Assembly (NCBI GenBank): GCA_050951545.1
Contig: JBMNJG010000009.1
Coordinates: forward strand, 1 to 64,000
Origin: Limnochordia bacterium
GTDB lineage: Bacteria > Bacillota > Limnochordia > DTU080
DNA: 64,000 nt
Direction of reading: 5' to 3'
This document shows positions 1 to 64,000 of the stretch, piece after piece; the first letter of the stretch is position 1; every line of letters starts with the position of its first letter. The notes beneath the pieces are model-generated. The model was not told the origin of the DNA, made no database searches, and was given only the letters and a program-made list of their open reading frames with translations. Position numbers and translations under genes: made by a program.

Positions 1-272
1 TCAAGTGGTACCGCCTGACCACCTGCCTAATATAGAGACTGCTCCGGCGACAGATGGCCCCGGAGCAGTTGTGCCGTAACCGCCCTCGGAGCTGTCCTTT
101 CCACCCAAAGACCTCGCCGCGTCACGGAAAAGTCACTCCAGCCCGTCCAATTTCTCGTCCAGGGCGACGCCAATCGACCGAACCCGACAGTGTTTGCCAC
201 AGCAAGCGGCACGCCGTTGACTAGGCCTGGCGATGAAACTGACGCATCTCGTCGCCCTCCCGTGGGCTGAAA

Positions 273-2624
273 CTACGGCTCTGCCCCTCGAAGGAAGACA
301 TGGCCCAGCTCCAGGGCATCCGCCTCAGCGTTGCTGCCGGAGAAGGTCAAGCGCACATAGTCCCCGGTGATTGCCGCAGGTAGAGAGCCTTTCAACTCTA
401 GCTTGAGCCAGTCAGTATGCGGTTGCGTCGTGACCTCTGCTGTATACGAGACACTCCGCCAGATGTCACCGTCTGAGGAGACAGCGACGCCCACACGGTC
501 TTTGATGTCTGCCCGCCGCGCATACATGGTAAAAGCGTAGCTCTCAAGCTGCGGTAGCTGCCACGTCAGGTATTCCTCGGCGTCGGACGTGCGTCGAATC
601 CGATGCGCGTCGCCGAAGAAGACATCAGGTCTCTCCGCTGCAAACTCCCAGCCATCAGAGCGCGCCACGGCCTTCAGCTGATCGTTCGTTATGCCAAACC
701 AAGCAATGGTCACCGGAGGCAAAAGAGGATCCTCAAGAGTAACCCAGTTGCTCAGCACCACCCGCTGGCGAAAGATAGAGCTGTGGCCCGCAACGGTGGT
801 AGCCTTAATCTCTAGGTCATACGCGCCGTCCTCCATAGACGTTGTCTCTACGCTCAGCACGGGGGGCAGACTCGTGCCCGTGTAAAGCTCGTACTCCTGA
901 CCCGAATCCGACACCGAGATAAGCCTGATAGAAGCCTCCTGCAACTGATCAGGTGCCACAGGCACGTCGAAAGCGAAGAGGATGCTACCCCGCAATCTCT
1001 CAGCCCAAGCCAAGGGTGTGCGTAGCCGGAAATGCTGTACACCAAAAGCAAAAGACGCTTCCGTTGTGTCTCCTGTCTGCTCGGTCACGGTAACGACGAT
1101 CTCATGGTGTCCGGCTGCCAAGTCTGCAGTCTGCAACACGAGACTGGTGGGCAGGCTCTCGCCCTCGTACAAAGTCGTCCCATCGAGCACCACCTTGACT
1201 TCAGCCAGCAGAATGCCCGGAGCCTCCACCTCTATGGGGATTACGGAGTCTTCTACCGCCGTGTTCGGCTGTGGAGAGGCCAACCAGACATAACCCTGCA
1301 CAAGGCGCCATCCGACTACACCAAGCCCAGGGAGGGAGAGTGTATGCGATGAGGTGATCGGTGAGCAAGGTACACCGCTGAAGGCATCACGGGCATAGAT
1401 TGGGTACTCGGGAAAGCCATCGATGCATACCTGCACTGGCTCCTCAGAGGAATTTACCAGGACGAGATACCGCTCTGACCCAAAGGCGATGTTGGCCATA
1501 GCCACGGAAGGGTACTCGATGAGCTCTGTGATGCCTCCCGACGAGACTGTAGGTGAGACCACCTGCTCCCCATCTGTTACGGTTACCTGCAGATCGTGAC
1601 GCCGTTCACCAAACAGGAAGACTTCACCCAAACCTGGCTTGCCGCATACCTCCTGCGCGATTGTGGCATAGGCACCATAGTAGGCCTGCCAGGCCGAAGA
1701 GGAAAACCCGCTGCGCGTGGCAAGCGAATAAGGCACCACCCCTTGAGCCCCCATCACCAGCGCGAGGTAGACATCATGACGCACCCACGCCGGAATCTTG
1801 GCGATCTCCTCAGGGCCTGGATCCTGAAACATCTCGGGCACTGCAATCTGTATCGCCCCGGGGCGCCCCTTGCGGGCAATGGCCTCCCTCTGCTGTTCGA
1901 TCGTCCAGCGATTCCAGACCCGGTGGCCCTTCTGTCCAGAGTAGTTGGTGTACATCCCTTTGCCGACGATATCGAGGAACTGGGCTGTCTCGGCCAGGCC
2001 ACTGGCCGTGCGATGCCCAGGATCGTACATCCATACGGGACGGCCTTGCGGATCGTTCTCACGAATCGTGCGCGCAGCTATCTCAAGATACTCCATCTCT
2101 TTGGGTCTCCAAGAACGCAGTTCTTCGGGGACCAGGTACCACCAAGCTATCACATCGCTATCCACTACAGCCTCGACCTGACGCTTGATCTCAGCAGCAA
2201 TCTCCTCCGCCGACAGATCAAGGGCTGGCTGACCGTCCTTTTCATGGAAATTCATGGGAATGCCAACCGTGTAGATGGCACGCATACCCTGAGCTTCCGC
2301 GTTGGCCAACAGCACCTTGTTGGCGTCGCCATAGGCTGGTCCATGCAGGGTGAAATGATTGCCCGCCTCGCGTGAGGCGATTCCGGAGTACCCTCCAAAA
2401 GGGAAAAGGCGCCCCTGCGGATAGACCTTGTCTGGTGGAAGATCCAGGCCGCGGTGGATTGCAGGGGCAAAGAAGTGATCAGACGCCGCGGCGCCTGCTG
2501 TGAAGAGCACACATAGCAAGAGGACAGTAAAACAAAGGGTAGGACAGTACGTACCCAAGAGCTTGTCACCTCCATCGGCAGATACGAAACATCGTCCCGA
2601 TAACAGACTGCCCCGAAGGCTCAC
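273..2624 (-). CDS. Large secreted protein: N-terminal glycoside-hydrolase-like (TIM barrel) domain followed by Ig-like repeats and a C-terminal beta-sandwich
   Basis: 783-aa ORF; hydrophobic signal-like stretch (FTVLLLCVLFTAGAAAS); WWYLVPEE and DIVGKGMY resemble clan GH-A beta4/beta6 motifs; Ig-like segments (DLAAGHHEIVVTVT, SMEDGAYDLEIKAT). Start codon uncertain. Confidence 0.6.
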   Translation of the reverse strand: MSLRGSLLSGRCFVSADGGDKLLGTYCPTLCFTVLLLCVLFTAGAAASDHFFAPAIHRGLDLPPDKVYPQGRLFPFGGYSGIASREAGNHFTLHGPAYGDANKVLLANAEAQGMRAIYTVGIPMNFHEKDGQPALDLSAEEIAAEIKRQVEAVVDSDVIAWWYLVPEELRSWRPKEMEYLEIAARTIRENDPQGRPVWMYDPGHRTASGLAETAQFLDIVGKGMYTNYSGQKGHRVWNRWTIEQQREAIARKGRPGAIQIAVPEMFQDPGPEEIAKIPAWVRHDVYLALVMGAQGVVPYSLATRSGFSSSAWQAYYGAYATIAQEVCGKPGLGEVFLFGERRHDLQVTVTDGEQVVSPTVSSGGITELIEYPSVAMANIAFGSERYLVLVNSSEEPVQVCIDGFPEYPIYARDAFSGVPCSPITSSHTLSLPGLGVVGWRLVQGYVWLASPQPNTAVEDSVIPIEVEAPGILLAEVKVVLDGTTLYEGESLPTSLVLQTADLAAGHHEIVVTVTEQTGDTTEASFAFGVQHFRLRTPLAWAERLRGSILFAFDVPVAPDQLQEASIRLISVSDSGQEYELYTGTSLPPVLSVETTSMEDGAYDLEIKATTVAGHSSIFRQRVVLSNWVTLEDPLLPPVTIAWFGITNDQLKAVARSDGWEFAAERPDVFFGDAHRIRRTSDAEEYLTWQLPQLESYAFTMYARRADIKDRVGVAVSSDGDIWRSVSYTAEVTTQPHTDWLKLELKGSLPAAITGDYVRLTFSGSNAEADALELGHVFLRGAEP

Positions 2625-2667
2625 GGCACCGGGGCAGATTCCTTACCCATGAAAAACCGATCGTTCA

Positions 2668-3717
2668 CTAATCGCGGAAGTTGGGCACTTCCATCAGTTT
2701 GCCGCCCTGCTCGGCAGACAGGTGCGCACACAGACCCGGAACAGAGTAATCAAGGGCCGTGTACACATCGATTGGCGGCTCTTTGTCTTCCAGTACCGCC
2801 TCAAGGAACGCCTGAACCATCACATACTCAGCCGTACCATGTCCACCCGATCCGGCCCAACCGGGCAAGTGGGGATGTACAGTGTTGATCGGGATGTCGA
2901 CCATACCTTGTAGATTGGGGATATCCTCGAAATAGGCTATCGTACGATCGCTGTCGCGCCTTTTCTCAAGGCAGCCCTTAGTGCCGTAAACGGAGTAGTA
3001 GTGGAAGCCCGGGCGCTTGACCGAGAAGCCACACAGGACTTTGATGACGCTTCCTTTCTCAGTCTTGAAAAGCCCTACCTCCATGTCGACAGTACCGAAC
3101 TCCGTATCGATATTCGACCCCGTGTGCATGCCCACTGCGCTCACGCACCGATCATCCGACAGGCTGAGAATAGGCCCCAAGCTATGGGTGCAGTAGTGGA
3201 TGGGTGCCAGATACGCCCGCCACGTCGGTTGACCGTCGGACGTTCTTCTGAGGCTGGGGATGTCATGAATATACTCAGCTTCAGCGTAGATGACCTTGCC
3301 CAGTCTCCCTTGCCGCACCATCTCTCGCCACGATTCAATAAACGCCCAGAAATTGGGGTTGGCGCCCATCATGTACTTGCCTGAGCTTTCCTTGACTGCC
3401 TGTACTAAGGCGTGGCACTCTTCAATATTGGCTACAGCCGGGACTTCGCTCAGCACGTGGCGGCCCCGCTTGAGCGCTGCTATGCTTTGCGATACGTGAA
3501 ACATGGGTGGGGCAGCAACGACAACGATATCGAGATCATGATCGATGAACTTGTCGAAATCGAGGTACGCGGCTGGAATATCCCGCTCACGGGCCACCCG
3601 CTCTGCCAGTCCGGGTTGGGTGTCACAGACCGCGGCCAGCTTGCACTCTGGATGCCTGCCGAACATATTGACAAAACTCATCCCTCGTCGAAGGCCAACA
3701 ACACCTACATTCAGCAT
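2668..3717 (-). CDS. Gfo/Idh/MocA family oxidoreductase
   Basis: Rossmann start MLNVGVVGL, HVLSEVP motif, GGHG C-terminal motif; ATG at 3717 preceded by AAGGAAAGGG. Confidence 0.9.
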   Translation of the reverse strand: MLNVGVVGLRRGMSFVNMFGRHPECKLAAVCDTQPGLAERVARERDIPAAYLDFDKFIDHDLDIVVVAAPPMFHVSQSIAALKRGRHVLSEVPAVANIEECHALVQAVKESSGKYMMGANPNFWAFIESWREMVRQGRLGKVIYAEAEYIHDIPSLRRTSDGQPTWRAYLAPIHYCTHSLGPILSLSDDRCVSAVGMHTGSNIDTEFGTVDMEVGLFKTEKGSVIKVLCGFSVKRPGFHYYSVYGTKGCLEKRRDSDRTIAYFEDIPNLQGMVDIPINTVHPHLPGWAGSGGHGTAEYVMVQAFLEAVLEDKEPPIDVYTALDYSVPGLCAHLSAEQGGKLMEVPNFRD

Positions 3718-3742
3718 GGGTGCCCTTTCCTTCTTTCTCCTG

Positions 3743-4546
3743 CTATTGTGCTGACTCCATGAGCCCAATCAGCTCGACCATGCGCTCTACAACCTCTTTT
3801 GCTATCTTCTCACCCATCACGGCACTGGCTTGCGATGGATCGCCCAAGACACCGATTTTGATGCGCTCATCTTGTCGAATATGAGGCATAACCATCGGGT
3901 GATCGACAGGTCGCTCCACAGTCTGATAGGCGTCTTGGTCTGCGCGAAGCATGGCCATGATCTCTTCGGAATCCGTCACCCGCGGCTCACGAACCAGCCT
4001 TGGGTGCCAGTACAGCATCAGTGAAGTTTCGAAACCAGCCGCGTGGAAGTCCTTCTTCTCAAACCACTCGGCAATCGTAGGTGACATGTCTGTAAAGGGC
4101 ACCAGGGCCACTTTGGCCTCGGCCAACGAGGGGTTCGTACGCAGGCAAATATCCAACCCGTCTCGGATACCCCTCACGTTCTCAGAGCCACCATGTCCGA
4201 GGAAGACGATGATATTCTTGAACCCCTGCTGGGCCAAGGAGCAGCAGATATCATTGATCACGGCCGAGATCGTCGCCGGAGCAATGTTGATCGTGCCGAG
4301 TAGACTTCCTCCTGAATAACTGTAGGGCATCAGGGGGGCAACCAAACAACCCGTTATCTCTGAGACTGCCTTCGCCAACTCTGTGGCATTAAACATATCG
4401 GTGCTCAAGGGCAAATGCCATCCGTGCTGCTCCACACAGCCCACAGGCACGATGACAGTTTGTGTGACCTGTAGAGCTTCTTCCACATCCTTGATGGTCA
4501 TGAACTCCATCAGCCGCGCCGTTCGCGCCGTGCATTCGTCTGCCAT
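3743..4546 (-). CDS. Creatininase/creatinine amidohydrolase family protein
   Basis: PVGCVEQHGWHLPLSTD, GHGGSEN and HAAGFETS motifs; ATG at 4546 after GGAGGGA. Confidence 0.9.
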   Translation of the reverse strand: MADECTARTARLMEFMTIKDVEEALQVTQTVIVPVGCVEQHGWHLPLSTDMFNATELAKAVSEITGCLVAPLMPYSYSGGSLLGTINIAPATISAVINDICCSLAQQGFKNIIVFLGHGGSENVRGIRDGLDICLRTNPSLAEAKVALVPFTDMSPTIAEWFEKKDFHAAGFETSLMLYWHPRLVREPRVTDSEEIMAMLRADQDAYQTVERPVDHPMVMPHIRQDERIKIGVLGDPSQASAVMGEKIAKEVVERMVELIGLMESAQ

Positions 4547-4630
4547 GTACTCCGTCCCTCCGATGCATCGTTGATCGCCACCAGATGTCATAAGGGCACC
4601 CACTCTCGCAGGTGCCCACGCGCTGCCTAC

Positions 4631-5872
4631 TTAGCGAAGTTCCTTAACCGCTGCCTTTACCGAGCTAGCCACGTACTCCACCTGACTATCCGTTAGATGT
4701 GGATAGATAGGCAGATCCAACTTCTCGGCGAAGATTCTCTCTGCTACCGGGCAGGAGCCCTTCTTGTACCCCATCTCCTGGAAGACCGTGAGCCAGTAGA
4801 CTGGGATGTAGTGGATCATGGTCTGAACGCCGTACTTATCGAGAAGCAAGATCATGAAGTCGTTCTTCTTCTCAGGCTTCTTGTAGTAGAGATTGTAGAG
4901 GTGGCAGGCGTGCGTTCGTCCCTCTGGCGTTGGGGGAGTACCCAGCTCTTCGAGTTCAGCAAACTCCCGGTTCCAGTACCCGGCAATGTCGCGCCGGCGA
5001 GCATTCATCTTGTCGAGTTTGGCTAGCTGCACGAGCCCAACAGCCGCCTGCGCCTCTGTCATGGATGAGTTTGACGCGGGCATGGTCCGGCTGGGGGCGA
5101 CCACGTCGTAGTGATACGGCAGCCAATAGCGCTCCTGATCTTTGTACTCTTTCATGCCGACAAAGCGATGCAGTCTGACTGCCTCTGCCCAGTCGCTGTT
5201 GTTAGTCGTGAACATGCCGCCTTCACCAAGCGTGGTCATGTTCTTGATTGTATGGAAGCTAAAGGCACCCGCATCGCCCAGACCGCCGGTCTGCTTGCCG
5301 TTGTAGGTAGCACCAGTGGAGTGAGCGCAGTCTTCAACGACGCTGATCCCCTTCGGCTTGGCTAAGGCGTTGATGGCGTCCATGTCTACGGGCAGCCCAC
5401 AGTGATGCACGGGGAAAATAGCCTTTGTACGTGAAGTGATCTTCTCTGCCACGGAGTTCGCGTCGATATTCATTGTGTCGTACTCGAGATCTGCGAACAC
5501 CACTTTGGCCTTCCGCTGCAGCGCCGGCAGAGCCGTAGCTACAAAGGTAATAGCGGGAACGATGACTTCATCGCCCTCTTTGATATCGATGCAGTCTGCG
5601 GCCACTTCCATCGCGCGGGTGCAGTTGGTCACGAAAACGGCATGCTTGACGCCTATATACTCTGCAAAGGCCTCCTGAAACTTCGTGACGAACTTGCCCA
5701 TGGTCAGGGTCTCGCCCTGCATCGCCTCGATGACGGCTTGGGCCTCTTCCAGACCAAAGGGACTGCCTACGGAGAGATACGGTATCTTCAGCTGTTCTTC
5801 ACCCAACCCAGCCGCATAGCTACCTCCATAGCTACCCTCGATGCCTTTCTTCTGATCAACCTGTTCGGCCAA
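4631..5872 (-). CDS. DegT/DnrJ/EryC1/StrS family PLP aminotransferase
   Basis: GDEVIVPAITFVAT, VEDCAHSTG and FSFHTIKNMTTLGEGGM (PLP lysine) motifs. Confidence 0.93.
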   Translation of the reverse strand: MAEQVDQKKGIEGSYGGSYAAGLGEEQLKIPYLSVGSPFGLEEAQAVIEAMQGETLTMGKFVTKFQEAFAEYIGVKHAVFVTNCTRAMEVAADCIDIKEGDEVIVPAITFVATALPALQRKAKVVFADLEYDTMNIDANSVAEKITSRTKAIFPVHHCGLPVDMDAINALAKPKGISVVEDCAHSTGATYNGKQTGGLGDAGAFSFHTIKNMTTLGEGGMFTTNNSDWAEAVRLHRFVGMKEYKDQERYWLPYHYDVVAPSRTMPASNSSMTEAQAAVGLVQLAKLDKMNARRRDIAGYWNREFAELEELGTPPTPEGRTHACHLYNLYYKKPEKKNDFMILLLDKYGVQTMIHYIPVYWLTVFQEMGYKKGSCPVAERIFAEKLDLPIYPHLTDSQVEYVASSVKAAVKELR

Positions 5873-6023
5873 GGCCCTTCCTCCTTTTGTTTCGTGCTGA
5901 CAACTGGCCTATCATGGTTCGTGTTGTCTGGAGAAGTTTCCTCTTATGTCGCCTCAGTCCCCGCAGGAGATGCCCATGTGGCGGGTGGCGTACCAGTCTG
6001 CAAAGTACCGACAGACGCCTGTG

Positions 6024-6065
6024 AAAAAAAGAGAGGTCGGCACCTAGGCGCTAACCTCCTTTTTC
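6024..6065 (-). terminator. Rho-independent terminator after the 6073..6921 gene
   Basis: Minus strand GAGGTTAGCGCC-TA-GGTGCCGACCTC stem (G-U pairs, one mismatch) followed by TCTTTTTTT; T-tract also on the other strand. Confidence 0.65.
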
Positions 6066-6072
6066 ATCGACT

Positions 6073-6921
6073 CTACCAGCGTACGCTGCGCAGAAAATCT
6101 GCCGCTGCTTTGATATCCCCCGCAGGATCTTGCCCCGTCTCCCGTTCTATGGCGAGATAGCCATCAAAACCTGCCGCCTCCAAGTGCCCAAGGAAACGAG
6201 GCCAGTCGACCCATCCCTGCCCCAGGGGCACCTCTTGGCGAGTGCCATCTTCATGCACCAGCGCGTCCTTGGCATGGACATGAGGAATGTAGGGGCCAAG
6301 CAAGGCCGCCCCTTCCGTCGGCATATACTCACGCATGGCTGCCTCGCGATCGTACGCATAGCCACCACGTTGCGCGAGAATGGCAGGCCACAGAATCAGA
6401 TTGCCGGGATCGTAATTCACACGGATAGTATCACTACCTACCGTCTCGATGACCCGCTTGAGCACCGCCGGAGGTTCAGGCCCCGTCTCTATCGCCAGGC
6501 AGGCCCCTAGTTCCTCACCACGGGCGGCGATGCGCCCTAAAGCGTCAATAAAGGCTGACCAGCGAGGATCCGCAGCGTCGCTAGGGATGATGCCGATATG
6601 CGACTGCCAGATACCGACCTCCAAGTCTGTTACGAGTTCCAGAATCTTGAAAGCCTCGGCGATGTTCTCTTCGTGCTTCTCTCTCTGCCCCAGGTCTACA
6701 CCGCCACCCCAAGCGGCTACGGCAGAGATCTCGATGCCCAACTCCTTGACAAAATCCATCAGCTTCTTGCGTGCTGCGACATCCATGTTGTCTGGGGCGA
6801 ACTCCCCAGACGCTCGAGTTTGCACCCCTTCGAGACCGATCTCTGCCGCATGACGCATAGCTTCCCAGGGATCTTTGATGCGTAAGTTGCTGAGCATGAC
6901 AGACAGTTTGAACTGCTTCAT
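6073..6921 (-). CDS. Sugar phosphate isomerase/epimerase (xylose isomerase-like TIM barrel)
   Basis: LAIETGPE, VNYDPGN, HVHAKD, GQGWVDW and LAIERE motifs. Confidence 0.9.
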   Translation of the reverse strand: MKQFKLSVMLSNLRIKDPWEAMRHAAEIGLEGVQTRASGEFAPDNMDVAARKKLMDFVKELGIEISAVAAWGGGVDLGQREKHEENIAEAFKILELVTDLEVGIWQSHIGIIPSDAADPRWSAFIDALGRIAARGEELGACLAIETGPEPPAVLKRVIETVGSDTIRVNYDPGNLILWPAILAQRGGYAYDREAAMREYMPTEGAALLGPYIPHVHAKDALVHEDGTRQEVPLGQGWVDWPRFLGHLEAAGFDGYLAIERETGQDPAGDIKAAADFLRSVRW

Positions 6922-7145
6922 TGGTACTCACACCCCATCATGGCCACATTCTGTGCTTACTTGGGTCAAGACTACTCGTCACAGGGAGATTCTCCTTCCA
7001 GCTCGCCGGCAGCATCTACCTAGTGCACGCCCTGTTTTCGCCACCCTTGTCAGCAGTAGCGCAGGATATTCCTATCTCGCAGCGTAGGATAGCTATGACA
7101 GCATACCTAGTGTTCGGGCTGTCAACACTCTCGGAGGTGAAGTTC

Positions 7146-7973
7146 TTGGAGGTCAAACTCGGGTGTATGCTTCGCCCCTACGCGAAGTACCCGGTCGCCC
7201 GCGCCCTCGAAGGAATAGCCAAGGCAGGTTACCGTTACACGGCCTTTTTGGGAAGACACCCAGATGGCGGGGCTTACAGTCTCGACACGCCCCTAGCTGA
7301 GACGTTGGCCCTGAAGAAGCAGATGGAGAGCTTCGGGTTGAAACCAGTGACTGCCTGGGGAAGTGACCCTCTACATTACGGCATTGAGGGCATGCGGCGT
7401 CACGTGGCCATCGCTCAAGAGTTAGAGCTGGAGTACCTTCTTTTGTCAAGCCCATACGCTGGACAAAAGGGTCAGAACCCACCGACACAAGAGGAAATGA
7501 AGCGCAAGTTCCTGTCCATCATTGCACCCGTTCTGCCGGAGTGCGAGAAAGCCAACCTGCGTCTGGACGTCAAACCGCATATGGGTCCATACGGTACGGG
7601 CCCCGGGCTCCGTGAGCTAGCCGAGACCCTGAATCACCCATGTTTCGGAGTCTCCTATGACCCAGGGAATATTCGTTACTATGAAGGGCTTGCTCCGGAG
7701 GAAGACCTGGTCACAGTGGCCCCCAGGGTGACCAGTGTCTGTGTTAAAGACCATGAAGGGCCACAGCGCAACAGCTCATTCCCCAATCCGGGTGAAGGCG
7801 ACGTGCAATGGCCACGCATCTTCTCACTTCTCCAGCAGCATGGTTTTCGCGGCTATGCTCTTATCGAGGTCATGCAAGGAGAAAGTGCGGAAGTGCTGGA
7901 TGCCACGGGTGCCCTGGTGCGCCAACGCCTGACTGAGTGGATAACATCTGCGGGTGGACGGGTTATGGCCTAA
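7146..7973 (+). CDS. Sugar phosphate isomerase/epimerase (xylose isomerase-like TIM barrel)
   Basis: KPHMG, YDPGNI, CVKDH, PGEGDVQW and ALIE motifs; TTG start chosen from GGAGGTG RBS. Confidence 0.85.
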   Translation: MEVKLGCMLRPYAKYPVARALEGIAKAGYRYTAFLGRHPDGGAYSLDTPLAETLALKKQMESFGLKPVTAWGSDPLHYGIEGMRRHVAIAQELELEYLLLSSPYAGQKGQNPPTQEEMKRKFLSIIAPVLPECEKANLRLDVKPHMGPYGTGPGLRELAETLNHPCFGVSYDPGNIRYYEGLAPEEDLVTVAPRVTSVCVKDHEGPQRNSSFPNPGEGDVQWPRIFSLLQQHGFRGYALIEVMQGESAEVLDATGALVRQRLTEWITSAGGRVMA

Positions 7974-8024
7974 CCGTGCACACATTCACATCCGCAGTAT
8001 TCTATCCGTTAGGGGGGAGATCAC

Positions 8025-9050
8025 ATGTCACAGATTCGCACAGCTGTCATCGGTGTTGGTACTTTTGGGCAGTGGCACGCTCGGGCTTACTCAGAGCTTA
8101 CGGATGCCCAGCTAGTAGCTGTAGCTGATGTCAACGCGGAGAGGGCACAAAGAGTTGCCGAGCTGTATGGGGCTGAGGCATATCAGGACTACAGAGCGCT
8201 CTTGGAGCGGAAGGATGTCGACGCTGTCTCAGTTGTCTTGCCTGACCACATGCACAGAGAGGCCTGTATAGAGGCGGCTCGCGCTGGCAAACACATCCTG
8301 GTAGAAAAGCCATTGGCCACCTCCGAAGACGATGCCCAGGCCATCCTAGAGGCCGTCGAGCAGGCTGGCATTCGCCTGATGGTAGACTTTGCGAACCGTT
8401 GGAGCCCTCCTTTTCTGCATGCAAAAGCTGCCCTCGATGAGGGGGAGATAGGTCTCCCTGTGCACATATCCATGAAACTCAACGATACGCTCGAAGTACC
8501 CCTGCACATGCTGCGTTGGAGCAGTGAATCGTCGGTAGCCTGGTTTCTGGGAAGCCATTGCGTAGATCTCTTGCGTTGGTTGCTCAGTGACGAGGTGGCG
8601 GCCTTGCGAGCTGTGTCGCGCTCACGCGTCCTGCGGGAGCAGGGTGTCGACACCCCAGATTTCTATCAGACAGTACTGGAGTTTTCCAGTGGCACGGTAG
8701 CCTACCTCGAGAATTCGTGGGTGCTTCCGACCGCCAATGCCACCGTGTTTGAGTTTGAAGCTGATATCGTCGGCAGCAAAGGACGCATCCGGATTGATAC
8801 GGCGCAGCACAGCTGCATTCAGAAGACAACTGACCGCCTCAGTCATCCGGACGTATTGATGTTCAATGAGGTAAACGGAAAGCTTGCTGGCTTTGGTATC
8901 CTCCCTATGGCTCACTTCGTGACGTGCCTACAACAGGATCTGCCCTTCCAGGTCACAATCGATGACGCACTGCAGGCAGTGAAACTGGTGGCGGCTATTG
9001 AAAGATCGGCCGCCTGTGGGGGCAAAGTGATCACTTTTGAGGGGCCATAG
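8025..9050 (+). CDS. Gfo/Idh/MocA family oxidoreductase
   Basis: TAVIGVGTFG, GKHILVEKP and HCVDLLRW motifs; GGGGGGAG RBS. Confidence 0.92.
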   Translation: MSQIRTAVIGVGTFGQWHARAYSELTDAQLVAVADVNAERAQRVAELYGAEAYQDYRALLERKDVDAVSVVLPDHMHREACIEAARAGKHILVEKPLATSEDDAQAILEAVEQAGIRLMVDFANRWSPPFLHAKAALDEGEIGLPVHISMKLNDTLEVPLHMLRWSSESSVAWFLGSHCVDLLRWLLSDEVAALRAVSRSRVLREQGVDTPDFYQTVLEFSSGTVAYLENSWVLPTANATVFEFEADIVGSKGRIRIDTAQHSCIQKTTDRLSHPDVLMFNEVNGKLAGFGILPMAHFVTCLQQDLPFQVTIDDALQAVKLVAAIERSAACGGKVITFEGP

Positions 9051-9199
9051 GGAAGCCTCATGCGAGCCATATATCATGCGCTGGTGGGCAGCGAGTATCT
9101 CCTGCGGATGCGGTCTAGCATTTCATGGAAGTTTGCTCGCACGTAGGAATTCCCACTAGCCAGCCGAAGGTTACGCGATAAGACGTTCGGAAGGGGGAA

Positions 9200-9943
9200 G
9201 TGCCAGTGTTTAGGTCGGGACTACGCATGACGTCGTTAGTGTTCTTGATCGTCCTCGGAATCACCATGGGTATCGCACAGGCAGCACCGGTAACCGCTGT
9301 TGCCCTCCCCGCTCCCAAGCCATTGCAGATCGACGGAGATCTAAGCGATTGGGCCTTCGCCAAGGCGAACGCCATTGTGTTGGACTCGAAAGCGCAGTTG
9401 ACGCCTGGTGTTGGTAGCACCGTTTCCTGGACTGGGCGCAAAGACCTCAGCTCCACAGTCTACGTGGCATACGATGCACAGAATCTATTCCTGGCATTTG
9501 ATGTAGCAGACGACCAGATAGTCCAACAGTTTGCTGGTGTACACATCTACAACGGTGACGGTCCGGAGCTTTATCTGGACACGAACCCGGCCGCCAAGTC
9601 TACCAGCTATAACAAGAACGTCTGGCAGTTCGGCTTCACACCGGGCACCGATGCGGCTAAGCCGGAAGGTGTCTTGCATACGCAGGTCAGTGGCCGCTCG
9701 ATGACCGCCAAGGACATGGAGATAGCAGCTAAGCGCACCGCAGAAGGCTACGCTATGGAGATTCGTCTGTCTCTGGCGGCCCTCGACTTCCAGCCCAAGG
9801 CTGGCGATGTCGTCGGCTTTGACGTCGCGGTAAACGATGTGGATAGTCCTACCGGTAAGGAGACCGAGAGCCAGATCATCCTGGGTGGAAGTGGGGACGG
9901 CTGGCAGAACCCGGCAGTATTCGCTCGTCTCGTGTTCTGGTAG
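9200..9943 (+). CDS. Secreted CBM9-like (DOMON-like) sugar-binding protein
   Basis: Signal peptide; IDGDLSDW, AYDAQNLFLAFDVADD, GYAMEIRL and GFDVAVNDVD motifs. Confidence 0.82.
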   Translation: MPVFRSGLRMTSLVFLIVLGITMGIAQAAPVTAVALPAPKPLQIDGDLSDWAFAKANAIVLDSKAQLTPGVGSTVSWTGRKDLSSTVYVAYDAQNLFLAFDVADDQIVQQFAGVHIYNGDGPELYLDTNPAAKSTSYNKNVWQFGFTPGTDAAKPEGVLHTQVSGRSMTAKDMEIAAKRTAEGYAMEIRLSLAALDFQPKAGDVVGFDVAVNDVDSPTGKETESQIILGGSGDGWQNPAVFARLVFW

Positions 9944-10055
9944 AGCACACGCAACTCCTCATGTCACGTTACCACACGGCCGTCACGTCGCCACTGCGGC
10001 CCGTGACGGCCATCCTTTGATCATCGCCCGCAAACGCCTCGGCTTGTTGACCCCT

Positions 10056-10937
10056 TCACGCTGCTTGCGTGGTCACTCCCCACCCTAGTTGAAGCCAAAC
10101 CCGCCCTGGGTACTCCACCTGTAGTGTCTGTCCATCACTGGTCATCAGGATGGTACCCGCCTCGTCTGTGCGCAACACCACGATGCCTCGTGCCTCTAGG
10201 CGCTCTAGGACCGCCGGGTGTGGCAAGCCATAGCGATTAGCTCGCCCGACCATGATCACCGCGTAGGTGGGATCCACTGCCTGCAAAAAGAGCTGTATGC
10301 TCGAGGTGTTGCTGCCATGGTGAGCCACCTTCAGCACATCGGCTGCTAACTCATACCTCGAAGCAAGCATCTCCGTTTCGGAGATACGCTCAGCATCACC
10401 AGCAAAAAGAAAGCTGGTCTTGCCATAGGTCATCCGTAGCACGGCACTGTAATCGTTCAGGCTCTTGTACCCCGCACTGCCGGGTGCAACTAGCGCAGCC
10501 TCTATCCCGTCACCCAGCTTCAAATCCACGCCAGCCTTAGCCTCGTGGATCCTGAGACCCTTGTCTCTTATGGTAAGCAACAGATCCTCGTAGGTCTTTG
10601 TAGTGTGCGTGACCCGCGGCATGTAGATGCTTCCTACATCAAAGCCCTCAATGACGCTAGCCATACCACCGATGTGATCGGCGTGCGGGTGGGTAGCAAT
10701 CACGTGATCTAGCTTCGCGACACCCTGCTGGCGCAGGTAGGCCATAAGGCTCGCAACCGTCGCTTTCTCACCAGCATCGATCAGAATATTGCCCCCCGTG
10801 GGCGTCTGTATCAAAATGGCATCTGCCTGACCCACGTCGATGAAATGAACCCGCAGGGATGAGGCCCATGCGAAAGGTGTCATACACAGAATGGCCAAGG
10901 CCCAAATGATGGCGAGTCGAGTTTTGGTTGTAGTCAT
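10056..10937 (-). CDS. ComEC/Rec2-related secreted MBL-fold hydrolase (nuclease-like)
   Basis: VHFIDVGQADAILI, THPHADHIGG, FAGDAE, LKVAHHGS, YGLPH and RTDEAG motifs; signal peptide. Confidence 0.9.
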   Translation of the reverse strand: MTTTKTRLAIIWALAILCMTPFAWASSLRVHFIDVGQADAILIQTPTGGNILIDAGEKATVASLMAYLRQQGVAKLDHVIATHPHADHIGGMASVIEGFDVGSIYMPRVTHTTKTYEDLLLTIRDKGLRIHEAKAGVDLKLGDGIEAALVAPGSAGYKSLNDYSAVLRMTYGKTSFLFAGDAERISETEMLASRYELAADVLKVAHHGSNTSSIQLFLQAVDPTYAVIMVGRANRYGLPHPAVLERLEARGIVVLRTDEAGTILMTSDGQTLQVEYPGRVWLQLGWGVTTQAA

Positions 10938-11437
10938 TCATGCATCCTCCTTGCCTCTCGTACAAAATGGTTTCTTCACCCATGGGGTTTGTGCCTTGCC
11001 CGCGTTACCGTTTTTACCCAGTTTCATGCGTCCCACCTACAAGGAAAACGTTCGCAAACGACAGGAGTTAGGCCGACAATCTCGAATACCACAATCGCAT
11101 ATGCGCCCTAGACGATAGCCCTTATTACCACCAAGGAAAGGCGACGCTTCATCAATAGCCCACAACTCTGCCAGTAGCGATGAAAAGGCCAGGCCAGGAA
11201 TCTGATGGGCACAGAGAGGATGTACGAACATTGACGAAGAGGGCGATGGTCTGTCTGCTGCTGGTCATCATTCTCTCTAGCAGCTTAGGCGTGGCCACGC
11301 AAGCGTCTGGCAAGGCGGATTTCCCTATAGACATGACCGAAGAAACCTTGCAGCCCGTGTTTTCCGTGGTACGCTATAGCCACCCCACAAGCGAAGCGTT
11401 GCAGTCCGCAAGAGATCAGCGAAAGGAAGACCAGACG

Positions 11438-11647
11438 ATGGGCGAGTTCAAGCTAGTAATCGACCGGTTCGAAGGGTCTTGGGCCGTAGTTGAGTACGAT
11501 GGCGAAACGTTTGACATGCCGCGCAGCCTACTGCCAGCGGCAGCAAAGGAAGGAGATACGCTCACCCTTACCCTCCGAGTGGATCCCTCAGATACGGCTG
11601 AGCGGAAGAAAAGGATAGAGAATCTGATTGACGATCTGTTCTTGTAG
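11438..11647 (+). CDS. DUF3006 family protein
   Basis: VIDRFEGSWAVVE...PRSLLPAAAKEGD...IENLIDDLF pattern; AAAGGA RBS; the family commonly neighbours ComEC-like MBL genes. Confidence 0.8.
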   Translation: MGEFKLVIDRFEGSWAVVEYDGETFDMPRSLLPAAAKEGDTLTLTLRVDPSDTAERKKRIENLIDDLFL

Positions 11648-11802
11648 GACATGCCTGCCACGCGCAAGGCAGGCAGGAACACGCACGCTGACCTCGAATG
11701 TCGTTGGCAGTTAGGGTGGCGCTGCCCGCCATAGGCTGGCCACACAGAATGCCGTCATCTCGATGGCGTAGCACAAAAACGATGAACAAGGGGAGTCATC
11801 GC

Positions 11803-12291
11803 ATGGACAGTATCATCATCAGAAAGATGATTGACTCTGACGTGGAGGAACTCGTAGCCATTGCGTGTGCAGCGTGGACACCGATCTATGAGTTTCGTCA
11901 GCAGACGCTGGGTGACGAGCTTTTCACCCTCGTGCACGAAAACTGGCAGGAAGACAAATCAGAGCAGATCAGATCGGCGTGTAGAAGACGAGACACCGTC
12001 GATGTATGGGTCGCTGAAGAGGACGGCAAACCTGTTGGGTTCGTGACCTTCACATGCGACGCGAACAGGGTGGGTAGGATCGGTAACAACGCTGTCCATC
12101 CAAGCTGCCAAGGTCGGGGCATCGCCTCGATGCTGTATCAGCGGGCCTTAGACGAAATGCGCGCCAGAGGTATGCGTGCGGCACGTGTCGTCACTGGGGG
12201 CGATCCCGCACACGCGCCTGCCCGACGAGCATACGAGAAGGCTGGTTTTAGCCTGCCCTTGCCCTCGGTGGAGTATTTTCGTTTTCTGTAA
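11803..12291 (+). CDS. GNAT family N-acetyltransferase
   Basis: NAVHPSCQGRGIA acetyl-CoA motif A and ARRAYEKAGF. Confidence 0.9.
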   Translation: MDSIIIRKMIDSDVEELVAIACAAWTPIYEFRQQTLGDELFTLVHENWQEDKSEQIRSACRRRDTVDVWVAEEDGKPVGFVTFTCDANRVGRIGNNAVHPSCQGRGIASMLYQRALDEMRARGMRAARVVTGGDPAHAPARRAYEKAGFSLPLPSVEYFRFL

Positions 12292-12379
12292 CATTAGGAA
12301 CGCACGGCGTGGGTGATCCGGGTAACTGCTAGGTATGAAGGTGATCAGATCAGCCTTGATCTCTCTAGCTGCTCTTTAC

Positions 12380-13118
12380 GCGACCTGGTCTCAAGAGCAA
12401 CTTAGCGCCGCCGTAGGCGACTATCACCGAGTACGGTGTTTCACTGCCTGAACTCCAGATTGGTCGTTACAGCCACACTGCGATGCTCGTAGCAGCTCGC
12501 GACTACGTTGAACAGAAGCTCAGCACCATGCCGATGTAGTGGCACAAAACCCCCACTCATCCAGGACATAGAAATCGCATTTCCCCGGCTCTGGATGAAT
12601 TGGCCGAGTGTTCTTCTGGCGCTGTGGCAGCGCGATGTCGTCCCAACAGTAATCCTGTAGCGTCTTGCCACACGCGAAAGCCGCTCGTTTGAGAGCCCTA
12701 CGGACGCGATTCCCTTCTCGCACTCGCAACTCCTCGGCGAAGAGTTCCGTAAGGTACTGCTCGTTCCCGTCGTGTGTGATCTCATTGAACACACGTGGTA
12801 CGGCATCCAGCCGACGCACCTTGCACTGCTCCCTAAGTAGTGACATGCGAAGGCATCTCCCTTCGATAGGTTGGTGATAGCCGGTTGTAGATCGTTGTGT
12901 CAGGGCTCAAGACCAGCCACTTCGCGTGGGGTGTGCTGTTCTGCTAAGGGTGATGGAATCGCGTTCTCTGGGTCGACGGCATACAGCCTTTGTGCCAGGC
13001 CTGCCCGATCGTCCTGACGCTCTGGGGGTAAGGTAGCCAAAGCACTCGCAATCTGAGCTATTGGATAGGCTTTCAGAATGTCACGTAGCAACCGAACCCC
13101 TGCAGAACGCCTGCACAT
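12380..13118 (-). pseudogene. istB: IS21-family remnant: istA 3' end and internally deleted, frameshifted istB
   Basis: IstB N-terminus (YLTELFAEELRVREGNRVRRALKRAAF..KTLQDY) jumps to the Walker B region (VLDEWGF; next frame ELLFNVVASCYEHRSVAVTTNLEF then stop); Walker A missing. Boundaries approximate. Confidence 0.8.
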
Positions 13119-13187
13119 GCAAATCAGGGAGGTATTGGACCCGGCGCGGTGCCTATAACATCTTGGCTGCCATTCTGTGCACTTTCA

Positions 13188-13347
13188 TTATGCCAAACAC
13201 ACCCCCGTGCGGGGGCGACCTTCAATAGAACCGCAGCTCAGAGGCTGCGGAAACGTTTCAATCCACGCCCCCGTGTGGGGGGCGACTGCGAGGCAAGCGA
13301 GCCCAGCATGCCACCGAAGGTGTTTCAATCCACGCCCCCGTGCGGGG
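13188..13347 (-). CRISPR. Trailer block of the type I-C array: degenerate terminal repeat, one near-perfect repeat, one IS-truncated repeat, 2 spacers
   Basis: 13188-13219 degenerate; 13255-13286 has one substitution; 13322-13347 holds the first 26 nt of the + strand repeat and then IS sequence. Confidence 0.9.
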
Positions 13348-15121
13348 CTGGTCCTTACCCTCACTGGACACCGTGGCTCATGGTGAGCCGGCGAATATGC
13401 TGAACAACTCAACTGCTTCCACTGCGTTGTCCAAGTGCTGCAACCCGCGCCAAAGAACCTGGGTGCCGGGCATGCCGTCGCTTTTTCGCCCCAAGTGTCC
13501 GCCTAGCTGCCCAACCATCCGAACCGCTTCAGCCATGGTAGGTGGTTTGTCCGGTGGACGAGGGTTCTTGGTGACAAGGCAGCACAGCGTTTTCCATTCA
13601 ACGTCAGTAAAGAATGAAGTGCAAGCAACATCGGGGGTGTCCCGGCCCAGCATGGTCAGGTGGTAGATCCTCCAGGCCACGACCATGTCCAGTCCAATAC
13701 AGGCTTGCAGGCTATCAGCTGTGCCGAGTTGCCGATTGCGGATACGACAGCCACTCTTCAGCGTACGATGGTATGCTTCAATACCCCAGCGGCCAGCGTA
13801 CCATTCCACTCTCGTTTTGGCATCCTCCGCAGTCTCGACCGGGACCGTCGTGAGTAGCATCCATTCTAGCGGTACTGTCGGTTGCGCAGTATCGCTTTCC
13901 GGAGGGAGCTCTGAAAGGCGGACTGCCCATAGCGCTATAGGTGGTCCCTTGGCATCGCGTTTAGGGGGACGCACCTCTACCTTGGAAAAACGCAGCTCAA
14001 CCCAAGTATCGCGAGCTTTTCGAGAGCCAGCATGTGGAATGTGAATTCTGAGCTTCGCGGCCACGTCGCGGGCAGCCAAAAAATCCCACAGGTAGCTTTG
14101 TTCTTCTTCATCAACTTTGCGAAGACGCGCCCTATCAGACCTGATCAGAAGCCCAGGCCCGAGAGGATCCTTGGTTGCCTCGACAAGCAATTCATAGATG
14201 TCAGATTCACGATCACCGACACTGACGATCAGTGTATCGGGACACAGCTTCTGTATCTCGGCCACCTTGCGATAACTGTGCAGCCACTTGATACTTTCCT
14301 TTTCCTCGATAGGTAGCCGCTGTCTTTTCATGCTTTTGCCAGTTTCCTGTGGGTCGCGTACCCAACATTGCGCATCGAGAATTCCTAACGGCGTTCCCTC
14401 TGGCGTAAAAGCCAAGGTATCGTGCAAGAGCATACCGAGACCCTCACCGCCGGAACCTGTGGGACCAAGCCCCTCCGTCATAGGATGCGTATTATAATCG
14501 AGAGTGGTGGTATCCTGAGGGGCGAGCACCACGGGATGCTCTTTGATACGCTCAATTGTGGCCTCCGTATGAGGCGTGAGTATTACGTCCATGCTAACCG
14601 CCTTATTGTTGAAGAATCGATATGCCGCCATCGTGCGAGCCTTCGAACCGCATGCCTCTGGTATGTTCGCCTCGGAGTTATTGTAGAAATCCTGAGCGAG
14701 TATGTACAGACGCTGCTTCAGCCTTTCGTCAAAGAAACGAACGGTGCCAAACTCCTCTTCAGCCCAGTGAGCTGGCTCTTCAGGCCGAGGTAGCTCACAT
14801 AGTTGCACTGGTGGAGCCTGACACAGACTTTGCCGCCACTCAGCGCAAAGAGGATAGAGAAAGATTCGCTTCCGAACACCGTCTCGCCTTCCTGCTGTGA
14901 CGCCGACTTCCTCCCAGTTGGCCGCTTTGTAGCATGTGCCTAAGAAATGAGAAGGATCGACAAAGCTCTCTACCAATAACGGGCGAACGGCGTAGCGCTC
15001 GTCCCAATCGTCCGCCAGCCGAGCAAGCGCCAAGGATAGCACGTGCGAGGCCAGATTGGGTACTTCCACCGAGGGTGCGATCAAGAAGCGAGCATTGCAG
15101 ACAACCTGTGGCAAATTCGCT
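13348..15121 (-). mobile_element. IS4-family (IS50/Tn5-like) element with DUF4338-like N-terminal domain, 5'-truncated, inside a CRISPR repeat
   Basis: Right end TGAGGGTAAGGACCAG (minus strand) abuts the cut repeat at 13347/13348; the other junction (15121/15122) is mid-coding and has no matching inverted repeat. Confidence 0.85.
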
Positions 15122-17279
<2,158 letters not shown>

Positions 17280-17461
17280 AGCATGCCACCCAAAACCCGT
17301 TGTTATCGATGTTTCTGGGTGTGTTCTCGGGAACCCCTCACTCATCTCACCTCTTCAGATAGCCGCCTGTCTCACGCGATCATCGAAAACACGTTGCTGA
17401 GGCCCTTTTAGCGCTTCTGCGAACCCCCCTGGGGTTCCCTGATAGCTTAGGGTTCGCAACG
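17280..17461 (-). promoter_or_regulatory. CRISPR leader
   Basis: Non-coding 182 bp between the cas2 stop and the first repeat, containing inverted TGCGAACCC...GGGTTCGCA motifs typical of I-C leaders. Confidence 0.8.
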
Positions 17462-17752
17462 CTAGACCACGAGCGGGCCCTGTGGGTCATACGATGGCTT
17501 GGCGCCCACGTGCTCGACCCGCTTCTTCCAATTGCTTCCAAGGAAGTAAAAACGAAGGCTATCCTGATCTTTGTCAACCGCACACTCCAGGCGATTCCGA
17601 AGTACCGCCCATTGCGCTGGATCCACCAAACACTCGAATACCGAGTTCTGCACACGCTGCCCATAGTTCTCGCAAATTCTGGCTACCTTCCGAAGTCTTC
17701 TCTGCCCGTCAGGATTTTGCGTGGATACATCATAGGTGACGAGCACAAGCAC
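17462..17752 (-). CDS. cas2: CRISPR-associated endonuclease Cas2
   Basis: 96 aa; VLVTYDV, RRLRKVARICENYGQRVQNSVFEC, DSLRFYFLG. Confidence 0.97.
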   Translation of the reverse strand: MLVLVTYDVSTQNPDGQRRLRKVARICENYGQRVQNSVFECLVDPAQWAVLRNRLECAVDKDQDSLRFYFLGSNWKKRVEHVGAKPSYDPQGPLVV

Positions 17753-17756
17753 CCCT

Positions 17757-18788
17757 TCACCTCCATAGGAATGCAGGGTATGCGTCCAGATCACCACGCA
17801 GATAGCGAGCCATCAGCATCGCTTGAGCATGCGGCAAAAGCCCGAGCGCGATCTTTTCGTTTAGGAACGGGTGTTTGATCTCATCCTGTTTCCGCGCCTG
17901 GTAGGCGACGATAACTACCTTGCGTGTCTTATCATCCATGTATACGGCCCCACTTTCAGCCCGGTCAAAGCCCGAGGGGTCCACCTGCTGGCGGTTGATA
18001 AGTGACAACACAAGTCGGTCGCCGAGCAAAGGGCGCATCTCTTCCATAAGGTCGAGTGCGAGACCTGCCCTCCCGGGTCGATCGCGATGCAGAAAGCCGA
18101 CTGCAGGGTCCAGACCTACACCCTCAAGCGCAGAAGCCACGTCATGCGCAAGCAAAGTGTACACAAACGAGAGCAGCGAATTCACGTTATCCATGGGTGG
18201 CCTACGACTGCGCTGGCGAAAGTAGAAAGACTCCTTGTGATTAATGATCAGATGATCGAACACACCAAAGTATGCCCGAGCCGCTTCGCCCTCTGCTCCT
18301 CGTATACTGTCGAGTCCCGCGCTGGGATCCAGGCCCTTTAGCACACGTGCCAACCGCTCTGCAGCGCCTTGAACAGCTGATCTACCCTGCATGTCTGGCC
18401 GATCACGGGTAGCCCTAAGCAAAACGACGCGACTGTTGACGATCTTTGCCCCCACCACACTCCAGGCCATTTGAGCTGCTTCCACGGGATCATCTGCTCT
18501 TCGGTACTGCTCCCTCCGCAGCAACACGTTGCCGGAAACTGGGCCATTCACCCGCGCCAGAAAGCGGCCGTTGATAGTCAGAAAGGAAAGAGCTACTTGT
18601 CGCTCGCCGCAAAGGCCCATAAGAGCAGGGCTGCAACCGACACGACCAAAACAGACTATTCCGTCCAAGGTGTGTATGGGTACCCGAAGAACGTCCTTCT
18701 GATCCACCCGTACCGCAACCGTTTCGCCATCGCGGGCGAGGTAACCCCCCTGAGTTGTGACGTACAAAGTGTTCAGCAGTCGCTTCAT
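17757..18788 (-). CDS. cas1: Type I-C Cas1
   Basis: 343 aa; MKRLLNTLYVTTQG, RGAEGEAARAYF, GFLHRDRPGRAGLALDLMEE. Confidence 0.98.
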   Translation of the reverse strand: MKRLLNTLYVTTQGGYLARDGETVAVRVDQKDVLRVPIHTLDGIVCFGRVGCSPALMGLCGERQVALSFLTINGRFLARVNGPVSGNVLLRREQYRRADDPVEAAQMAWSVVGAKIVNSRVVLLRATRDRPDMQGRSAVQGAAERLARVLKGLDPSAGLDSIRGAEGEAARAYFGVFDHLIINHKESFYFRQRSRRPPMDNVNSLLSFVYTLLAHDVASALEGVGLDPAVGFLHRDRPGRAGLALDLMEEMRPLLGDRLVLSLINRQQVDPSGFDRAESGAVYMDDKTRKVVIVAYQARKQDEIKHPFLNEKIALGLLPHAQAMLMARYLRGDLDAYPAFLWR

Positions 18789-19481
18789 TCAGTTCTCAAC
18801 ATCCTCCCCCCAAGTGTCACGGAAGCCAGCAGCGAGGTACCCAGCTGCGCTTCTATTACCCTGGGTAACTTTCGGCATACATAGGTCTATCAGGGAACAA
18901 CTCTTGCATTTCGGCCCATACTGTGCTGCTGGTGTAGTACCCGATGAGAACAGAACGTGCAACTGCTGGATGAGCTCTTTGGTCGTCGCACGCAAGCCTT
19001 CACTGAACGGAACGTTCTCGCGGCGCCTGGAGGCCCCATGGAATATCGCTCCTTCACTAACCTCAACCCCAAGCATCTCTTCGATACACAGAGCTTGACA
19101 GCAGAGCTGCACCCTGTGCGAATCATCACTGCGAGGAAGACCTCGTTTGTACTCCACCGGGAACGGTTTCCACCAACCCGCGTAAGTGCCTAATGACACG
19201 CCACCATCCCATTCAGACCCCTCGCAACGGAGGAATTCGACGGCATCCGCCTGACCAACAACACCGAGCCGGAGCGACCGCAGGGGCAACGCGCGGACAG
19301 TTATCACCTCCCCGCGCGTGTCCCGACCCAGGTCATGTACCCTGTCATGTAACAGACTACCCTCAGCGGTCAGGAGGTTTTCCTCCCATTGTCGCTCTAG
19401 ATGGATTAACGCGCAGCGACGAGGACAGAACGCAAGATGCTGAATAGCTGATATGGGAAGCAGTTCATCTTCTGCGAACAT
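18789..19481 (-). CDS. cas4: Cas4
   Basis: ISAIQHLAFCPR, GQADAVEF, PVEYKRG, QLCCQA and CKSCSLIDLC Fe-S cysteines. Confidence 0.96.
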   Translation of the reverse strand: MFAEDELLPISAIQHLAFCPRRCALIHLERQWEENLLTAEGSLLHDRVHDLGRDTRGEVITVRALPLRSLRLGVVGQADAVEFLRCEGSEWDGGVSLGTYAGWWKPFPVEYKRGLPRSDDSHRVQLCCQALCIEEMLGVEVSEGAIFHGASRRRENVPFSEGLRATTKELIQQLHVLFSSGTTPAAQYGPKCKSCSLIDLCMPKVTQGNRSAAGYLAAGFRDTWGEDVEN

Positions 19482-19504
19482 GGGCCTTGTCCATCGCCTC
19501 CGCA

Positions 19505-20515
19505 CTAATCCACCACGATCTCTGCTGGAGCCTTATCCCATGTAATGCCTATAGTGCCATCCTCTATCCGTCCAGCAAAACCCACTTGTACGCCGTGCGG
19601 TAGCCTACTCCCATGGAACGTCACCTCGTAGTCCGAGTAAGCCCGCGGCACTACTACGCCCTCCCGCCTGCGAACCTCGACAAGGTCAAACAGCTGATGC
19701 GAAGCCGCACAGCCAAGTTTCGCCTGTCGGGCCCTCTGCGCGCTATCGCTATCTGTGCCCACATGCTTGAAGACGAAGACTGGCTCACGCATCGTCATGA
19801 TACCCTTGCTGGCCGAGCGATCGTGTTCGTACATCTGCAACAAAGCCTCCCAGAAAAGTGATAGATCCTCTTCCGTGAAGCCTGTATCGGCGGCTAGATT
19901 AGCGCTAATGAAGCCTTTCCCCATGTACAAACCATATGGAATGAGAGTCTTCCGTCCCATGGTCCGTAGCTTGTCTTCGGGCTGTTCGGCTTCCCAAGCA
20001 GCGTATTCCTCACTCGTGGTCACTTTCGTCGGACTATCCGCTACCGCTACCCTCGTGATAGATACATCCAAAGGAAGTACAGGATCCACAGATCGAGCAA
20101 ATGTCATCTGAACCGGGCCCCGCACTTGTCCAGCGTTGCCCCCTGTACTCATTACTGCTCCAAAGGTTCGTACATCATAGAAGTGCCTGCAGATCCAGGC
20201 ACGCGCCCTACTGACCTCATCAACGTTCGCCCCCTTTTTGGGGACCCGGCCATTGGCCTCTTCGTGCGCCAGGGCAATTGTCCTGTTGATGTTAGTTGCA
20301 TGCTGAATCAGTATGGCGTGTGGCGACGCGTTGTCGCCATATGCCTGCACATAGTTGCGAATGCGCCTCTTCAAGGCTACATCAGACACCCAGCCATGCA
20401 TCGTCTCGGGATCCACCCGTGGCGCGTTCCCGGCATCAGGGTCACCGTTGGGATTTCCATTCTCGCAATCAAACAGAAACAGGAACTCGAAACGGTTAGC
20501 AATGATCTCACTCAC
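19505..20515 (-). CDS. cas7: Type I-C Cas7 (Csd2)
   Basis: [38 protein letters not shown] and EHDRSASKG motifs. Confidence 0.97.
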
Positions 20516-22274
20516 TTACCTCAGCCTCCTCTGGCGCGGCCGCGTTACGCTTGGTTCTCAAGTCAGCCATCTGCTGATAATAGCCTAGAGCAAATACGCT
20601 CTGTTGCTCCAGCGAAAGAGCTGTAGGCAACTCATCACCTATAGCACTCCAAATGCTTGACAGATGGCCTTCATACCAATAAGCAAGGCCTTTCTCCATC
20701 TTTCCGAGGTGGAACTGACTGGTGCGCGTGAGTCTGCCTAGCACCAGTGCAGGCGTGCTACTTGCTGCAGCGTAGTAACGCTGAACTACCCCGGCCCCCA
20801 CATCACCGAGAGCCGCCCTCTGAACTGCGGCCAGAACGGCCATTAGCCTGCCGCAGTGATAGGCTGCATCTGAATGCGCCTCGTTTAGATGCGTTTGCAG
20901 CTCAGTCATTGTCATCCCTTCCTTCCGCCGTGCCCATCGCAGTTGGTACGCCTTCATCAGGGCCACTCTATAGCAGTTGGATCGACCACCCCTAAGGAGT
21001 TCCGAATGCCATTGCTGAAGAGCCCCAGCCATAGCTGACGGCGGGATCATCTCATTGCAAACTGCAGCCCGCCACATCATTGCCGCTAACGGAGCGGAGC
21101 AATCCTCCAACCGCCTTGCACTAGCTGCTAGCAGAGTGCTGATACGTGGTTCTGGCAGCAGACCATTGCCATCGGGAGCGACCAGCGCCAGATCCGTGAA
21201 CCACGCCTGAACGTTTCCCAACAGATCCTCAAAGGGGCCCTCCATCCAATCACGGATCATTGTCCGACCCGCCGCTCCTGATACCGTAATGGCATAATAA
21301 CGGTTTCCGGCGAGGTTTGGGCGCTCTCCAGTGCGTATCGCCCGCAGCAGCTGATCGGCTCGCCGCCCTGCGTCTAGCTCCACGAGTTCCTCATCTTCCG
21401 TGAGCCAAGACAGAGGGTCTTCCTCATCGCTCAAGCTGTCTTTGTACCAATGCGCGACCTTGGCTCCGACCAGAATCCGAGAGTTGTGACGCAAAAGGTG
21501 ATTCAGCCCCGCTCGGTAGGCCGCTGCCGAGGCCTCAGATACCGCTGCATTGGCAGACTGCTTCAGGCCATAGGAGCAATAGGCATCTTTGTCGAAGCCG
21601 ATCAGTGAACTCCCCATCGTGCTGCCGCCAACACTTGCCAACCCCTGGATCTTCGGATGCGTCGCCACTGGGATCACCAGATCCCCGGTGACGAAACAGC
21701 GCATTCGCCCCGTTGATCCTTTAGCCTTCGTTGCACCGCCGGCTGAAGCCGCCAGCTGCTCGCGAAACTCCCGCCACCAGTCATGCCAAGCAGATGATTC
21801 GACTGGAAACCTGCCAGCAATCTGGATAGTAACGTTATCGGTGGATGTGCACTTCTGCTCCTCCAGGTCCTTGCGAATGGCCTCCAATTGCTGCCCGTCG
21901 CCTAGGCACTTTGCAGCGGCACGCAGTTCAGGCATCACTTCACTTGCCTGTCGCAAGAGGCCAAGAAAGAAATCATGCTTTGCCCGTTCTTTGGCGCCAG
22001 GATTCTTCGAAACACAGGCCACGACATCCGCTTTTTCAATCAGAAACTGGCTTCGTACCTCACTCCCTCTTACGAGTTCGGGTTGACTTAGTTCCGGGCA
22101 CACGGGGAACTCACGTCCTGGATCGTTCTTCTGAGATGCATCGCCCAATCGAATCGAGTGCAAGTACCGCCCATCGCCATCGCACACAATTGCCCACTTG
22201 GCATACCGACGGCTGAACCCGGGCTCTGAATCGACTCCATGCCTGCGGGCATAGTCGCGCAGTAGGCTCAGCAC
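20508..22274 (-). CDS. cas8c: Type I-C Cas8c (Csd1)
   Basis: [39 protein letters not shown] and FALGYYQQ motifs; operon position. Confidence 0.95.
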
Positions 22275-22278
22275 TGAG

Positions 22279-23001
22279 TCACCGCCTTTCCCCCTTTAGT
22301 ACTTGTGAACTCTCATATCTGGGTACTAGCATGACGCCCTCATTCACTCTCGCCTGGAACAGGCTGATGCACGGTTCGCTGTCACTATCCCCTGGGAGCG
22401 AAAGATCGAACACATCATAGAGCATCAGGCCCAGGTCTGCGCTCCAGGGCACGGTTGGTGAGCGCTCCACCCCCTCATCCAGCAACTCGAAGAAGGCTGG
22501 GAACTCTCGACAGCCGAAATACGGATGGTGGAAGCACTGACCCCGACTCGCCCGTCGACGAAACTGAGACTCCAAGGCCTGTATACGATGAGCGTGACCC
22601 GGCCATGGCTGAATGTGAGCATGTAGCCGATAGTGCACGTTCTTCAATGCAACCGTCTGGCGCTGGGTGCGTTGTTCTGGACTATCTGCCAATAGCGGAC
22701 TTACTGACTTCGTACCACGCATCCAACTCCTGACATTGGCCGATGAGATCCTGCCTATGACTTCATTGCGCCTCAGAGATATATAGCTCGGCATCGAGAG
22801 GACCTCTATCTTCGTGACCTGCCAACGAAACTGCGCCATGACCGGGTCCCGATGTGGCTTGCAGTAAATCGCGTCGAAAATCCCACGAGCAGCCGACGGC
22901 GTGATCACAGGGTAAGAGAACCTTTCGACTTTGAGCTCAGGACGAGAAAAACATGCGAGCTCACCCCACACCTCAAGGATCTGATTCCTGGGTTCCATCA
23001 T
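22279..23001 (-). CDS. cas5: Type I-C Cas5 (Cas5c/d)
   Basis: VWGELACFSRPELKVERFSYPVITPSAARGIFDAI and GQCFHHPYFGCREFPA motifs. Confidence 0.97.
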   Translation of the reverse strand: MMEPRNQILEVWGELACFSRPELKVERFSYPVITPSAARGIFDAIYCKPHRDPVMAQFRWQVTKIEVLSMPSYISLRRNEVIGRISSANVRSWMRGTKSVSPLLADSPEQRTQRQTVALKNVHYRLHAHIQPWPGHAHRIQALESQFRRRASRGQCFHHPYFGCREFPAFFELLDEGVERSPTVPWSADLGLMLYDVFDLSLPGDSDSEPCISLFQARVNEGVMLVPRYESSQVLKGERR

Positions 23002-23015
23002 ACCCAGCCCCCCCC

Positions 23016-24087
23016 TTAGGCAATAAGACAATCCATGGACTCTGGCGGGCAGAGCCCACTGACATCACTGTAATGAGCCTCATTTAAGTAGATAAACCAA
23101 TCATCTGCGATAGTCCGCCCCGCGCGGATGCGCACTGACTCAAGCCAATCCCTTAGTGGATCATCACGCTGCGGGCGAAACACGCTGATTGCATGTGCAC
23201 GGGCCTTGGTGATCCAACTGGCAGTCAGGCCAGTATCCCGAACCTCCGCCGCCAAAGCGTGATAGGCATCAAGATCGTACGGTACGAGTACATTGATCGC
23301 ATCGGTATCGATGAGACGGTATAAACGTGATACATCAGGGAAGTGCTGGAGTCTACCCGCCTCAAGGATCTCCTTGCACAGAGTTTCCGGCGCGGCTAGG
23401 CCATACAGCATCATATAGTAGCGCCTGTACAGCTCTTCATCATTGATATCAAGCGCCTCGCGACCCAGTTCGCGAAACAAGGCCTCTGCCACTTTTGCAG
23501 CGCGTTCATACGCACCATCTGGGTACAACTGCCCCGGATCGTCCGGTACAAAAACCTGGACTCGACCTTCCACTTGTCTCCCATTACGGTTGCAGCGGCC
23601 AGCAGCCTGGGCAATACTCTCTAATGGTCCCCAAGCCCTGATGACGCTGGGGAAATCCACGTCAACCCCCGCCTCAACACATTGGGTGGAAATCAGCCTG
23701 CATGGCTTCCTATCCCGGAGTCGCCTTCGCACTTCATCTAGGACTCTATCCCTATGGGCTGGGCACATGTTGGTCGACAGATGGAAAACCGCACTGCTGT
23801 CTGCGAGCAAATTCGTGAGATGAAGCGCGTGTCGCTTCAGGTTCACGATGCATAGCACCTGCGCAGACCCGGCAACTTTCCCCGCTAACTCATCCCAAGA
23901 TAGGCGGGCCCCCGGTTCTGGCCAGGCAACTGCGGTGCGTCGAGCACGTGCAAACAGGTTAAGCCCTTTGGGAACGATCTCAACAGGCTGCCAACCATGG
24001 CCAAGGGCCTTGGATATCACTGGGTGAAGATGGTCAAAGGCGGGCTGTGTCGCAGTCGAGAAAACGACGCTGGCCCCATATCGTTCT
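23016..24087 (-). pseudogene. cas3: cas3 3' fragment (helicase motifs III-VI and C-terminal domain)
   Basis: YGASVVFSTATQPAF, LCIVN, STQCVEAGVDVDF and QAAGRCNRNG; continues the 5' fragment in frame once the IS is removed. Confidence 0.95.
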
Positions 24088-25782
24088 GTGTGTGTAAGAT
24101 GTTTACGGGTGGAGCCTGAGGGATCCGAGTAGGGCTAGTCTCTGGCTGCGGCCACGTGAGTCTGGGTTGAAGGATGCTCATGGATCGCGGGCAGTCTGGA
24201 ATACTTGGTGGAAAATAAAGGGAACGAGAAGCCCGATCTCCAAAGGAGATTTGAACGGAGGACTTCTCGTTATGGATAAGATTCGTGGCTGCCTTGGTTT
24301 CTCCTTTTCGGAGATTGAGACGCTGTTATTGGCTAGGTTGCGGGAGTTGCTTGCCGAAGGGCTGGAGACGATGCTGCAGCGTCTAGATGACTCTCTGTTC
24401 ACGATGCGGGACTCGGAGCGCTTCAAGGTCAAGAAGCACGAGGAGCGCACGGTAGAAACGGCGATAGGCCAGAGTGTGCGCTTTCGCCGGCGGCAGTACT
24501 TTGACTGCAAGAAGAACAAGTACGTGTTCCTGCTGGATGAGGCGCTCAGCCTAGAGCCCTACAAGCAGATCAGCCCGCTGTTGGCAGAAACGCTCCTGGA
24601 GATGGCCGTTAACACCTCGGCCTACCGGAAGGCGGCTGATAGCCTGGAGGCGATTCAGGGGCATCGGGTCGTCAGCCACGAGACGGTGCGTCAGAGGGTC
24701 CTAGAGGCTGGTGAGCGTCTACAGGATGCCCAGGATGCAGAACTGGCCGATCCATGCGGAAAGGGTCGTGTGCCCGTCCTGTTCCTTGAGGTAGACGGGT
24801 TGTGGGTTCACCTTCAGCAGCAGCAGCGGAAGTCAACTGAAGAGAAGATGCTGACGGTGCATGAGGGTTGGCAGCCACGTTACTCGGAGGGAAAGTCTGG
24901 TGGCTACGAACTGCTAGAGAAACGGCAGTACAGAAGCCAAAGTGGGCAGTCAGAAGGCTTCTGGGAAAAGGCCAGCCGGTTTGTCTATAGCCACTATGAC
25001 ATTGACGATGACACGGTTGTGGTGATCAACGGTGACCGTGCGAACTGGATCCGTAAAGGGACGGAGTACTTCCCGAAGGCTTTGTACCAGATCGATCGAT
25101 TCCACTTGAAGCGAGATATACTTAGGCTGTTCCGAGCGCACTCACAAGAGCTTTCTGAGATCATGGGAGCGCTCGAAGACGAAGAGGATCTCACTGGTGG
25201 TGCGTTCTTGGCCCGCCTGGAGCAGGGGTTGAAGAAGCTTGGCGGAAAAGGTCGTCGGGAATGTGAAGCGTTACTCAAGGACCTGACGAGCATGCCCGAG
25301 GCGACCGTAGACTACCGGCATCGCTTGGCGGCTCAAGGAGTAGACACGACGAACATGCGCGGTCTTGGAGCAGCGGAGAGCCAGGCAGATGGCTTTGCCG
25401 ACCGTGTGAAGGGACGTGGACGCAGCTGGAGCCCTACAGGCCTGTCGGCGATGATGGAGCTGCTATGTTGGTGGAAAACAGATCGTCTGCACGAGGTAAC
25501 CGCCCGCCTTCGGGATTGGCTACGCAGCGTTGACGAAAAGCTGGATCTGGGTTCAAGCCTAGCACTGGAGGCAGTGAATGACGTTCTAGCAGCCGTGGCA
25601 GGAGGCACTTCCACGCTTACGGCCAGCGTGCCGATCGCCGGGTACGGCAAGACGGGCTCAGGCGGCATGTCCTGTCTCATGAATCGTATCGTTGGGGGTG
25701 GCTTAGCTTCGGTAGCAAGCTAGGCAACACAAAAACTGCATACGGGGATCGGGTGCGTCGCCCGTAACCTCTTGACACAGAC
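24088..25782 (+). mobile_element. ISLre2-family insertion sequence, 1695 bp, with 9-bp target-site duplication
   Basis: TSD TATCGTTCT at 24079-24087 and 25783-25791; imperfect 22-bp terminal inverted repeats GTGTGTGTAAGATGTTTACGGG / GTCTGTGTCAAGAGGTTACGGG (16/22 ungapped). Confidence 0.93.
24272..25723 (+). CDS. ISLre2-family (UPF0236) transposase
   Basis: LFLEVDG, VINGDRANWI, IDRFHL and GAAES..F.DRVKGRGRSWS motifs; ATG after GGAGG. Confidence 0.9.
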   Translation: MDKIRGCLGFSFSEIETLLLARLRELLAEGLETMLQRLDDSLFTMRDSERFKVKKHEERTVETAIGQSVRFRRRQYFDCKKNKYVFLLDEALSLEPYKQISPLLAETLLEMAVNTSAYRKAADSLEAIQGHRVVSHETVRQRVLEAGERLQDAQDAELADPCGKGRVPVLFLEVDGLWVHLQQQQRKSTEEKMLTVHEGWQPRYSEGKSGGYELLEKRQYRSQSGQSEGFWEKASRFVYSHYDIDDDTVVVINGDRANWIRKGTEYFPKALYQIDRFHLKRDILRLFRAHSQELSEIMGALEDEEDLTGGAFLARLEQGLKKLGGKGRRECEALLKDLTSMPEATVDYRHRLAAQGVDTTNMRGLGAAESQADGFADRVKGRGRSWSPTGLSAMMELLCWWKTDRLHEVTARLRDWLRSVDEKLDLGSSLALEAVNDVLAAVAGGTSTLTASVPIAGYGKTGSGGMSCLMNRIVGGGLASVAS

Positions 25783-27014
25783 TATCGTTCTGACAGCCTT
25801 GACAGTGTACCCAGGGTTGGCACGATGAGGCGGAGCGGGAGTGTCTGAACCTCATCAAACAGGATCACGCTCCTAGCAAGTCTGTGCAGCTTACGGCAGG
25901 CTGCGGGCCTATTCGCGAACAGCGACTCCAGGAACTGCACGCTGGTGGTGACCACAATGGGGGCATCCCAGTTCTCTGCAAGCAACCGCTCTTGGTTCAT
26001 CGCTGCGTCTTTCGCAGTGAGGCTACCCTCTACTCTGCCGAGACCAGCCAGCGAGTGGTGCTCAAGCACGTACCTCCGCAACCAGAGAGAACCACCCATT
26101 TCCCTGAATGCCTCACGGTAGGCCTTCACAGACTGGTCGATGATCGAGAGATAGGGGATAACCGCGACGACGCGCCTCAGATTGTGCTGCGCCGCGTGCT
26201 TAAGGGCAAAGGCCATCATGGACAGTGTTTTGCCAGCCCCTGTTGGGGCCGTCAGAGTGAATAACCCGGGACCTTGATTCGCTGCGTCCAGACAAGATGT
26301 CAACAGATCGGCCCGCAAGGCATCTACAGATTGGGCCGCCGAGGAGCCTTGGGCCAACCTCCCAATATGCGTGAGCAGGGCAGCAAGGGCTCTAGATGGC
26401 TCAAGGCTCGGCCCACGCTGACGGTAGTTCTTCGCGTCGGGCGTCAGTGCCTGAAAGTGAGCCTCAGTCTCAAGAAAGTCAGCATCCACCAAAGCAGAGA
26501 AGAGCATTCGCACGTCAAGCATATCCGCCAGGTTCCTTCTAGGTGACCATTCATATATGGACCTCTCAAGAGTGGGCATCTTGAGCCCATCAGACGCAAA
26601 CTCTGACATGAGCGCCTCCACATCTGGATCGGACAGCCGCAAGCCAAGAGGGTGATTCTTTGCGAGCCACCGAGGGTCAAGCTCCCGTAAAGCACTTGCA
26701 GAGGCCTGCTGCAAACCGATGTGATGCCCCTGAATCGCTAGTGCAGCAGCGATGCCTTCCTTCTTAAGTAGCTGCAAAGCAACCCAGGCACCCGTCGACC
26801 AATGATCCACCTTGCTGGCCTTTCCCTTCAGCCTTTCAACAAACGGCGGCCCGTACTTCCCAAAGTCATGGCTGAGACCTGCTGCTCGGGCCTCCTGGCC
26901 AGCATCAAAGACTGATGCAAACTCGGCGGCGAGCTCAGCGACACTGGTCAGATGCTCGGCCAAGCGATCCTGCCGCCCTGAAAGGCTAGGCGAATGGGCG
27001 AGCGCTCCGCTCAA
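25782..27014 (-). pseudogene. cas3: cas3 5' fragment (HD nuclease plus helicase motifs I-II)
   Basis: LAEHL, SHDFGK, GHHIGL, LVDADF, APTGAGKT and FDEVQ; ends at a TAG formed at the IS junction. Confidence 0.95.
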
Positions 27015-27261
27015 AGAGGTCAGCTCCTTCGGATTCCATGTGCATTCACTGCTTAATTTGGTTCGCCATAGACCACTCTCGTACCTTCCCGAATGGCTGT
27101 ATTATATTGCATGATATAACAGAAATGATCTGGGTGGTGTGGAGAGCGGGACAACACCGTGTTTCGCCCGCCCCAAGCAACCCTTAGCTCGCGGCAATAC
27201 AAGGAATCCACCCCCATGTGGAGAATATTCCAGACACCGTCCCAATAAGGAGGTGCCTTTA

Positions 27262-27567
27262 GTGGCCAGCCTACACTACGATATAAGTGTGCGAATCGAA
27301 CCGGAGAACCCCGTCCCTGGAGGGTGGGTGGATGTTGTTGCTGAGCTAAGGAACGTCACTGGAGAGATACGTAGTGTACAGGTGAGTATTGCGGAGCACG
27401 ATTACTTTCTGACGCTTCAGCCGCGCGGCGAAAACACGTTCACTACTCGTGCTTTTGTTCCCTGGGAAGCCGATCCCGGGCAATACGTAGCCACAGTATG
27501 GGGGGTCAGCACCTCGGGTGATCCAGGCCCCCGTCTACGAGTGCCAGTTCACGTCAAGGCGCGCTAG
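27262..27567 (+). CDS. Small hypothetical protein, Ig-like beta-sandwich
   Basis: AAGGAGGTG RBS before GTG; 101 aa of alternating beta-strand pattern (VPWEADPGQYVATVW). Confidence 0.65.
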   Translation: MASLHYDISVRIEPENPVPGGWVDVVAELRNVTGEIRSVQVSIAEHDYFLTLQPRGENTFTTRAFVPWEADPGQYVATVWGVSTSGDPGPRLRVPVHVKAR

Positions 27568-27664
27568 CTGTTGATAGCAGAGAGCGATTGTGTGGGCGGA
27601 GATCGAGTAGGGGGGCGCTGCACTATGTGGTGCAGCGCCCTCGCTCTCACCGAAGGCGAGCGAA

Positions 27665-28660
27665 CTACACCCCGGCCTCCTCCCGCAAGCTGGTCACATC
27701 AAACTCGGCCAGGTAGATGCTGGCGGGACGCGGCACCTCAGCGCTCGGAGACTCGTCGTGGCTGCTATAGTAGCTCATCCATACACGACTACCCTCTCGT
27801 ACGATGCCCGGGTAGGAGGTATCGCCACCGCTTGGTACGGCGTAAAGCCGTGTAAGCCGGTTGCCGTCACAAAAAAAGATGGCCGTATGCGTTTCGTCAT
27901 CGTCGTGTACCCGACCGGCTACCAGATACCCATCTGGTAGCCGGTGAAGTGCAAACCCCTGCACCACCTGGTCAAGCTCTTGCGCTACCCAATGTACATA
28001 GGGGGGCCCCGCCTTGGCCAATACGGGGCGGCCGCTGGAGGCCGGCGGGTCCAGGCGCTGCCCATCGTTACGCACCAGCACTGCGGCGACACCATCGTCT
28101 TCCATCACCATTGCTGACTCGTTGGCCCAGGGCACATCGTGCACTACGGAGACGAACCGCCAGCCGAGCCCATCATCAGAGCGGTATAACACACTGCGGA
28201 TATCCTTCTTATTCCCATGATACCGGTAGCCGCTGGCGTAGAAACCACCTGCGTGCTGCACTGGCCACCAGATCACCATGTTATCTTCGGCCACAGCTCT
28301 CTCAAACGGGGTAAACGCATCGCCGTCCTCAGTGTAGCAGACGAACGCATCCCGGCGCTCGGCATCGCGATAGCCAAAGCTGTGCACGTAAAGACGCTCT
28401 GTGGTGGCCAGCAATTTCGGGTCACGCATGTCCAAACCAGGTGAAGAAAGCAGAGCTGCCTGATCCCATGATTGCCCACCGTCTCCTGAACGCAAGATCC
28501 TTATCTCACCATCTGGATAGCCGGGCTTCACGTGCCGTGTCCCTGAACGGAACGCCAGATACAGCTGCCCTTGCCAATTGACCAGTGAAGTAAACGCGTT
28601 GTGTCTTCCATCCGCATAGACCTTCTGCACCTTCACCGCAGTGGACCCCCCTCTTGGCAT
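27665..28660 (-). CDS. Sialidase-like/BNR-repeat beta-propeller protein
   Basis: HNAFTSL, RSGDGGQSW and RSDDGLGW Asp-boxes, DMRDPKL, SGGDTSYPG, SYYSSH. Confidence 0.8.
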   Translation of the reverse strand: MPRGGSTAVKVQKVYADGRHNAFTSLVNWQGQLYLAFRSGTRHVKPGYPDGEIRILRSGDGGQSWDQAALLSSPGLDMRDPKLLATTERLYVHSFGYRDAERRDAFVCYTEDGDAFTPFERAVAEDNMVIWWPVQHAGGFYASGYRYHGNKKDIRSVLYRSDDGLGWRFVSVVHDVPWANESAMVMEDDGVAAVLVRNDGQRLDPPASSGRPVLAKAGPPYVHWVAQELDQVVQGFALHRLPDGYLVAGRVHDDDETHTAIFFCDGNRLTRLYAVPSGGDTSYPGIVREGSRVWMSYYSSHDESPSAEVPRPASIYLAEFDVTSLREEAGV

Positions 28661-28686
28661 CTGACCCTTGCCAGTTAGACGCCTTT

Positions 28687-28701
28687 TTCCGATAGATGGA
28701 A
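28687..28701. promoter_or_regulatory. Putative IclR-type operator, copy 1 (TTCC-N7-GGAA)
   Basis: TTCCGATAGATGGAA; flanks (ttt...ct) shared with copy 2. Confidence 0.55.
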
Positions 28702-28850
28702 CTTCATCCCGATATTCGTCAACACTAGACAGGCATCCTGCTCAAAGGCATGTCCCTTCGCAACGTTGGTTATGCGTTTTTCCACGTCACAACGCAGGAA
28801 TTATCCTGATAGGTAGAGAAAACTGAGGCGCATACCAAAACGGATGGTTT

Positions 28851-28865
28851 TTCCGTCATACGGAA
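28851..28865. promoter_or_regulatory. Putative IclR-type operator, copy 2 (TTCCG-N5-CGGAA)
   Basis: TTCCGTCATACGGAA upstream of the SBP-IclR-esterase operon. Confidence 0.6.
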
Positions 28866-29026
28866 CTCAGCAGCAAGGTGGTGGTACATGCAGAGCCTGT
28901 TTGATCCCCTGGAAGAACGTCTCAGTGGCCCCTACTCTACCGAGAGCAGAACGGCTGCGTCAGGGCTAGGGGGGCCTGGCCGGGGTGAGACCATGGTGCG
29001 GCCGTATGTTAGGAGGTCGATGAGCC

Positions 29027-30316
29027 ATGCAGCTCCTACGTAGGAACGCCTTGTGCATCACAGTCCTGGCTCTGCTGCTCATGCAGGGATATGCCTGGGC
29101 GGCCAAGCCGATTGTCGTCCGCTTGTGGAACAGCGATACCTATAGGAACGAGGGCCTGCGTCCCCTGGTGGAGGAGTTCAACGCCACCCACATTGACATT
29201 CGGATAGAGTTAGAAGAGAAAAGCGGCGAAGCCAACAGCCTAATCCCGGCCGTAGTGGGCGGTGCCGGGCCCAACGTGATCGTGGGCGCCTCCACCTGGG
29301 ATCGGGACTACTACGATCAAGGCATCCTCGCTGATCTGAGGGGGTATGTACTGCGAGACAGGTTCAGCCTTGCCGAATACTTCCCATCCACGCTGGAGTT
29401 CGGAAGCCTGCCCTCAGGTGAGTTATTCTCGCTGCCCCTGGACTCTCAGATCATCGTAATGTACTACAATCCACAGGTCCTTGGTGCAGCTGGCTTGGTG
29501 CAGCCCTCCCAAGGATGGAGTAACGCCGATTTCCTAGCCATGACTGGCAAACTACGCCGACGGGAGTCCGACGGTACCATCACCCAACATGCCGTGGTCG
29601 GCCGCCACCCCAATCACGTGGGCATGTACTTCATGGGACAAAACCGCAGTTACGTAGTAGACCTCTCCCGCGGTGTTGAATCCACAGTGCGCACACCGGG
29701 GTTTCGAGCTGCCTACGCGCTCATAGGCGACCTCATAGGTGAAGATCGCCTGCGTATCCAGGGTGTGCACTCTGGAGTGGACATGAGTCTGTTCACGAAT
29801 GGTAAGGCTGGCTTCTACATGGACGGCAACTTCCGGCTGCTTGACCTCACCGAGGCCATGGATGGCGTATCCGCAGCTCCCTTGCTTGTGCCCAGCTCAG
29901 GCGAATCCCCTGGGGCCTACCTATGGACACGAACCCTAGCTCTGGTTAAGTCGGGGGATGACAAGACAGATGAGGCAGCATGGCAGGTGATCAAATACCT
30001 CTCTTCCGCCGACGCCTTGGCCCGCTATGCCGTTGGAGCCCGGTTACTACCGGTAGCCAGATCATCTATTGCGCATCCGAAGTTCCGGGAGTATGTACGA
30101 AGCTATGGCGCCAGTATCGACATGATGGCCAACGTCTACCTACCAGCAGGTTCGGGGCTTACCGAGATGGCGGCGCCTCGCGCTGGTGACATCCGGGGTC
30201 CTTGGGGGTCGTTGCAGACCCGCTTTATGAGGGGGGAGATACCCCTGAGCACCTTCATAGAGGAGTTGGCCACTCAGGTGGAGAGAGTGGTACAGGAGGT
30301 CACAGCCCGAGAGTAG
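29027..30316 (+). CDS. ABC transporter sugar-binding protein (family 1)
   Basis: Signal peptide; VEEFNATH, MYYNPQVL..AGL, AAWQVIKYL; AGGAGG RBS. Confidence 0.85.
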   Translation: MQLLRRNALCITVLALLLMQGYAWAAKPIVVRLWNSDTYRNEGLRPLVEEFNATHIDIRIELEEKSGEANSLIPAVVGGAGPNVIVGASTWDRDYYDQGILADLRGYVLRDRFSLAEYFPSTLEFGSLPSGELFSLPLDSQIIVMYYNPQVLGAAGLVQPSQGWSNADFLAMTGKLRRRESDGTITQHAVVGRHPNHVGMYFMGQNRSYVVDLSRGVESTVRTPGFRAAYALIGDLIGEDRLRIQGVHSGVDMSLFTNGKAGFYMDGNFRLLDLTEAMDGVSAAPLLVPSSGESPGAYLWTRTLALVKSGDDKTDEAAWQVIKYLSSADALARYAVGARLLPVARSSIAHPKFREYVRSYGASIDMMANVYLPAGSGLTEMAAPRAGDIRGPWGSLQTRFMRGEIPLSTFIEELATQVERVVQEVTARE

Positions 30317-30443
30317 CTTAAGCTTCCACAACCACCGGGCAGGGCTCTGGCTCACCAAGCTAGTGGCTCTGCCTGGTAGTTCGATGACACGAACTGCGAT
30401 GGATTCGCTCGTCTTAGGAAGAGAGATGGAGGATGTACCTGCA

Positions 30444-31232
30444 ATGAGTCAACCGGAGTCAGCGACGGTCAAAGCGGGTCGCCGTATGATGGCCGTTCTA
30501 GACTACATCGCCCGCGCCGATGGAGAAGTGGGCGTCAGCGACATCAGTCGAGACCTTGATCTGGCCCCCAGCACAGCCCACCGGCTGCTGGCAACCCTGG
30601 TGGCGGGAGGACTGGTGCAGCAAGACAGCAATCGCAAGTACCGACTTGGTGTGAAACTAATCGCCCTGGGTCACGCCGCGCAAGAGCGCCTGGATCTGCG
30701 GGCAGAGGCCCTAGAGGCTATGCGGGAGCTGGCACACCGGACGCATACCGAGGTCAATCTGGCCCAGCTGGACGAGGGCGATGTCCTCTACATTGAGAAG
30801 GTAACGGATGCGGCACCATTTGCCCTGACCATCCGCGTAGGGCAGCGACGGCCTGCCTACTGCCGCGCGTTGGGCAAGGTACTGCTCGCCCACCTGCCCC
30901 ACGACGAAGTGCAGAAGAGGGTGGGTACATCCCCGCCCCGGCGGACGCCCCAGACCATAACCGATCTCGACGCCCTCATGGCTCATCTGGCTGGCGTTCG
31001 GGATAGAGGCTACGCAGTGGATCGCGAGGAATCTGAGACAGGCTGGATCTGTCTCGCGGCTCCGGTGCGAGATGCCACAGGGCAAGTGGTGGCAGCATTG
31101 AGTGCTTCTGGTCCCGCCTCTCAGATGCTGGCTATCTCTGAGGCAGAGATAGCGCGCCAAGTGAACGCCGCAGCCGATCAGATCTCCTGGCGACTTGGTT
31201 ACCGGGACGCGGCAGAGGCGAGATCCTCATGA
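30444..31232 (+). CDS. IclR family transcriptional regulator
   Basis: HTH (VSDISRDLDLAPSTAHRLLATL), PAYCRALGKVLLA, GYAVDREE..G..CLAAPV. Confidence 0.93.
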   Translation: MSQPESATVKAGRRMMAVLDYIARADGEVGVSDISRDLDLAPSTAHRLLATLVAGGLVQQDSNRKYRLGVKLIALGHAAQERLDLRAEALEAMRELAHRTHTEVNLAQLDEGDVLYIEKVTDAAPFALTIRVGQRRPAYCRALGKVLLAHLPHDEVQKRVGTSPPRRTPQTITDLDALMAHLAGVRDRGYAVDREESETGWICLAAPVRDATGQVVAALSASGPASQMLAISEAEIARQVNAAADQISWRLGYRDAAEARSS

Positions 31233-32167
31233 ACGTGGCCGTGACTATCCCTCCGGATTTTGACCAGTTCTGGGCTGCTACGCTGCGCGAAGTCCTATCA
31301 ACGCCAATTGCAGACACCTGCGAGGCGGACCCCGCGTGGAGCTCCTCTCAGGTTGTTGTAGAACACGTGACGCTCGCCAGTCTGGGCCAGGCTCGGGTCC
31401 ATGGCTGGTTATTCACGCCCAGCAAAGCCCGACACGGTGCTCTTTTATACCTTCCCGGCTATAGCACATCAACTCATACAGAGCTTCTGATGCGTATATA
31501 CCAGCAGATGGCAGCCTTTGGTTTCGTACTGCTAGGCCTCGACCCTAGAGGGCAAGGGGCCAGCAGAGCAGCCCATCCACCCGTTCCCGAAGGAAAGCTG
31601 CTCACCGGGATCACCTCACCTCAAGAGCACATCTACCGCGGCATCTTGGCCGACTGCGTGCAGGGTGCCCGCTATCTGATAAATCGGGCTGGTGTGTCCC
31701 GTGTAGGCGTGGGCGGGCACTCCCAAGGGGGCGGCCTGGCGCTGATGACCGCCAGCCTCGCCCCCAACTTGGTAGGGTCGGTCACGGCGATGATACCTTT
31801 TCTTACGCACTACCGCCTGCATGCAGCCAGGCGCCATGCCATAGGGCCATACTCGGAGATCACCGCTTACCTGCAGACTCACCCAGAAGAAGAGGAACCC
31901 TTACTGCACGTGCTTAGCTACTTTGATACCATGGCGCATGCGGGGCGTATCACGGCACCCACACTTCTCAGCATGGGGCTGGCCGATACCACCTGCCCTC
32001 CGGAAAGCGTGCTAGCCCTGCATCAGGCTATCCCGGGAATGAGAGCACTCATCACATTCCCCGAGACCGGCCACACCAACTCCCCGCACTTCTATCATCA
32101 CATAGTGCAGTGGCACCGGCGATACCTCTCATCGGCGGCTATAGCCCTGGAAGACCTACAGCTTTAG
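31229..32167 (+). CDS. Acetylxylan esterase / cephalosporin-C deacetylase (CE7)
   Basis: PPDFDQFW, RGQG, GHSQGGG, LSYFD and GLADTTCPP motifs. Confidence 0.9.
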   Translation: MNVAVTIPPDFDQFWAATLREVLSTPIADTCEADPAWSSSQVVVEHVTLASLGQARVHGWLFTPSKARHGALLYLPGYSTSTHTELLMRIYQQMAAFGFVLLGLDPRGQGASRAAHPPVPEGKLLTGITSPQEHIYRGILADCVQGARYLINRAGVSRVGVGGHSQGGGLALMTASLAPNLVGSVTAMIPFLTHYRLHAARRHAIGPYSEITAYLQTHPEEEEPLLHVLSYFDTMAHAGRITAPTLLSMGLADTTCPPESVLALHQAIPGMRALITFPETGHTNSPHFYHHIVQWHRRYLSSAAIALEDLQL

Positions 32168-32279
32168 CTGACGCGCCCCTGCCGCCGCGCCCTGCTCCAG
32201 CACAACCCTCGGTGCATAAAATGGGCGCCCGTCTTTCTTTCGCGGACGCCCAGACTCTTTCCCCGGGCGCCTATCAGAT

Positions 32280-33137
32280 CTACGAGGCTTGGTCAGCCAC
32301 GTACTGGGCCAGTAACCTCCTCCAGCACTCACCGAGATCAGAGGGTGTCCTGATCTCAGCGCCCTTTTTGCGCCCTACCTCAAACATAAACGGCCCTGGG
32401 TAGCCCCCTTCAGCCAGTGCGCCGATCACCGCACTCCAGCTGATCGTCCCCTCGCCCGGCAGCCAGTGCCGCTCATCTACTCCATCATAGTCCGACATAT
32501 GCACCGTATAGATGCGCCCACTCAGCTTCGTAGCAAACTCCTCAGACGGTTCCTGCAGAGGATGATTGGCATCCAAGCAAGCTCCGACGCCATCTAGACT
32601 GGCCAGCAGCTCAAGCATTTCGCCACTGGTGTTGCACAGACACGTTCGCGGTAGACACTCCACCGCTAGCTTGATGCCGTAGCTATGCGCTGCCTGGGCC
32701 ACCTGTTGCAGCGACTGCCTGGAGCGCTCCAGATAGTCTTGGCGTTCCTCATCTGGTATGGGTTCGGTACTTGGATGAATGACCGCTACTTCTGCCCCCC
32801 ATCCAGTGCCTATCTGCAGAAAACGCTCCATGCTCGCTACAGCTTTCTCGGCAACCTCGCTATCAGGCGCGGCCAAGTCCCACTGGCGACCGAAAGGAAG
32901 ATGCACTGACCATAGACGCAGCCCACTCTCCTTGATGCGCGCCACCCGCGCTGCCAGAACCTCCATGGCGGAAGGCTGACTGGCATCCACCCCTGCTCCG
33001 AACATCGTCAGCTCAATGCACTGCAGACCCGCATCCCGACACATAGCGAGATCCTCGCGTGTGCATTCACCAAGCATAGACGTCGATGTGCCCACCTGCC
33101 ATGTCCCCGGCGAGCTCTTGGCAATACAACTGTTCAT
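32280..33137 (-). CDS. Sugar phosphate isomerase/epimerase
   Basis: WSVHLPF, AVECLPRT, LDANH, HMSDYDGVDERHWLPGEG. Confidence 0.88.
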   Translation of the reverse strand: MNSCIAKSSPGTWQVGTSTSMLGECTREDLAMCRDAGLQCIELTMFGAGVDASQPSAMEVLAARVARIKESGLRLWSVHLPFGRQWDLAAPDSEVAEKAVASMERFLQIGTGWGAEVAVIHPSTEPIPDEERQDYLERSRQSLQQVAQAAHSYGIKLAVECLPRTCLCNTSGEMLELLASLDGVGACLDANHPLQEPSEEFATKLSGRIYTVHMSDYDGVDERHWLPGEGTISWSAVIGALAEGGYPGPFMFEVGRKKGAEIRTPSDLGECWRRLLAQYVADQAS

Positions 33138-33375
33138 CTACATTGATACCTGCCCTTCCTGCATCTATGGAGTCTCTTGTTACGATGCTTCGCCTCGCCT
33201 GCGCTGCGGACCTTTACAGGTGAGCGACTCTTGGCCTTCGGTGATATCTCGTGGCGAGTGATCCAGTGTCCCTTCGCTAAAGTGATCGCGCATGCTAGCC
33301 TTCACACGGCATAGTACGGTATAGTAGAAGCGTTCGTATAGACCGCGCCCTGTCGCGGCAAGGCGGTGTCTGCCT

Positions 33376-34296
33376 GTGTCAACCGCAGCTGTTGAAGTCA
33401 CTGGCTTGCGCAAGCGCTACGCAGAGATCCAGGCAGTCGATGGCCTCTCCTTTGCGGTAGCTCCAGGCGAGATCTTCGGCATGCTCGGCCCCAACGGCGC
33501 CGGAAAGACCACTACCATCGAGATCATCCTCGGTCTGCGCCAAGCGGATGCGGGCACAGTGCGAGTTCTGGGCATGTCCCACGACCGGGAAGCAGCTGCC
33601 ATCAAAGCACGCATCGGTGCCCAGCTGCAGACCACCGGGATGTACCCCACGCACACCGTTCGGGAGATGCTGGAACTGTTCGCTACCTTTTTCCCCCGTC
33701 ATGTGCCTCTCACTGATCTCATCGCCAGCGTCGGCCTCGAAGAGAAGGCTGACTGTCAGGTCAGGCAGCTCTCCGGCGGCCAGCGCCAACGTCTAGCCCT
33801 GGCCTTGGCCCTGGTCAACAAACCCGAGGTGGTCTTTCTGGACGAACCGACCACAGGGCTCGACCCGCAAGCCCGGCACTCCGTATGGGAGATCATCCGC
33901 TCGCTGAAAAAAGAGGGTGTAGCCGTTCTGCTCACCACGCACTACATGGAAGAAGCGGAACAGCTATGTGACAGAGTAGCCATCATCGATAGAGGCAAGA
34001 ACATCGACATGGACTCGCCCGCTTCCCTTGTACGCAAGCACTTTTCGCATACCGTCATTGAACTCGAGCGATCCGAAGAGATGGTCCCAGATACCTTGCA
34101 GAGCTTGGCTGGCGTAGAGGAAGTGGTGTCGGGTGAGAACTGGCTCACCTTGTATTCAAGCAACATGCCAGCTACCATGGCTGCTCTTGTAGATCACGCG
34201 ACCCGGAAAGGGCAGACGCTCCAACAGATGGTGGTGCGACAGGCCTCCCTAGAGGACGTCTTCCTCAAGATCACGGGCAGATCGATCCGAGATTAG
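33376..34296 (+). CDS. ABC-2 type exporter ATP-binding protein
   Basis: GPNGAGKT, LSGGQ, FLDEPTTGLDP, TTHYMEEAE. Confidence 0.95.
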   Translation: MSTAAVEVTGLRKRYAEIQAVDGLSFAVAPGEIFGMLGPNGAGKTTTIEIILGLRQADAGTVRVLGMSHDREAAAIKARIGAQLQTTGMYPTHTVREMLELFATFFPRHVPLTDLIASVGLEEKADCQVRQLSGGQRQRLALALALVNKPEVVFLDEPTTGLDPQARHSVWEIIRSLKKEGVAVLLTTHYMEEAEQLCDRVAIIDRGKNIDMDSPASLVRKHFSHTVIELERSEEMVPDTLQSLAGVEEVVSGENWLTLYSSNMPATMAALVDHATRKGQTLQQMVVRQASLEDVFLKITGRSIRD

Positions 34297-34308
34297 GGGC
34301 GATGACCA

Positions 34309-35040
34309 GTGATGAAAGCAGCGTTTGCCATCTACAAGGCCAACTGGAGAGAGTATGTCCGCACCCCTGCTGTGCTTGCCTTCACCGTGATCATGCCCCT
34401 TGTCTTGGCGATCTTCCTCAGCCTTATCATGGGCGACCAGCCCGGCTTCACCAGCGAGTATTACCTGCCGAACATGCTGGGCGTCTCACTCATGTGGCTA
34501 GGGGTGTTCGCCACTGCTCAACCCCTCGTCGAGCAGCGTGAACAGAAGCTATTCCGCCGGATGGCCGTGACGCCGCTCTCCAGACGATCGATGCTTGCGG
34601 GACAAGTCGCCTTTCGAGTCAGCATTGGCCTGGGTCAGGCAGCGCTCTTTCTGCTGGCTGGGCGCCTCGGTTTTGGCCTATTCATACAAGGCCATCCGGG
34701 GCTGCTTATCGCGGCGACGGTCATGGGTGCTCTTGTGTTCGTCACCCTGGGTTATGTGCTTGCTGGCCTCACTCCAAACCTTGAGGCTGCCCCGTTGGTC
34801 GCCCAGCCCGTTCAGATGGGTATGATGTTCCTATCAGGTACGCTCCTGCCGAGCGCCATGCTCCCCGTCGGCGTGCGTCCTGTAGTGCATGTGGTGCCCC
34901 TCACCTATGTGGCCGATGCCCTGCGTCAGACGGTATCCGCTCTGCCGCCCCTCTACCCCCTCTGGATTGATTTCGCCGCTATGGCGGGGTGGATCGTCCT
35001 GTTCTCCTTGCTCTCCTTAGCCCTCTTTCGCTGGGAATAG
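34309..35040 (+). CDS. ABC-2 type exporter permease
   Basis: About six hydrophobic segments, MFLSG, PLTYVADALR and C-terminal FRWE. Confidence 0.92.
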   Translation: MMKAAFAIYKANWREYVRTPAVLAFTVIMPLVLAIFLSLIMGDQPGFTSEYYLPNMLGVSLMWLGVFATAQPLVEQREQKLFRRMAVTPLSRRSMLAGQVAFRVSIGLGQAALFLLAGRLGFGLFIQGHPGLLIAATVMGALVFVTLGYVLAGLTPNLEAAPLVAQPVQMGMMFLSGTLLPSAMLPVGVRPVVHVVPLTYVADALRQTVSALPPLYPLWIDFAAMAGWIVLFSLLSLALFRWE

Positions 35041-35158
35041 ACCCGGTTCTCCACCTCCAGGCGCGCTACGCAAGACAAGCCTCTGCAAAGGAAAAGCCGC
35101 CCTCTGCAGCGAAAGCGACTGCCAGGGTCACGCCCAAAAAACATGAGAGGTGGAGTCG

Positions 35159-38100
35159 ATGGACACACAGTCTTTCCTTAACCCGCCCGCTCAGTACAGG
35201 CCAATCCCCTTTTGGTCGTGGAACGATCGCCTACAGCCCGCTCGACTGCAGCAGCAAGTGCGTGCCTTTGCCAACGCTGGTATGGGTGGCTTCTTTATGC
35301 ATGCCAGGCCCGGAATGCGCACGCCCTTCCTCTCTGAGGAATGGTTTGCCGCGGTAAGCGCCAGTGTCGAAGAAGCCACCGCACACGGCTTACAGGCGTG
35401 GATCTATGATGAGTCAAGCTACCCAAGCGGCTTTGCCGGGGGATTCGTGCCCGCCAAGAGGCCAGATCTGGCTCAGAAGTGGCTGACTTGCCGCCCTGTA
35501 CAGACGGGCCCGGCCACACCCAGTGGGGCTACCCAGCTAGGCCTCTTTGGAGTCACCGACTCTACATATGTGCGTTGTGGCTCAGACACGAAAGCAACGA
35601 CGGAGGGCCGCCTTGTGCAGTTCGTGGTTGAGGCCCATCAGGGCACGGGGTGGCTCAACGGCTATCCGTATGTGGATTTGCTTCACCCCGATAGCGCTGC
35701 CACTTTCCTGGAGATAGCCTATGCTCCCTATGCTGCCCGCTACGCAGAGCAGTTTGGCGCAGAGATCCCAGGCGTCTTTACCGATGAGCCCAACATTAGC
35801 CCTGGTGGCGGTGCCCGCCTACCCTGGACCCCAGATCTGCCCCAGGCCTACCGAGAGCGCTACGGCGACGATCTGCTTGAGCGCCTGCCTGAGCTGTTCC
35901 TCGACGTAGGCCAGTACAACGCCACTCGCTACCGCTACTGGCGCTTGGTGACCCAACTCTTCATCTCCAACTGGATGAAGCCTGTCTACGATTGGTGTGA
36001 GCAGCACCACCTGCAGTTTACTGGCCATCTGTGGGAGCACGTCTTCTCCCCCATGTACTCGGGTAGCCTCATGGCACCATTTGAGTACATGCACATCCCA
36101 GGCATCGACCTTTTGGGGCGCGATGTGGCCAACGCACGTCTGCCTCAAGACACAGACGTGCCGCGACAGATGGGAGACGTGCATATGGTCAAGGTAGTGA
36201 GTAGCGTAGCCCACCAGCTCAATCGGCCGCGTGTGTTATCTGAGACCTATGGCGGCGGCGGTTGGGACATGCCCTTTGAGACGCAGAAGCGCTATGCAGA
36301 GTGGGAGTATGCGCTTGGCGTGAACCTGCTGAACCAGCACCTCAGCCACTATTCACTGCGCGGCTACCGCAAACACGACTATCCTATCTCTTTCATGGAT
36401 CACCAGCCCTGGTGGCCTGACTACCGGCTCCTTGGCGACTACTTCGGCCGCCTCAGCTACGCTCTATCCCAGGGACAGTACCACGCCGAGCTATTGATTG
36501 TGCATCCCATGGCCAGTGTCTGGGCTGAGTGGCGCCCAAGCCTACCTGCGGCGATCGCCGGAGCTGGCGATAGCCACATGCCGCGGCAACAGGCGCGCGA
36601 GCACGCCATCGATACGCTACTCAAAAACCTGTCTGCTGCCAGCTGGTCCTATGATCTCGGTGATGATCTGATCATGGAACGACACGGGTGTGTAGTGACT
36701 GAAGGTGCCGGGGCCCCCTACCTGCAAGTGGGTGCCATGCGTTACAGAGCCGTGGTGGTCCCCACGTGCACCAATCTGGCAGAAAGCACCCTGCATCTGT
36801 TGCAGGATTTCGCCGCAGCAGGCGGCCCCATCTTCCTGCTGCCGCCTCTGCCCTACCAGGTGAATGGTCAGCCTGTCAGCCTCAACGCCCTGTTCAGTCA
36901 CTGTAGTGTCGTCCACTCGCCAGCAGAGCTCGTGGCTCGCCTCGACACCGCAGAGGAGACAGGTGAATTGGCGCGGGCAGTACGCACGAGTACCTCGACG
37001 CCATGGGCCCCCATCTACCATCTGGTGCGCAAGACTGATGAAGGCGACTTCATCTTCCTGGCCAACATGGGAGACGTGCCGCATCTGGGCGAGAACATCT
37101 GGCTCTCGGGCACTGGCCCCGTAGAGCGCTGGGACCTGCGCACAGGAGCCATCGACGTGTTACCCACGTGTGCGGGGGCTGGGGGAGTGTATGTGACCCT
37201 TGATTTCGCCGAAACCGAGTCTCATCTGCTCTTTCAGCGCAAGCATCCCGACAAGCAGAGTTACCCGCTGGCACCAAACGCACTAGCTGGCAGACACCTA
37301 CCACAGACCAGTCGTGCCCAGCGTGCACTAAGCGATACCTGGGAGTTCAAGCGCCTGGATCCCAACGTGCTCGTCTTGGACCGCGCCGCGTTCTGTGTGG
37401 GTGATGGAGCCTTCTCAGAGTGCATGTTCACGCAAGAGATCGCCTGCCGACTGCGGCAGCGCTACGGTGTACCCACACACCCGATTCGAGACGTGCAGCC
37501 CTGGGTCAAGCATCCTCAGGGACCCCCGGCTTACGACGAACAGGTGGTCATCCGCTATAGTGTACAATCGGATCTGCCGCTTCCTTTCGAGCTGGATCTC
37601 GTCGTGGAAGACGCTGCAGATTTCGAGGTGTGGGTCAACGGCTATCCTGTCAGTTTTGCCACTGCCTCTTGGCTGGATCCTGCGTTTCAGCGGGTGTCAA
37701 TCAAGGAGTACTGGCTACAGGGCCGCAACACGATCACCTTGCGCTTCCGTTTCCATGAGGATCTTCCCGTAGAACCAGCCTTCTTGCTCGGCGATTTCGG
37801 CGTCAAGAGCAGTGACGGACACCACTTCTATCTCTGCCCTGAAAGTGAGAGCATCACTGGCGGCACATGGATTGGCCAGGGCTATCCTTTCTTCGTCGGC
37901 CGAGCCGTCTATAGCCAGACCCTCCAGCTCAGCGAGAGCGACTTGTCGGGTCCTGTCTGGCTGGAGCTCAGCGACGTGCCCAACGTAGCTCGTGTGCGCT
38001 GCAATGGCCAAGAGGTGGGGCCTGTTGCTTGGCGACCCTACCGCGTGGAGTTGACGAAGGGCTTGCGCCCGGGCAGCAACAAATTGGAGATCGAAGTGGC

Positions 38101-38260
38101 CAATAGTCTGCACAACGCTCTAGGGCCACTGCACATGCCGCTCCTACCAGCAACTATTGGGCCGCCACAATACACCTATCATCCGTCGTGGACTCGCGAC
38201 TACCGACTCGTGAGCGATGGCCTGGCGCACCGCCTGAGCCTGTTACTCGCCGACAGTTGA
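35159..38260 (+). CDS. GH106-like glycoside hydrolase (alpha-L-rhamnosidase family)
   Basis: FLNPPAQYRPIPFWSWN, GMGGFFMH, WIYDE..YPSGFAGG, FTDEP, SSVAHQ..SETYG. Confidence 0.85.
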   Translation: MDTQSFLNPPAQYRPIPFWSWNDRLQPARLQQQVRAFANAGMGGFFMHARPGMRTPFLSEEWFAAVSASVEEATAHGLQAWIYDESSYPSGFAGGFVPAKRPDLAQKWLTCRPVQTGPATPSGATQLGLFGVTDSTYVRCGSDTKATTEGRLVQFVVEAHQGTGWLNGYPYVDLLHPDSAATFLEIAYAPYAARYAEQFGAEIPGVFTDEPNISPGGGARLPWTPDLPQAYRERYGDDLLERLPELFLDVGQYNATRYRYWRLVTQLFISNWMKPVYDWCEQHHLQFTGHLWEHVFSPMYSGSLMAPFEYMHIPGIDLLGRDVANARLPQDTDVPRQMGDVHMVKVVSSVAHQLNRPRVLSETYGGGGWDMPFETQKRYAEWEYALGVNLLNQHLSHYSLRGYRKHDYPISFMDHQPWWPDYRLLGDYFGRLSYALSQGQYHAELLIVHPMASVWAEWRPSLPAAIAGAGDSHMPRQQAREHAIDTLLKNLSAASWSYDLGDDLIMERHGCVVTEGAGAPYLQVGAMRYRAVVVPTCTNLAESTLHLLQDFAAAGGPIFLLPPLPYQVNGQPVSLNALFSHCSVVHSPAELVARLDTAEETGELARAVRTSTSTPWAPIYHLVRKTDEGDFIFLANMGDVPHLGENIWLSGTGPVERWDLRTGAIDVLPTCAGAGGVYVTLDFAETESHLLFQRKHPDKQSYPLAPNALAGRHLPQTSRAQRALSDTWEFKRLDPNVLVLDRAAFCVGDGAFSECMFTQEIACRLRQRYGVPTHPIRDVQPWVKHPQGPPAYDEQVVIRYSVQSDLPLPFELDLVVEDAADFEVWVNGYPVSFATASWLDPAFQRVSIKEYWLQGRNTITLRFRFHEDLPVEPAFLLGDFGVKSSDGHHFYLCPESESITGGTWIGQGYPFFVGRAVYSQTLQLSESDLSGPVWLELSDVPNVARVRCNGQEVGPVAWRPYRVELTKGLRPGSNKLEIEVANSLHNALGPLHMPLLPATIGPPQYTYHPSWTRDYRLVSDGLAHRLSLLLADS

Positions 38261-38296
38261 GCCGATCACAGCAGAACGTGTGCGCAACAAACAAAC

Positions 38297-38325
38297 CACG
38301 CGGGGCAACACCTGAGCCCCGCGTG
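38297..38325. terminator. Bidirectional terminator between convergent genes
   Basis: Perfect 10-bp stem CACGCGGGGC / GCCCCGCGTG with A-rich 5' and T-rich 3' flanks. Confidence 0.8.
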
Positions 38326-38345
38326 TTCTTTATGTCTATTCAGGA

Positions 38346-39788
38346 TTACATGTCACCGAAGTCGGCCTTGAAGGCCGCGGCCAGCTTCTGCCCCCAGTCA
38401 CCGATAGGTGCCAGACGCCCGATAAAGAAGCGCAGAGCAGGCGGCTCTTGCACAAACTTCAGACCACCGATCAGCTCGCGATGCTCGTACAGCCAAGCCA
38501 AGCGGTCTACCACATACTCCATGTGAGCCATCGAGTAGACGCGTCGCGGCACGGCTAAACGCACCAACTCCAGGTCAGACGGTATATCTTCACCGTTCTC
38601 GTCTCGCTCACTGGAGACAGTACCTCGCTCCATGCCTCGCACACCGGAGACAATGTAAAAGGCGGTCACCAAAGCACCCGCAGGATACTCCTTCTGAGGA
38701 ATATGCGAGCAGAACCTCATGGCATCCACATGGCCCGCCAAGCCGCCCGGCGGCGTAACCGCTGGAATGCCCCGTTTGACCATCAGGTCTACGAGAAAGG
38801 CGATGAGATCGACTGAAGCACTGGCGGCCTCCACATCGGTCATCTCGCGCAGACCCACGGCCATAGCCTCTACTTCCTTGGACGACATGCCTCCATAAGT
38901 CAAGAAACCCTCAAAGACTGGCAGCCACTCACTGAGCTTCCTGTGATACTCCGCATTGCTCGTCGCCACCAGCCCACCACGGGCACAGGTGCTCTTGCGC
39001 CCCGACATATAGATGAGGTCGGCCTGGGCCATCATCTCCCGCACAATGTCAGCAATAGACCAATCGGCATAGGCAGAGTCGCGCTGCTTGATCATGTATG
39101 CATTCTCAGAAATCAGCGAGCAGTCAATGATCACCGGAATGCCGTGTGTTCTGGCTATCTCACGCACAGCCTTCAAGTTGGTCAGCGAGAAGGGCTGGCC
39201 ACCAATCAGATTCGTGGTCGCTTCCATCCTGACAAACGAGATGCGCTCGGCACCATGCTTGGCGATGTTCGCCTGGAGCTTGTCCAGATCAATGTTGCCC
39301 TTAAAGGGATTATCGCTTGCGGTCTGCAAGGCATCGTCACAGAAGACCTCGATTACTTTGCCACCCTGCATCTCAAAGTGGGCCTTCGAGGTAGTGAAGT
39401 GATAGTTCATCAGCTGGATGTCGCCGGGTTTGATGAACACGCGGGCCACAAGATGCTCACAGGCTCTGCCTTGATGCACAGGCAGACAGTACTTAAAGCC
39501 CATCACATCTTGAACCGCCTCTTGTAGCCGGTAGTAACTCTCTCCACCGGCATAGGCGTCATCGGCCACCATCATGGCCCCCAGCTGGTTGTCGCTCATG
39601 GCGTTCGTACCGCTATCAGTGAGCATGTCCAAGAAAACATCGCGGGTGCGCAGCAAAAACGTATTGTACCCTGCCTCTTCTATGGCCTTGATGCGGCGCG
39701 AGAGAGGTGGAAGTGTCGTCTGCTGCACCACCTTGACCTTGTGCATGTCAATGGGGATCGTCCTACCATCCGAGAGCTTCACATTCAT
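38346..39788 (-). CDS. Tryptophanase / tyrosine phenol-lyase family PLP beta-eliminating lyase
   Basis: AGYNTFLL, DMLTDSGTNAMS, HQGRACE, FKGNIDL, EGFLTYGG, GVRGMERG, RLAVPRRVY. Confidence 0.92.
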   Translation of the reverse strand: MNVKLSDGRTIPIDMHKVKVVQQTTLPPLSRRIKAIEEAGYNTFLLRTRDVFLDMLTDSGTNAMSDNQLGAMMVADDAYAGGESYYRLQEAVQDVMGFKYCLPVHQGRACEHLVARVFIKPGDIQLMNYHFTTSKAHFEMQGGKVIEVFCDDALQTASDNPFKGNIDLDKLQANIAKHGAERISFVRMEATTNLIGGQPFSLTNLKAVREIARTHGIPVIIDCSLISENAYMIKQRDSAYADWSIADIVREMMAQADLIYMSGRKSTCARGGLVATSNAEYHRKLSEWLPVFEGFLTYGGMSSKEVEAMAVGLREMTDVEAASASVDLIAFLVDLMVKRGIPAVTPPGGLAGHVDAMRFCSHIPQKEYPAGALVTAFYIVSGVRGMERGTVSSERDENGEDIPSDLELVRLAVPRRVYSMAHMEYVVDRLAWLYEHRELIGGLKFVQEPPALRFFIGRLAPIGDWGQKLAAAFKADFGDM

Positions 39789-39898
39789 GAGATCCTACCT
39801 TCCTTCCGTCCTGCATATGGCGTGCATGTCAGCATTTGCCCAGCACCCCATTACACACTACATTACCATCTCTGGCGTGATTCCATCAAGGCGACAAG

Positions 39899-41170
39899 TT
39901 AGTTTTGGGCAAGAATAGCTTTCCATTGTCGAGCTGCCTCTTCAAGCGCGGTATGAGCAGCGAGCTCGCCTTCGATGGCCAAGGAATACTGGTCAGCCCA
40001 CGCCTGAGCCACATCGACCGCTCTCGGATACACCGGGAACGGACGGCAGAAGTCCAGCGCGTCATAGACCGACTGTACCAGAGGCCAACGGCGCACATAG
40101 GCACTTACTGTCGAGCGTCGCGGTGAGATGAGACCTTGTTCGGCGTCGATATCCATCAATATCGTGGGCGAAGTCAGGGTCTTGATGAACTCCCACGCCA
40201 GCTCCTTGTTTTGACTTTGGGTATGTATAGCCAACCAGTCACTAAAAACAGCGGTCACACGGTGCTTATTGCCAGGCACTGGCAAAATCGCCCGCACGGC
40301 ACCGACCAACTCAGGAGCAACCTGATAGACCTGAGTGGCCGTCCCCCCAGCGGTCAAGGCAATGCCTGCAGCACCCCGCAAGATGGGGTCTCCCGACCCA
40401 CCGGGTAAGCTCAAACCGAAACCAGGCGGTCTGACGGCCTCTTTAAGCTGGATCAGGTACTGCAGTGTCTCCAGGCCCTCTAGCTTCTGGAACAGTGGTT
40501 CAAACCGCTCATCAAACAAGTCGCCACCGTTTTGCCACAGGTAGACCACGTAATCCTGGATTTTCCCAGAGGCACTCGCCTTGCCAGTCCAACGCGACAA
40601 GTCATAGCCCTGCCGAATTACCGAATTAGACTCCGTGAGAGTCAGTTTCTTGGCCGCTGCCAGAAGCTGTGACCATGTGGCAGGTGGATTCGCTGCATCC
40701 AGTCCACTGGTATCGAAGAAATCAGTCCTGTACCACCACAGCCTGGGAGCTACGTACAGCGGTACACCATAGTTTGTGCCCTTCCAAGTAGAGCTGCCAA
40801 ACGCTGGGGGAAAGAAGTCGGAACGGTCACGCCACGTAGCAAACTCGCGATCGAGCGGCGACACGAGATTCGTTTCCACCAGATCGAGAATGTGCTGTGC
40901 CCCATTCATGAACACATCGGGGGCCACCCCACCTGCGGTGGTGATGAGCAGCTTCTCCTGACGTGTAATCCAGTTTACCTTATCGATGAGTACTGTGACA
41001 TCATGAGCTTTCTCGAAATCGGGTAACACATTGTTATTAATGTACCTAATGGTAACGGAAGGTAGCGCCAGCTGAACACGTAACTCCTTCTTCGCCGAGG
41101 CCTGAGGTGCTGCCATGAGTATGACCAAGAGACCTAGAACCACGAATACCAGCATCTGCCGCTTGCACAA
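39899..41170 (-). CDS. ABC transporter sugar-binding protein
   Basis: Signal peptide; AGGVAPDV, YRTDFFDTSGL...PPATW, LAWEFIK; TTG start after GGAGG. Confidence 0.88.
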   Translation of the reverse strand: MCKRQMLVFVVLGLLVILMAAPQASAKKELRVQLALPSVTIRYINNNVLPDFEKAHDVTVLIDKVNWITRQEKLLITTAGGVAPDVFMNGAQHILDLVETNLVSPLDREFATWRDRSDFFPPAFGSSTWKGTNYGVPLYVAPRLWWYRTDFFDTSGLDAANPPATWSQLLAAAKKLTLTESNSVIRQGYDLSRWTGKASASGKIQDYVVYLWQNGGDLFDERFEPLFQKLEGLETLQYLIQLKEAVRPPGFGLSLPGGSGDPILRGAAGIALTAGGTATQVYQVAPELVGAVRAILPVPGNKHRVTAVFSDWLAIHTQSQNKELAWEFIKTLTSPTILMDIDAEQGLISPRRSTVSAYVRRWPLVQSVYDALDFCRPFPVYPRAVDVAQAWADQYSLAIEGELAAHTALEEAARQWKAILAQN

Positions 41171-41286
41171 AGTCAGAAACCTCCATACCTTGAGATCATC
41201 GCCCGCACGTAAGGCGAATGCATCGCACAAGAGTTCCGCCCGCTGTCCTTCCTTTCCTGCTCTGGGCCCATTGTGTCACAAATGCG

Positions 41287-41313
41287 GAAGGCGCTGCCGC
41301 TGACAGCGCCTTC
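41287..41313. terminator. Intergenic hairpin between the two SBP genes
   Basis: GAAGGCGCTG-ccgctga-CAGCGCCTTC perfect 10-bp stem; weak U-tract. Confidence 0.5.
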
Positions 41314-41343
41314 CTACAACCACAGACAATGACTCCCTGTTGT

Positions 41344-42642
41344 CTACTGGCCTCGTTTGGCCCAGTACTCATTCAAGATCGCCTGCATCTGACCTGAGGC
41401 CTGCTTCATAGACTCTTGCGCCGAGACAGCACCGGAGAGTACTCTGTTGATACTGCTACCCATGACTGATGACATCTGCCCAAACGTCGGCCAGTACTCA
41501 AAGTCGCGAGCGTACCCTTGCCCATAGAGGATGTTGATAATGAAGCTTTGCACCTCATTGCGCTGGGACTCAGGCAAGAGCTGATTGTAGACATCCCAGT
41601 GTCGCCGGATGGGCATGGTCGGAGGTGTACGTTGCGAAGCCGACCAGATGAAGTCGCAAGCCTCGCTCCCTAACCACTCCGCCAGTTTCCACGCTTGATC
41701 GGGACGGGGGTGATTGGACGGGATCGACCACAGATGGCCTTGTGCAAAGTGCCCTTGATCCTGGGGCGCTTTCGGGTAGGTCGTAAAGCGCCAGCGGAAA
41801 GGCTCGACGCCCTGCTGCATCAGCTTGACGATATTCTGTGTTTCGGTAGACCAGGTCTGCCAAAAGGCCAAATCGCCTGTGCCCATGAACGTAGCCCCTG
41901 AGCGCCGTGGATACTGGCTCGAGGGAGCAACATGAAGGTCTTGGATGAGCTCACGCCAGTACTCCAGCATCGCCACCGAGCCGGGTGAATCGACGAGTAC
42001 TCTACGCTGACTCTTGTCTATCCATCGGTGCCCGGCCCAGTTCTCCAACCACTGGATCGCGTGGGCCCCGGAAAGGGGATTCGCGGTGCCAAAGATCTGC
42101 TCTTCGGGCCGAGCTACCTTGCGTGATGCAGTGCGCAAGTCATCGACTGTCCAGTCGTACCCAGGGAAGGCCACTCCAGCCTCATCCAGCAGTTCCATGT
42201 TGACGATCCACAGTGTCGAGTTGAACCCCCAAGGCGTGCCCCACAGGCGGCCCTGGTAGGTGATGTTGTCTTTGATAACCGGAAAGAACCTGTCCAAGCG
42301 CATGATCTTGCTCTTGTTAACGCGGTCAGTCAGATCGAGCAGCATGCCGTCTTCGACAAACAATGATTTGTATTGCGCCCAAGTAAGGAAGACATCGGGT
42401 GCGGCACCGGCAGCATAGCGCACCTGCACTTTGGCGATGTACTCGCCGTAGGGAACGATCTCGAACTCCATCTCGTACTCGGGATTATCCTCCTCAAACC
42501 CCTCTTTGACTAGATTAAAGAAGTACTCCTGATCCGGAGTACCGTACATCATGAGTGTGAGCTTCGTTTTCGCACCCGAAACTGTGCCCACCATAAGAAC
42601 ACACAGCAACAACACCAGCCAGTAGCAACCGCGACTCTTCAT
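41344..42642 (-). CDS. ABC transporter sugar-binding protein
   Basis: Signal peptide; AAGAAPDVF, NMELLDEAGV..P..DWT, AWKLAEWL. Confidence 0.88.
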   Translation of the reverse strand: MKSRGCYWLVLLLCVLMVGTVSGAKTKLTLMMYGTPDQEYFFNLVKEGFEEDNPEYEMEFEIVPYGEYIAKVQVRYAAGAAPDVFLTWAQYKSLFVEDGMLLDLTDRVNKSKIMRLDRFFPVIKDNITYQGRLWGTPWGFNSTLWIVNMELLDEAGVAFPGYDWTVDDLRTASRKVARPEEQIFGTANPLSGAHAIQWLENWAGHRWIDKSQRRVLVDSPGSVAMLEYWRELIQDLHVAPSSQYPRRSGATFMGTGDLAFWQTWSTETQNIVKLMQQGVEPFRWRFTTYPKAPQDQGHFAQGHLWSIPSNHPRPDQAWKLAEWLGSEACDFIWSASQRTPPTMPIRRHWDVYNQLLPESQRNEVQSFIINILYGQGYARDFEYWPTFGQMSSVMGSSINRVLSGAVSAQESMKQASGQMQAILNEYWAKRGQ

Positions 42643-42915
42643 CCTCCATCCTCCTCAGCGCATAATACGGCCATAGGCGCCGTCGCGTACTCCTGCCTGC
42701 ATCAGCCAAGCTGCTTCGACCTCACGCAACCACCGTTTTCCTTTGTGCCTAATGGGGCAGTTCAATGCAAGGCCTTGCCGTTCCTTCTGTCTCAGGTGAT
42801 AGAGCCTGAGGCTTCCTGCGGCCATCCCCAGAAGCGGCCTTCACGGCGCAGGAGTCGCGGATGCCTGTGCGGAATTGTTGGGACAAGGAGAATATGGCGC
42901 ACTGGAGGGCAGCGC

Positions 42916-43902
42916 ATGACATCACGTGAGATCATTCTGCGCAATATCACTCACAGTAACCCCGAACGGCCTGGTCTGAACTTTAGTCGGGGTCGCTTGA
43001 ACGATTTCCGCGGTGCCGGCGTGGGAGCCTCAGCCCACTGGCAGGAGAAGCGGTGGGTCGAGGGTGACGTCGAGTACTATGACGATGAATGGGGCAACAT
43101 CTGGCACCGCTTCGTCTACGGCTCCAAAGGTGGAGAGATCTATCGTCCGGCCATTGAGGACTGGGCGCAGCTCAAAGATCTGCGTGTACCCGATTTCGAT
43201 AATCCGGCCCGCTTTGCGCGCATGCGCACCATTTTCACAGACGAGACCTCGAAGTTCAGGCTGGCCAGCATCCCTGGGTGGGTCTTTGCTACCTCACGCT
43301 ACTTGCGCAAAATGGAGATCTACTTCATGGACCTGCTGATTGAGCGGGATCACATTGAAGAACTACACGAGATTGTCACCAGTCTCTACGAACGCGTCAT
43401 CATCCAGTGCGCCAAAGCTGGTGCTGATGGCATCTTCTTTTGTGAGGATCTCGGCACTCAGGAAAGGGTACTCATCGGTCCACCCATGTGGCGCGAGATC
43501 TTTGCTCCTCACTACCGCCGCCTATGTGGTACGGCTCATGCACACGGCCTCAAGGTCATCATGCACTCGTGCGGTTACAACTGGGAGCTGATCGATGATC
43601 TCATCGACAACGGTATTGACTGTCTCCAGTTTGATCAGCCCGCCGCCTATGACCAAGTAGCCCTGCCAGCCAAGCTCAGAGAACGCAAGGTTGGGCTGTG
43701 GTCACCAGTAGACATCCAGAAGATCATGCCTACAGGCGACAGAAAGCTTATCGAAAGCGAAGCCCGGCGCATGGTGCAGACCTACCAAGGCGGCTTGATA
43801 ATGAAAAACTACGGCGACATCGCGGGGATCGGCATCAAAGAAGAGTGGGATGATTGGGCCTACCATGCCATCCTTGAGGCTATCGGCATTGACAGCCCGT
43901 AG
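42916..43902 (+). CDS. Uroporphyrinogen decarboxylase / MtaA-CmuA methyltransferase-like protein
   Basis: MTSRE start, DEWG, EDLGTQ...IGPPMWRE, MHSCG, VDIQ. Confidence 0.85.
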   Translation: MTSREIILRNITHSNPERPGLNFSRGRLNDFRGAGVGASAHWQEKRWVEGDVEYYDDEWGNIWHRFVYGSKGGEIYRPAIEDWAQLKDLRVPDFDNPARFARMRTIFTDETSKFRLASIPGWVFATSRYLRKMEIYFMDLLIERDHIEELHEIVTSLYERVIIQCAKAGADGIFFCEDLGTQERVLIGPPMWREIFAPHYRRLCGTAHAHGLKVIMHSCGYNWELIDDLIDNGIDCLQFDQPAAYDQVALPAKLRERKVGLWSPVDIQKIMPTGDRKLIESEARRMVQTYQGGLIMKNYGDIAGIGIKEEWDDWAYHAILEAIGIDSP

Positions 43903-43903
43903 A

Positions 43904-45184
43904 TCATGAACTCGAGCGGCGCTCACCAGTCCCGTGCAAAGGCAATTTGAGCGATGACCCGGTAAAGCTAATCTCCGGTCGGGTGATCATCTCTCTGAGG
44001 ACCAAACAGTAGGCACCCATTACCAGTGCCTTCTCTTTGAGACTGGCCATCAGTATGGGAACCCCTCTGTGGGCGCGAAGGAAAGCCCGTTGTTCTACCA
44101 CTTCCCGCACGGGGTTCAACACGAGATCACCAGCCAGACAGATTCGTCCACCGATGACCACTGCCTCAGGGTCCACACTGTTCAACATGTTGACAATACC
44201 CGCTCCAAGCGCTTGCCCTACGCTCTCCAAGGCCTTGAGCGCTACACCGTCCCCTTGGCTGGCCGCCTCCACCACCGAAGCAAACGACATCCCTGAGGAG
44301 ATATCTGACAGCCTGCTCGGTTGGCCGGCCTGTATGGCCCGTTGAGCGGCGAGCACTGCAGCCTGCGGAGATGCATACAGCTCCAGGCATCCACGGTTGC
44401 CACACCCGCAACGAGGACCGTCCAGCTGAATCGTCGTGTGACCTATCTCGCCCGCCGCATTATGCGCTCCCCGGTAGACATCGCCGCCCATCACGATACT
44501 GCCACCTACGCCAGTATCCACAAGCAGGCAAACGAAGTCGCTCAGACCTTGGGCAACACCAAACCACATCTCTGCCAAGGCCATGGCATTCGCATCGTTG
44601 TCGACGAATGTAGGCAGACCGGTTAGTGTCTCAATCTGGTCACGGAAAGTGCTCTTCGGCCAGGCCAGAAGGTGAGGAGCTGATGCCAAGGCACCCTCCT
44701 CCATACCATCAAACACGCCGGGCGCGTTGATGCCTGCCCCGATGATCTTCCTTGCTTCAGCCGGATTCTCAGCGAGCACAGAGTTGATCAGTGCGGCGAT
44801 TGTCTGGGTGATCTCGCCTACGGGCTGCGCCAAACAGATCTTCTGACGTCTGTCGCCGACAGTCTCTTGCATGTTGAGATCCGTGAGCACGACCAACACG
44901 CTCTGCCGCGAGAGACTCACCGCCACTACACAGCCGCGGTCTGGGCGCAAGCGCAGCATTGTCATGGGACGTCCCCGAGGCATGGACTTGGTGCCAGCCT
45001 CTTCTACCAGCCCCTGGTCTATTAGCTCGCGCACAATATGGGTGACGGTGGCCGGATTGAGGCCGCTCGCCCGCGCCAGCTCGCTACGAGAGATGCGCCC
45101 GACCTGTCTGATGCTGCTGAAGATCGCGGCGCGGTTGTTCAACCTGACATCAGTCAGATTCCTACCCTGGACAGACCTTCTCAT
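43904..45184 (-). CDS. ROK family transcriptional regulator
   Basis: HTH ISRSELARASGLNPATVT; DNDANAMALAE, GEIGH, CGCGNRGCLE. Confidence 0.93.
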   Translation of the reverse strand: MRRSVQGRNLTDVRLNNRAAIFSSIRQVGRISRSELARASGLNPATVTHIVRELIDQGLVEEAGTKSMPRGRPMTMLRLRPDRGCVVAVSLSRQSVLVVLTDLNMQETVGDRRQKICLAQPVGEITQTIAALINSVLAENPAEARKIIGAGINAPGVFDGMEEGALASAPHLLAWPKSTFRDQIETLTGLPTFVDNDANAMALAEMWFGVAQGLSDFVCLLVDTGVGGSIVMGGDVYRGAHNAAGEIGHTTIQLDGPRCGCGNRGCLELYASPQAAVLAAQRAIQAGQPSRLSDISSGMSFASVVEAASQGDGVALKALESVGQALGAGIVNMLNSVDPEAVVIGGRICLAGDLVLNPVREVVEQRAFLRAHRGVPILMASLKEKALVMGAYCLVLREMITRPEISFTGSSLKLPLHGTGERRSSS

Positions 45185-45210
45185 GACCAAACCCCCAACC
45201 CTTGCCACAT

Positions 45211-46236
45211 CTACCCTCGTCTTCGGTAATGCGCCAATACTTCATCCGGAATGGCTGTGCCCGTGGTTCCCAGCTTGCGAATGGTGATGGATGCAATCAG
45301 GTTCCCCAGAAAGGCAGCCTCTGTACGGCTGGCCCCACAGGCGAGAGCGCAAACCATTCCTGCAGTGGTGGCATCACCCGCCCCGACGACATCAATCGGC
45401 CCCTCCACGTGAATTGCTGGCACTTCCTGTACCATGGCTCCTTCCACCACCAGCTGGCCATGCGGGCCCAGAGTCACAAAGACAGGACGTCGGGTTCGCT
45501 CAGCCAAGGCCAGGGCGCTGCGTCGGACAGTATCTTCGGAGGCCTCCGCTGGCTCCGCCGGGAAGACAGCACAGACGCTCTCGTATTGGTTACACTTGAT
45601 GATCACATCCTCGAATTCCCCAATGCGACTGCGTGAGTCAGCAACAATAGGCAAAGCAGGATGGGTACGACCTAGTTGCTGTAGACTCTCACGCACCCGC
45701 TGCGTAATGACACCGCATTCGGGTTCAGTCACCTGATCTAACACGATCACCGCGTCGACCTGAGGCACCAATTTGAGCAGGCTCCAGATCATGCGCTCCT
45801 GAAGGGCTGGAGGTGTGGGACTCCAGTTCTTGATGTCAAGGCGATTGATCTCTCGTTCGCCCTCGGGCTCGCGTACCATGGGCTTGGTGTAGGTGGGCGT
45901 CGTTCGGTCTCCGGCAGCAACGAGATGATCCGTCACAACCCCCGTCTGCTGCAACGCCCGCCGTAGCTCGTAACCTTCGCCATCGTCGCCCACAATGCCC
46001 AAAGCCACCACATGGCCCACGCCAAGTGCCCGCAGGTTGTTGGTCACTGTCCCCGCTGCTCCCGCCTGTGCCCGTTCCTCTATTACCTGGTAGGCCACCA
46101 ACCCGGTCTCCAACGACAGCTCGTCGCGTGCGGGGTCAATGATCAGATACCTGTCTAGGAAGAAATCACCGACCACGAGTACAGAGATCTCCGGTAGCTT
46201 GGCCAGGATCCCCTGCAACCGCTGATACGTCATCAT
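45211..46236 (-). CDS. PfkB-family carbohydrate kinase (HldE/RfaE kinase-like)
   Basis: VLVVGDFFLD, GAAGTV..NL.ALG, DVVGAGD. Confidence 0.88.
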   Translation of the reverse strand: MMTYQRLQGILAKLPEISVLVVGDFFLDRYLIIDPARDELSLETGLVAYQVIEERAQAGAAGTVTNNLRALGVGHVVALGIVGDDGEGYELRRALQQTGVVTDHLVAAGDRTTPTYTKPMVREPEGEREINRLDIKNWSPTPPALQERMIWSLLKLVPQVDAVIVLDQVTEPECGVITQRVRESLQQLGRTHPALPIVADSRSRIGEFEDVIIKCNQYESVCAVFPAEPAEASEDTVRRSALALAERTRRPVFVTLGPHGQLVVEGAMVQEVPAIHVEGPIDVVGAGDATTAGMVCALACGASRTEAAFLGNLIASITIRKLGTTGTAIPDEVLAHYRRRG

Positions 46237-46257
46237 AGCCGCCCATCCCCCCGCTAT

Positions 46258-47220
46258 CTAGCCTGCCAACAGCTTCTTGGCGAGGTTACCAAGTGTCGCC
46301 CGATGGTCGCCTCGCAGGTAAAAGCTCTCTCCACCGTCGGCTACCGTGCGCACCAAAATGGTTTTCCACGGACGAAAGAAGTAGCGGTAATCCGACTTTT
46401 CCGGCTGCACCCGGGACTCAGCACTATCTAGGGGAAACAGATCGCCTACTGCTGAGGTAAAATGGGCGATGCGTTTGCCCTGATTGCTGGCCACATTACG
46501 GGCCATCGCCAGTGCTTTCAGATAGACCTCCGGTCCGGTAACCGCCGATCCGATATTCAGAAAGACGCCGCCTTCCAGGTTCGTGACGGACTGAGTGAAG
46601 ATGAGAAAGTCGCGATAGGAAGCTTCACCGAGTGCTGCCCCGTCGCACGACGGATGCTCGTGGATGATATCGCAGCCGATGCCGACATGTACTGTCACTG
46701 GCACTTGCAGACGATAACCCGTAGCGAACAGGCTGATATCCCGGTATGGAAACTGCTCCTCTTGGATCATCTTGCCCACCGCTTCGCCGAAGCCGAGACC
46801 CTCTCGTTGGCCGTTTTTCACTGCCCGGTTGATCTCACCAGTCTCAGCCCACAATCCAAACTCGCCCGTACGGATATAGCGGGACACGCTCTCGGTCGTG
46901 GCTCCGATTAACGCAAACTCGAAGTCGTGAATGGCCCCCGCCCCATTGAGTGCGAAGTGGGTGACGTACTTTTGGCGCATCAGTTCGATCAAGAAGCGTG
47001 ACAGCCCGCTGCGAATGACATGCGCTCCCATCATGAGAATCACTGCGGCACCTCTCTCGCGGGAGGTAACAATCCGCTTGGCCAACATATCTAGGTTGGC
47101 GTCGGTGTATGGCGGCAAAGGATCATCAAGCTGCAAAATGCTGCTGACACTCAAGTCATGCACCCGTTCCGCCAACGGCTTCAGGCGCAGCTGGCTACGG
47201 TCAAACTCAGTGAAAGGCAC
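46258..47220 (-). CDS. Conserved hypothetical protein, deoxyhypusine-synthase-like fold
   Basis: MMGAHVIRSGL, NGAGAIHDFE, PVTVHVGIGCDIIHEHP, NIGSAVTGPEVYLKAL, GDH; fold assignment is recollection-based. Confidence 0.65.
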   Translation of the reverse strand: MPFTEFDRSQLRLKPLAERVHDLSVSSILQLDDPLPPYTDANLDMLAKRIVTSRERGAAVILMMGAHVIRSGLSRFLIELMRQKYVTHFALNGAGAIHDFEFALIGATTESVSRYIRTGEFGLWAETGEINRAVKNGQREGLGFGEAVGKMIQEEQFPYRDISLFATGYRLQVPVTVHVGIGCDIIHEHPSCDGAALGEASYRDFLIFTQSVTNLEGGVFLNIGSAVTGPEVYLKALAMARNVASNQGKRIAHFTSAVGDLFPLDSAESRVQPEKSDYRYFFRPWKTILVRTVADGGESFYLRGDHRATLGNLAKKLLAG

Positions 47221-47242
47221 AGGGCACCTCCCCAATCAGACG

Positions 47243-48079
47243 TTACTGCTCAGCGGGAAACAGATACTCCATCAGAGTCTGGGTCTGTGAAAACTCCGGA
47301 ATGATGATGTCAGCGCCAGCACGGATCAGGCGCTCGCGCTTCCACGGATCAATGCCATGTCGGCGCGCCTCATCAGAGGCTAATCCTACTGCGAAACCAC
47401 CCACCGCTTTCACATTCTCAATCTCTACAAAACCATCGCCCACCCCAAGAAGGTGCGAACCTGAGAGCCCATGCTCGGTCATGATCTTCTGGATCACTTT
47501 CGCCTTTGAGAACAGCTGGTATTGGTCTAGCGCCCCGTAGATCCCGCCGTCGAAGAACTGCGCTACACCTAAGGACGCTGCCTCAGCGAGCACATAGACC
47601 TCGTCGGTACCACTCGCCAGATACAGCTTGACCTCTCGAGTGCGCAATGCAGCTAGAAAGTCTAGCACCCCAGGAACAAGCAGCTCTGCAGGGGCGATGC
47701 TGCCATCTTTCAAGCCCTGCAGACGATGATCGATGCGTTGTAGTAGACGCCTGTGATACTCGTTCTTATACTCTAGAGGCTCCAGAGGGTGCCCCCCCAG
47801 GCGCCGGATCTCCTCCGCCAGGCGAATACACTGGTAGATGGTCTGTTTTCCCGTCAACTCATCTACGAAATCCCGTACATAACTCGATACCTGCTCCTGA
47901 CGGCCATCGGAGCCTACCTTCATCAGCAACTCGGTGAAGTAGGGCACCATCACGTCCTGCCAGCCCTGACGAATGAGACTGATGGTACCGTCGAAATCAA
48001 ACAACGCTGCCTTGAACTGGCCGCGTACCGCATCATCGCGCACAACCTCTATGCCCCACTTGTCGTCAGCACTCGCCAT
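47243..48079 (-). CDS. HAD family phosphatase
   Basis: FDFDGTISL (motif I), LASGT, GDGFVE; ATG after GGAGGT. Confidence 0.9.
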   Translation of the reverse strand: MASADDKWGIEVVRDDAVRGQFKAALFDFDGTISLIRQGWQDVMVPYFTELLMKVGSDGRQEQVSSYVRDFVDELTGKQTIYQCIRLAEEIRRLGGHPLEPLEYKNEYHRRLLQRIDHRLQGLKDGSIAPAELLVPGVLDFLAALRTREVKLYLASGTDEVYVLAEAASLGVAQFFDGGIYGALDQYQLFSKAKVIQKIMTEHGLSGSHLLGVGDGFVEIENVKAVGGFAVGLASDEARRHGIDPWKRERLIRAGADIIIPEFSQTQTLMEYLFPAEQ

Positions 48080-48142
48080 GACGATACCTCCGTATTTGCG
48101 GTTTCCTAAAGGCACGGCCACTTGGTTGATTGCTTCAAGAAA

Positions 48143-48171
48143 ATTATGGCCCACGGAACTTCCAATGTCAA
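48143..48171 (-). promoter_or_regulatory. Sigma-A/70 promoter of the HAD-DHS-like-PfkB-ROK operon
   Basis: TTGACA-17 nt-CATAAT on the minus strand, ~65 bp upstream of the ATG. Confidence 0.75.
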
Positions 48172-48512
48172 CCATATACTGGTACACTCTGGAAGCCATG
48201 GCCTCCATGCTATATCATAGTAGGGGCTGCACACAGCGTGGATTTTTCCTCGCAATGCTCGGCTCCAGCTGCTTTGGTGATCCGCGTAACAGAATCATAC
48301 TGTTACACAGGGCATTATGAAGACAGCCCGCAGCGTGCGATCAGCAACCAGCAGTAGGGGGGCGCATATGGAGGCCCAGCCACCACAACAGCCGCCCATG
48401 GTTGGGTGCAAGCACCACTGCTATGGAAGTACATCAGCAGTGCGATCTCCGACCACATACCCTGTCACAGCGCCTGCGCGCCGTGGGACGGTACTTGAAG
48501 GGGGAATCTTCT

Positions 48513-49118
48513 ATGATCCGACGCGTTGTCAGCTCTATGATCTTGATACTGGTACTTGTCACCGCTGCCGCCTCTGCTGGCACCATCCGCGGAGTGTCAG
48601 GGCTTATCGATATTCCCAATGCTGATGCCTTGGCACCGAGTTCGATCGAAACAGGTGTACATGTCGTAGATGGCAAAGCCGCTCTCTCAATCACCGTTGG
48701 ACTTGCTGCACGCTTGGAGGCCGGACTAAACACTAGCCTCAAAGACGGCTCTCTGGACTTCACGATGAAAGGTATCGTCATTCCGGAGACACACGACAAC
48801 CTCGGAATGGCTGTCGGCTACGATACTGGATCGCTGTACTTTGTCTTAAGCAAAGCCTTTAACGGACTCAGAGGACACATTGGCTTTGGCGATGGACGCT
48901 ACGGAGGAGTCTTTGCTGGCTTGTCTGCTTCACTAAGTCCCGTAACCGTATCTGCACCAGGCCAAATGCGCCCGACCACGCTCTTTCTACTCGAGCATAA
49001 CGGCCAAAGCCTCAGCGCAGGACTGCGCCTCGGAATTTCGCAAAACCTCAAAGCCGACCTGGCGATTGTGGACTTGGAGAAAGCTATGCTTGGTCTCAGC
49101 TACTCAACCCGCCTGTAG
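48513..49118 (+). CDS. YjbH-domain-like secreted / outer-membrane beta-barrel protein
   Basis: Signal peptide then GVSGLIDIPNADAL and alternating amphipathic strands (LEAGL, GHIGFG, LSAGLRL). Confidence 0.6.
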   Translation: MIRRVVSSMILILVLVTAAASAGTIRGVSGLIDIPNADALAPSSIETGVHVVDGKAALSITVGLAARLEAGLNTSLKDGSLDFTMKGIVIPETHDNLGMAVGYDTGSLYFVLSKAFNGLRGHIGFGDGRYGGVFAGLSASLSPVTVSAPGQMRPTTLFLLEHNGQSLSAGLRLGISQNLKADLAIVDLEKAMLGLSYSTRL

Positions 49119-49305
49119 GACGCCGACATGCCCGCACAGCGTAACACGATCTACCGGGGCGAAAGCCATCCCCTCACTTCCTGCCGCCGTAAGGCGGCTT
49201 TTCTCGTTCGTCGAGGCCTCGCCAGGCAGGAGCTCCCAAGAAACAGCAGAAAGTGAGAAAGGCCGACGCGCCAAACACGACTCCATTGTCCAGGGAGGAT
49301 CTTCT

Positions 49306-50325
49306 ATGGAACGCGTGCTTCTGGTGGCACCTCACGTCGTGGTGATAGACGAAGTCTGCCCACCACAACCTGAACTCGGTGAAGTGCTCGTCCAGGTCGA
49401 TGTCGTAGGTATCTGCGGTTCAGACATCCATGCCTACCATGGACGTCACCCCTTCATCAGCCTGCCAGTCATCCCAGGCCACGAGTTCGCTGGCACCGTA
49501 GTGGCCACAGGCGATGGGGTGGACCGTGATTGGATCGGCCGCCGGGTCACAGCAGTTCCTTCATTGATATGCGGGAAATGCTACAACTGTCGCCACGGGC
49601 GCTACAACATCTGCAACGAACTGCGCGTCTTGGGTTGCCAAGCCGACGGAGCAATGGCCGAGTTGGTCCGAGTACCCGCTGCCATGCTGGTTGAGCTCCC
49701 CGGCGACATGTCCTTCGAGACAGGGGCCCTCGTCGAACCATTAGCGGTAGCCGTGGGAGCGCTCCATCGCGCAGAAACAGTAGCTGGGCGCCGGGCCGTC
49801 GTCTTTGGTGCGGGAACGATCGGCCTTCTCGTCACCCAGGTGGCCAAAGCACACGGGGCACGAGAGGTGGTGGTCATTGAACCGCAGGCCAATCGTCGCA
49901 ACCTCGCCCTGAACCTTGGAGCCGATATCGCTGTAGATCCTACCCGTGAGGATGTGGTCGCTTGGGCGCACGGCAAATACGGCCTGGACGGCATTGACTT
50001 GTCGTTCGAGTGCGTCGGAGTAGCAGCTACCGTCAACACTGCCATCCGGATCAACCGTAAAGGAACCCGCGTCATTGTGGTTGGCGTCTTCGAAGAGGAT
50101 GCGAGTATCGCCATGGGCCTGGTGCAGGATCGGGAGATAGAACTAGTCGGAACTCTTATGTACCGCAAGGAGCACTTTGGCGAAGCAATCTGGCTACTTC
50201 AGTCTGGAAAGGTCCAGGCAGATCCACTTATCACGCAGCGCTTTCCGCTGACAGAGGCAGCCCGAGCCTTCGCCGAGCTGACGCAGGATGGGTCGCCAAC
50301 CGTTAAGGCCACTCTGCAGCTGTAA
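49306..50325 (+). CDS. Zn-dependent alcohol/polyol dehydrogenase
   Basis: GICGSD, GHE, CGKCYNC...C, VEPLAV, GAGTIG. Confidence 0.93.
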   Translation: MERVLLVAPHVVVIDEVCPPQPELGEVLVQVDVVGICGSDIHAYHGRHPFISLPVIPGHEFAGTVVATGDGVDRDWIGRRVTAVPSLICGKCYNCRHGRYNICNELRVLGCQADGAMAELVRVPAAMLVELPGDMSFETGALVEPLAVAVGALHRAETVAGRRAVVFGAGTIGLLVTQVAKAHGAREVVVIEPQANRRNLALNLGADIAVDPTREDVVAWAHGKYGLDGIDLSFECVGVAATVNTAIRINRKGTRVIVVGVFEEDASIAMGLVQDREIELVGTLMYRKEHFGEAIWLLQSGKVQADPLITQRFPLTEAARAFAELTQDGSPTVKATLQL

Positions 50326-50379
50326 CGCTGGAAGACGTTCAAACCCACGCTTCCTTCTTCAGGCAACCACAAACTGGAG

Positions 50380-51603
50380 GTGAGCGACCTGGTTGAGTCC
50401 GACCGCCACATATTGCGGGAGTTGGCCACCCGTTATCTTGAGATCTGCTACGGTCCATCGCAAACTGAGAAGCGACGACTCTGGCGCCAACTCCACAGCC
50501 TCAGACCCACACAACCTCTGATCTATGTACGAGCATTTGCTTGGTCAGAAATGCCCGAGAGCAAGTGCGGTTGTACAGATCCTTTTCTCCGTCAGTTTGA
50601 GGCTTTTTTCCGGCAGTCGCTCTTCCGTCATAGTCTCGACGACGATTTCATCTTCGAGCCATGGGTCAGTGTGCCCGCGGTCTATCGCTGCACGGGTTGG
50701 GGTGTCGAAGGAACCCGCCAACACTCAACTGAGGCACGGGGTTCTTGGAAGATGCAGTACCCGCTGCATAGCTATGAAGATCTGAGCAAGCTACGCCCGC
50801 CCTGGCATGAGATAGATGAGGAAAAGACGGCTGCCAGAGTAGCCCGCCTGCAGGATCTCATCGGTGATATCCTCACGATCAACGCCGAGAGGGGCCCAGC
50901 CTACAGGATGTGGGCTGGAGATATCTCAACCCACTTGGGCTATCTGCGGGGCATTGAGCATTTCATGCTCGACATGTATGACAACCCCGAGGGACTACAT
51001 AAGCTCTGCTCATTTCTGGGAGCGGGAGTGCTGCGCACGCACGACCAAGCCGAGGCCGCCGGGGATTGGGACCTGTCATGTCACCAGAACCAGGCCATGC
51101 CCTACGCAGAAGAGCTACCTGATCCAACCGCTAACGTGCGAGGAGTCTCACGCAAGCAACTATGGTGCTTTATGGCGGCCCAGGAATTTGCCACAGTCTC
51201 CCCCCAGATGCATGAAGAGTTCCTTCTCCGCTACCAGCTCCCCATATTGGAGCAGTTCGGCCTGACGGCCTACGGTTGTTGCGAGGATCTGACGCGAAAG
51301 ATATCTATGCTGCGGCAGATCCCCAATTTGAGGCGCATAGCAGTGGCTCCCTCTGCCAATGTAGCCTCTTGTGTTGAGCAAATTGGTACCGACTACGTGA
51401 TCAGCTATCGGCCAAGTCCGGTCGACATGGTCGGCTATGGCTGGGATGAGCCACGGGTCAGACGCATTCTTAAGGAAGATCTCGATGTACTGCAAGGCTG
51501 TCTCTTCGATATCACGCTAAAAGACGTGGAGACCGTGCAATACGATCCAGCCCGTGTCCGCAGATGGGTGCAAGTGGTCCGAGAACTCACAGGGACCGCG
51601 TGA
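50380..51603 (+). CDS. UroD/methyltransferase-fold hypothetical protein
   Basis: LRGIEHFMLDMYDNPE, VSPQMHEEF, YGCCEDL, SYRPSP. Confidence 0.7.
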   Translation: MSDLVESDRHILRELATRYLEICYGPSQTEKRRLWRQLHSLRPTQPLIYVRAFAWSEMPESKCGCTDPFLRQFEAFFRQSLFRHSLDDDFIFEPWVSVPAVYRCTGWGVEGTRQHSTEARGSWKMQYPLHSYEDLSKLRPPWHEIDEEKTAARVARLQDLIGDILTINAERGPAYRMWAGDISTHLGYLRGIEHFMLDMYDNPEGLHKLCSFLGAGVLRTHDQAEAAGDWDLSCHQNQAMPYAEELPDPTANVRGVSRKQLWCFMAAQEFATVSPQMHEEFLLRYQLPILEQFGLTAYGCCEDLTRKISMLRQIPNLRRIAVAPSANVASCVEQIGTDYVISYRPSPVDMVGYGWDEPRVRRILKEDLDVLQGCLFDITLKDVETVQYDPARVRRWVQVVRELTGTA

Positions 51604-51668
51604 CGACCCCCTGGACTGAAGCCCAAGGCTGTCAGCGCAGCACTGTCCCCTAAGGTCCTGTTCCACCC

Positions 51669-53399
51669 TCAGTCACGCAGTGCTCTGCTGACCTCCATGA
51701 ATTCCGCCTCCATTTGGGCCACCTGCTCAGCATCGGCGGCACTGCCTAACTGCGCGGCAAGCCAGGCACGGCGGTTTTCCAGCAGTAGACGTTCGTCGGC
51801 TGAAAGAACTCGGCCCTTGTCAACACTGTCTGCTGAGACCTGAGCTTGAGTTCGCCAGTCGAGATACTCCCTGTAAGTCCCAGGATACGTCAGCACTCTT
51901 CCATCAGTAATAGCCAGGATCTTGGTGCAGACGGTTTGCATCAGATAGCGGTCATGCGTGACAACAATCATGGTGCCATCGTAGGCCTGCAAGGCCTCTT
52001 CCACCTGCTCCCTAGCGGGAATGTCGAGGTGGTTCGTCGGCTCGTCGAGCATCAGGATGTTGTGATCACCGAGCAACAGCCTGATAAGTGCTATCCGCCG
52101 CCGCTCACCCTCGCTCAACACGGCCAACGGCTTTTCCCAGTCGCTCTGTGTGAACAGAAACAAGGCTAGCGTGTGACGGACTCGTTGGTGACATTCGGGC
52201 GTTCTCCAGCTGAACAGACTCAAGACGCTGTCGAGCACGGAGATATCTCCCCTGAGTTGGTGCATCTCCTGCTCCAGGAAACCTGGCCTTAGGCTTGGAG
52301 AGACCCAGACAGTCCCCCACGTCGGTGGCTCGAGGCCGAGCAGAACGCGCAGCAGAGTGGTCTTTCCTGCCCCATTGGGTCCAACCAAACCGATCTTGTC
52401 ACCACGCGTGATGGCGAAATCGGCGCCGCGAAAAAGAGTACGGGCAAAGGCCTTCCCCAACCCCTCGGCCAAAAGCAGGCGTGTGCCCAACCGCTCATCA
52501 CTAGACAACTCAAGTGAGATGGCCTTCTCCGGTCTCGGCTTGGCGGTTGCAGCAGACTTCATGCGCTCTAGCCGTTTGATCGTGGCCTTTGCCCGAGCCG
52601 CCGTCTTCTTCGCTCGTGCCCGGTAGAAGTCGTGTTGACCAGCCTGTCGGTGGGCCAGGTGAAACCAGCGCATCTGGCGGGCGATGTTCTCCTCGATGCG
52701 TCGGATCTGTTTCTGTTCTTTCCGGTGTTGACGGGCCTGGCGCTCTACAGCCTCCTGCTTCTGCCTACGGTAGTCACTGTAATTGCCGCTGTAGTCGCCT
52801 AGCCCAGTCGGCGAAAGCTCTAGCACGCGCCTAGCCACTTGGTCGAGGAAATAGCGATCATGAGAGATGGTCACGATAGTATACGGATAGGTGCTGACAA
52901 TCTTTGCTAGGCGCTCACAGCCCTCCTGGTCGAGATGGTTGGTGGGCTCATCGAGCACCAGGAGATCGGGCAACGATAGCCAACAGCGAGCAAGCACCAA
53001 GCGGCTTTTTTGCCCTCCACTGAGCTGAGCTAGAGGCAAGGCCGCTTCTTCATCGCCAAAGCCAAAACGCCCCAAAGCCTCCGAAACCGAACAGCGGATT
53101 GCAGCACCGAGCACTTGCTCTTCTGCCGTCAGAACGCTTCGGGCGCAACCGTGCGCTGGCAACTCCAACGCCTGAGGCAGGTAACCCATGACCAGCGCAT
53201 CGTCAAGACACCGGACAGTCCCGGAGGTAGCTGGCTCAAGGCCGAGAATCATGCGAACCAATGTAGTCTTGCCGATTCCGTTGGGCCCGACAAGAGCGAT
53301 GCGTTCATTCGAGCCAATCGAGAAGTTAAGGTCAGAAAAGAGAGAGCGCTGACCAAAGGTTTTTGCTAGATTCATGACCTGTATTAGGGCTTGACCCAA
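51669..53399 (-). CDS. ABC-F family ATPase (ribosomal-protection-like)
   Basis: Two NBDs (GPNGIGKT/LSGGQ/LDEPTNHLD; GPNGAGKT/LSEGE/LDEPTNHLD), long basic interdomain linker, no TM segments; TTG start after GGGGGTG. Confidence 0.92.
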   Translation of the reverse strand: MGQALIQVMNLAKTFGQRSLFSDLNFSIGSNERIALVGPNGIGKTTLVRMILGLEPATSGTVRCLDDALVMGYLPQALELPAHGCARSVLTAEEQVLGAAIRCSVSEALGRFGFGDEEAALPLAQLSGGQKSRLVLARCWLSLPDLLVLDEPTNHLDQEGCERLAKIVSTYPYTIVTISHDRYFLDQVARRVLELSPTGLGDYSGNYSDYRRQKQEAVERQARQHRKEQKQIRRIEENIARQMRWFHLAHRQAGQHDFYRARAKKTAARAKATIKRLERMKSAATAKPRPEKAISLELSSDERLGTRLLLAEGLGKAFARTLFRGADFAITRGDKIGLVGPNGAGKTTLLRVLLGLEPPTWGTVWVSPSLRPGFLEQEMHQLRGDISVLDSVLSLFSWRTPECHQRVRHTLALFLFTQSDWEKPLAVLSEGERRRIALIRLLLGDHNILMLDEPTNHLDIPAREQVEEALQAYDGTMIVVTHDRYLMQTVCTKILAITDGRVLTYPGTYREYLDWRTQAQVSADSVDKGRVLSADERLLLENRRAWLAAQLGSAADAEQVAQMEAEFMEVSRALRD

Positions 53400-53510
53400 G
53401 AGAAACACCCCCACTGCTGTGTAGGGGTAAGCAGCGCAGGGGCATGCGCTCAGATGGGCCGATCCGTGCGAAGGATAAGGGAAGCCGCGACACGACAGAC
53501 CTCTACGCTC

Positions 53511-53555
53511 TCACCCTAGTATGTGGTTCGAGACAAAACAGCGATCAGTCCGCAT
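53511..53555 (-). promoter_or_regulatory. Leader uORF (MRTDRCFVSNHILG) upstream of the ABC-F gene
   Basis: AAGGGAGA RBS 5 nt before ATG; 14 codons plus TGA. Confidence 0.55.
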
Positions 53556-53806
53556 GTGCTTCTCCCTTGCGCAGTCCCGCCGGAATATGATCTACAGTAA
53601 ACCTCATGTCCACCATAGCACACCGCCTGGGGCGCTGCAATACGGACTGGGCACCCGGGCCCCGAGGCCAGATCCATAGGCACCTTACGCATCGTGAGCC
53701 CTACGAAATGGAGCTGCGACAGGTATACCTCGCCTGGGGTGTCAGGCCAGGCCAGGCTGGGGCATGGAGCGGTGGAGCAGTGGGGTGGGGCGGGGCGGGG
53801 CGGCGG

Positions 53807-53956
53807 TGGCAAAAGGCGGCAGTTTCGGTTTCTGTTGCCAGTTGTAACCGCCGCTAGGGCCCACCCTCTCACCCAAAACCACGACAAAGTCGCTCTGGCA
53901 CCTCCGATTCGCCGTCTCAAGCAACACAAATGGACCAGAACGGACACGGTTTGCCA
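53807..53956. repeat. ~150-bp self-complementary element, copy 1
   Basis: TGGCAAA...TTTGCCA ends with imperfect ~35-nt inverted arms; colinear homology to 55525-55673. Confidence 0.8.
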
Positions 53957-54040
53957 CACCGAGTGCCTGGGAACCACGAATTCACTGGTAACGGCGCGCC
54001 CATGAGCGCGTCTATCGCTGGCCGCCGGGTGGAGTCAGCC

Positions 54041-54097
54041 GGGCTGTGGATTCTGATGGACGACTCTGCGAGTTGCCCACAGACTCCACAGCCCCTA
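54041..54097. repeat. ~57-bp palindromic element, copy A
   Basis: GGGCTGTGGATTCTG...CAGACTCCACAGCCC; inverted near-copy of 54434-54490. Confidence 0.85.
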
Positions 54098-54433
54098 CCA
54101 GAAACATCCATTATTCCTCACTCCTGTATCTTGCCAATGGGGTCACTCTCGGTCTGCCGCGATGCCCCCGGAGAGCCCCCCCTGACGTCGGTCGTCAACG
54201 ATCGTGAATGTGCAGCCTTGAGGTTGTACGATAGATGTCAACCCTCCTCTCTTGGGATGGGCCGAGGAGAGAGTCTGGGGAACGCCATTGGGCTTGGTTA
54301 GAGCTGTGTGCGGGTGCCGTCAGAATCCCACCTCTTCACCCGAGATGGCGCGTTTTCTACCTCATACCGGGTTTCCCCCGCCTCCTCCCCACAAAGCAAG
54401 CAGCAAACACAGGACCAATAGATTGATCGATTC

Positions 54434-54490
54434 TAGGGGCTGTGGAGTCTGTGGGTAACCCAGAGGGTTATCCATCAGAATCCACAGCCC
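54434..54490. repeat. ~57-bp palindromic element, copy B (inverted relative to A)
   Basis: Outer 20 bp and inner 22 bp are exact reverse complements of copy A. Confidence 0.85.
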
Positions 54491-54529
54491 ACATGCTTTC
54501 CACGGCAAGAAAAGAACCAGCGATGGTGC

Positions 54530-55371
54530 GGCTGGTTTTTCGAGAGCATCTCGTTTTCCGGCTTGTGTGTTTGTCTAACCTCCGTACCAAAGCCGTAGTG
54601 AGTCTGAAAGGCATCGTAGCGCTCGGTCTCAACGGCGTTTCTGCCTAAGCCACTCTTGTAGCGGCCTTCAGATTGCCGATGATATGCATCACCGGGACGC
54701 CATCGAAGAACTGCAGGGCCCGTTGCTGGCCGTCCAGAAAGCACTCCTGAGTCGCCCGGGGGTATACGCTGACGCATGTGGCTCTGCTGTAACTCAAGCG
54801 TTGTGCCCAGAAATAGAGTTTGCACTTCTCACCGCCGATCTTTGCCGTGACCTCTCCAAAATCCCCTTGCATGCTCTGCCCCGCAACGAAGCCCAGGGGG
54901 ATGAACGGCTCGGGATTGCGCTTCTTGACCTTACCCACATATCGCCGTACGGTCGACTCTGCCGGCGAGCTGTCCTCGCCGAACTCCTCAACGACCCTTT
55001 CCCATATCCGCCTGCTCGTATGGCGCTGCTTACGGTTGATCTTCTTGTCGCTTTCGATGATGCCATCGATGCATAGGGTGGTCGTCTTTGGCGACGTGCG
55101 ATCGACAGACTCCGACTTTGGCAAACATCTGTCGGGGTTGGCCACCACGCGATCCACTGTCCCCCTCGAAATCCCGAAATGCTTCGCAATCTTTCGCTTG
55201 GACCAGTCTTCCCGTTCGTAGAGATGAATGATATCCTTAACCTTGGCCACCTTAACCACTCCAGTTTCCCCCCGTATGCTCTGTTTCGCAACTCAAGCAT
55301 ACAGGGAATTGGATAATTTTGGTGGCCTCATTCTCGATGATCATTTGGCCCTACTTGAGCCTATCAAAAAC
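54530..55371 (-). mobile_element. istA: IS21-family remnant: left end plus truncated, frameshifted istA
   Basis: ORF 54645-55259: HTH SKRKIAKHFGISRGTV, KQRHTSRRIWER, AESTVRRYV, QGDFG, FFDGVP; frameshifted continuation AFQTHYGF; tandem TGGCC...TGATCA-like end repeats at 55321-55371. Confidence 0.85.
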
Positions 55372-55386
55372 CGCCTCTTGCTTTCT

Positions 55387-55452
55387 GCCCGCAGACCCCA
55401 CAGCCCCTACCAGAAATGTTCATTATCGTTCCAGTGCCTTGTCAATGGGGTT
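55387..55452. repeat. Partial third copy of the 57-bp palindrome plus shared 3' flank
   Basis: GCCCGCAGACCCCACAGCCCCTACCAGAAA..CATTAT..CTTGTCAATGGGGT matches 54075-54143. Confidence 0.75.
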
Positions 55453-55524
55453 TGCCTGGGTATCCCCCCGGCGCGGAGGCGTTCGCTGGTATCCGTCTCA
55501 AGTGCTTGGGGCAGGCTGGAGGGC

Positions 55525-55673
55525 TGGCAAAAGAGGTCGGTTTCGGTTTGTGTTTCCGTCTGTAACCGCCTCCAGGGCTCATCTGTACAATCAAAAACCG
55601 CGAAAACCCTGCTGGCCCGTTTGATTGCCCGTCTGGGGCAACAGAAATGGACCGAATCCGACACGGTTTGCCG
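55525..55673. repeat. ~150-bp self-complementary element, copy 2
   Basis: Shares TGGCAAAAG, GTTTCGGTTT, TGTAACCGCC, AAAACC, GATT.GCCGTCT-like, GCAACA.AAATGGACC and GACACGGTTTGCC blocks with copy 1 at near-identical spacing. Confidence 0.8.
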
Positions 55674-55809
55674 CGTTCAGGCGGCATGCTCTTGTGCGAG
55701 GCGGCTCTTGCAGCGGTCTGTCTATTACCTGGAAGGATTCCGCTGCAGCGAGTCGAACACTAGTTCCTGGGAACAAACATTCCGGCTATGGGAGGTGGGC
55801 CTCTTGTAT

Positions 55810-56868
55810 ATGGAAGCGGCTGAAAAGGTGTACGTGCCTGTTTCTCTGTTGACCTCCAGTGAGCTACAGGCGACCGATAAGGTGATTTGGCTGGCTCTAC
55901 AGCTAGATGCCCATTTGAATAGGAAGTTCCTATTCTCGCCTACTCGCCTGGCCAGGCGCACCGGGTTGTCTCGCCCCACCATCCGCAGAGCGAGAGCGAA
56001 ACTCATTGCCGAGGGCTGGTATACCCCACCGAAAGCGAAGAGGAAGCGTGTGCGCTGGCAGCTATCTGGTCAAACGGCAGTCATACCTGCTGAGCTGATC
56101 ATGTCAACCAACGTAAGAGCTCAGGCCAAGATAGTCTATGGTGTATTGGGGTCGCTCCCCAAGGACAGTACTTCGGAATGCACTTTCACATACGCCTCGC
56201 TGGCTGAGATGATGAATCTCAACGCCAAGACGGTCAAGCGTGCTGTCTGTCACTTGGCGGAATTGCGTTGGCTAGAGCTAGAGCAAGCGAACAAGCATGC
56301 CCCGATTCGTTTTCACCTCCGCAATCCCGTCAAAGCCAAGCACATCACCGAAGTGCTGAAAGTGCGAGATCGCCTCATGGGGGTGCCCTACTATGGGGAG
56401 GCCTTGATGCAGGCCATGCTATCAGCCCTTGTGGCTTCCAGATCCTATCACGATGGTTCGACACCGGACATCCTAACGAACCCCCTTACGGACGAGTCAC
56501 TCGAGTACGACCGCTTCTATTACCACCACTGGGTGGCCTTCGAGTTCAATGGGCAACAGCACTACAGCGTCACGAACTGGTTTGATGAAGAGGTGGTGGC
56601 CGCGCAAAAGGAGCGTGACCAAATGAAGCGAGAGATGTCTAAGGAAAAGGGGGTCACGCTGATAGAAATCCGGGGCGAGGAACTGGGCTGGCAGACCTTG
56701 CTGCAAGAGATCGGCAAACGGCTACCGCTGCGGCGCGGCGTACGCTGCAATCGCGTGTTGATCAACTACCTGGAGAGACGCTGCGAGAGCTATCGTGAGA
56801 GGGCAGAGCGTGGCTGGGCGCCCACCAAGGAATCCACACCTGAGCTGGCCGACACACAAAATACGTAA
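55810..56868 (+). CDS. Tandem winged-HTH protein with C-terminal Vsr/DUF559-like (PD-(D/E)xK superfamily) nuclease domain
   Basis: Two repeats of [VP..L....L....K..W/Y..L ... LA...G/NL...T..RA...L...GW/RW]; C-terminal LEYDRFY..VAFEFNGQQHY..QKERDQMKR..KGVTLIEI; GGAGGT RBS (TTG 55804 or ATG 55810). Confidence 0.75.
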   Translation: MEAAEKVYVPVSLLTSSELQATDKVIWLALQLDAHLNRKFLFSPTRLARRTGLSRPTIRRARAKLIAEGWYTPPKAKRKRVRWQLSGQTAVIPAELIMSTNVRAQAKIVYGVLGSLPKDSTSECTFTYASLAEMMNLNAKTVKRAVCHLAELRWLELEQANKHAPIRFHLRNPVKAKHITEVLKVRDRLMGVPYYGEALMQAMLSALVASRSYHDGSTPDILTNPLTDESLEYDRFYYHHWVAFEFNGQQHYSVTNWFDEEVVAAQKERDQMKREMSKEKGVTLIEIRGEELGWQTLLQEIGKRLPLRRGVRCNRVLINYLERRCESYRERAERGWAPTKESTPELADTQNT

Positions 56869-57025
56869 TGGCCTTGGGCATGACACCACACTATACAAGC
56901 ATGCGTTGGCCACGGCCCCCTCGTGTATACCTGCCTGACCCATTGATCTTGTTTACGATCGCCGTATTCGTTACGATATATAGAGTGTGACTACCGACAA
57001 AAGCGTCTGATACAGACGCCGACAA

Positions 57026-57562
57026 ATGACTAGGCGGGATACAGTGAATGCTCTCGAAGAGATGTGGAGCATATATGTAGACTCATTTCCTGGGGAAGAG
57101 CGCCGGGATATCGATAGCCAAAGAAAGATACTGAGAAACCCATTGTACCATCTTCACCTCCTGCGCCATCACAACGAAGTCATCGGTCTCGTGGCGCTAT
57201 GGGATGTAAAGCAGTTTGTTTTTGTTGAACACCTGGCCATTAAGAAGACGATGCGTGGGCACGGCTACGGTTCGCTAACTTTAGAGCGTCTAACCGCGAA
57301 GTACCCGCATGTTGTGCTGGAAGTAGAGCCACCCACAACCCAGACTGCCCGACGCAGAATCCGCTTCTATCAGAAGCGGGGCTTTCACCTCAATCCGTAC
57401 AAGTACGACCAGCCTCCCTACGTAGCAGGACAGGCATCGGTACCTCTGCTGCTCATGACCTTCCCCCAGCCAGTTGATGCAAGGCGGTTCCATCTGATTC
57501 AGAAGACTTTGCGGTCAGTGGTCTATGGCACCAGCCAGGGCAACGGACATCGCTTTAATTAG
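57026..57562 (+). CDS. GNAT family N-acetyltransferase
   Basis: YVDSFPGEERR, EHLAI...RGHGYGS, VLEVEPP, RRIRFYQKRGF. Confidence 0.9.
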   Translation: MTRRDTVNALEEMWSIYVDSFPGEERRDIDSQRKILRNPLYHLHLLRHHNEVIGLVALWDVKQFVFVEHLAIKKTMRGHGYGSLTLERLTAKYPHVVLEVEPPTTQTARRRIRFYQKRGFHLNPYKYDQPPYVAGQASVPLLLMTFPQPVDARRFHLIQKTLRSVVYGTSQGNGHRFN

Positions 57563-57704
57563 CCAGCCGCTACGAACTGCTTAGTGATACTTCCCAGCCA
57601 TATCCTCGCCTTCACCTCCTCATCGGGAGGGCAATACCATCTGGGGTCTAAGTGTTTTTCGCATAGGGCAATTGCTGGGAAAACGCATGGGAGGCCGATC
57701 GACA

Positions 57705-57941
57705 ATGTACACCGCAGGACGGACCCACACGCTACTGATAGTCATGGTCGTTCTGGTTACCCTCATGGCAACGAGCTTGGCTCCTGTACAAGCAGCTGCG
57801 GGAAACCTAGCTCTGAACAATCGGAAGTGCGTCTCCCCCGACACCCTCTCGCGGCCTGAGGAGAGTGCGTCAAGTCAAGCGCTCAACTGCTTCTACTCTA
57901 CTTCCATAACCTCGATCATGCGTAGTGATGCATCGTCATAG
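57705..57941 (+). pseudogene. Probable 5' remnant of a secreted-protein gene
   Basis: GGGAGG RBS, signal peptide ending PVQAAA, then GNLALN, then non-protein-like sequence overlapping the convergent gene. Confidence 0.4.
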
Positions 57942-59788
57942 TACACTTCTCCCGGACCGTAGAATCTAAGGAAAGCGAGACCAGTGAGAGCTTTGGGTGG
58001 CGCCTCTACCTGCATCTTGATGTTCACCCATTCGTCATAGGAGTCGAACCATTCCCACTCACGTCGGTCCTCTCCGACATGCCCGCCAGCATAAAACTCC
58101 ACCTTCAGTGCCACCTTGCGACAAGGACCAGCGAGCTTTACCCAGGCAGACAGTTCATACGTCTTGCCGCCCTCTATGGGTACGCTCTGCTGCAACCAGT
58201 AGTAGCCGTTCGTATCAGTGCTCATTTTGACGCCCATATCCCCAGTCCGGGCGGCTTCCGAAGACCCGACAACCGCACCTGATCCCCAACCATCGACAGC
58301 GCCTGTCCCTCTGCCTTTGACAGCCCACGAAAGGGGGATGTCCACTACCGTATCTTCAAACCCGGGATTGGCCAGCAGGTTCTCGCCAACGTACCTCACC
58401 ACTTCTGAGCTCTGAGATACGGACCGGGGACGAACCTCAACCGACGGCAACTGGTAATCAGCTAGAGAGACGACCCGATCGTAGGCGACCAGCGTCGAGT
58501 CTTGCTGCACAGCGTGTAGGGAGACATCCTTTGTGAACCCACCCCAGGCGATCTTGGCACCATAGGGATTGACCACCTGCAGTTCGCCATCGATCCCAAA
58601 GAAGGCCTCACCTTCGCGTCTCTTGCTGACCGCGCCACAGAGGGCTGGGCGATCCTTATCGTCCGTGACCACTACATTCTTGAAGGTCACACCGCCCATT
58701 CTGCTTCCTGCCTCCAGGTAGATGGGGACAGACGAGACGGTCGCCACATTATGTACAACGCAATCTTCAAACAGGATCTTCAGCGTGTCTCCATCGTTGT
58801 TGCGAAGGCCAATGCCCTGACGCTCGAAGTTCTCGATAAGGCAGTTGCGCACCGTGATCTCACCAGAAGGATGATCATCGGGATTACGGACGGTGATGCT
58901 CAGCCCCACCGTACTACCCCGGACGAGAATATTCTCGAACAGAAAAGAGATGTCTGTCCAACGATCCAGCCTGGCCAAAGCGAGCACAATCCCTGGCCCC
59001 TTGTTGTTTTCAAAGACGCTGTTGCGAACAACAATGTTTCTAAGTATCTCATCCCGGTTGTTGGGCTCAAAATCAATGCCAGCCATGGGGTTCGTTCCGG
59101 ACGTGTTCTTGAAGACGCTATTCTCAATCAGGAGATTCTTGACGGAGATCACGCTGATCCCTTGGCGGTAGTTGCTGTCGGCGACTACATCCCGAATGAC
59201 GATATCCTCATTGTACGTCCGCCAAGTGCCGCGGCCAAGGTAGATCCCGTCACCGCCAGTATCACGGATGGTCAGGCCTAGGATCTGAACGTTCTTGCTG
59301 CCCCGAATGTCAATGCCCATGCGCCACTCCGCCTTCTCATAGGCAGGAGAGGCGTAATCGTCTTTGTGCATGCGAATGGTCGCCCCATAGCCGCGCATGA
59401 CGAGGTTTTCAACGTCCTGGGCAGTGAAGACGGAGTCCCTTTTACCGCGGTATTCGCCCTTTTTCGCGGTTACCACGACGCCCTCTTCAAAGACGAGCTC
59501 AAGGTTGCTGCGCAGGAAGATGGGACGCACAACCCAGTCTTGACCCATGTTCGGGATAGTGAGCCGAGAGACGCCCGAGTTGATCGCTGCTTGCAGATAC
59601 TCCGTAGAATCCAAGGGGTCAAAGCCCCACCACGCCGCGTTGGCCTCCGTCCGCTCCCCCGCCATGACCTCTTTGACCGCCTCAGGATTGGGGGCTGATG
59701 CGCCATAGGCCATGGCGACACCCTGCCACAGAACTGAGAGAGCCAGAAGAAGTGCACATGCAGTAGCCCGTGCCCACAGATGCTTCAT
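57893..59788 (-). CDS. Secreted right-handed parallel beta-helix protein (pectin-lyase-like) with C-terminal CBM4/9-like domain
   Basis: Signal peptide; DSTEYLQAAI, DTGGDGIYLG, NYRQGISVIS, GIDFEPN; NLLANPGFE and YYDD CBM motifs. Confidence 0.85.
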   Translation of the reverse strand: MKHLWARATACALLLALSVLWQGVAMAYGASAPNPEAVKEVMAGERTEANAAWWGFDPLDSTEYLQAAINSGVSRLTIPNMGQDWVVRPIFLRSNLELVFEEGVVVTAKKGEYRGKRDSVFTAQDVENLVMRGYGATIRMHKDDYASPAYEKAEWRMGIDIRGSKNVQILGLTIRDTGGDGIYLGRGTWRTYNEDIVIRDVVADSNYRQGISVISVKNLLIENSVFKNTSGTNPMAGIDFEPNNRDEILRNIVVRNSVFENNKGPGIVLALARLDRWTDISFLFENILVRGSTVGLSITVRNPDDHPSGEITVRNCLIENFERQGIGLRNNDGDTLKILFEDCVVHNVATVSSVPIYLEAGSRMGGVTFKNVVVTDDKDRPALCGAVSKRREGEAFFGIDGELQVVNPYGAKIAWGGFTKDVSLHAVQQDSTLVAYDRVVSLADYQLPSVEVRPRSVSQSSEVVRYVGENLLANPGFEDTVVDIPLSWAVKGRGTGAVDGWGSGAVVGSSEAARTGDMGVKMSTDTNGYYWLQQSVPIEGGKTYELSAWVKLAGPCRKVALKVEFYAGGHVGEDRREWEWFDSYDEWVNIKMQVEAPPKALTGLAFLRFYGPGEVYYDDASLRMIEVMEVE

Positions 59789-60044
59789 GCGGAGATTCCT
59801 CCCTGATGTAATGAAAATGTTGATACTAAGATGATCATGTAGATCAGTTGGTCAGATTGCCCTGATCGTAACACTGCCTGGCTGGGCGAGTCAAGCGGGT
59901 ACCGCCATAGGGAAGCCCTTCTTTCGTCAAAGATCAAAATGAAGATGTAGATCCTAGAACCAAGAGGCAGTAAATGTGGAACAGAAGAGTGCGCATGTGG
60001 TACACTGTTTGCAGTGATTGGACAGCAGGTTATGAAAGAGGTGC

Positions 60045-61346
60045 ATGGTCGTGTTCAGTCGTTGGATGAAAATCGCGTGCTGCCTTGTTGTTGCCACCAC
60101 TCTGGTCCTCGCCGCCCCTGCCCTTGCCGCCGAAAAGGTGAAGATCACCCACCTGAGTTCGGGGTCTCATAGTGAATCCTGGCAAGAGTACCTACAAGAG
60201 ATGAAGGTGCCCTTTGAGCAAGCGAACCCTGAGTGCGAGGTTGAGATCCTGGCGGACCCCAAACCCGACAACAAGTTCCTAGTGATGGCAGCCGGTGGCG
60301 TGTCGCCGGATGTCCTTGATCTGGTGACGCAAGTCTCTGCACCATTCATTGCCGACGGGATGTTTATGGACTTGAACAAGTTCCTCGATCGACAAACGGC
60401 TGCTCTGTTTCCGCCGTCAATGCTCAAGGCCTTCACGACGCCTTCTGGCCTACTGTATGCGCTGCCCGTGGAGGTCTACTCAATCGTCACTTGGTACAAT
60501 CTCGACATGCTAGACCAGGTCGGACTGACCGCCCCGGCGCTCCTTAAGGATAGGTCATGGAACTGGGAAACGATGAGGAGTTACGGTCGCAAGCTGACAA
60601 AGGACGCCGACGGCGACGGAGTAGCCGAGATATGGGGGCTCGACCGCATCAGGTACCGCCCGTACATCCAAGCGCTCCAGGCTGGCGGTCACTTTTTCGA
60701 TCGCGAGATCTTCCCGACCAAAAGCCTATTGCTCAGCGAGCCCGTAGTTACAGCGATGGAGTTCATCGAGAAGCTGATCCGGGAGGACCGAGTGAGCCAG
60801 CCTCAACGCGTCGGAGGCGGTACATACCTGTATCATGGCAAAGCGGCTATCGCGGTAACAGACGGTCCAGGTATCATTGGTACACGGATGAAGAATGTGG
60901 GCTTTGAGTGGGATGTAGCGCTTCAGCCCTATGGCCCGGCCAACAATGCCACCAACGTGTCGTTGAACGGTTTCCAGATTAGCTCCCAGACAAAGCACCC
61001 ACAGGAAGCATGGCAGTGGGCAAAGTTTCTCAGCACCACTGAACAGGCACAGCGCAGTCTCGCGCGGCATACTGGTCGACTTCCTGTCATGGCCAGAGTG
61101 GCTCGTTCCTGGGACTCGTATGTCCCGGATCTGCCGCAGAACTGGATGGCGTTTTTCGAGCAGTCCGTACATCCAGACAACATCTTCCTCAAGGAAGGCC
61201 TAATCAGCGACACGCGTATCACCACAACCCTCACGAACCAGCTGGCCAGGGTATGGAATGGCGATGTCTCCGCACGCACCGCCCTCGAGGAGGCAGACCG
61301 CCTCATCAGCAGCCTGTTCGCCGAAGGAGCCAGCAGGACACCTTAG
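60045..61346 (+). CDS. ABC transporter sugar-binding protein
   Basis: Signal peptide; AAGGVSPDV, WYNLDMLDQVGL..P...WNWE, TKHPQEAWQWAKFL. Confidence 0.88.
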   Translation: MVVFSRWMKIACCLVVATTLVLAAPALAAEKVKITHLSSGSHSESWQEYLQEMKVPFEQANPECEVEILADPKPDNKFLVMAAGGVSPDVLDLVTQVSAPFIADGMFMDLNKFLDRQTAALFPPSMLKAFTTPSGLLYALPVEVYSIVTWYNLDMLDQVGLTAPALLKDRSWNWETMRSYGRKLTKDADGDGVAEIWGLDRIRYRPYIQALQAGGHFFDREIFPTKSLLLSEPVVTAMEFIEKLIREDRVSQPQRVGGGTYLYHGKAAIAVTDGPGIIGTRMKNVGFEWDVALQPYGPANNATNVSLNGFQISSQTKHPQEAWQWAKFLSTTEQAQRSLARHTGRLPVMARVARSWDSYVPDLPQNWMAFFEQSVHPDNIFLKEGLISDTRITTTLTNQLARVWNGDVSARTALEEADRLISSLFAEGASRTP

Positions 61347-61744
61347 GCGAGAATTGACCATCAGCGTCCAGACCCAGCGAGCCGCACTGTCGAGGCTTGC
61401 CCACAGGCAACAAGAGCCCGATCGCTTCACAGTAGTAAGACCACTTGCCTACGGCCGAGAGAGCAATCTCTCGGCCGTAGAATTCCTGACCGTTCCTTTG
61501 CTGGCCTAGTTTCGAAGGAGATAGCGAAGCTCGCAACAGTGACCCATCCAGACGAGGCTGATGGTTAGTGATCACATTACCATGGGAGATAGCGGCAAGA
61601 AGCGTCGCGTTGAGAGACAGGCCACCATATGCACGCTGAACGAGAGACAACTCATCAACATACAGCTACTCGAAACGCTACGACCTCGGTACTGCCAGCC
61701 GCAGGCGCACAGGCCCCATGAGGCCCGAGGGATGCAGAGCGCCC

Positions 61745-64000
61745 TCATAACGCGTTGGCCGCGGTGTTGGTGACCCGTACCTCCAGCACGTTGCCCCCCG
61801 GTACCCAAGCATCCTTCCCAGTAACGATGCGATAGGGTGCCCAGAGCGCCCAGCCAATCTCTTTCCCGTTCACAAGAACGGTGGCGGCTTCACCCACCTG
61901 ACCGAGGTCGAGCTCAATGCTTGTAGCATTGCCAAGTGCGGGAGGAGGGAGCGATACCGTGGTCTGGTAGACGAGGGTACCACTGAAGCGTTCAAGCTGC
62001 CGCTTAGTGGTCCAGTTGCCCATGGCCGGGGCATCGACTGGGTTGCCGTCCTGATCGGCGACACGCCATGGACCAGTTACCTCAATACTCAGCCAGTCTG
62101 CCGCAGAACCTATCGTCCCTAGCTGATGCTCGCTACTCTTTTGCCCATTGGCCGAAGTATCCACGATAAGCAGTCGGCTCTCGCGCCTTTCCAGAACGAT
62201 TGGCACCTGCAACCCAGGCGAATCACCGCTGGTGAGAACCGCACCGGATCCGAGCACTCCCGCCCTGTCCGCCACCAGTTCACGCGTGAGCCGCAAGGGG
62301 TCCCACCACTGAGCTATTCCCTGAACCCCTACGCACAGCTGCCCCTGCACTGGGGCCTCTCCTTCATTAAAGAAGACGTAGATATCCAGTCCCGCTTTAC
62401 GTAGGTGCATCGTGCGCAGGCCGGGAGCTGCTGGTTCTACAGTAACGTCGGCTGGCAGTATGCGGCGGGCTTCTGCTACAAGGTCAACGCCCTGCTGGTA
62501 CGAGAGGACTGTACCTCCTGCCTCTGTGAACACCCTCAGGTTCGCTCTGCTCTCTGGCGAGAGAATGGGCTCTCCGTCCAGCACGACTAGCTGGTATGCT
62601 TGCGATCCAATGTGGAGTCTGCCATCTACTACGCACGCCCCTTGCAGAGCGTGATCGTCGATGTAAAGGAAATCGATTTGGTTCTCGTATAGATACCTGG
62701 CCGCCTCCCAAGGTAGATCGTAACCGTTACCCAGCACAGCCACATCGCACACATGTTCGCAATCAGTGAGCAGCCACGACATACGGGCCGTGTAGCCCGC
62801 TAGGTGCTGAAAATACGGCCACCACACATTATGCAGTGCGAGATCAGGTTCGCTCTCGTAGGCCCGTCCTTCTCTGACAGAGTAGTACAGAGCACTCGGC
62901 ATGAAGAGGTTGTTTCCGCGAGATAGATGCCAGTCAAGCAACCATTTGACTTCGTCGAGGGAAAGGATCCAGCCATAGGCCCCAAACAACTCGCTACCGA
63001 TGCGCCTGCGTCTATTGGCACGGGCAGCACTGGTTGCAGCCTTAGGAGCCACACTGTCGGGCCCGACCAATCCGCTGTCGTTGCCGGGCAGCACCCAGCG
63101 CCATACCATATCCTGCCCTGGCCATCCGAAGGCGCTCAGTGAGGTCATGTCATTGCTCATGTGCGGATGTCCAGTGAGGGCGATACCGTGTTCTTTGCAC
63201 CACTTGGTTTGGGCACCGTAGAACACTTCCGTCACTCGCTCGTGTACGCCGCGCGCATAGGCTTGTCGAAACCATTCTGTTTGGGGTCCGTAATCTACCC
63301 ACAATGACGGCAACCAGGCCCGAACACTATCGACGTCCTGCTCCAGGTAGTCCGCCAACCATCCTTCGAACCCGCTGGTGTATGGTCTACCGTCACCCCT
63401 GGCACCTCGCCCCATAGGCGTGGGCTCATCAGTGAAGAGCCCCACCACGGTAGTGCCCAGGTGATCTTTGAGGTGTCCTGCATAGGCGTCATGTGTAAGG
63501 CGGATGAACGTGGCTACAGCCTCGGGGTTCATGATATCGCCAGCCGGGGGCGCTGTAGCCGTACCGTCTTCGTGTTCAGGCAAGACGCCGCGGATGTGCC
63601 CCCCACTGGGCACATCGAAGCAGGCCATCACCTGCCAGGTCCCAGCGCCCAAGTCAAGGTGGACCAGATTGCGTTCCATGGTATCCAGTACGCGCAAGCT
63701 CTCAGGCTGCACAACGCCCGCTTCCACTTTGGCTAACACGACACATACCAAACGGTTCAGAAGACCACGTCCAACTGACGGCCGCCAGTACCCGTACCAT
63801 GGACCTGTGATCTCTCGTCGGGTCAGGATAAGAGCTCGGGCTGCATACCCAGGGTCGACAGCCACCACTTGCCCACAGGCCGATCCTGACGGGTAACCCC
63901 CTTCATCGTACAAGATCACCTTCAGTCCGAGGACGGCACACTCGTCTACCACACGTCGCACCAGCTGAAAGTAGCTGTCGGAGAGGTAACTAACCTTCTC
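61745..64000 (-). CDS. GH106-like glycoside hydrolase, 5' end beyond the window; frameshift near the 3' end
   Basis: VILYDEGGYPSGSACG, FTDEP, LTGHP, SELFGAYGW; frame open to the window edge. Confidence 0.85.
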   Translation of the reverse strand, partial: EKVSYLSDSYFQLVRRVVDECAVLGLKVILYDEGGYPSGSACGQVVAVDPGYAARALILTRREITGPWYGYWRPSVGRGLLNRLVCVVLAKVEAGVVQPESLRVLDTMERNLVHLDLGAGTWQVMACFDVPSGGHIRGVLPEHEDGTATAPPAGDIMNPEAVATFIRLTHDAYAGHLKDHLGTTVVGLFTDEPTPMGRGARGDGRPYTSGFEGWLADYLEQDVDSVRAWLPSLWVDYGPQTEWFRQAYARGVHERVTEVFYGAQTKWCKEHGIALTGHPHMSNDMTSLSAFGWPGQDMVWRWVLPGNDSGLVGPDSVAPKAATSAARANRRRRIGSELFGAYGWILSLDEVKWLLDWHLSRGNNLFMPSALYYSVREGRAYESEPDLALHNVWWPYFQHLAGYTARMSWLLTDCEHVCDVAVLGNGYDLPWEAARYLYENQIDFLYIDDHALQGACVVDGRLHIGSQAYQLVVLDGEPILSPESRANLRVFTEAGGTVLSYQQGVDLVAEARRILPADVTVEPAAPGLRTMHLRKAGLDIYVFFNEGEAPVQGQLCVGVQGIAQWWDPLRLTRELVADRAGVLGSGAVLTSGDSPGLQVPIVLERRESRLLIVDTSANGQKSSEHQLGTIGSAADWLSIEVTGPWRVADQDGNPVDAPAMGNWTTKRQLERFSGTLVYQTTVSLPPPALGNATSIELDLGQVGEAATVLVNGKEIGWALWAPYRIVTGKDAWVPGGNVLEVRVTNTAANAL

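Follow-up and report, generated by a model that had tools for sequence, protein, structure and literature searches.

Between positions 13189 and 27014, the window (hereinafter the whole 64,000-nt stretch of Limnochordia DNA analyzed in this work) carries a CRISPR-Cas locus that is assigned from its sequence to type I-C and predicted to be transcribed on the minus strand. The locus comprises the following features.

~13189–13219, minus strand: degenerate terminal (trailer-end) I-C repeat, read directly from the sequence
13220–13254, minus strand: oldest spacer, 35 nt, corresponding to positions 1–35 of a 36-nt I-G repeat
13255–13286, minus strand: full I-C repeat with one substitution (GTGTGG for the consensus GTGCGG, + strand)
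13287–13321, minus strand: second-oldest spacer, 35 nt
13322–13346, minus strand: one part of the IS-split I-C repeat
13347–15121, minus strand: IS4-family element within the repeat, with a 6-bp duplication, GCGGGG (NF033590 IS4 family transposase, 407 bits)
15122–15133, minus strand: other part of the IS-split repeat
15134–17279, minus strand: main I-C array block, 32 exact repeats of 32 nt with 32 spacers, a three-unit stretch being duplicated
17280–17461, minus strand: leader region between cas2 and the first repeat, assigned by position only
17462–17797, minus strand: cas2 (PF09827, 90.5 bits)
17757–18788, minus strand: cas1c (TIGR03640 Cas1c, 509.5 bits)
18789–19505, minus strand: cas4 (TIGR00372 Cas4, 124 bits)
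19505–20515, minus strand: cas7c (TIGR02589, above cut-off)
20508–22274, minus strand: cas8c (TIGR01863, above cut-off)
22279–23031, minus strand: cas5c (TIGR01876, above cut-off)
23016–27014, minus strand: cas3, split into a C-terminal part (23016–24020) and an N-terminal HD and helicase part (25782–27014)
~24083–25803: ISLre2-family element splitting cas3, transposase on the plus strand (24167–25723)

The CRISPR array spans ~13189–17279 and is built from a 32-nt repeat (+ strand, GTTTCAATCCACGCCCCCGTGCGGGGGGCGAC) present as 33 exact copies, an IS-split copy and, at the low-coordinate end, a degenerate copy. Three observations indicate that reading proceeds on the minus strand: the I-C operon lies upstream on that strand, the repeat ends with ATTGAAAC in this direction and the degenerate repeat sits at the low-coordinate end; this polarity makes the spacer at 13220–13254 the oldest. 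The degenerate terminal repeat retains its first ~20 bases in the transcript direction, including the stem-loop, and has lost the ATTGAAAC tail, scoring 16 against the upstream repeat in a flank comparison. Spacers are 33–36 nt long, and 14 of the 31 measured between exact repeats are 35 nt. Within the array, a run of about three repeat-spacer units occurs twice (15635–15805 and 15837–16007, 98% identity). Matches of the main array block in phage and plasmid records are repeat-driven and come from other I-C arrays, including ones carried by Nitratidesulfovibrio vulgaris plasmids; since no protospacers of the block were found in these records, the PAM was taken from the literature. No match was found for the second-oldest spacer (13287–13321).

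The locus resembles the ordinary I-C (Dvulg) system described for Legionella pneumophila in its 32-nt repeat ending with ATTGAAAC, its 33–36-nt spacers with 35 nt as the commonest length, and its gene order cas3-cas5-cas8c-cas7-cas4-cas1-cas2 (PMC5602111), and differs from it in the unusual origin of one protospacer and in its inactivation by two IS insertions. The IS4-family element, whose boundaries were set from copies on contigs C7 (98.6%) and C5 (99.5%), places 1.8 kb of IS sequence between the last two I-C spacers and the leader. The ISLre2-family element within cas3 has other host copies that are 99–100% identical, and over both elements the further genome copies share 98.6–100% identity. 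These insertions have made a fossil of the oldest spacer, which one element severs from the leader while the other breaks cas3. An IstB-like (IS21 helper) gene fragment lies just past the array trailer (12441–12806), so that the locus is bordered and interrupted by IS material of three families. A partial IS4 copy also occupies a contig end elsewhere in the assembly (C5:1–824), ~600 bp from an I-E array.

On the minus strand the oldest spacer reads GTTTCCGCAGCCTCTGAGCTGCGGTTCTATTGAAG. It abuts the full I-C repeat on the leader side and the degenerate terminal repeat on the trailer side, its 35 nt are the commonest spacer length in the array, and the I-C gene set upstream is complete and includes an adaptation module, all as in a genuine I-C spacer. 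The sequence-only reading had described a GTTT start, a 7-bp stem and an ATTGAAG end filling this spacer from edge to edge, and sequence, coordinates and fold bear the description out: the spacer is laid out as 4 + 7 + 6 + 7 + 4 + 7 nt, namely GTTT, a 7-bp stem with a 6-nt loop, a 4-nt linker and ATTGAAG. The stem CCGCAGC/GCTGCGG is predicted to form at –13.1 kcal/mol (z = –2.98), with 2 of 200 shuffles folding equally well. Immediately beyond the spacer comes the G that opens the terminal I-C repeat; G is also the rarer of the bases seen at position 36 in the I-G repeat family introduced below.

We searched for relatives of the spacer with a relaxed pattern in which the GTTT start, both stem arms and the ATTGAA(G) end were fixed (25 bases) and the loop and linker were left free. 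In the 3.64-Mb host assembly this pattern matches once, at the spacer itself, with no match in the reversed control or in 400 other sampled genomes of the phylum, which excludes a chance resemblance.

The spacer is not an assembly artefact. At least half of the sampled words of 13120–13420 are contained in 20 runs from 17 studies of bioreactor, anaerobic digester, sludge, landfill and similar metagenomes, and four of these runs, each from a different study, were compared in detail; all four have a contig that crosses the spacer (X1, 13052–14616; X4, 13059–13346; X16, 13121–13333; X19, 13059–13284). Within 13220–13254 these contigs show no differences, although one of the runs could be the sample from which the window itself derives; the nearest variant is a C>T change at 13216, in the degenerate terminal repeat, in runs X1 and X16. 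The contigs of X1 and X4 also span the IS junction, indicating that the IS4-family insertion is common to these runs. A same-locus comparison of 481 trailer bases with five genomes of the family gave no match.

Scanning with the relaxed pattern recovered 89 loci, three in species-representative genomes and 86 in stretches of metagenome contigs. The scan of species-representative genomes used a 7-nt loop only, one base longer than that of the spacer, and found a 7-nt-loop subfamily (L002–L004). In 62 of the 89 loci the motif recurs at least five times at ~72-nt spacing, which identifies them as CRISPR arrays. Repeat length is 36 nt with a 6-nt loop and 37 nt with a 7-nt loop; 35 sequence variants occur, and the arrays contain 1008 unique spacers, mostly of 35–38 nt. 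Type I-G genes (Cas3g, Csx17, Csb1, Csb2, fused Cas4/Cas1 and Cas2) adjoin the array in 18 of the 89 loci; by tblastn, effector genes are present at seven and fused Cas4/Cas1 and/or Cas2 at 16, while most of the remaining loci are short contigs consisting largely of array. In L002, genes for Cas3g, Csx17 (TIGR04113, 591 bits), Csb1 and Csb2 (TIGR02165, 157.7 bits) lie directly upstream of the leader and array, and L012 carries a full I-G operon that includes fused Cas4g/Cas1g (NF049935, 831.6 bits) and Cas2. The earlier assignment of the spacer to the I-G type thus gains firm ground, the same repeat family forming arrays beside the genes of that system.

The closest family repeats are identical to the spacer at 31 of 35 positions (L011, a 1150-nt contig without flanking genes) and 30 of 35 positions (L005), against 17, 14 and 5 of 35 for the host's own three repeat types. 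Published I-G (Csb, formerly I-U) repeats of Thioalkalivibrio sulfidiphilus are described as 36-nt units with a 7-bp stem, a 4-nt linker after which Csb2 cuts, and an 8-nt 3′ handle (bioRxiv 10.1101/2022.08.08.503147), and those of Bifidobacterium lactis as 36 bp long (PMC12915315). On both anatomy and similarity, the spacer is classed as belonging to the type I-G repeat family. It departs from I-G repeats in being a single 35-nt copy set between I-C repeats as a spacer, in a genome without I-G genes, and in its linker TTCT, which none of the 35 recovered variants shares. With one copy in the host, in place of tandem units accompanied by I-G cas genes in the same genome, the spacer is a copy of an I-G repeat and not a working member of an I-G array.

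By blastn-short, the 35-mer occurs only once in the host assembly (16 contigs, 3.64 Mb, 93.9% complete), and none of the arrays detected by a k-mer scan has an I-G-type repeat. The scan recovered the I-C array, arrays with a 30-nt repeat on C13 (C13:88672–101298; the repeat ends with ATTGAAAC) and three large arrays with a 28-nt I-E-like repeat, which together hold ~200 repeats (C5:1408–3262, C6:153893–159096 and C16:152958–158092). Profile searches for Csx17 and Csb2 found nothing in the host and gave no signal in the control genomes either; because the controls were silent, the host was also searched by tblastn with the I-G proteins of L002, and the best match had E = 0.029. The I-G repeat family was not found in 40 relatives at up to three mismatches. 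As far as sampled, therefore, the I-G repeat looks foreign to the host lineage. Comparisons in other directions are likewise unproductive. The 1008 unique I-G spacers give only 17–18-nt exact matches in the host genome and one 24/26 match at two host sites, which we judge uninformative; the other I-C spacers give only chance matches of 12–18 nt to the host genome and the I-G loci, with none beyond 16 nt in the host genome; and the trailer (12300–13219) has no matches in the I-G loci.

We also looked for the donor among mobile elements. The exact 35-mer has no match in viral contigs or metagenome contigs, and blastn found no match in phage records and three partial matches in plasmid records (E = 4), all within ordinary genes and none full-length. 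The relaxed pattern has no match in viral contigs. A looser viral pattern returned a single match (L091) with neither the GTTT start nor the ATTGAAG end, which looks like chance.

Solitary copies of the family do exist (L023:1824–1859, L074:7–42 and L088:347–382; L026:781–816 and L044:3134–3169; L025:152–187; L036:163–197; L037:568–602; L065:2312–2347). Those with enough flanking sequence adjoin ordinary chromosomal genes, encoding ribosomal protein S1, an S49 peptidase, pyruvate dehydrogenase E1 and a luciferase-like oxidoreductase. The proposal in the sequence-only reading that the I-C system captured a foreign repeat stands as the best-supported origin, the host having no I-G array or genes, whereas the mobile element named there as donor finds no counterpart: there are no real viral, phage or plasmid matches, and the solitary repeats with enough flank sit beside ordinary chromosomal genes. 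Flanking direct repeats like those of the window are seen in none of ten testable single-copy loci, an eleventh lying too near a contig end, and a crude test for repeat-like spacers among the 1008 I-G spacers yielded one weak case, present in L021 and L078.

The edge-to-edge fit of the spacer to the I-G repeat can be understood from the lengths involved. In the Legionella pneumophila I-C study, ~90% of acquisitions use a TTC PAM and spacers are 33–37 nt long, 35 nt being the commonest (PMC5602111). Since I-C spacers of 33–36 nt are nearly as long as the 36-nt I-G repeat, only one coincidence is needed, namely a PAM directly upstream of repeat position 1; for a protospacer that starts there, the 3′ edge falls automatically at the repeat end. 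Such protospacers exist, as TTC precedes 38 of the 1542 I-G family repeats. Of the 4681 TTC-adjacent protospacers inside I-G arrays, 38 (0.8%) begin at repeat position 1 in sense orientation, a further 20 are their antisense counterparts, and 3012 derive from two TTC sites within each repeat. With an array as donor, ordinary acquisition would be expected to yield such an exact fit, though seldom; a lone TTC-preceded repeat as donor would make it likelier. To our knowledge, no I-G integration or crRNA-processing step would release a fragment with exactly these ends. A special mechanism for the origin of the spacer is neither needed nor supported.

We consider it probable that the oldest spacer is a genuine I-C spacer whose sequence was taken from foreign DNA bearing an I-G repeat. 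Cas1c, Cas2 and Cas4 would have cut a 35-nt piece from such DNA, with the PAM (TTC in studied I-C systems) directly upstream of I-G repeat position 1, and integrated it next to the leader, from where it would have shifted to the trailer end as newer spacers joined. The donor was most likely foreign and may have been an I-G array, a mini-array or a solitary repeat of another organism or element. While the system was intact, the crRNA may have recognized every copy of the repeat in incoming DNA, with cutting expected at copies that have a usable PAM upstream. Several points temper our confidence in the capture: the source of the 35-mer is absent from the collections searched, the TTCT linker has no counterpart among the 35 variants, an array donor would make the exact fit a rare event, the host assembly is 93.9% complete, and this is a single case.

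An alternative places the donor in the host's own lineage, as an I-G array since lost or left unassembled, with self-targeting autoimmunity selecting the IS hits in cas3 and the array. We regard this as unlikely. Both cas3 and the array are indeed disrupted by IS elements, and IS insertion into cas genes is a described route of CRISPR inactivation (PMC10359306). Moreover, arrays are often left unassembled, and the assembly is 93.9% complete in 16 contigs. Against these points, the assembly holds no I-G array or gene, searches of 40 relatives and 400 sampled genomes of the phylum did not find the repeat family, and matches of the other I-C spacers to the host genome do not exceed 16 nt. The timing also fits poorly: the spacer was acquired long before the two IS elements inserted, and these are still 98.6–100% identical to other copies in the genome. 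The suggestion in the sequence-only reading that autoimmunity lies behind the broken cas3 and the IS that cuts off the leader is therefore disfavored: the assembly holds no target, and the near-identity of the IS copies elsewhere in the genome fits general IS activity. Its second host array as the source of the repeat fares no better, the 35-mer having no second copy to draw on.

It is less probable still, indeed very unlikely, that the embedded I-G repeat was kept for a function of its own, as a decoy RNA that would tie up the Csb2/Cascade of an incoming I-G system in the manner of an RNA anti-CRISPR, as a second processing site or as the point where array transcription terminates. The I-C transcript would contain the repeat in sense, with the predicted family hairpin, solitary phage and plasmid repeats that inhibit CRISPR systems are known (PMC10651486), and the spacer is unchanged in four runs; yet the sense orientation is a one-in-two outcome, the host encodes no I-G protein and the block lies 1.8 kb of IS away from the leader. 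Trailer-end spacers are conserved in general, so the invariance of this one is no sign of selection. With neither Csb2 nor any other I-G gene in the genome, the earlier idea of a hybrid array cut by two nucleases also lacks support. For a hairpin followed by a U-rich tail acting as terminator, the terminator scan flagged one terminator-like site (stem 13250–13231, tail TTCTATTGAA), against a mean of 0.7 expected in shuffles. As for the remaining possibility, that the I-G resemblance is chance or the spacer an assembly artefact, the single match of the 25 fixed bases in the host with none in 400 other genomes or in reversed controls, the 31/35 identity to a real repeat and the spacer-crossing contigs of four runs leave it a negligible probability. 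On the preferred reading of capture from foreign DNA, the spacer is an ordinary I-C spacer of unusual but well-identified origin in a locus that is no longer functional.

Spacers directed at CRISPR-Cas components have precedents. 'Anti-CRISPR' arrays of E. coli contain spacers against I-F cas genes in just those cases where the genes themselves are missing (Touchon and Rocha 2010, PMC2886076), and archaeal spacers are described that match CRISPR-related genes and array flanks, with a tabulation of spacers matching CRISPR-related sequences in Table S7 of that work (PMC3285040). Like these cases, the window spacer is a memory in a resident array of a CRISPR-Cas locus absent from the genome; unlike them, it matches the repeat itself, in place of cas genes or array flanks, and shows no sign of selection. 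It thereby adds a repeat-derived case to the known theme of CRISPR-against-CRISPR memory. In the literature searched, mostly the main texts of open-access papers, nothing describes a spacer that reproduces the entire repeat of a different subtype.

The spacer also recalls RNA anti-CRISPRs (Racr), lone array-mimicking repeats on phages and plasmids, in being a CRISPR repeat outside its own array and in the sense direction of the transcript (PMC10651486). Racr repeats are described on mobile elements, with their own promoter and acting on the host's matching system; the window copy, in contrast, is a spacer of a chromosomal array in a host without I-G, and no promoter-like site was found in 12800–13500. 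The main text of the Racr paper contains no mention of the I-G subtype (PMC10651486).

A further question is whether the spacer was useful as an 'anti-array' memory, kept at the trailer end so that its guide could pair with every incoming I-G repeat. We hold this to be rather doubtful. If true, the host would have shut out elements bringing an I-G system, or an I-G repeat decoy, into the anaerobic-reactor community; the targets would be an incoming I-G array, a mini-array or a repeat-mimicking RNA gene, and CRISPR-versus-CRISPR conflict would extend from cas genes to the repeats themselves. A single guide would base-pair with all repeats of a rival array, which may represent a repeat-level form of the conflict already described for cas genes.

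The usual interpretation of spacers is that they record phages and plasmids; one that spans a whole repeat of another CRISPR subtype suggests that arrays or repeat-bearing DNA can also be sampled as targets. For pipelines that discard repeat-resembling spacers as artefacts, it matters that the one described here is real and present in contigs of four runs. As one fossil spacer in an inactivated locus, it is a well-documented curiosity and a search template, and not a demonstrated mechanism.

Several members of the I-G family show features of their own. The solitary copies in L023 and L088 are bracketed by a short inverted repeat, GCTATG ... CATAGC, and solitary I-G repeats could be regulatory crRNA-like elements. 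In a Binatia MAG (L004:3830–4125), a two-repeat mini-array of the family follows a leader-like A+T-rich stretch resembling the leader of L002; no I-G genes lie within 8 kb, and its neighbors are a HicB antitoxin and an MmeI-like restriction enzyme. In a contig labelled Enterobacteriaceae (L003:35–987), two repeat copies, one of them degenerate, stand 916 nt apart and bracket a PIN-domain gene with a small upstream ORF. In L012 (6145–7635) and L028 (5126–6613), a 496-aa ORF without an NCBIfam match lies between csb2 and cas4/cas1, within an I-G operon that is otherwise complete.
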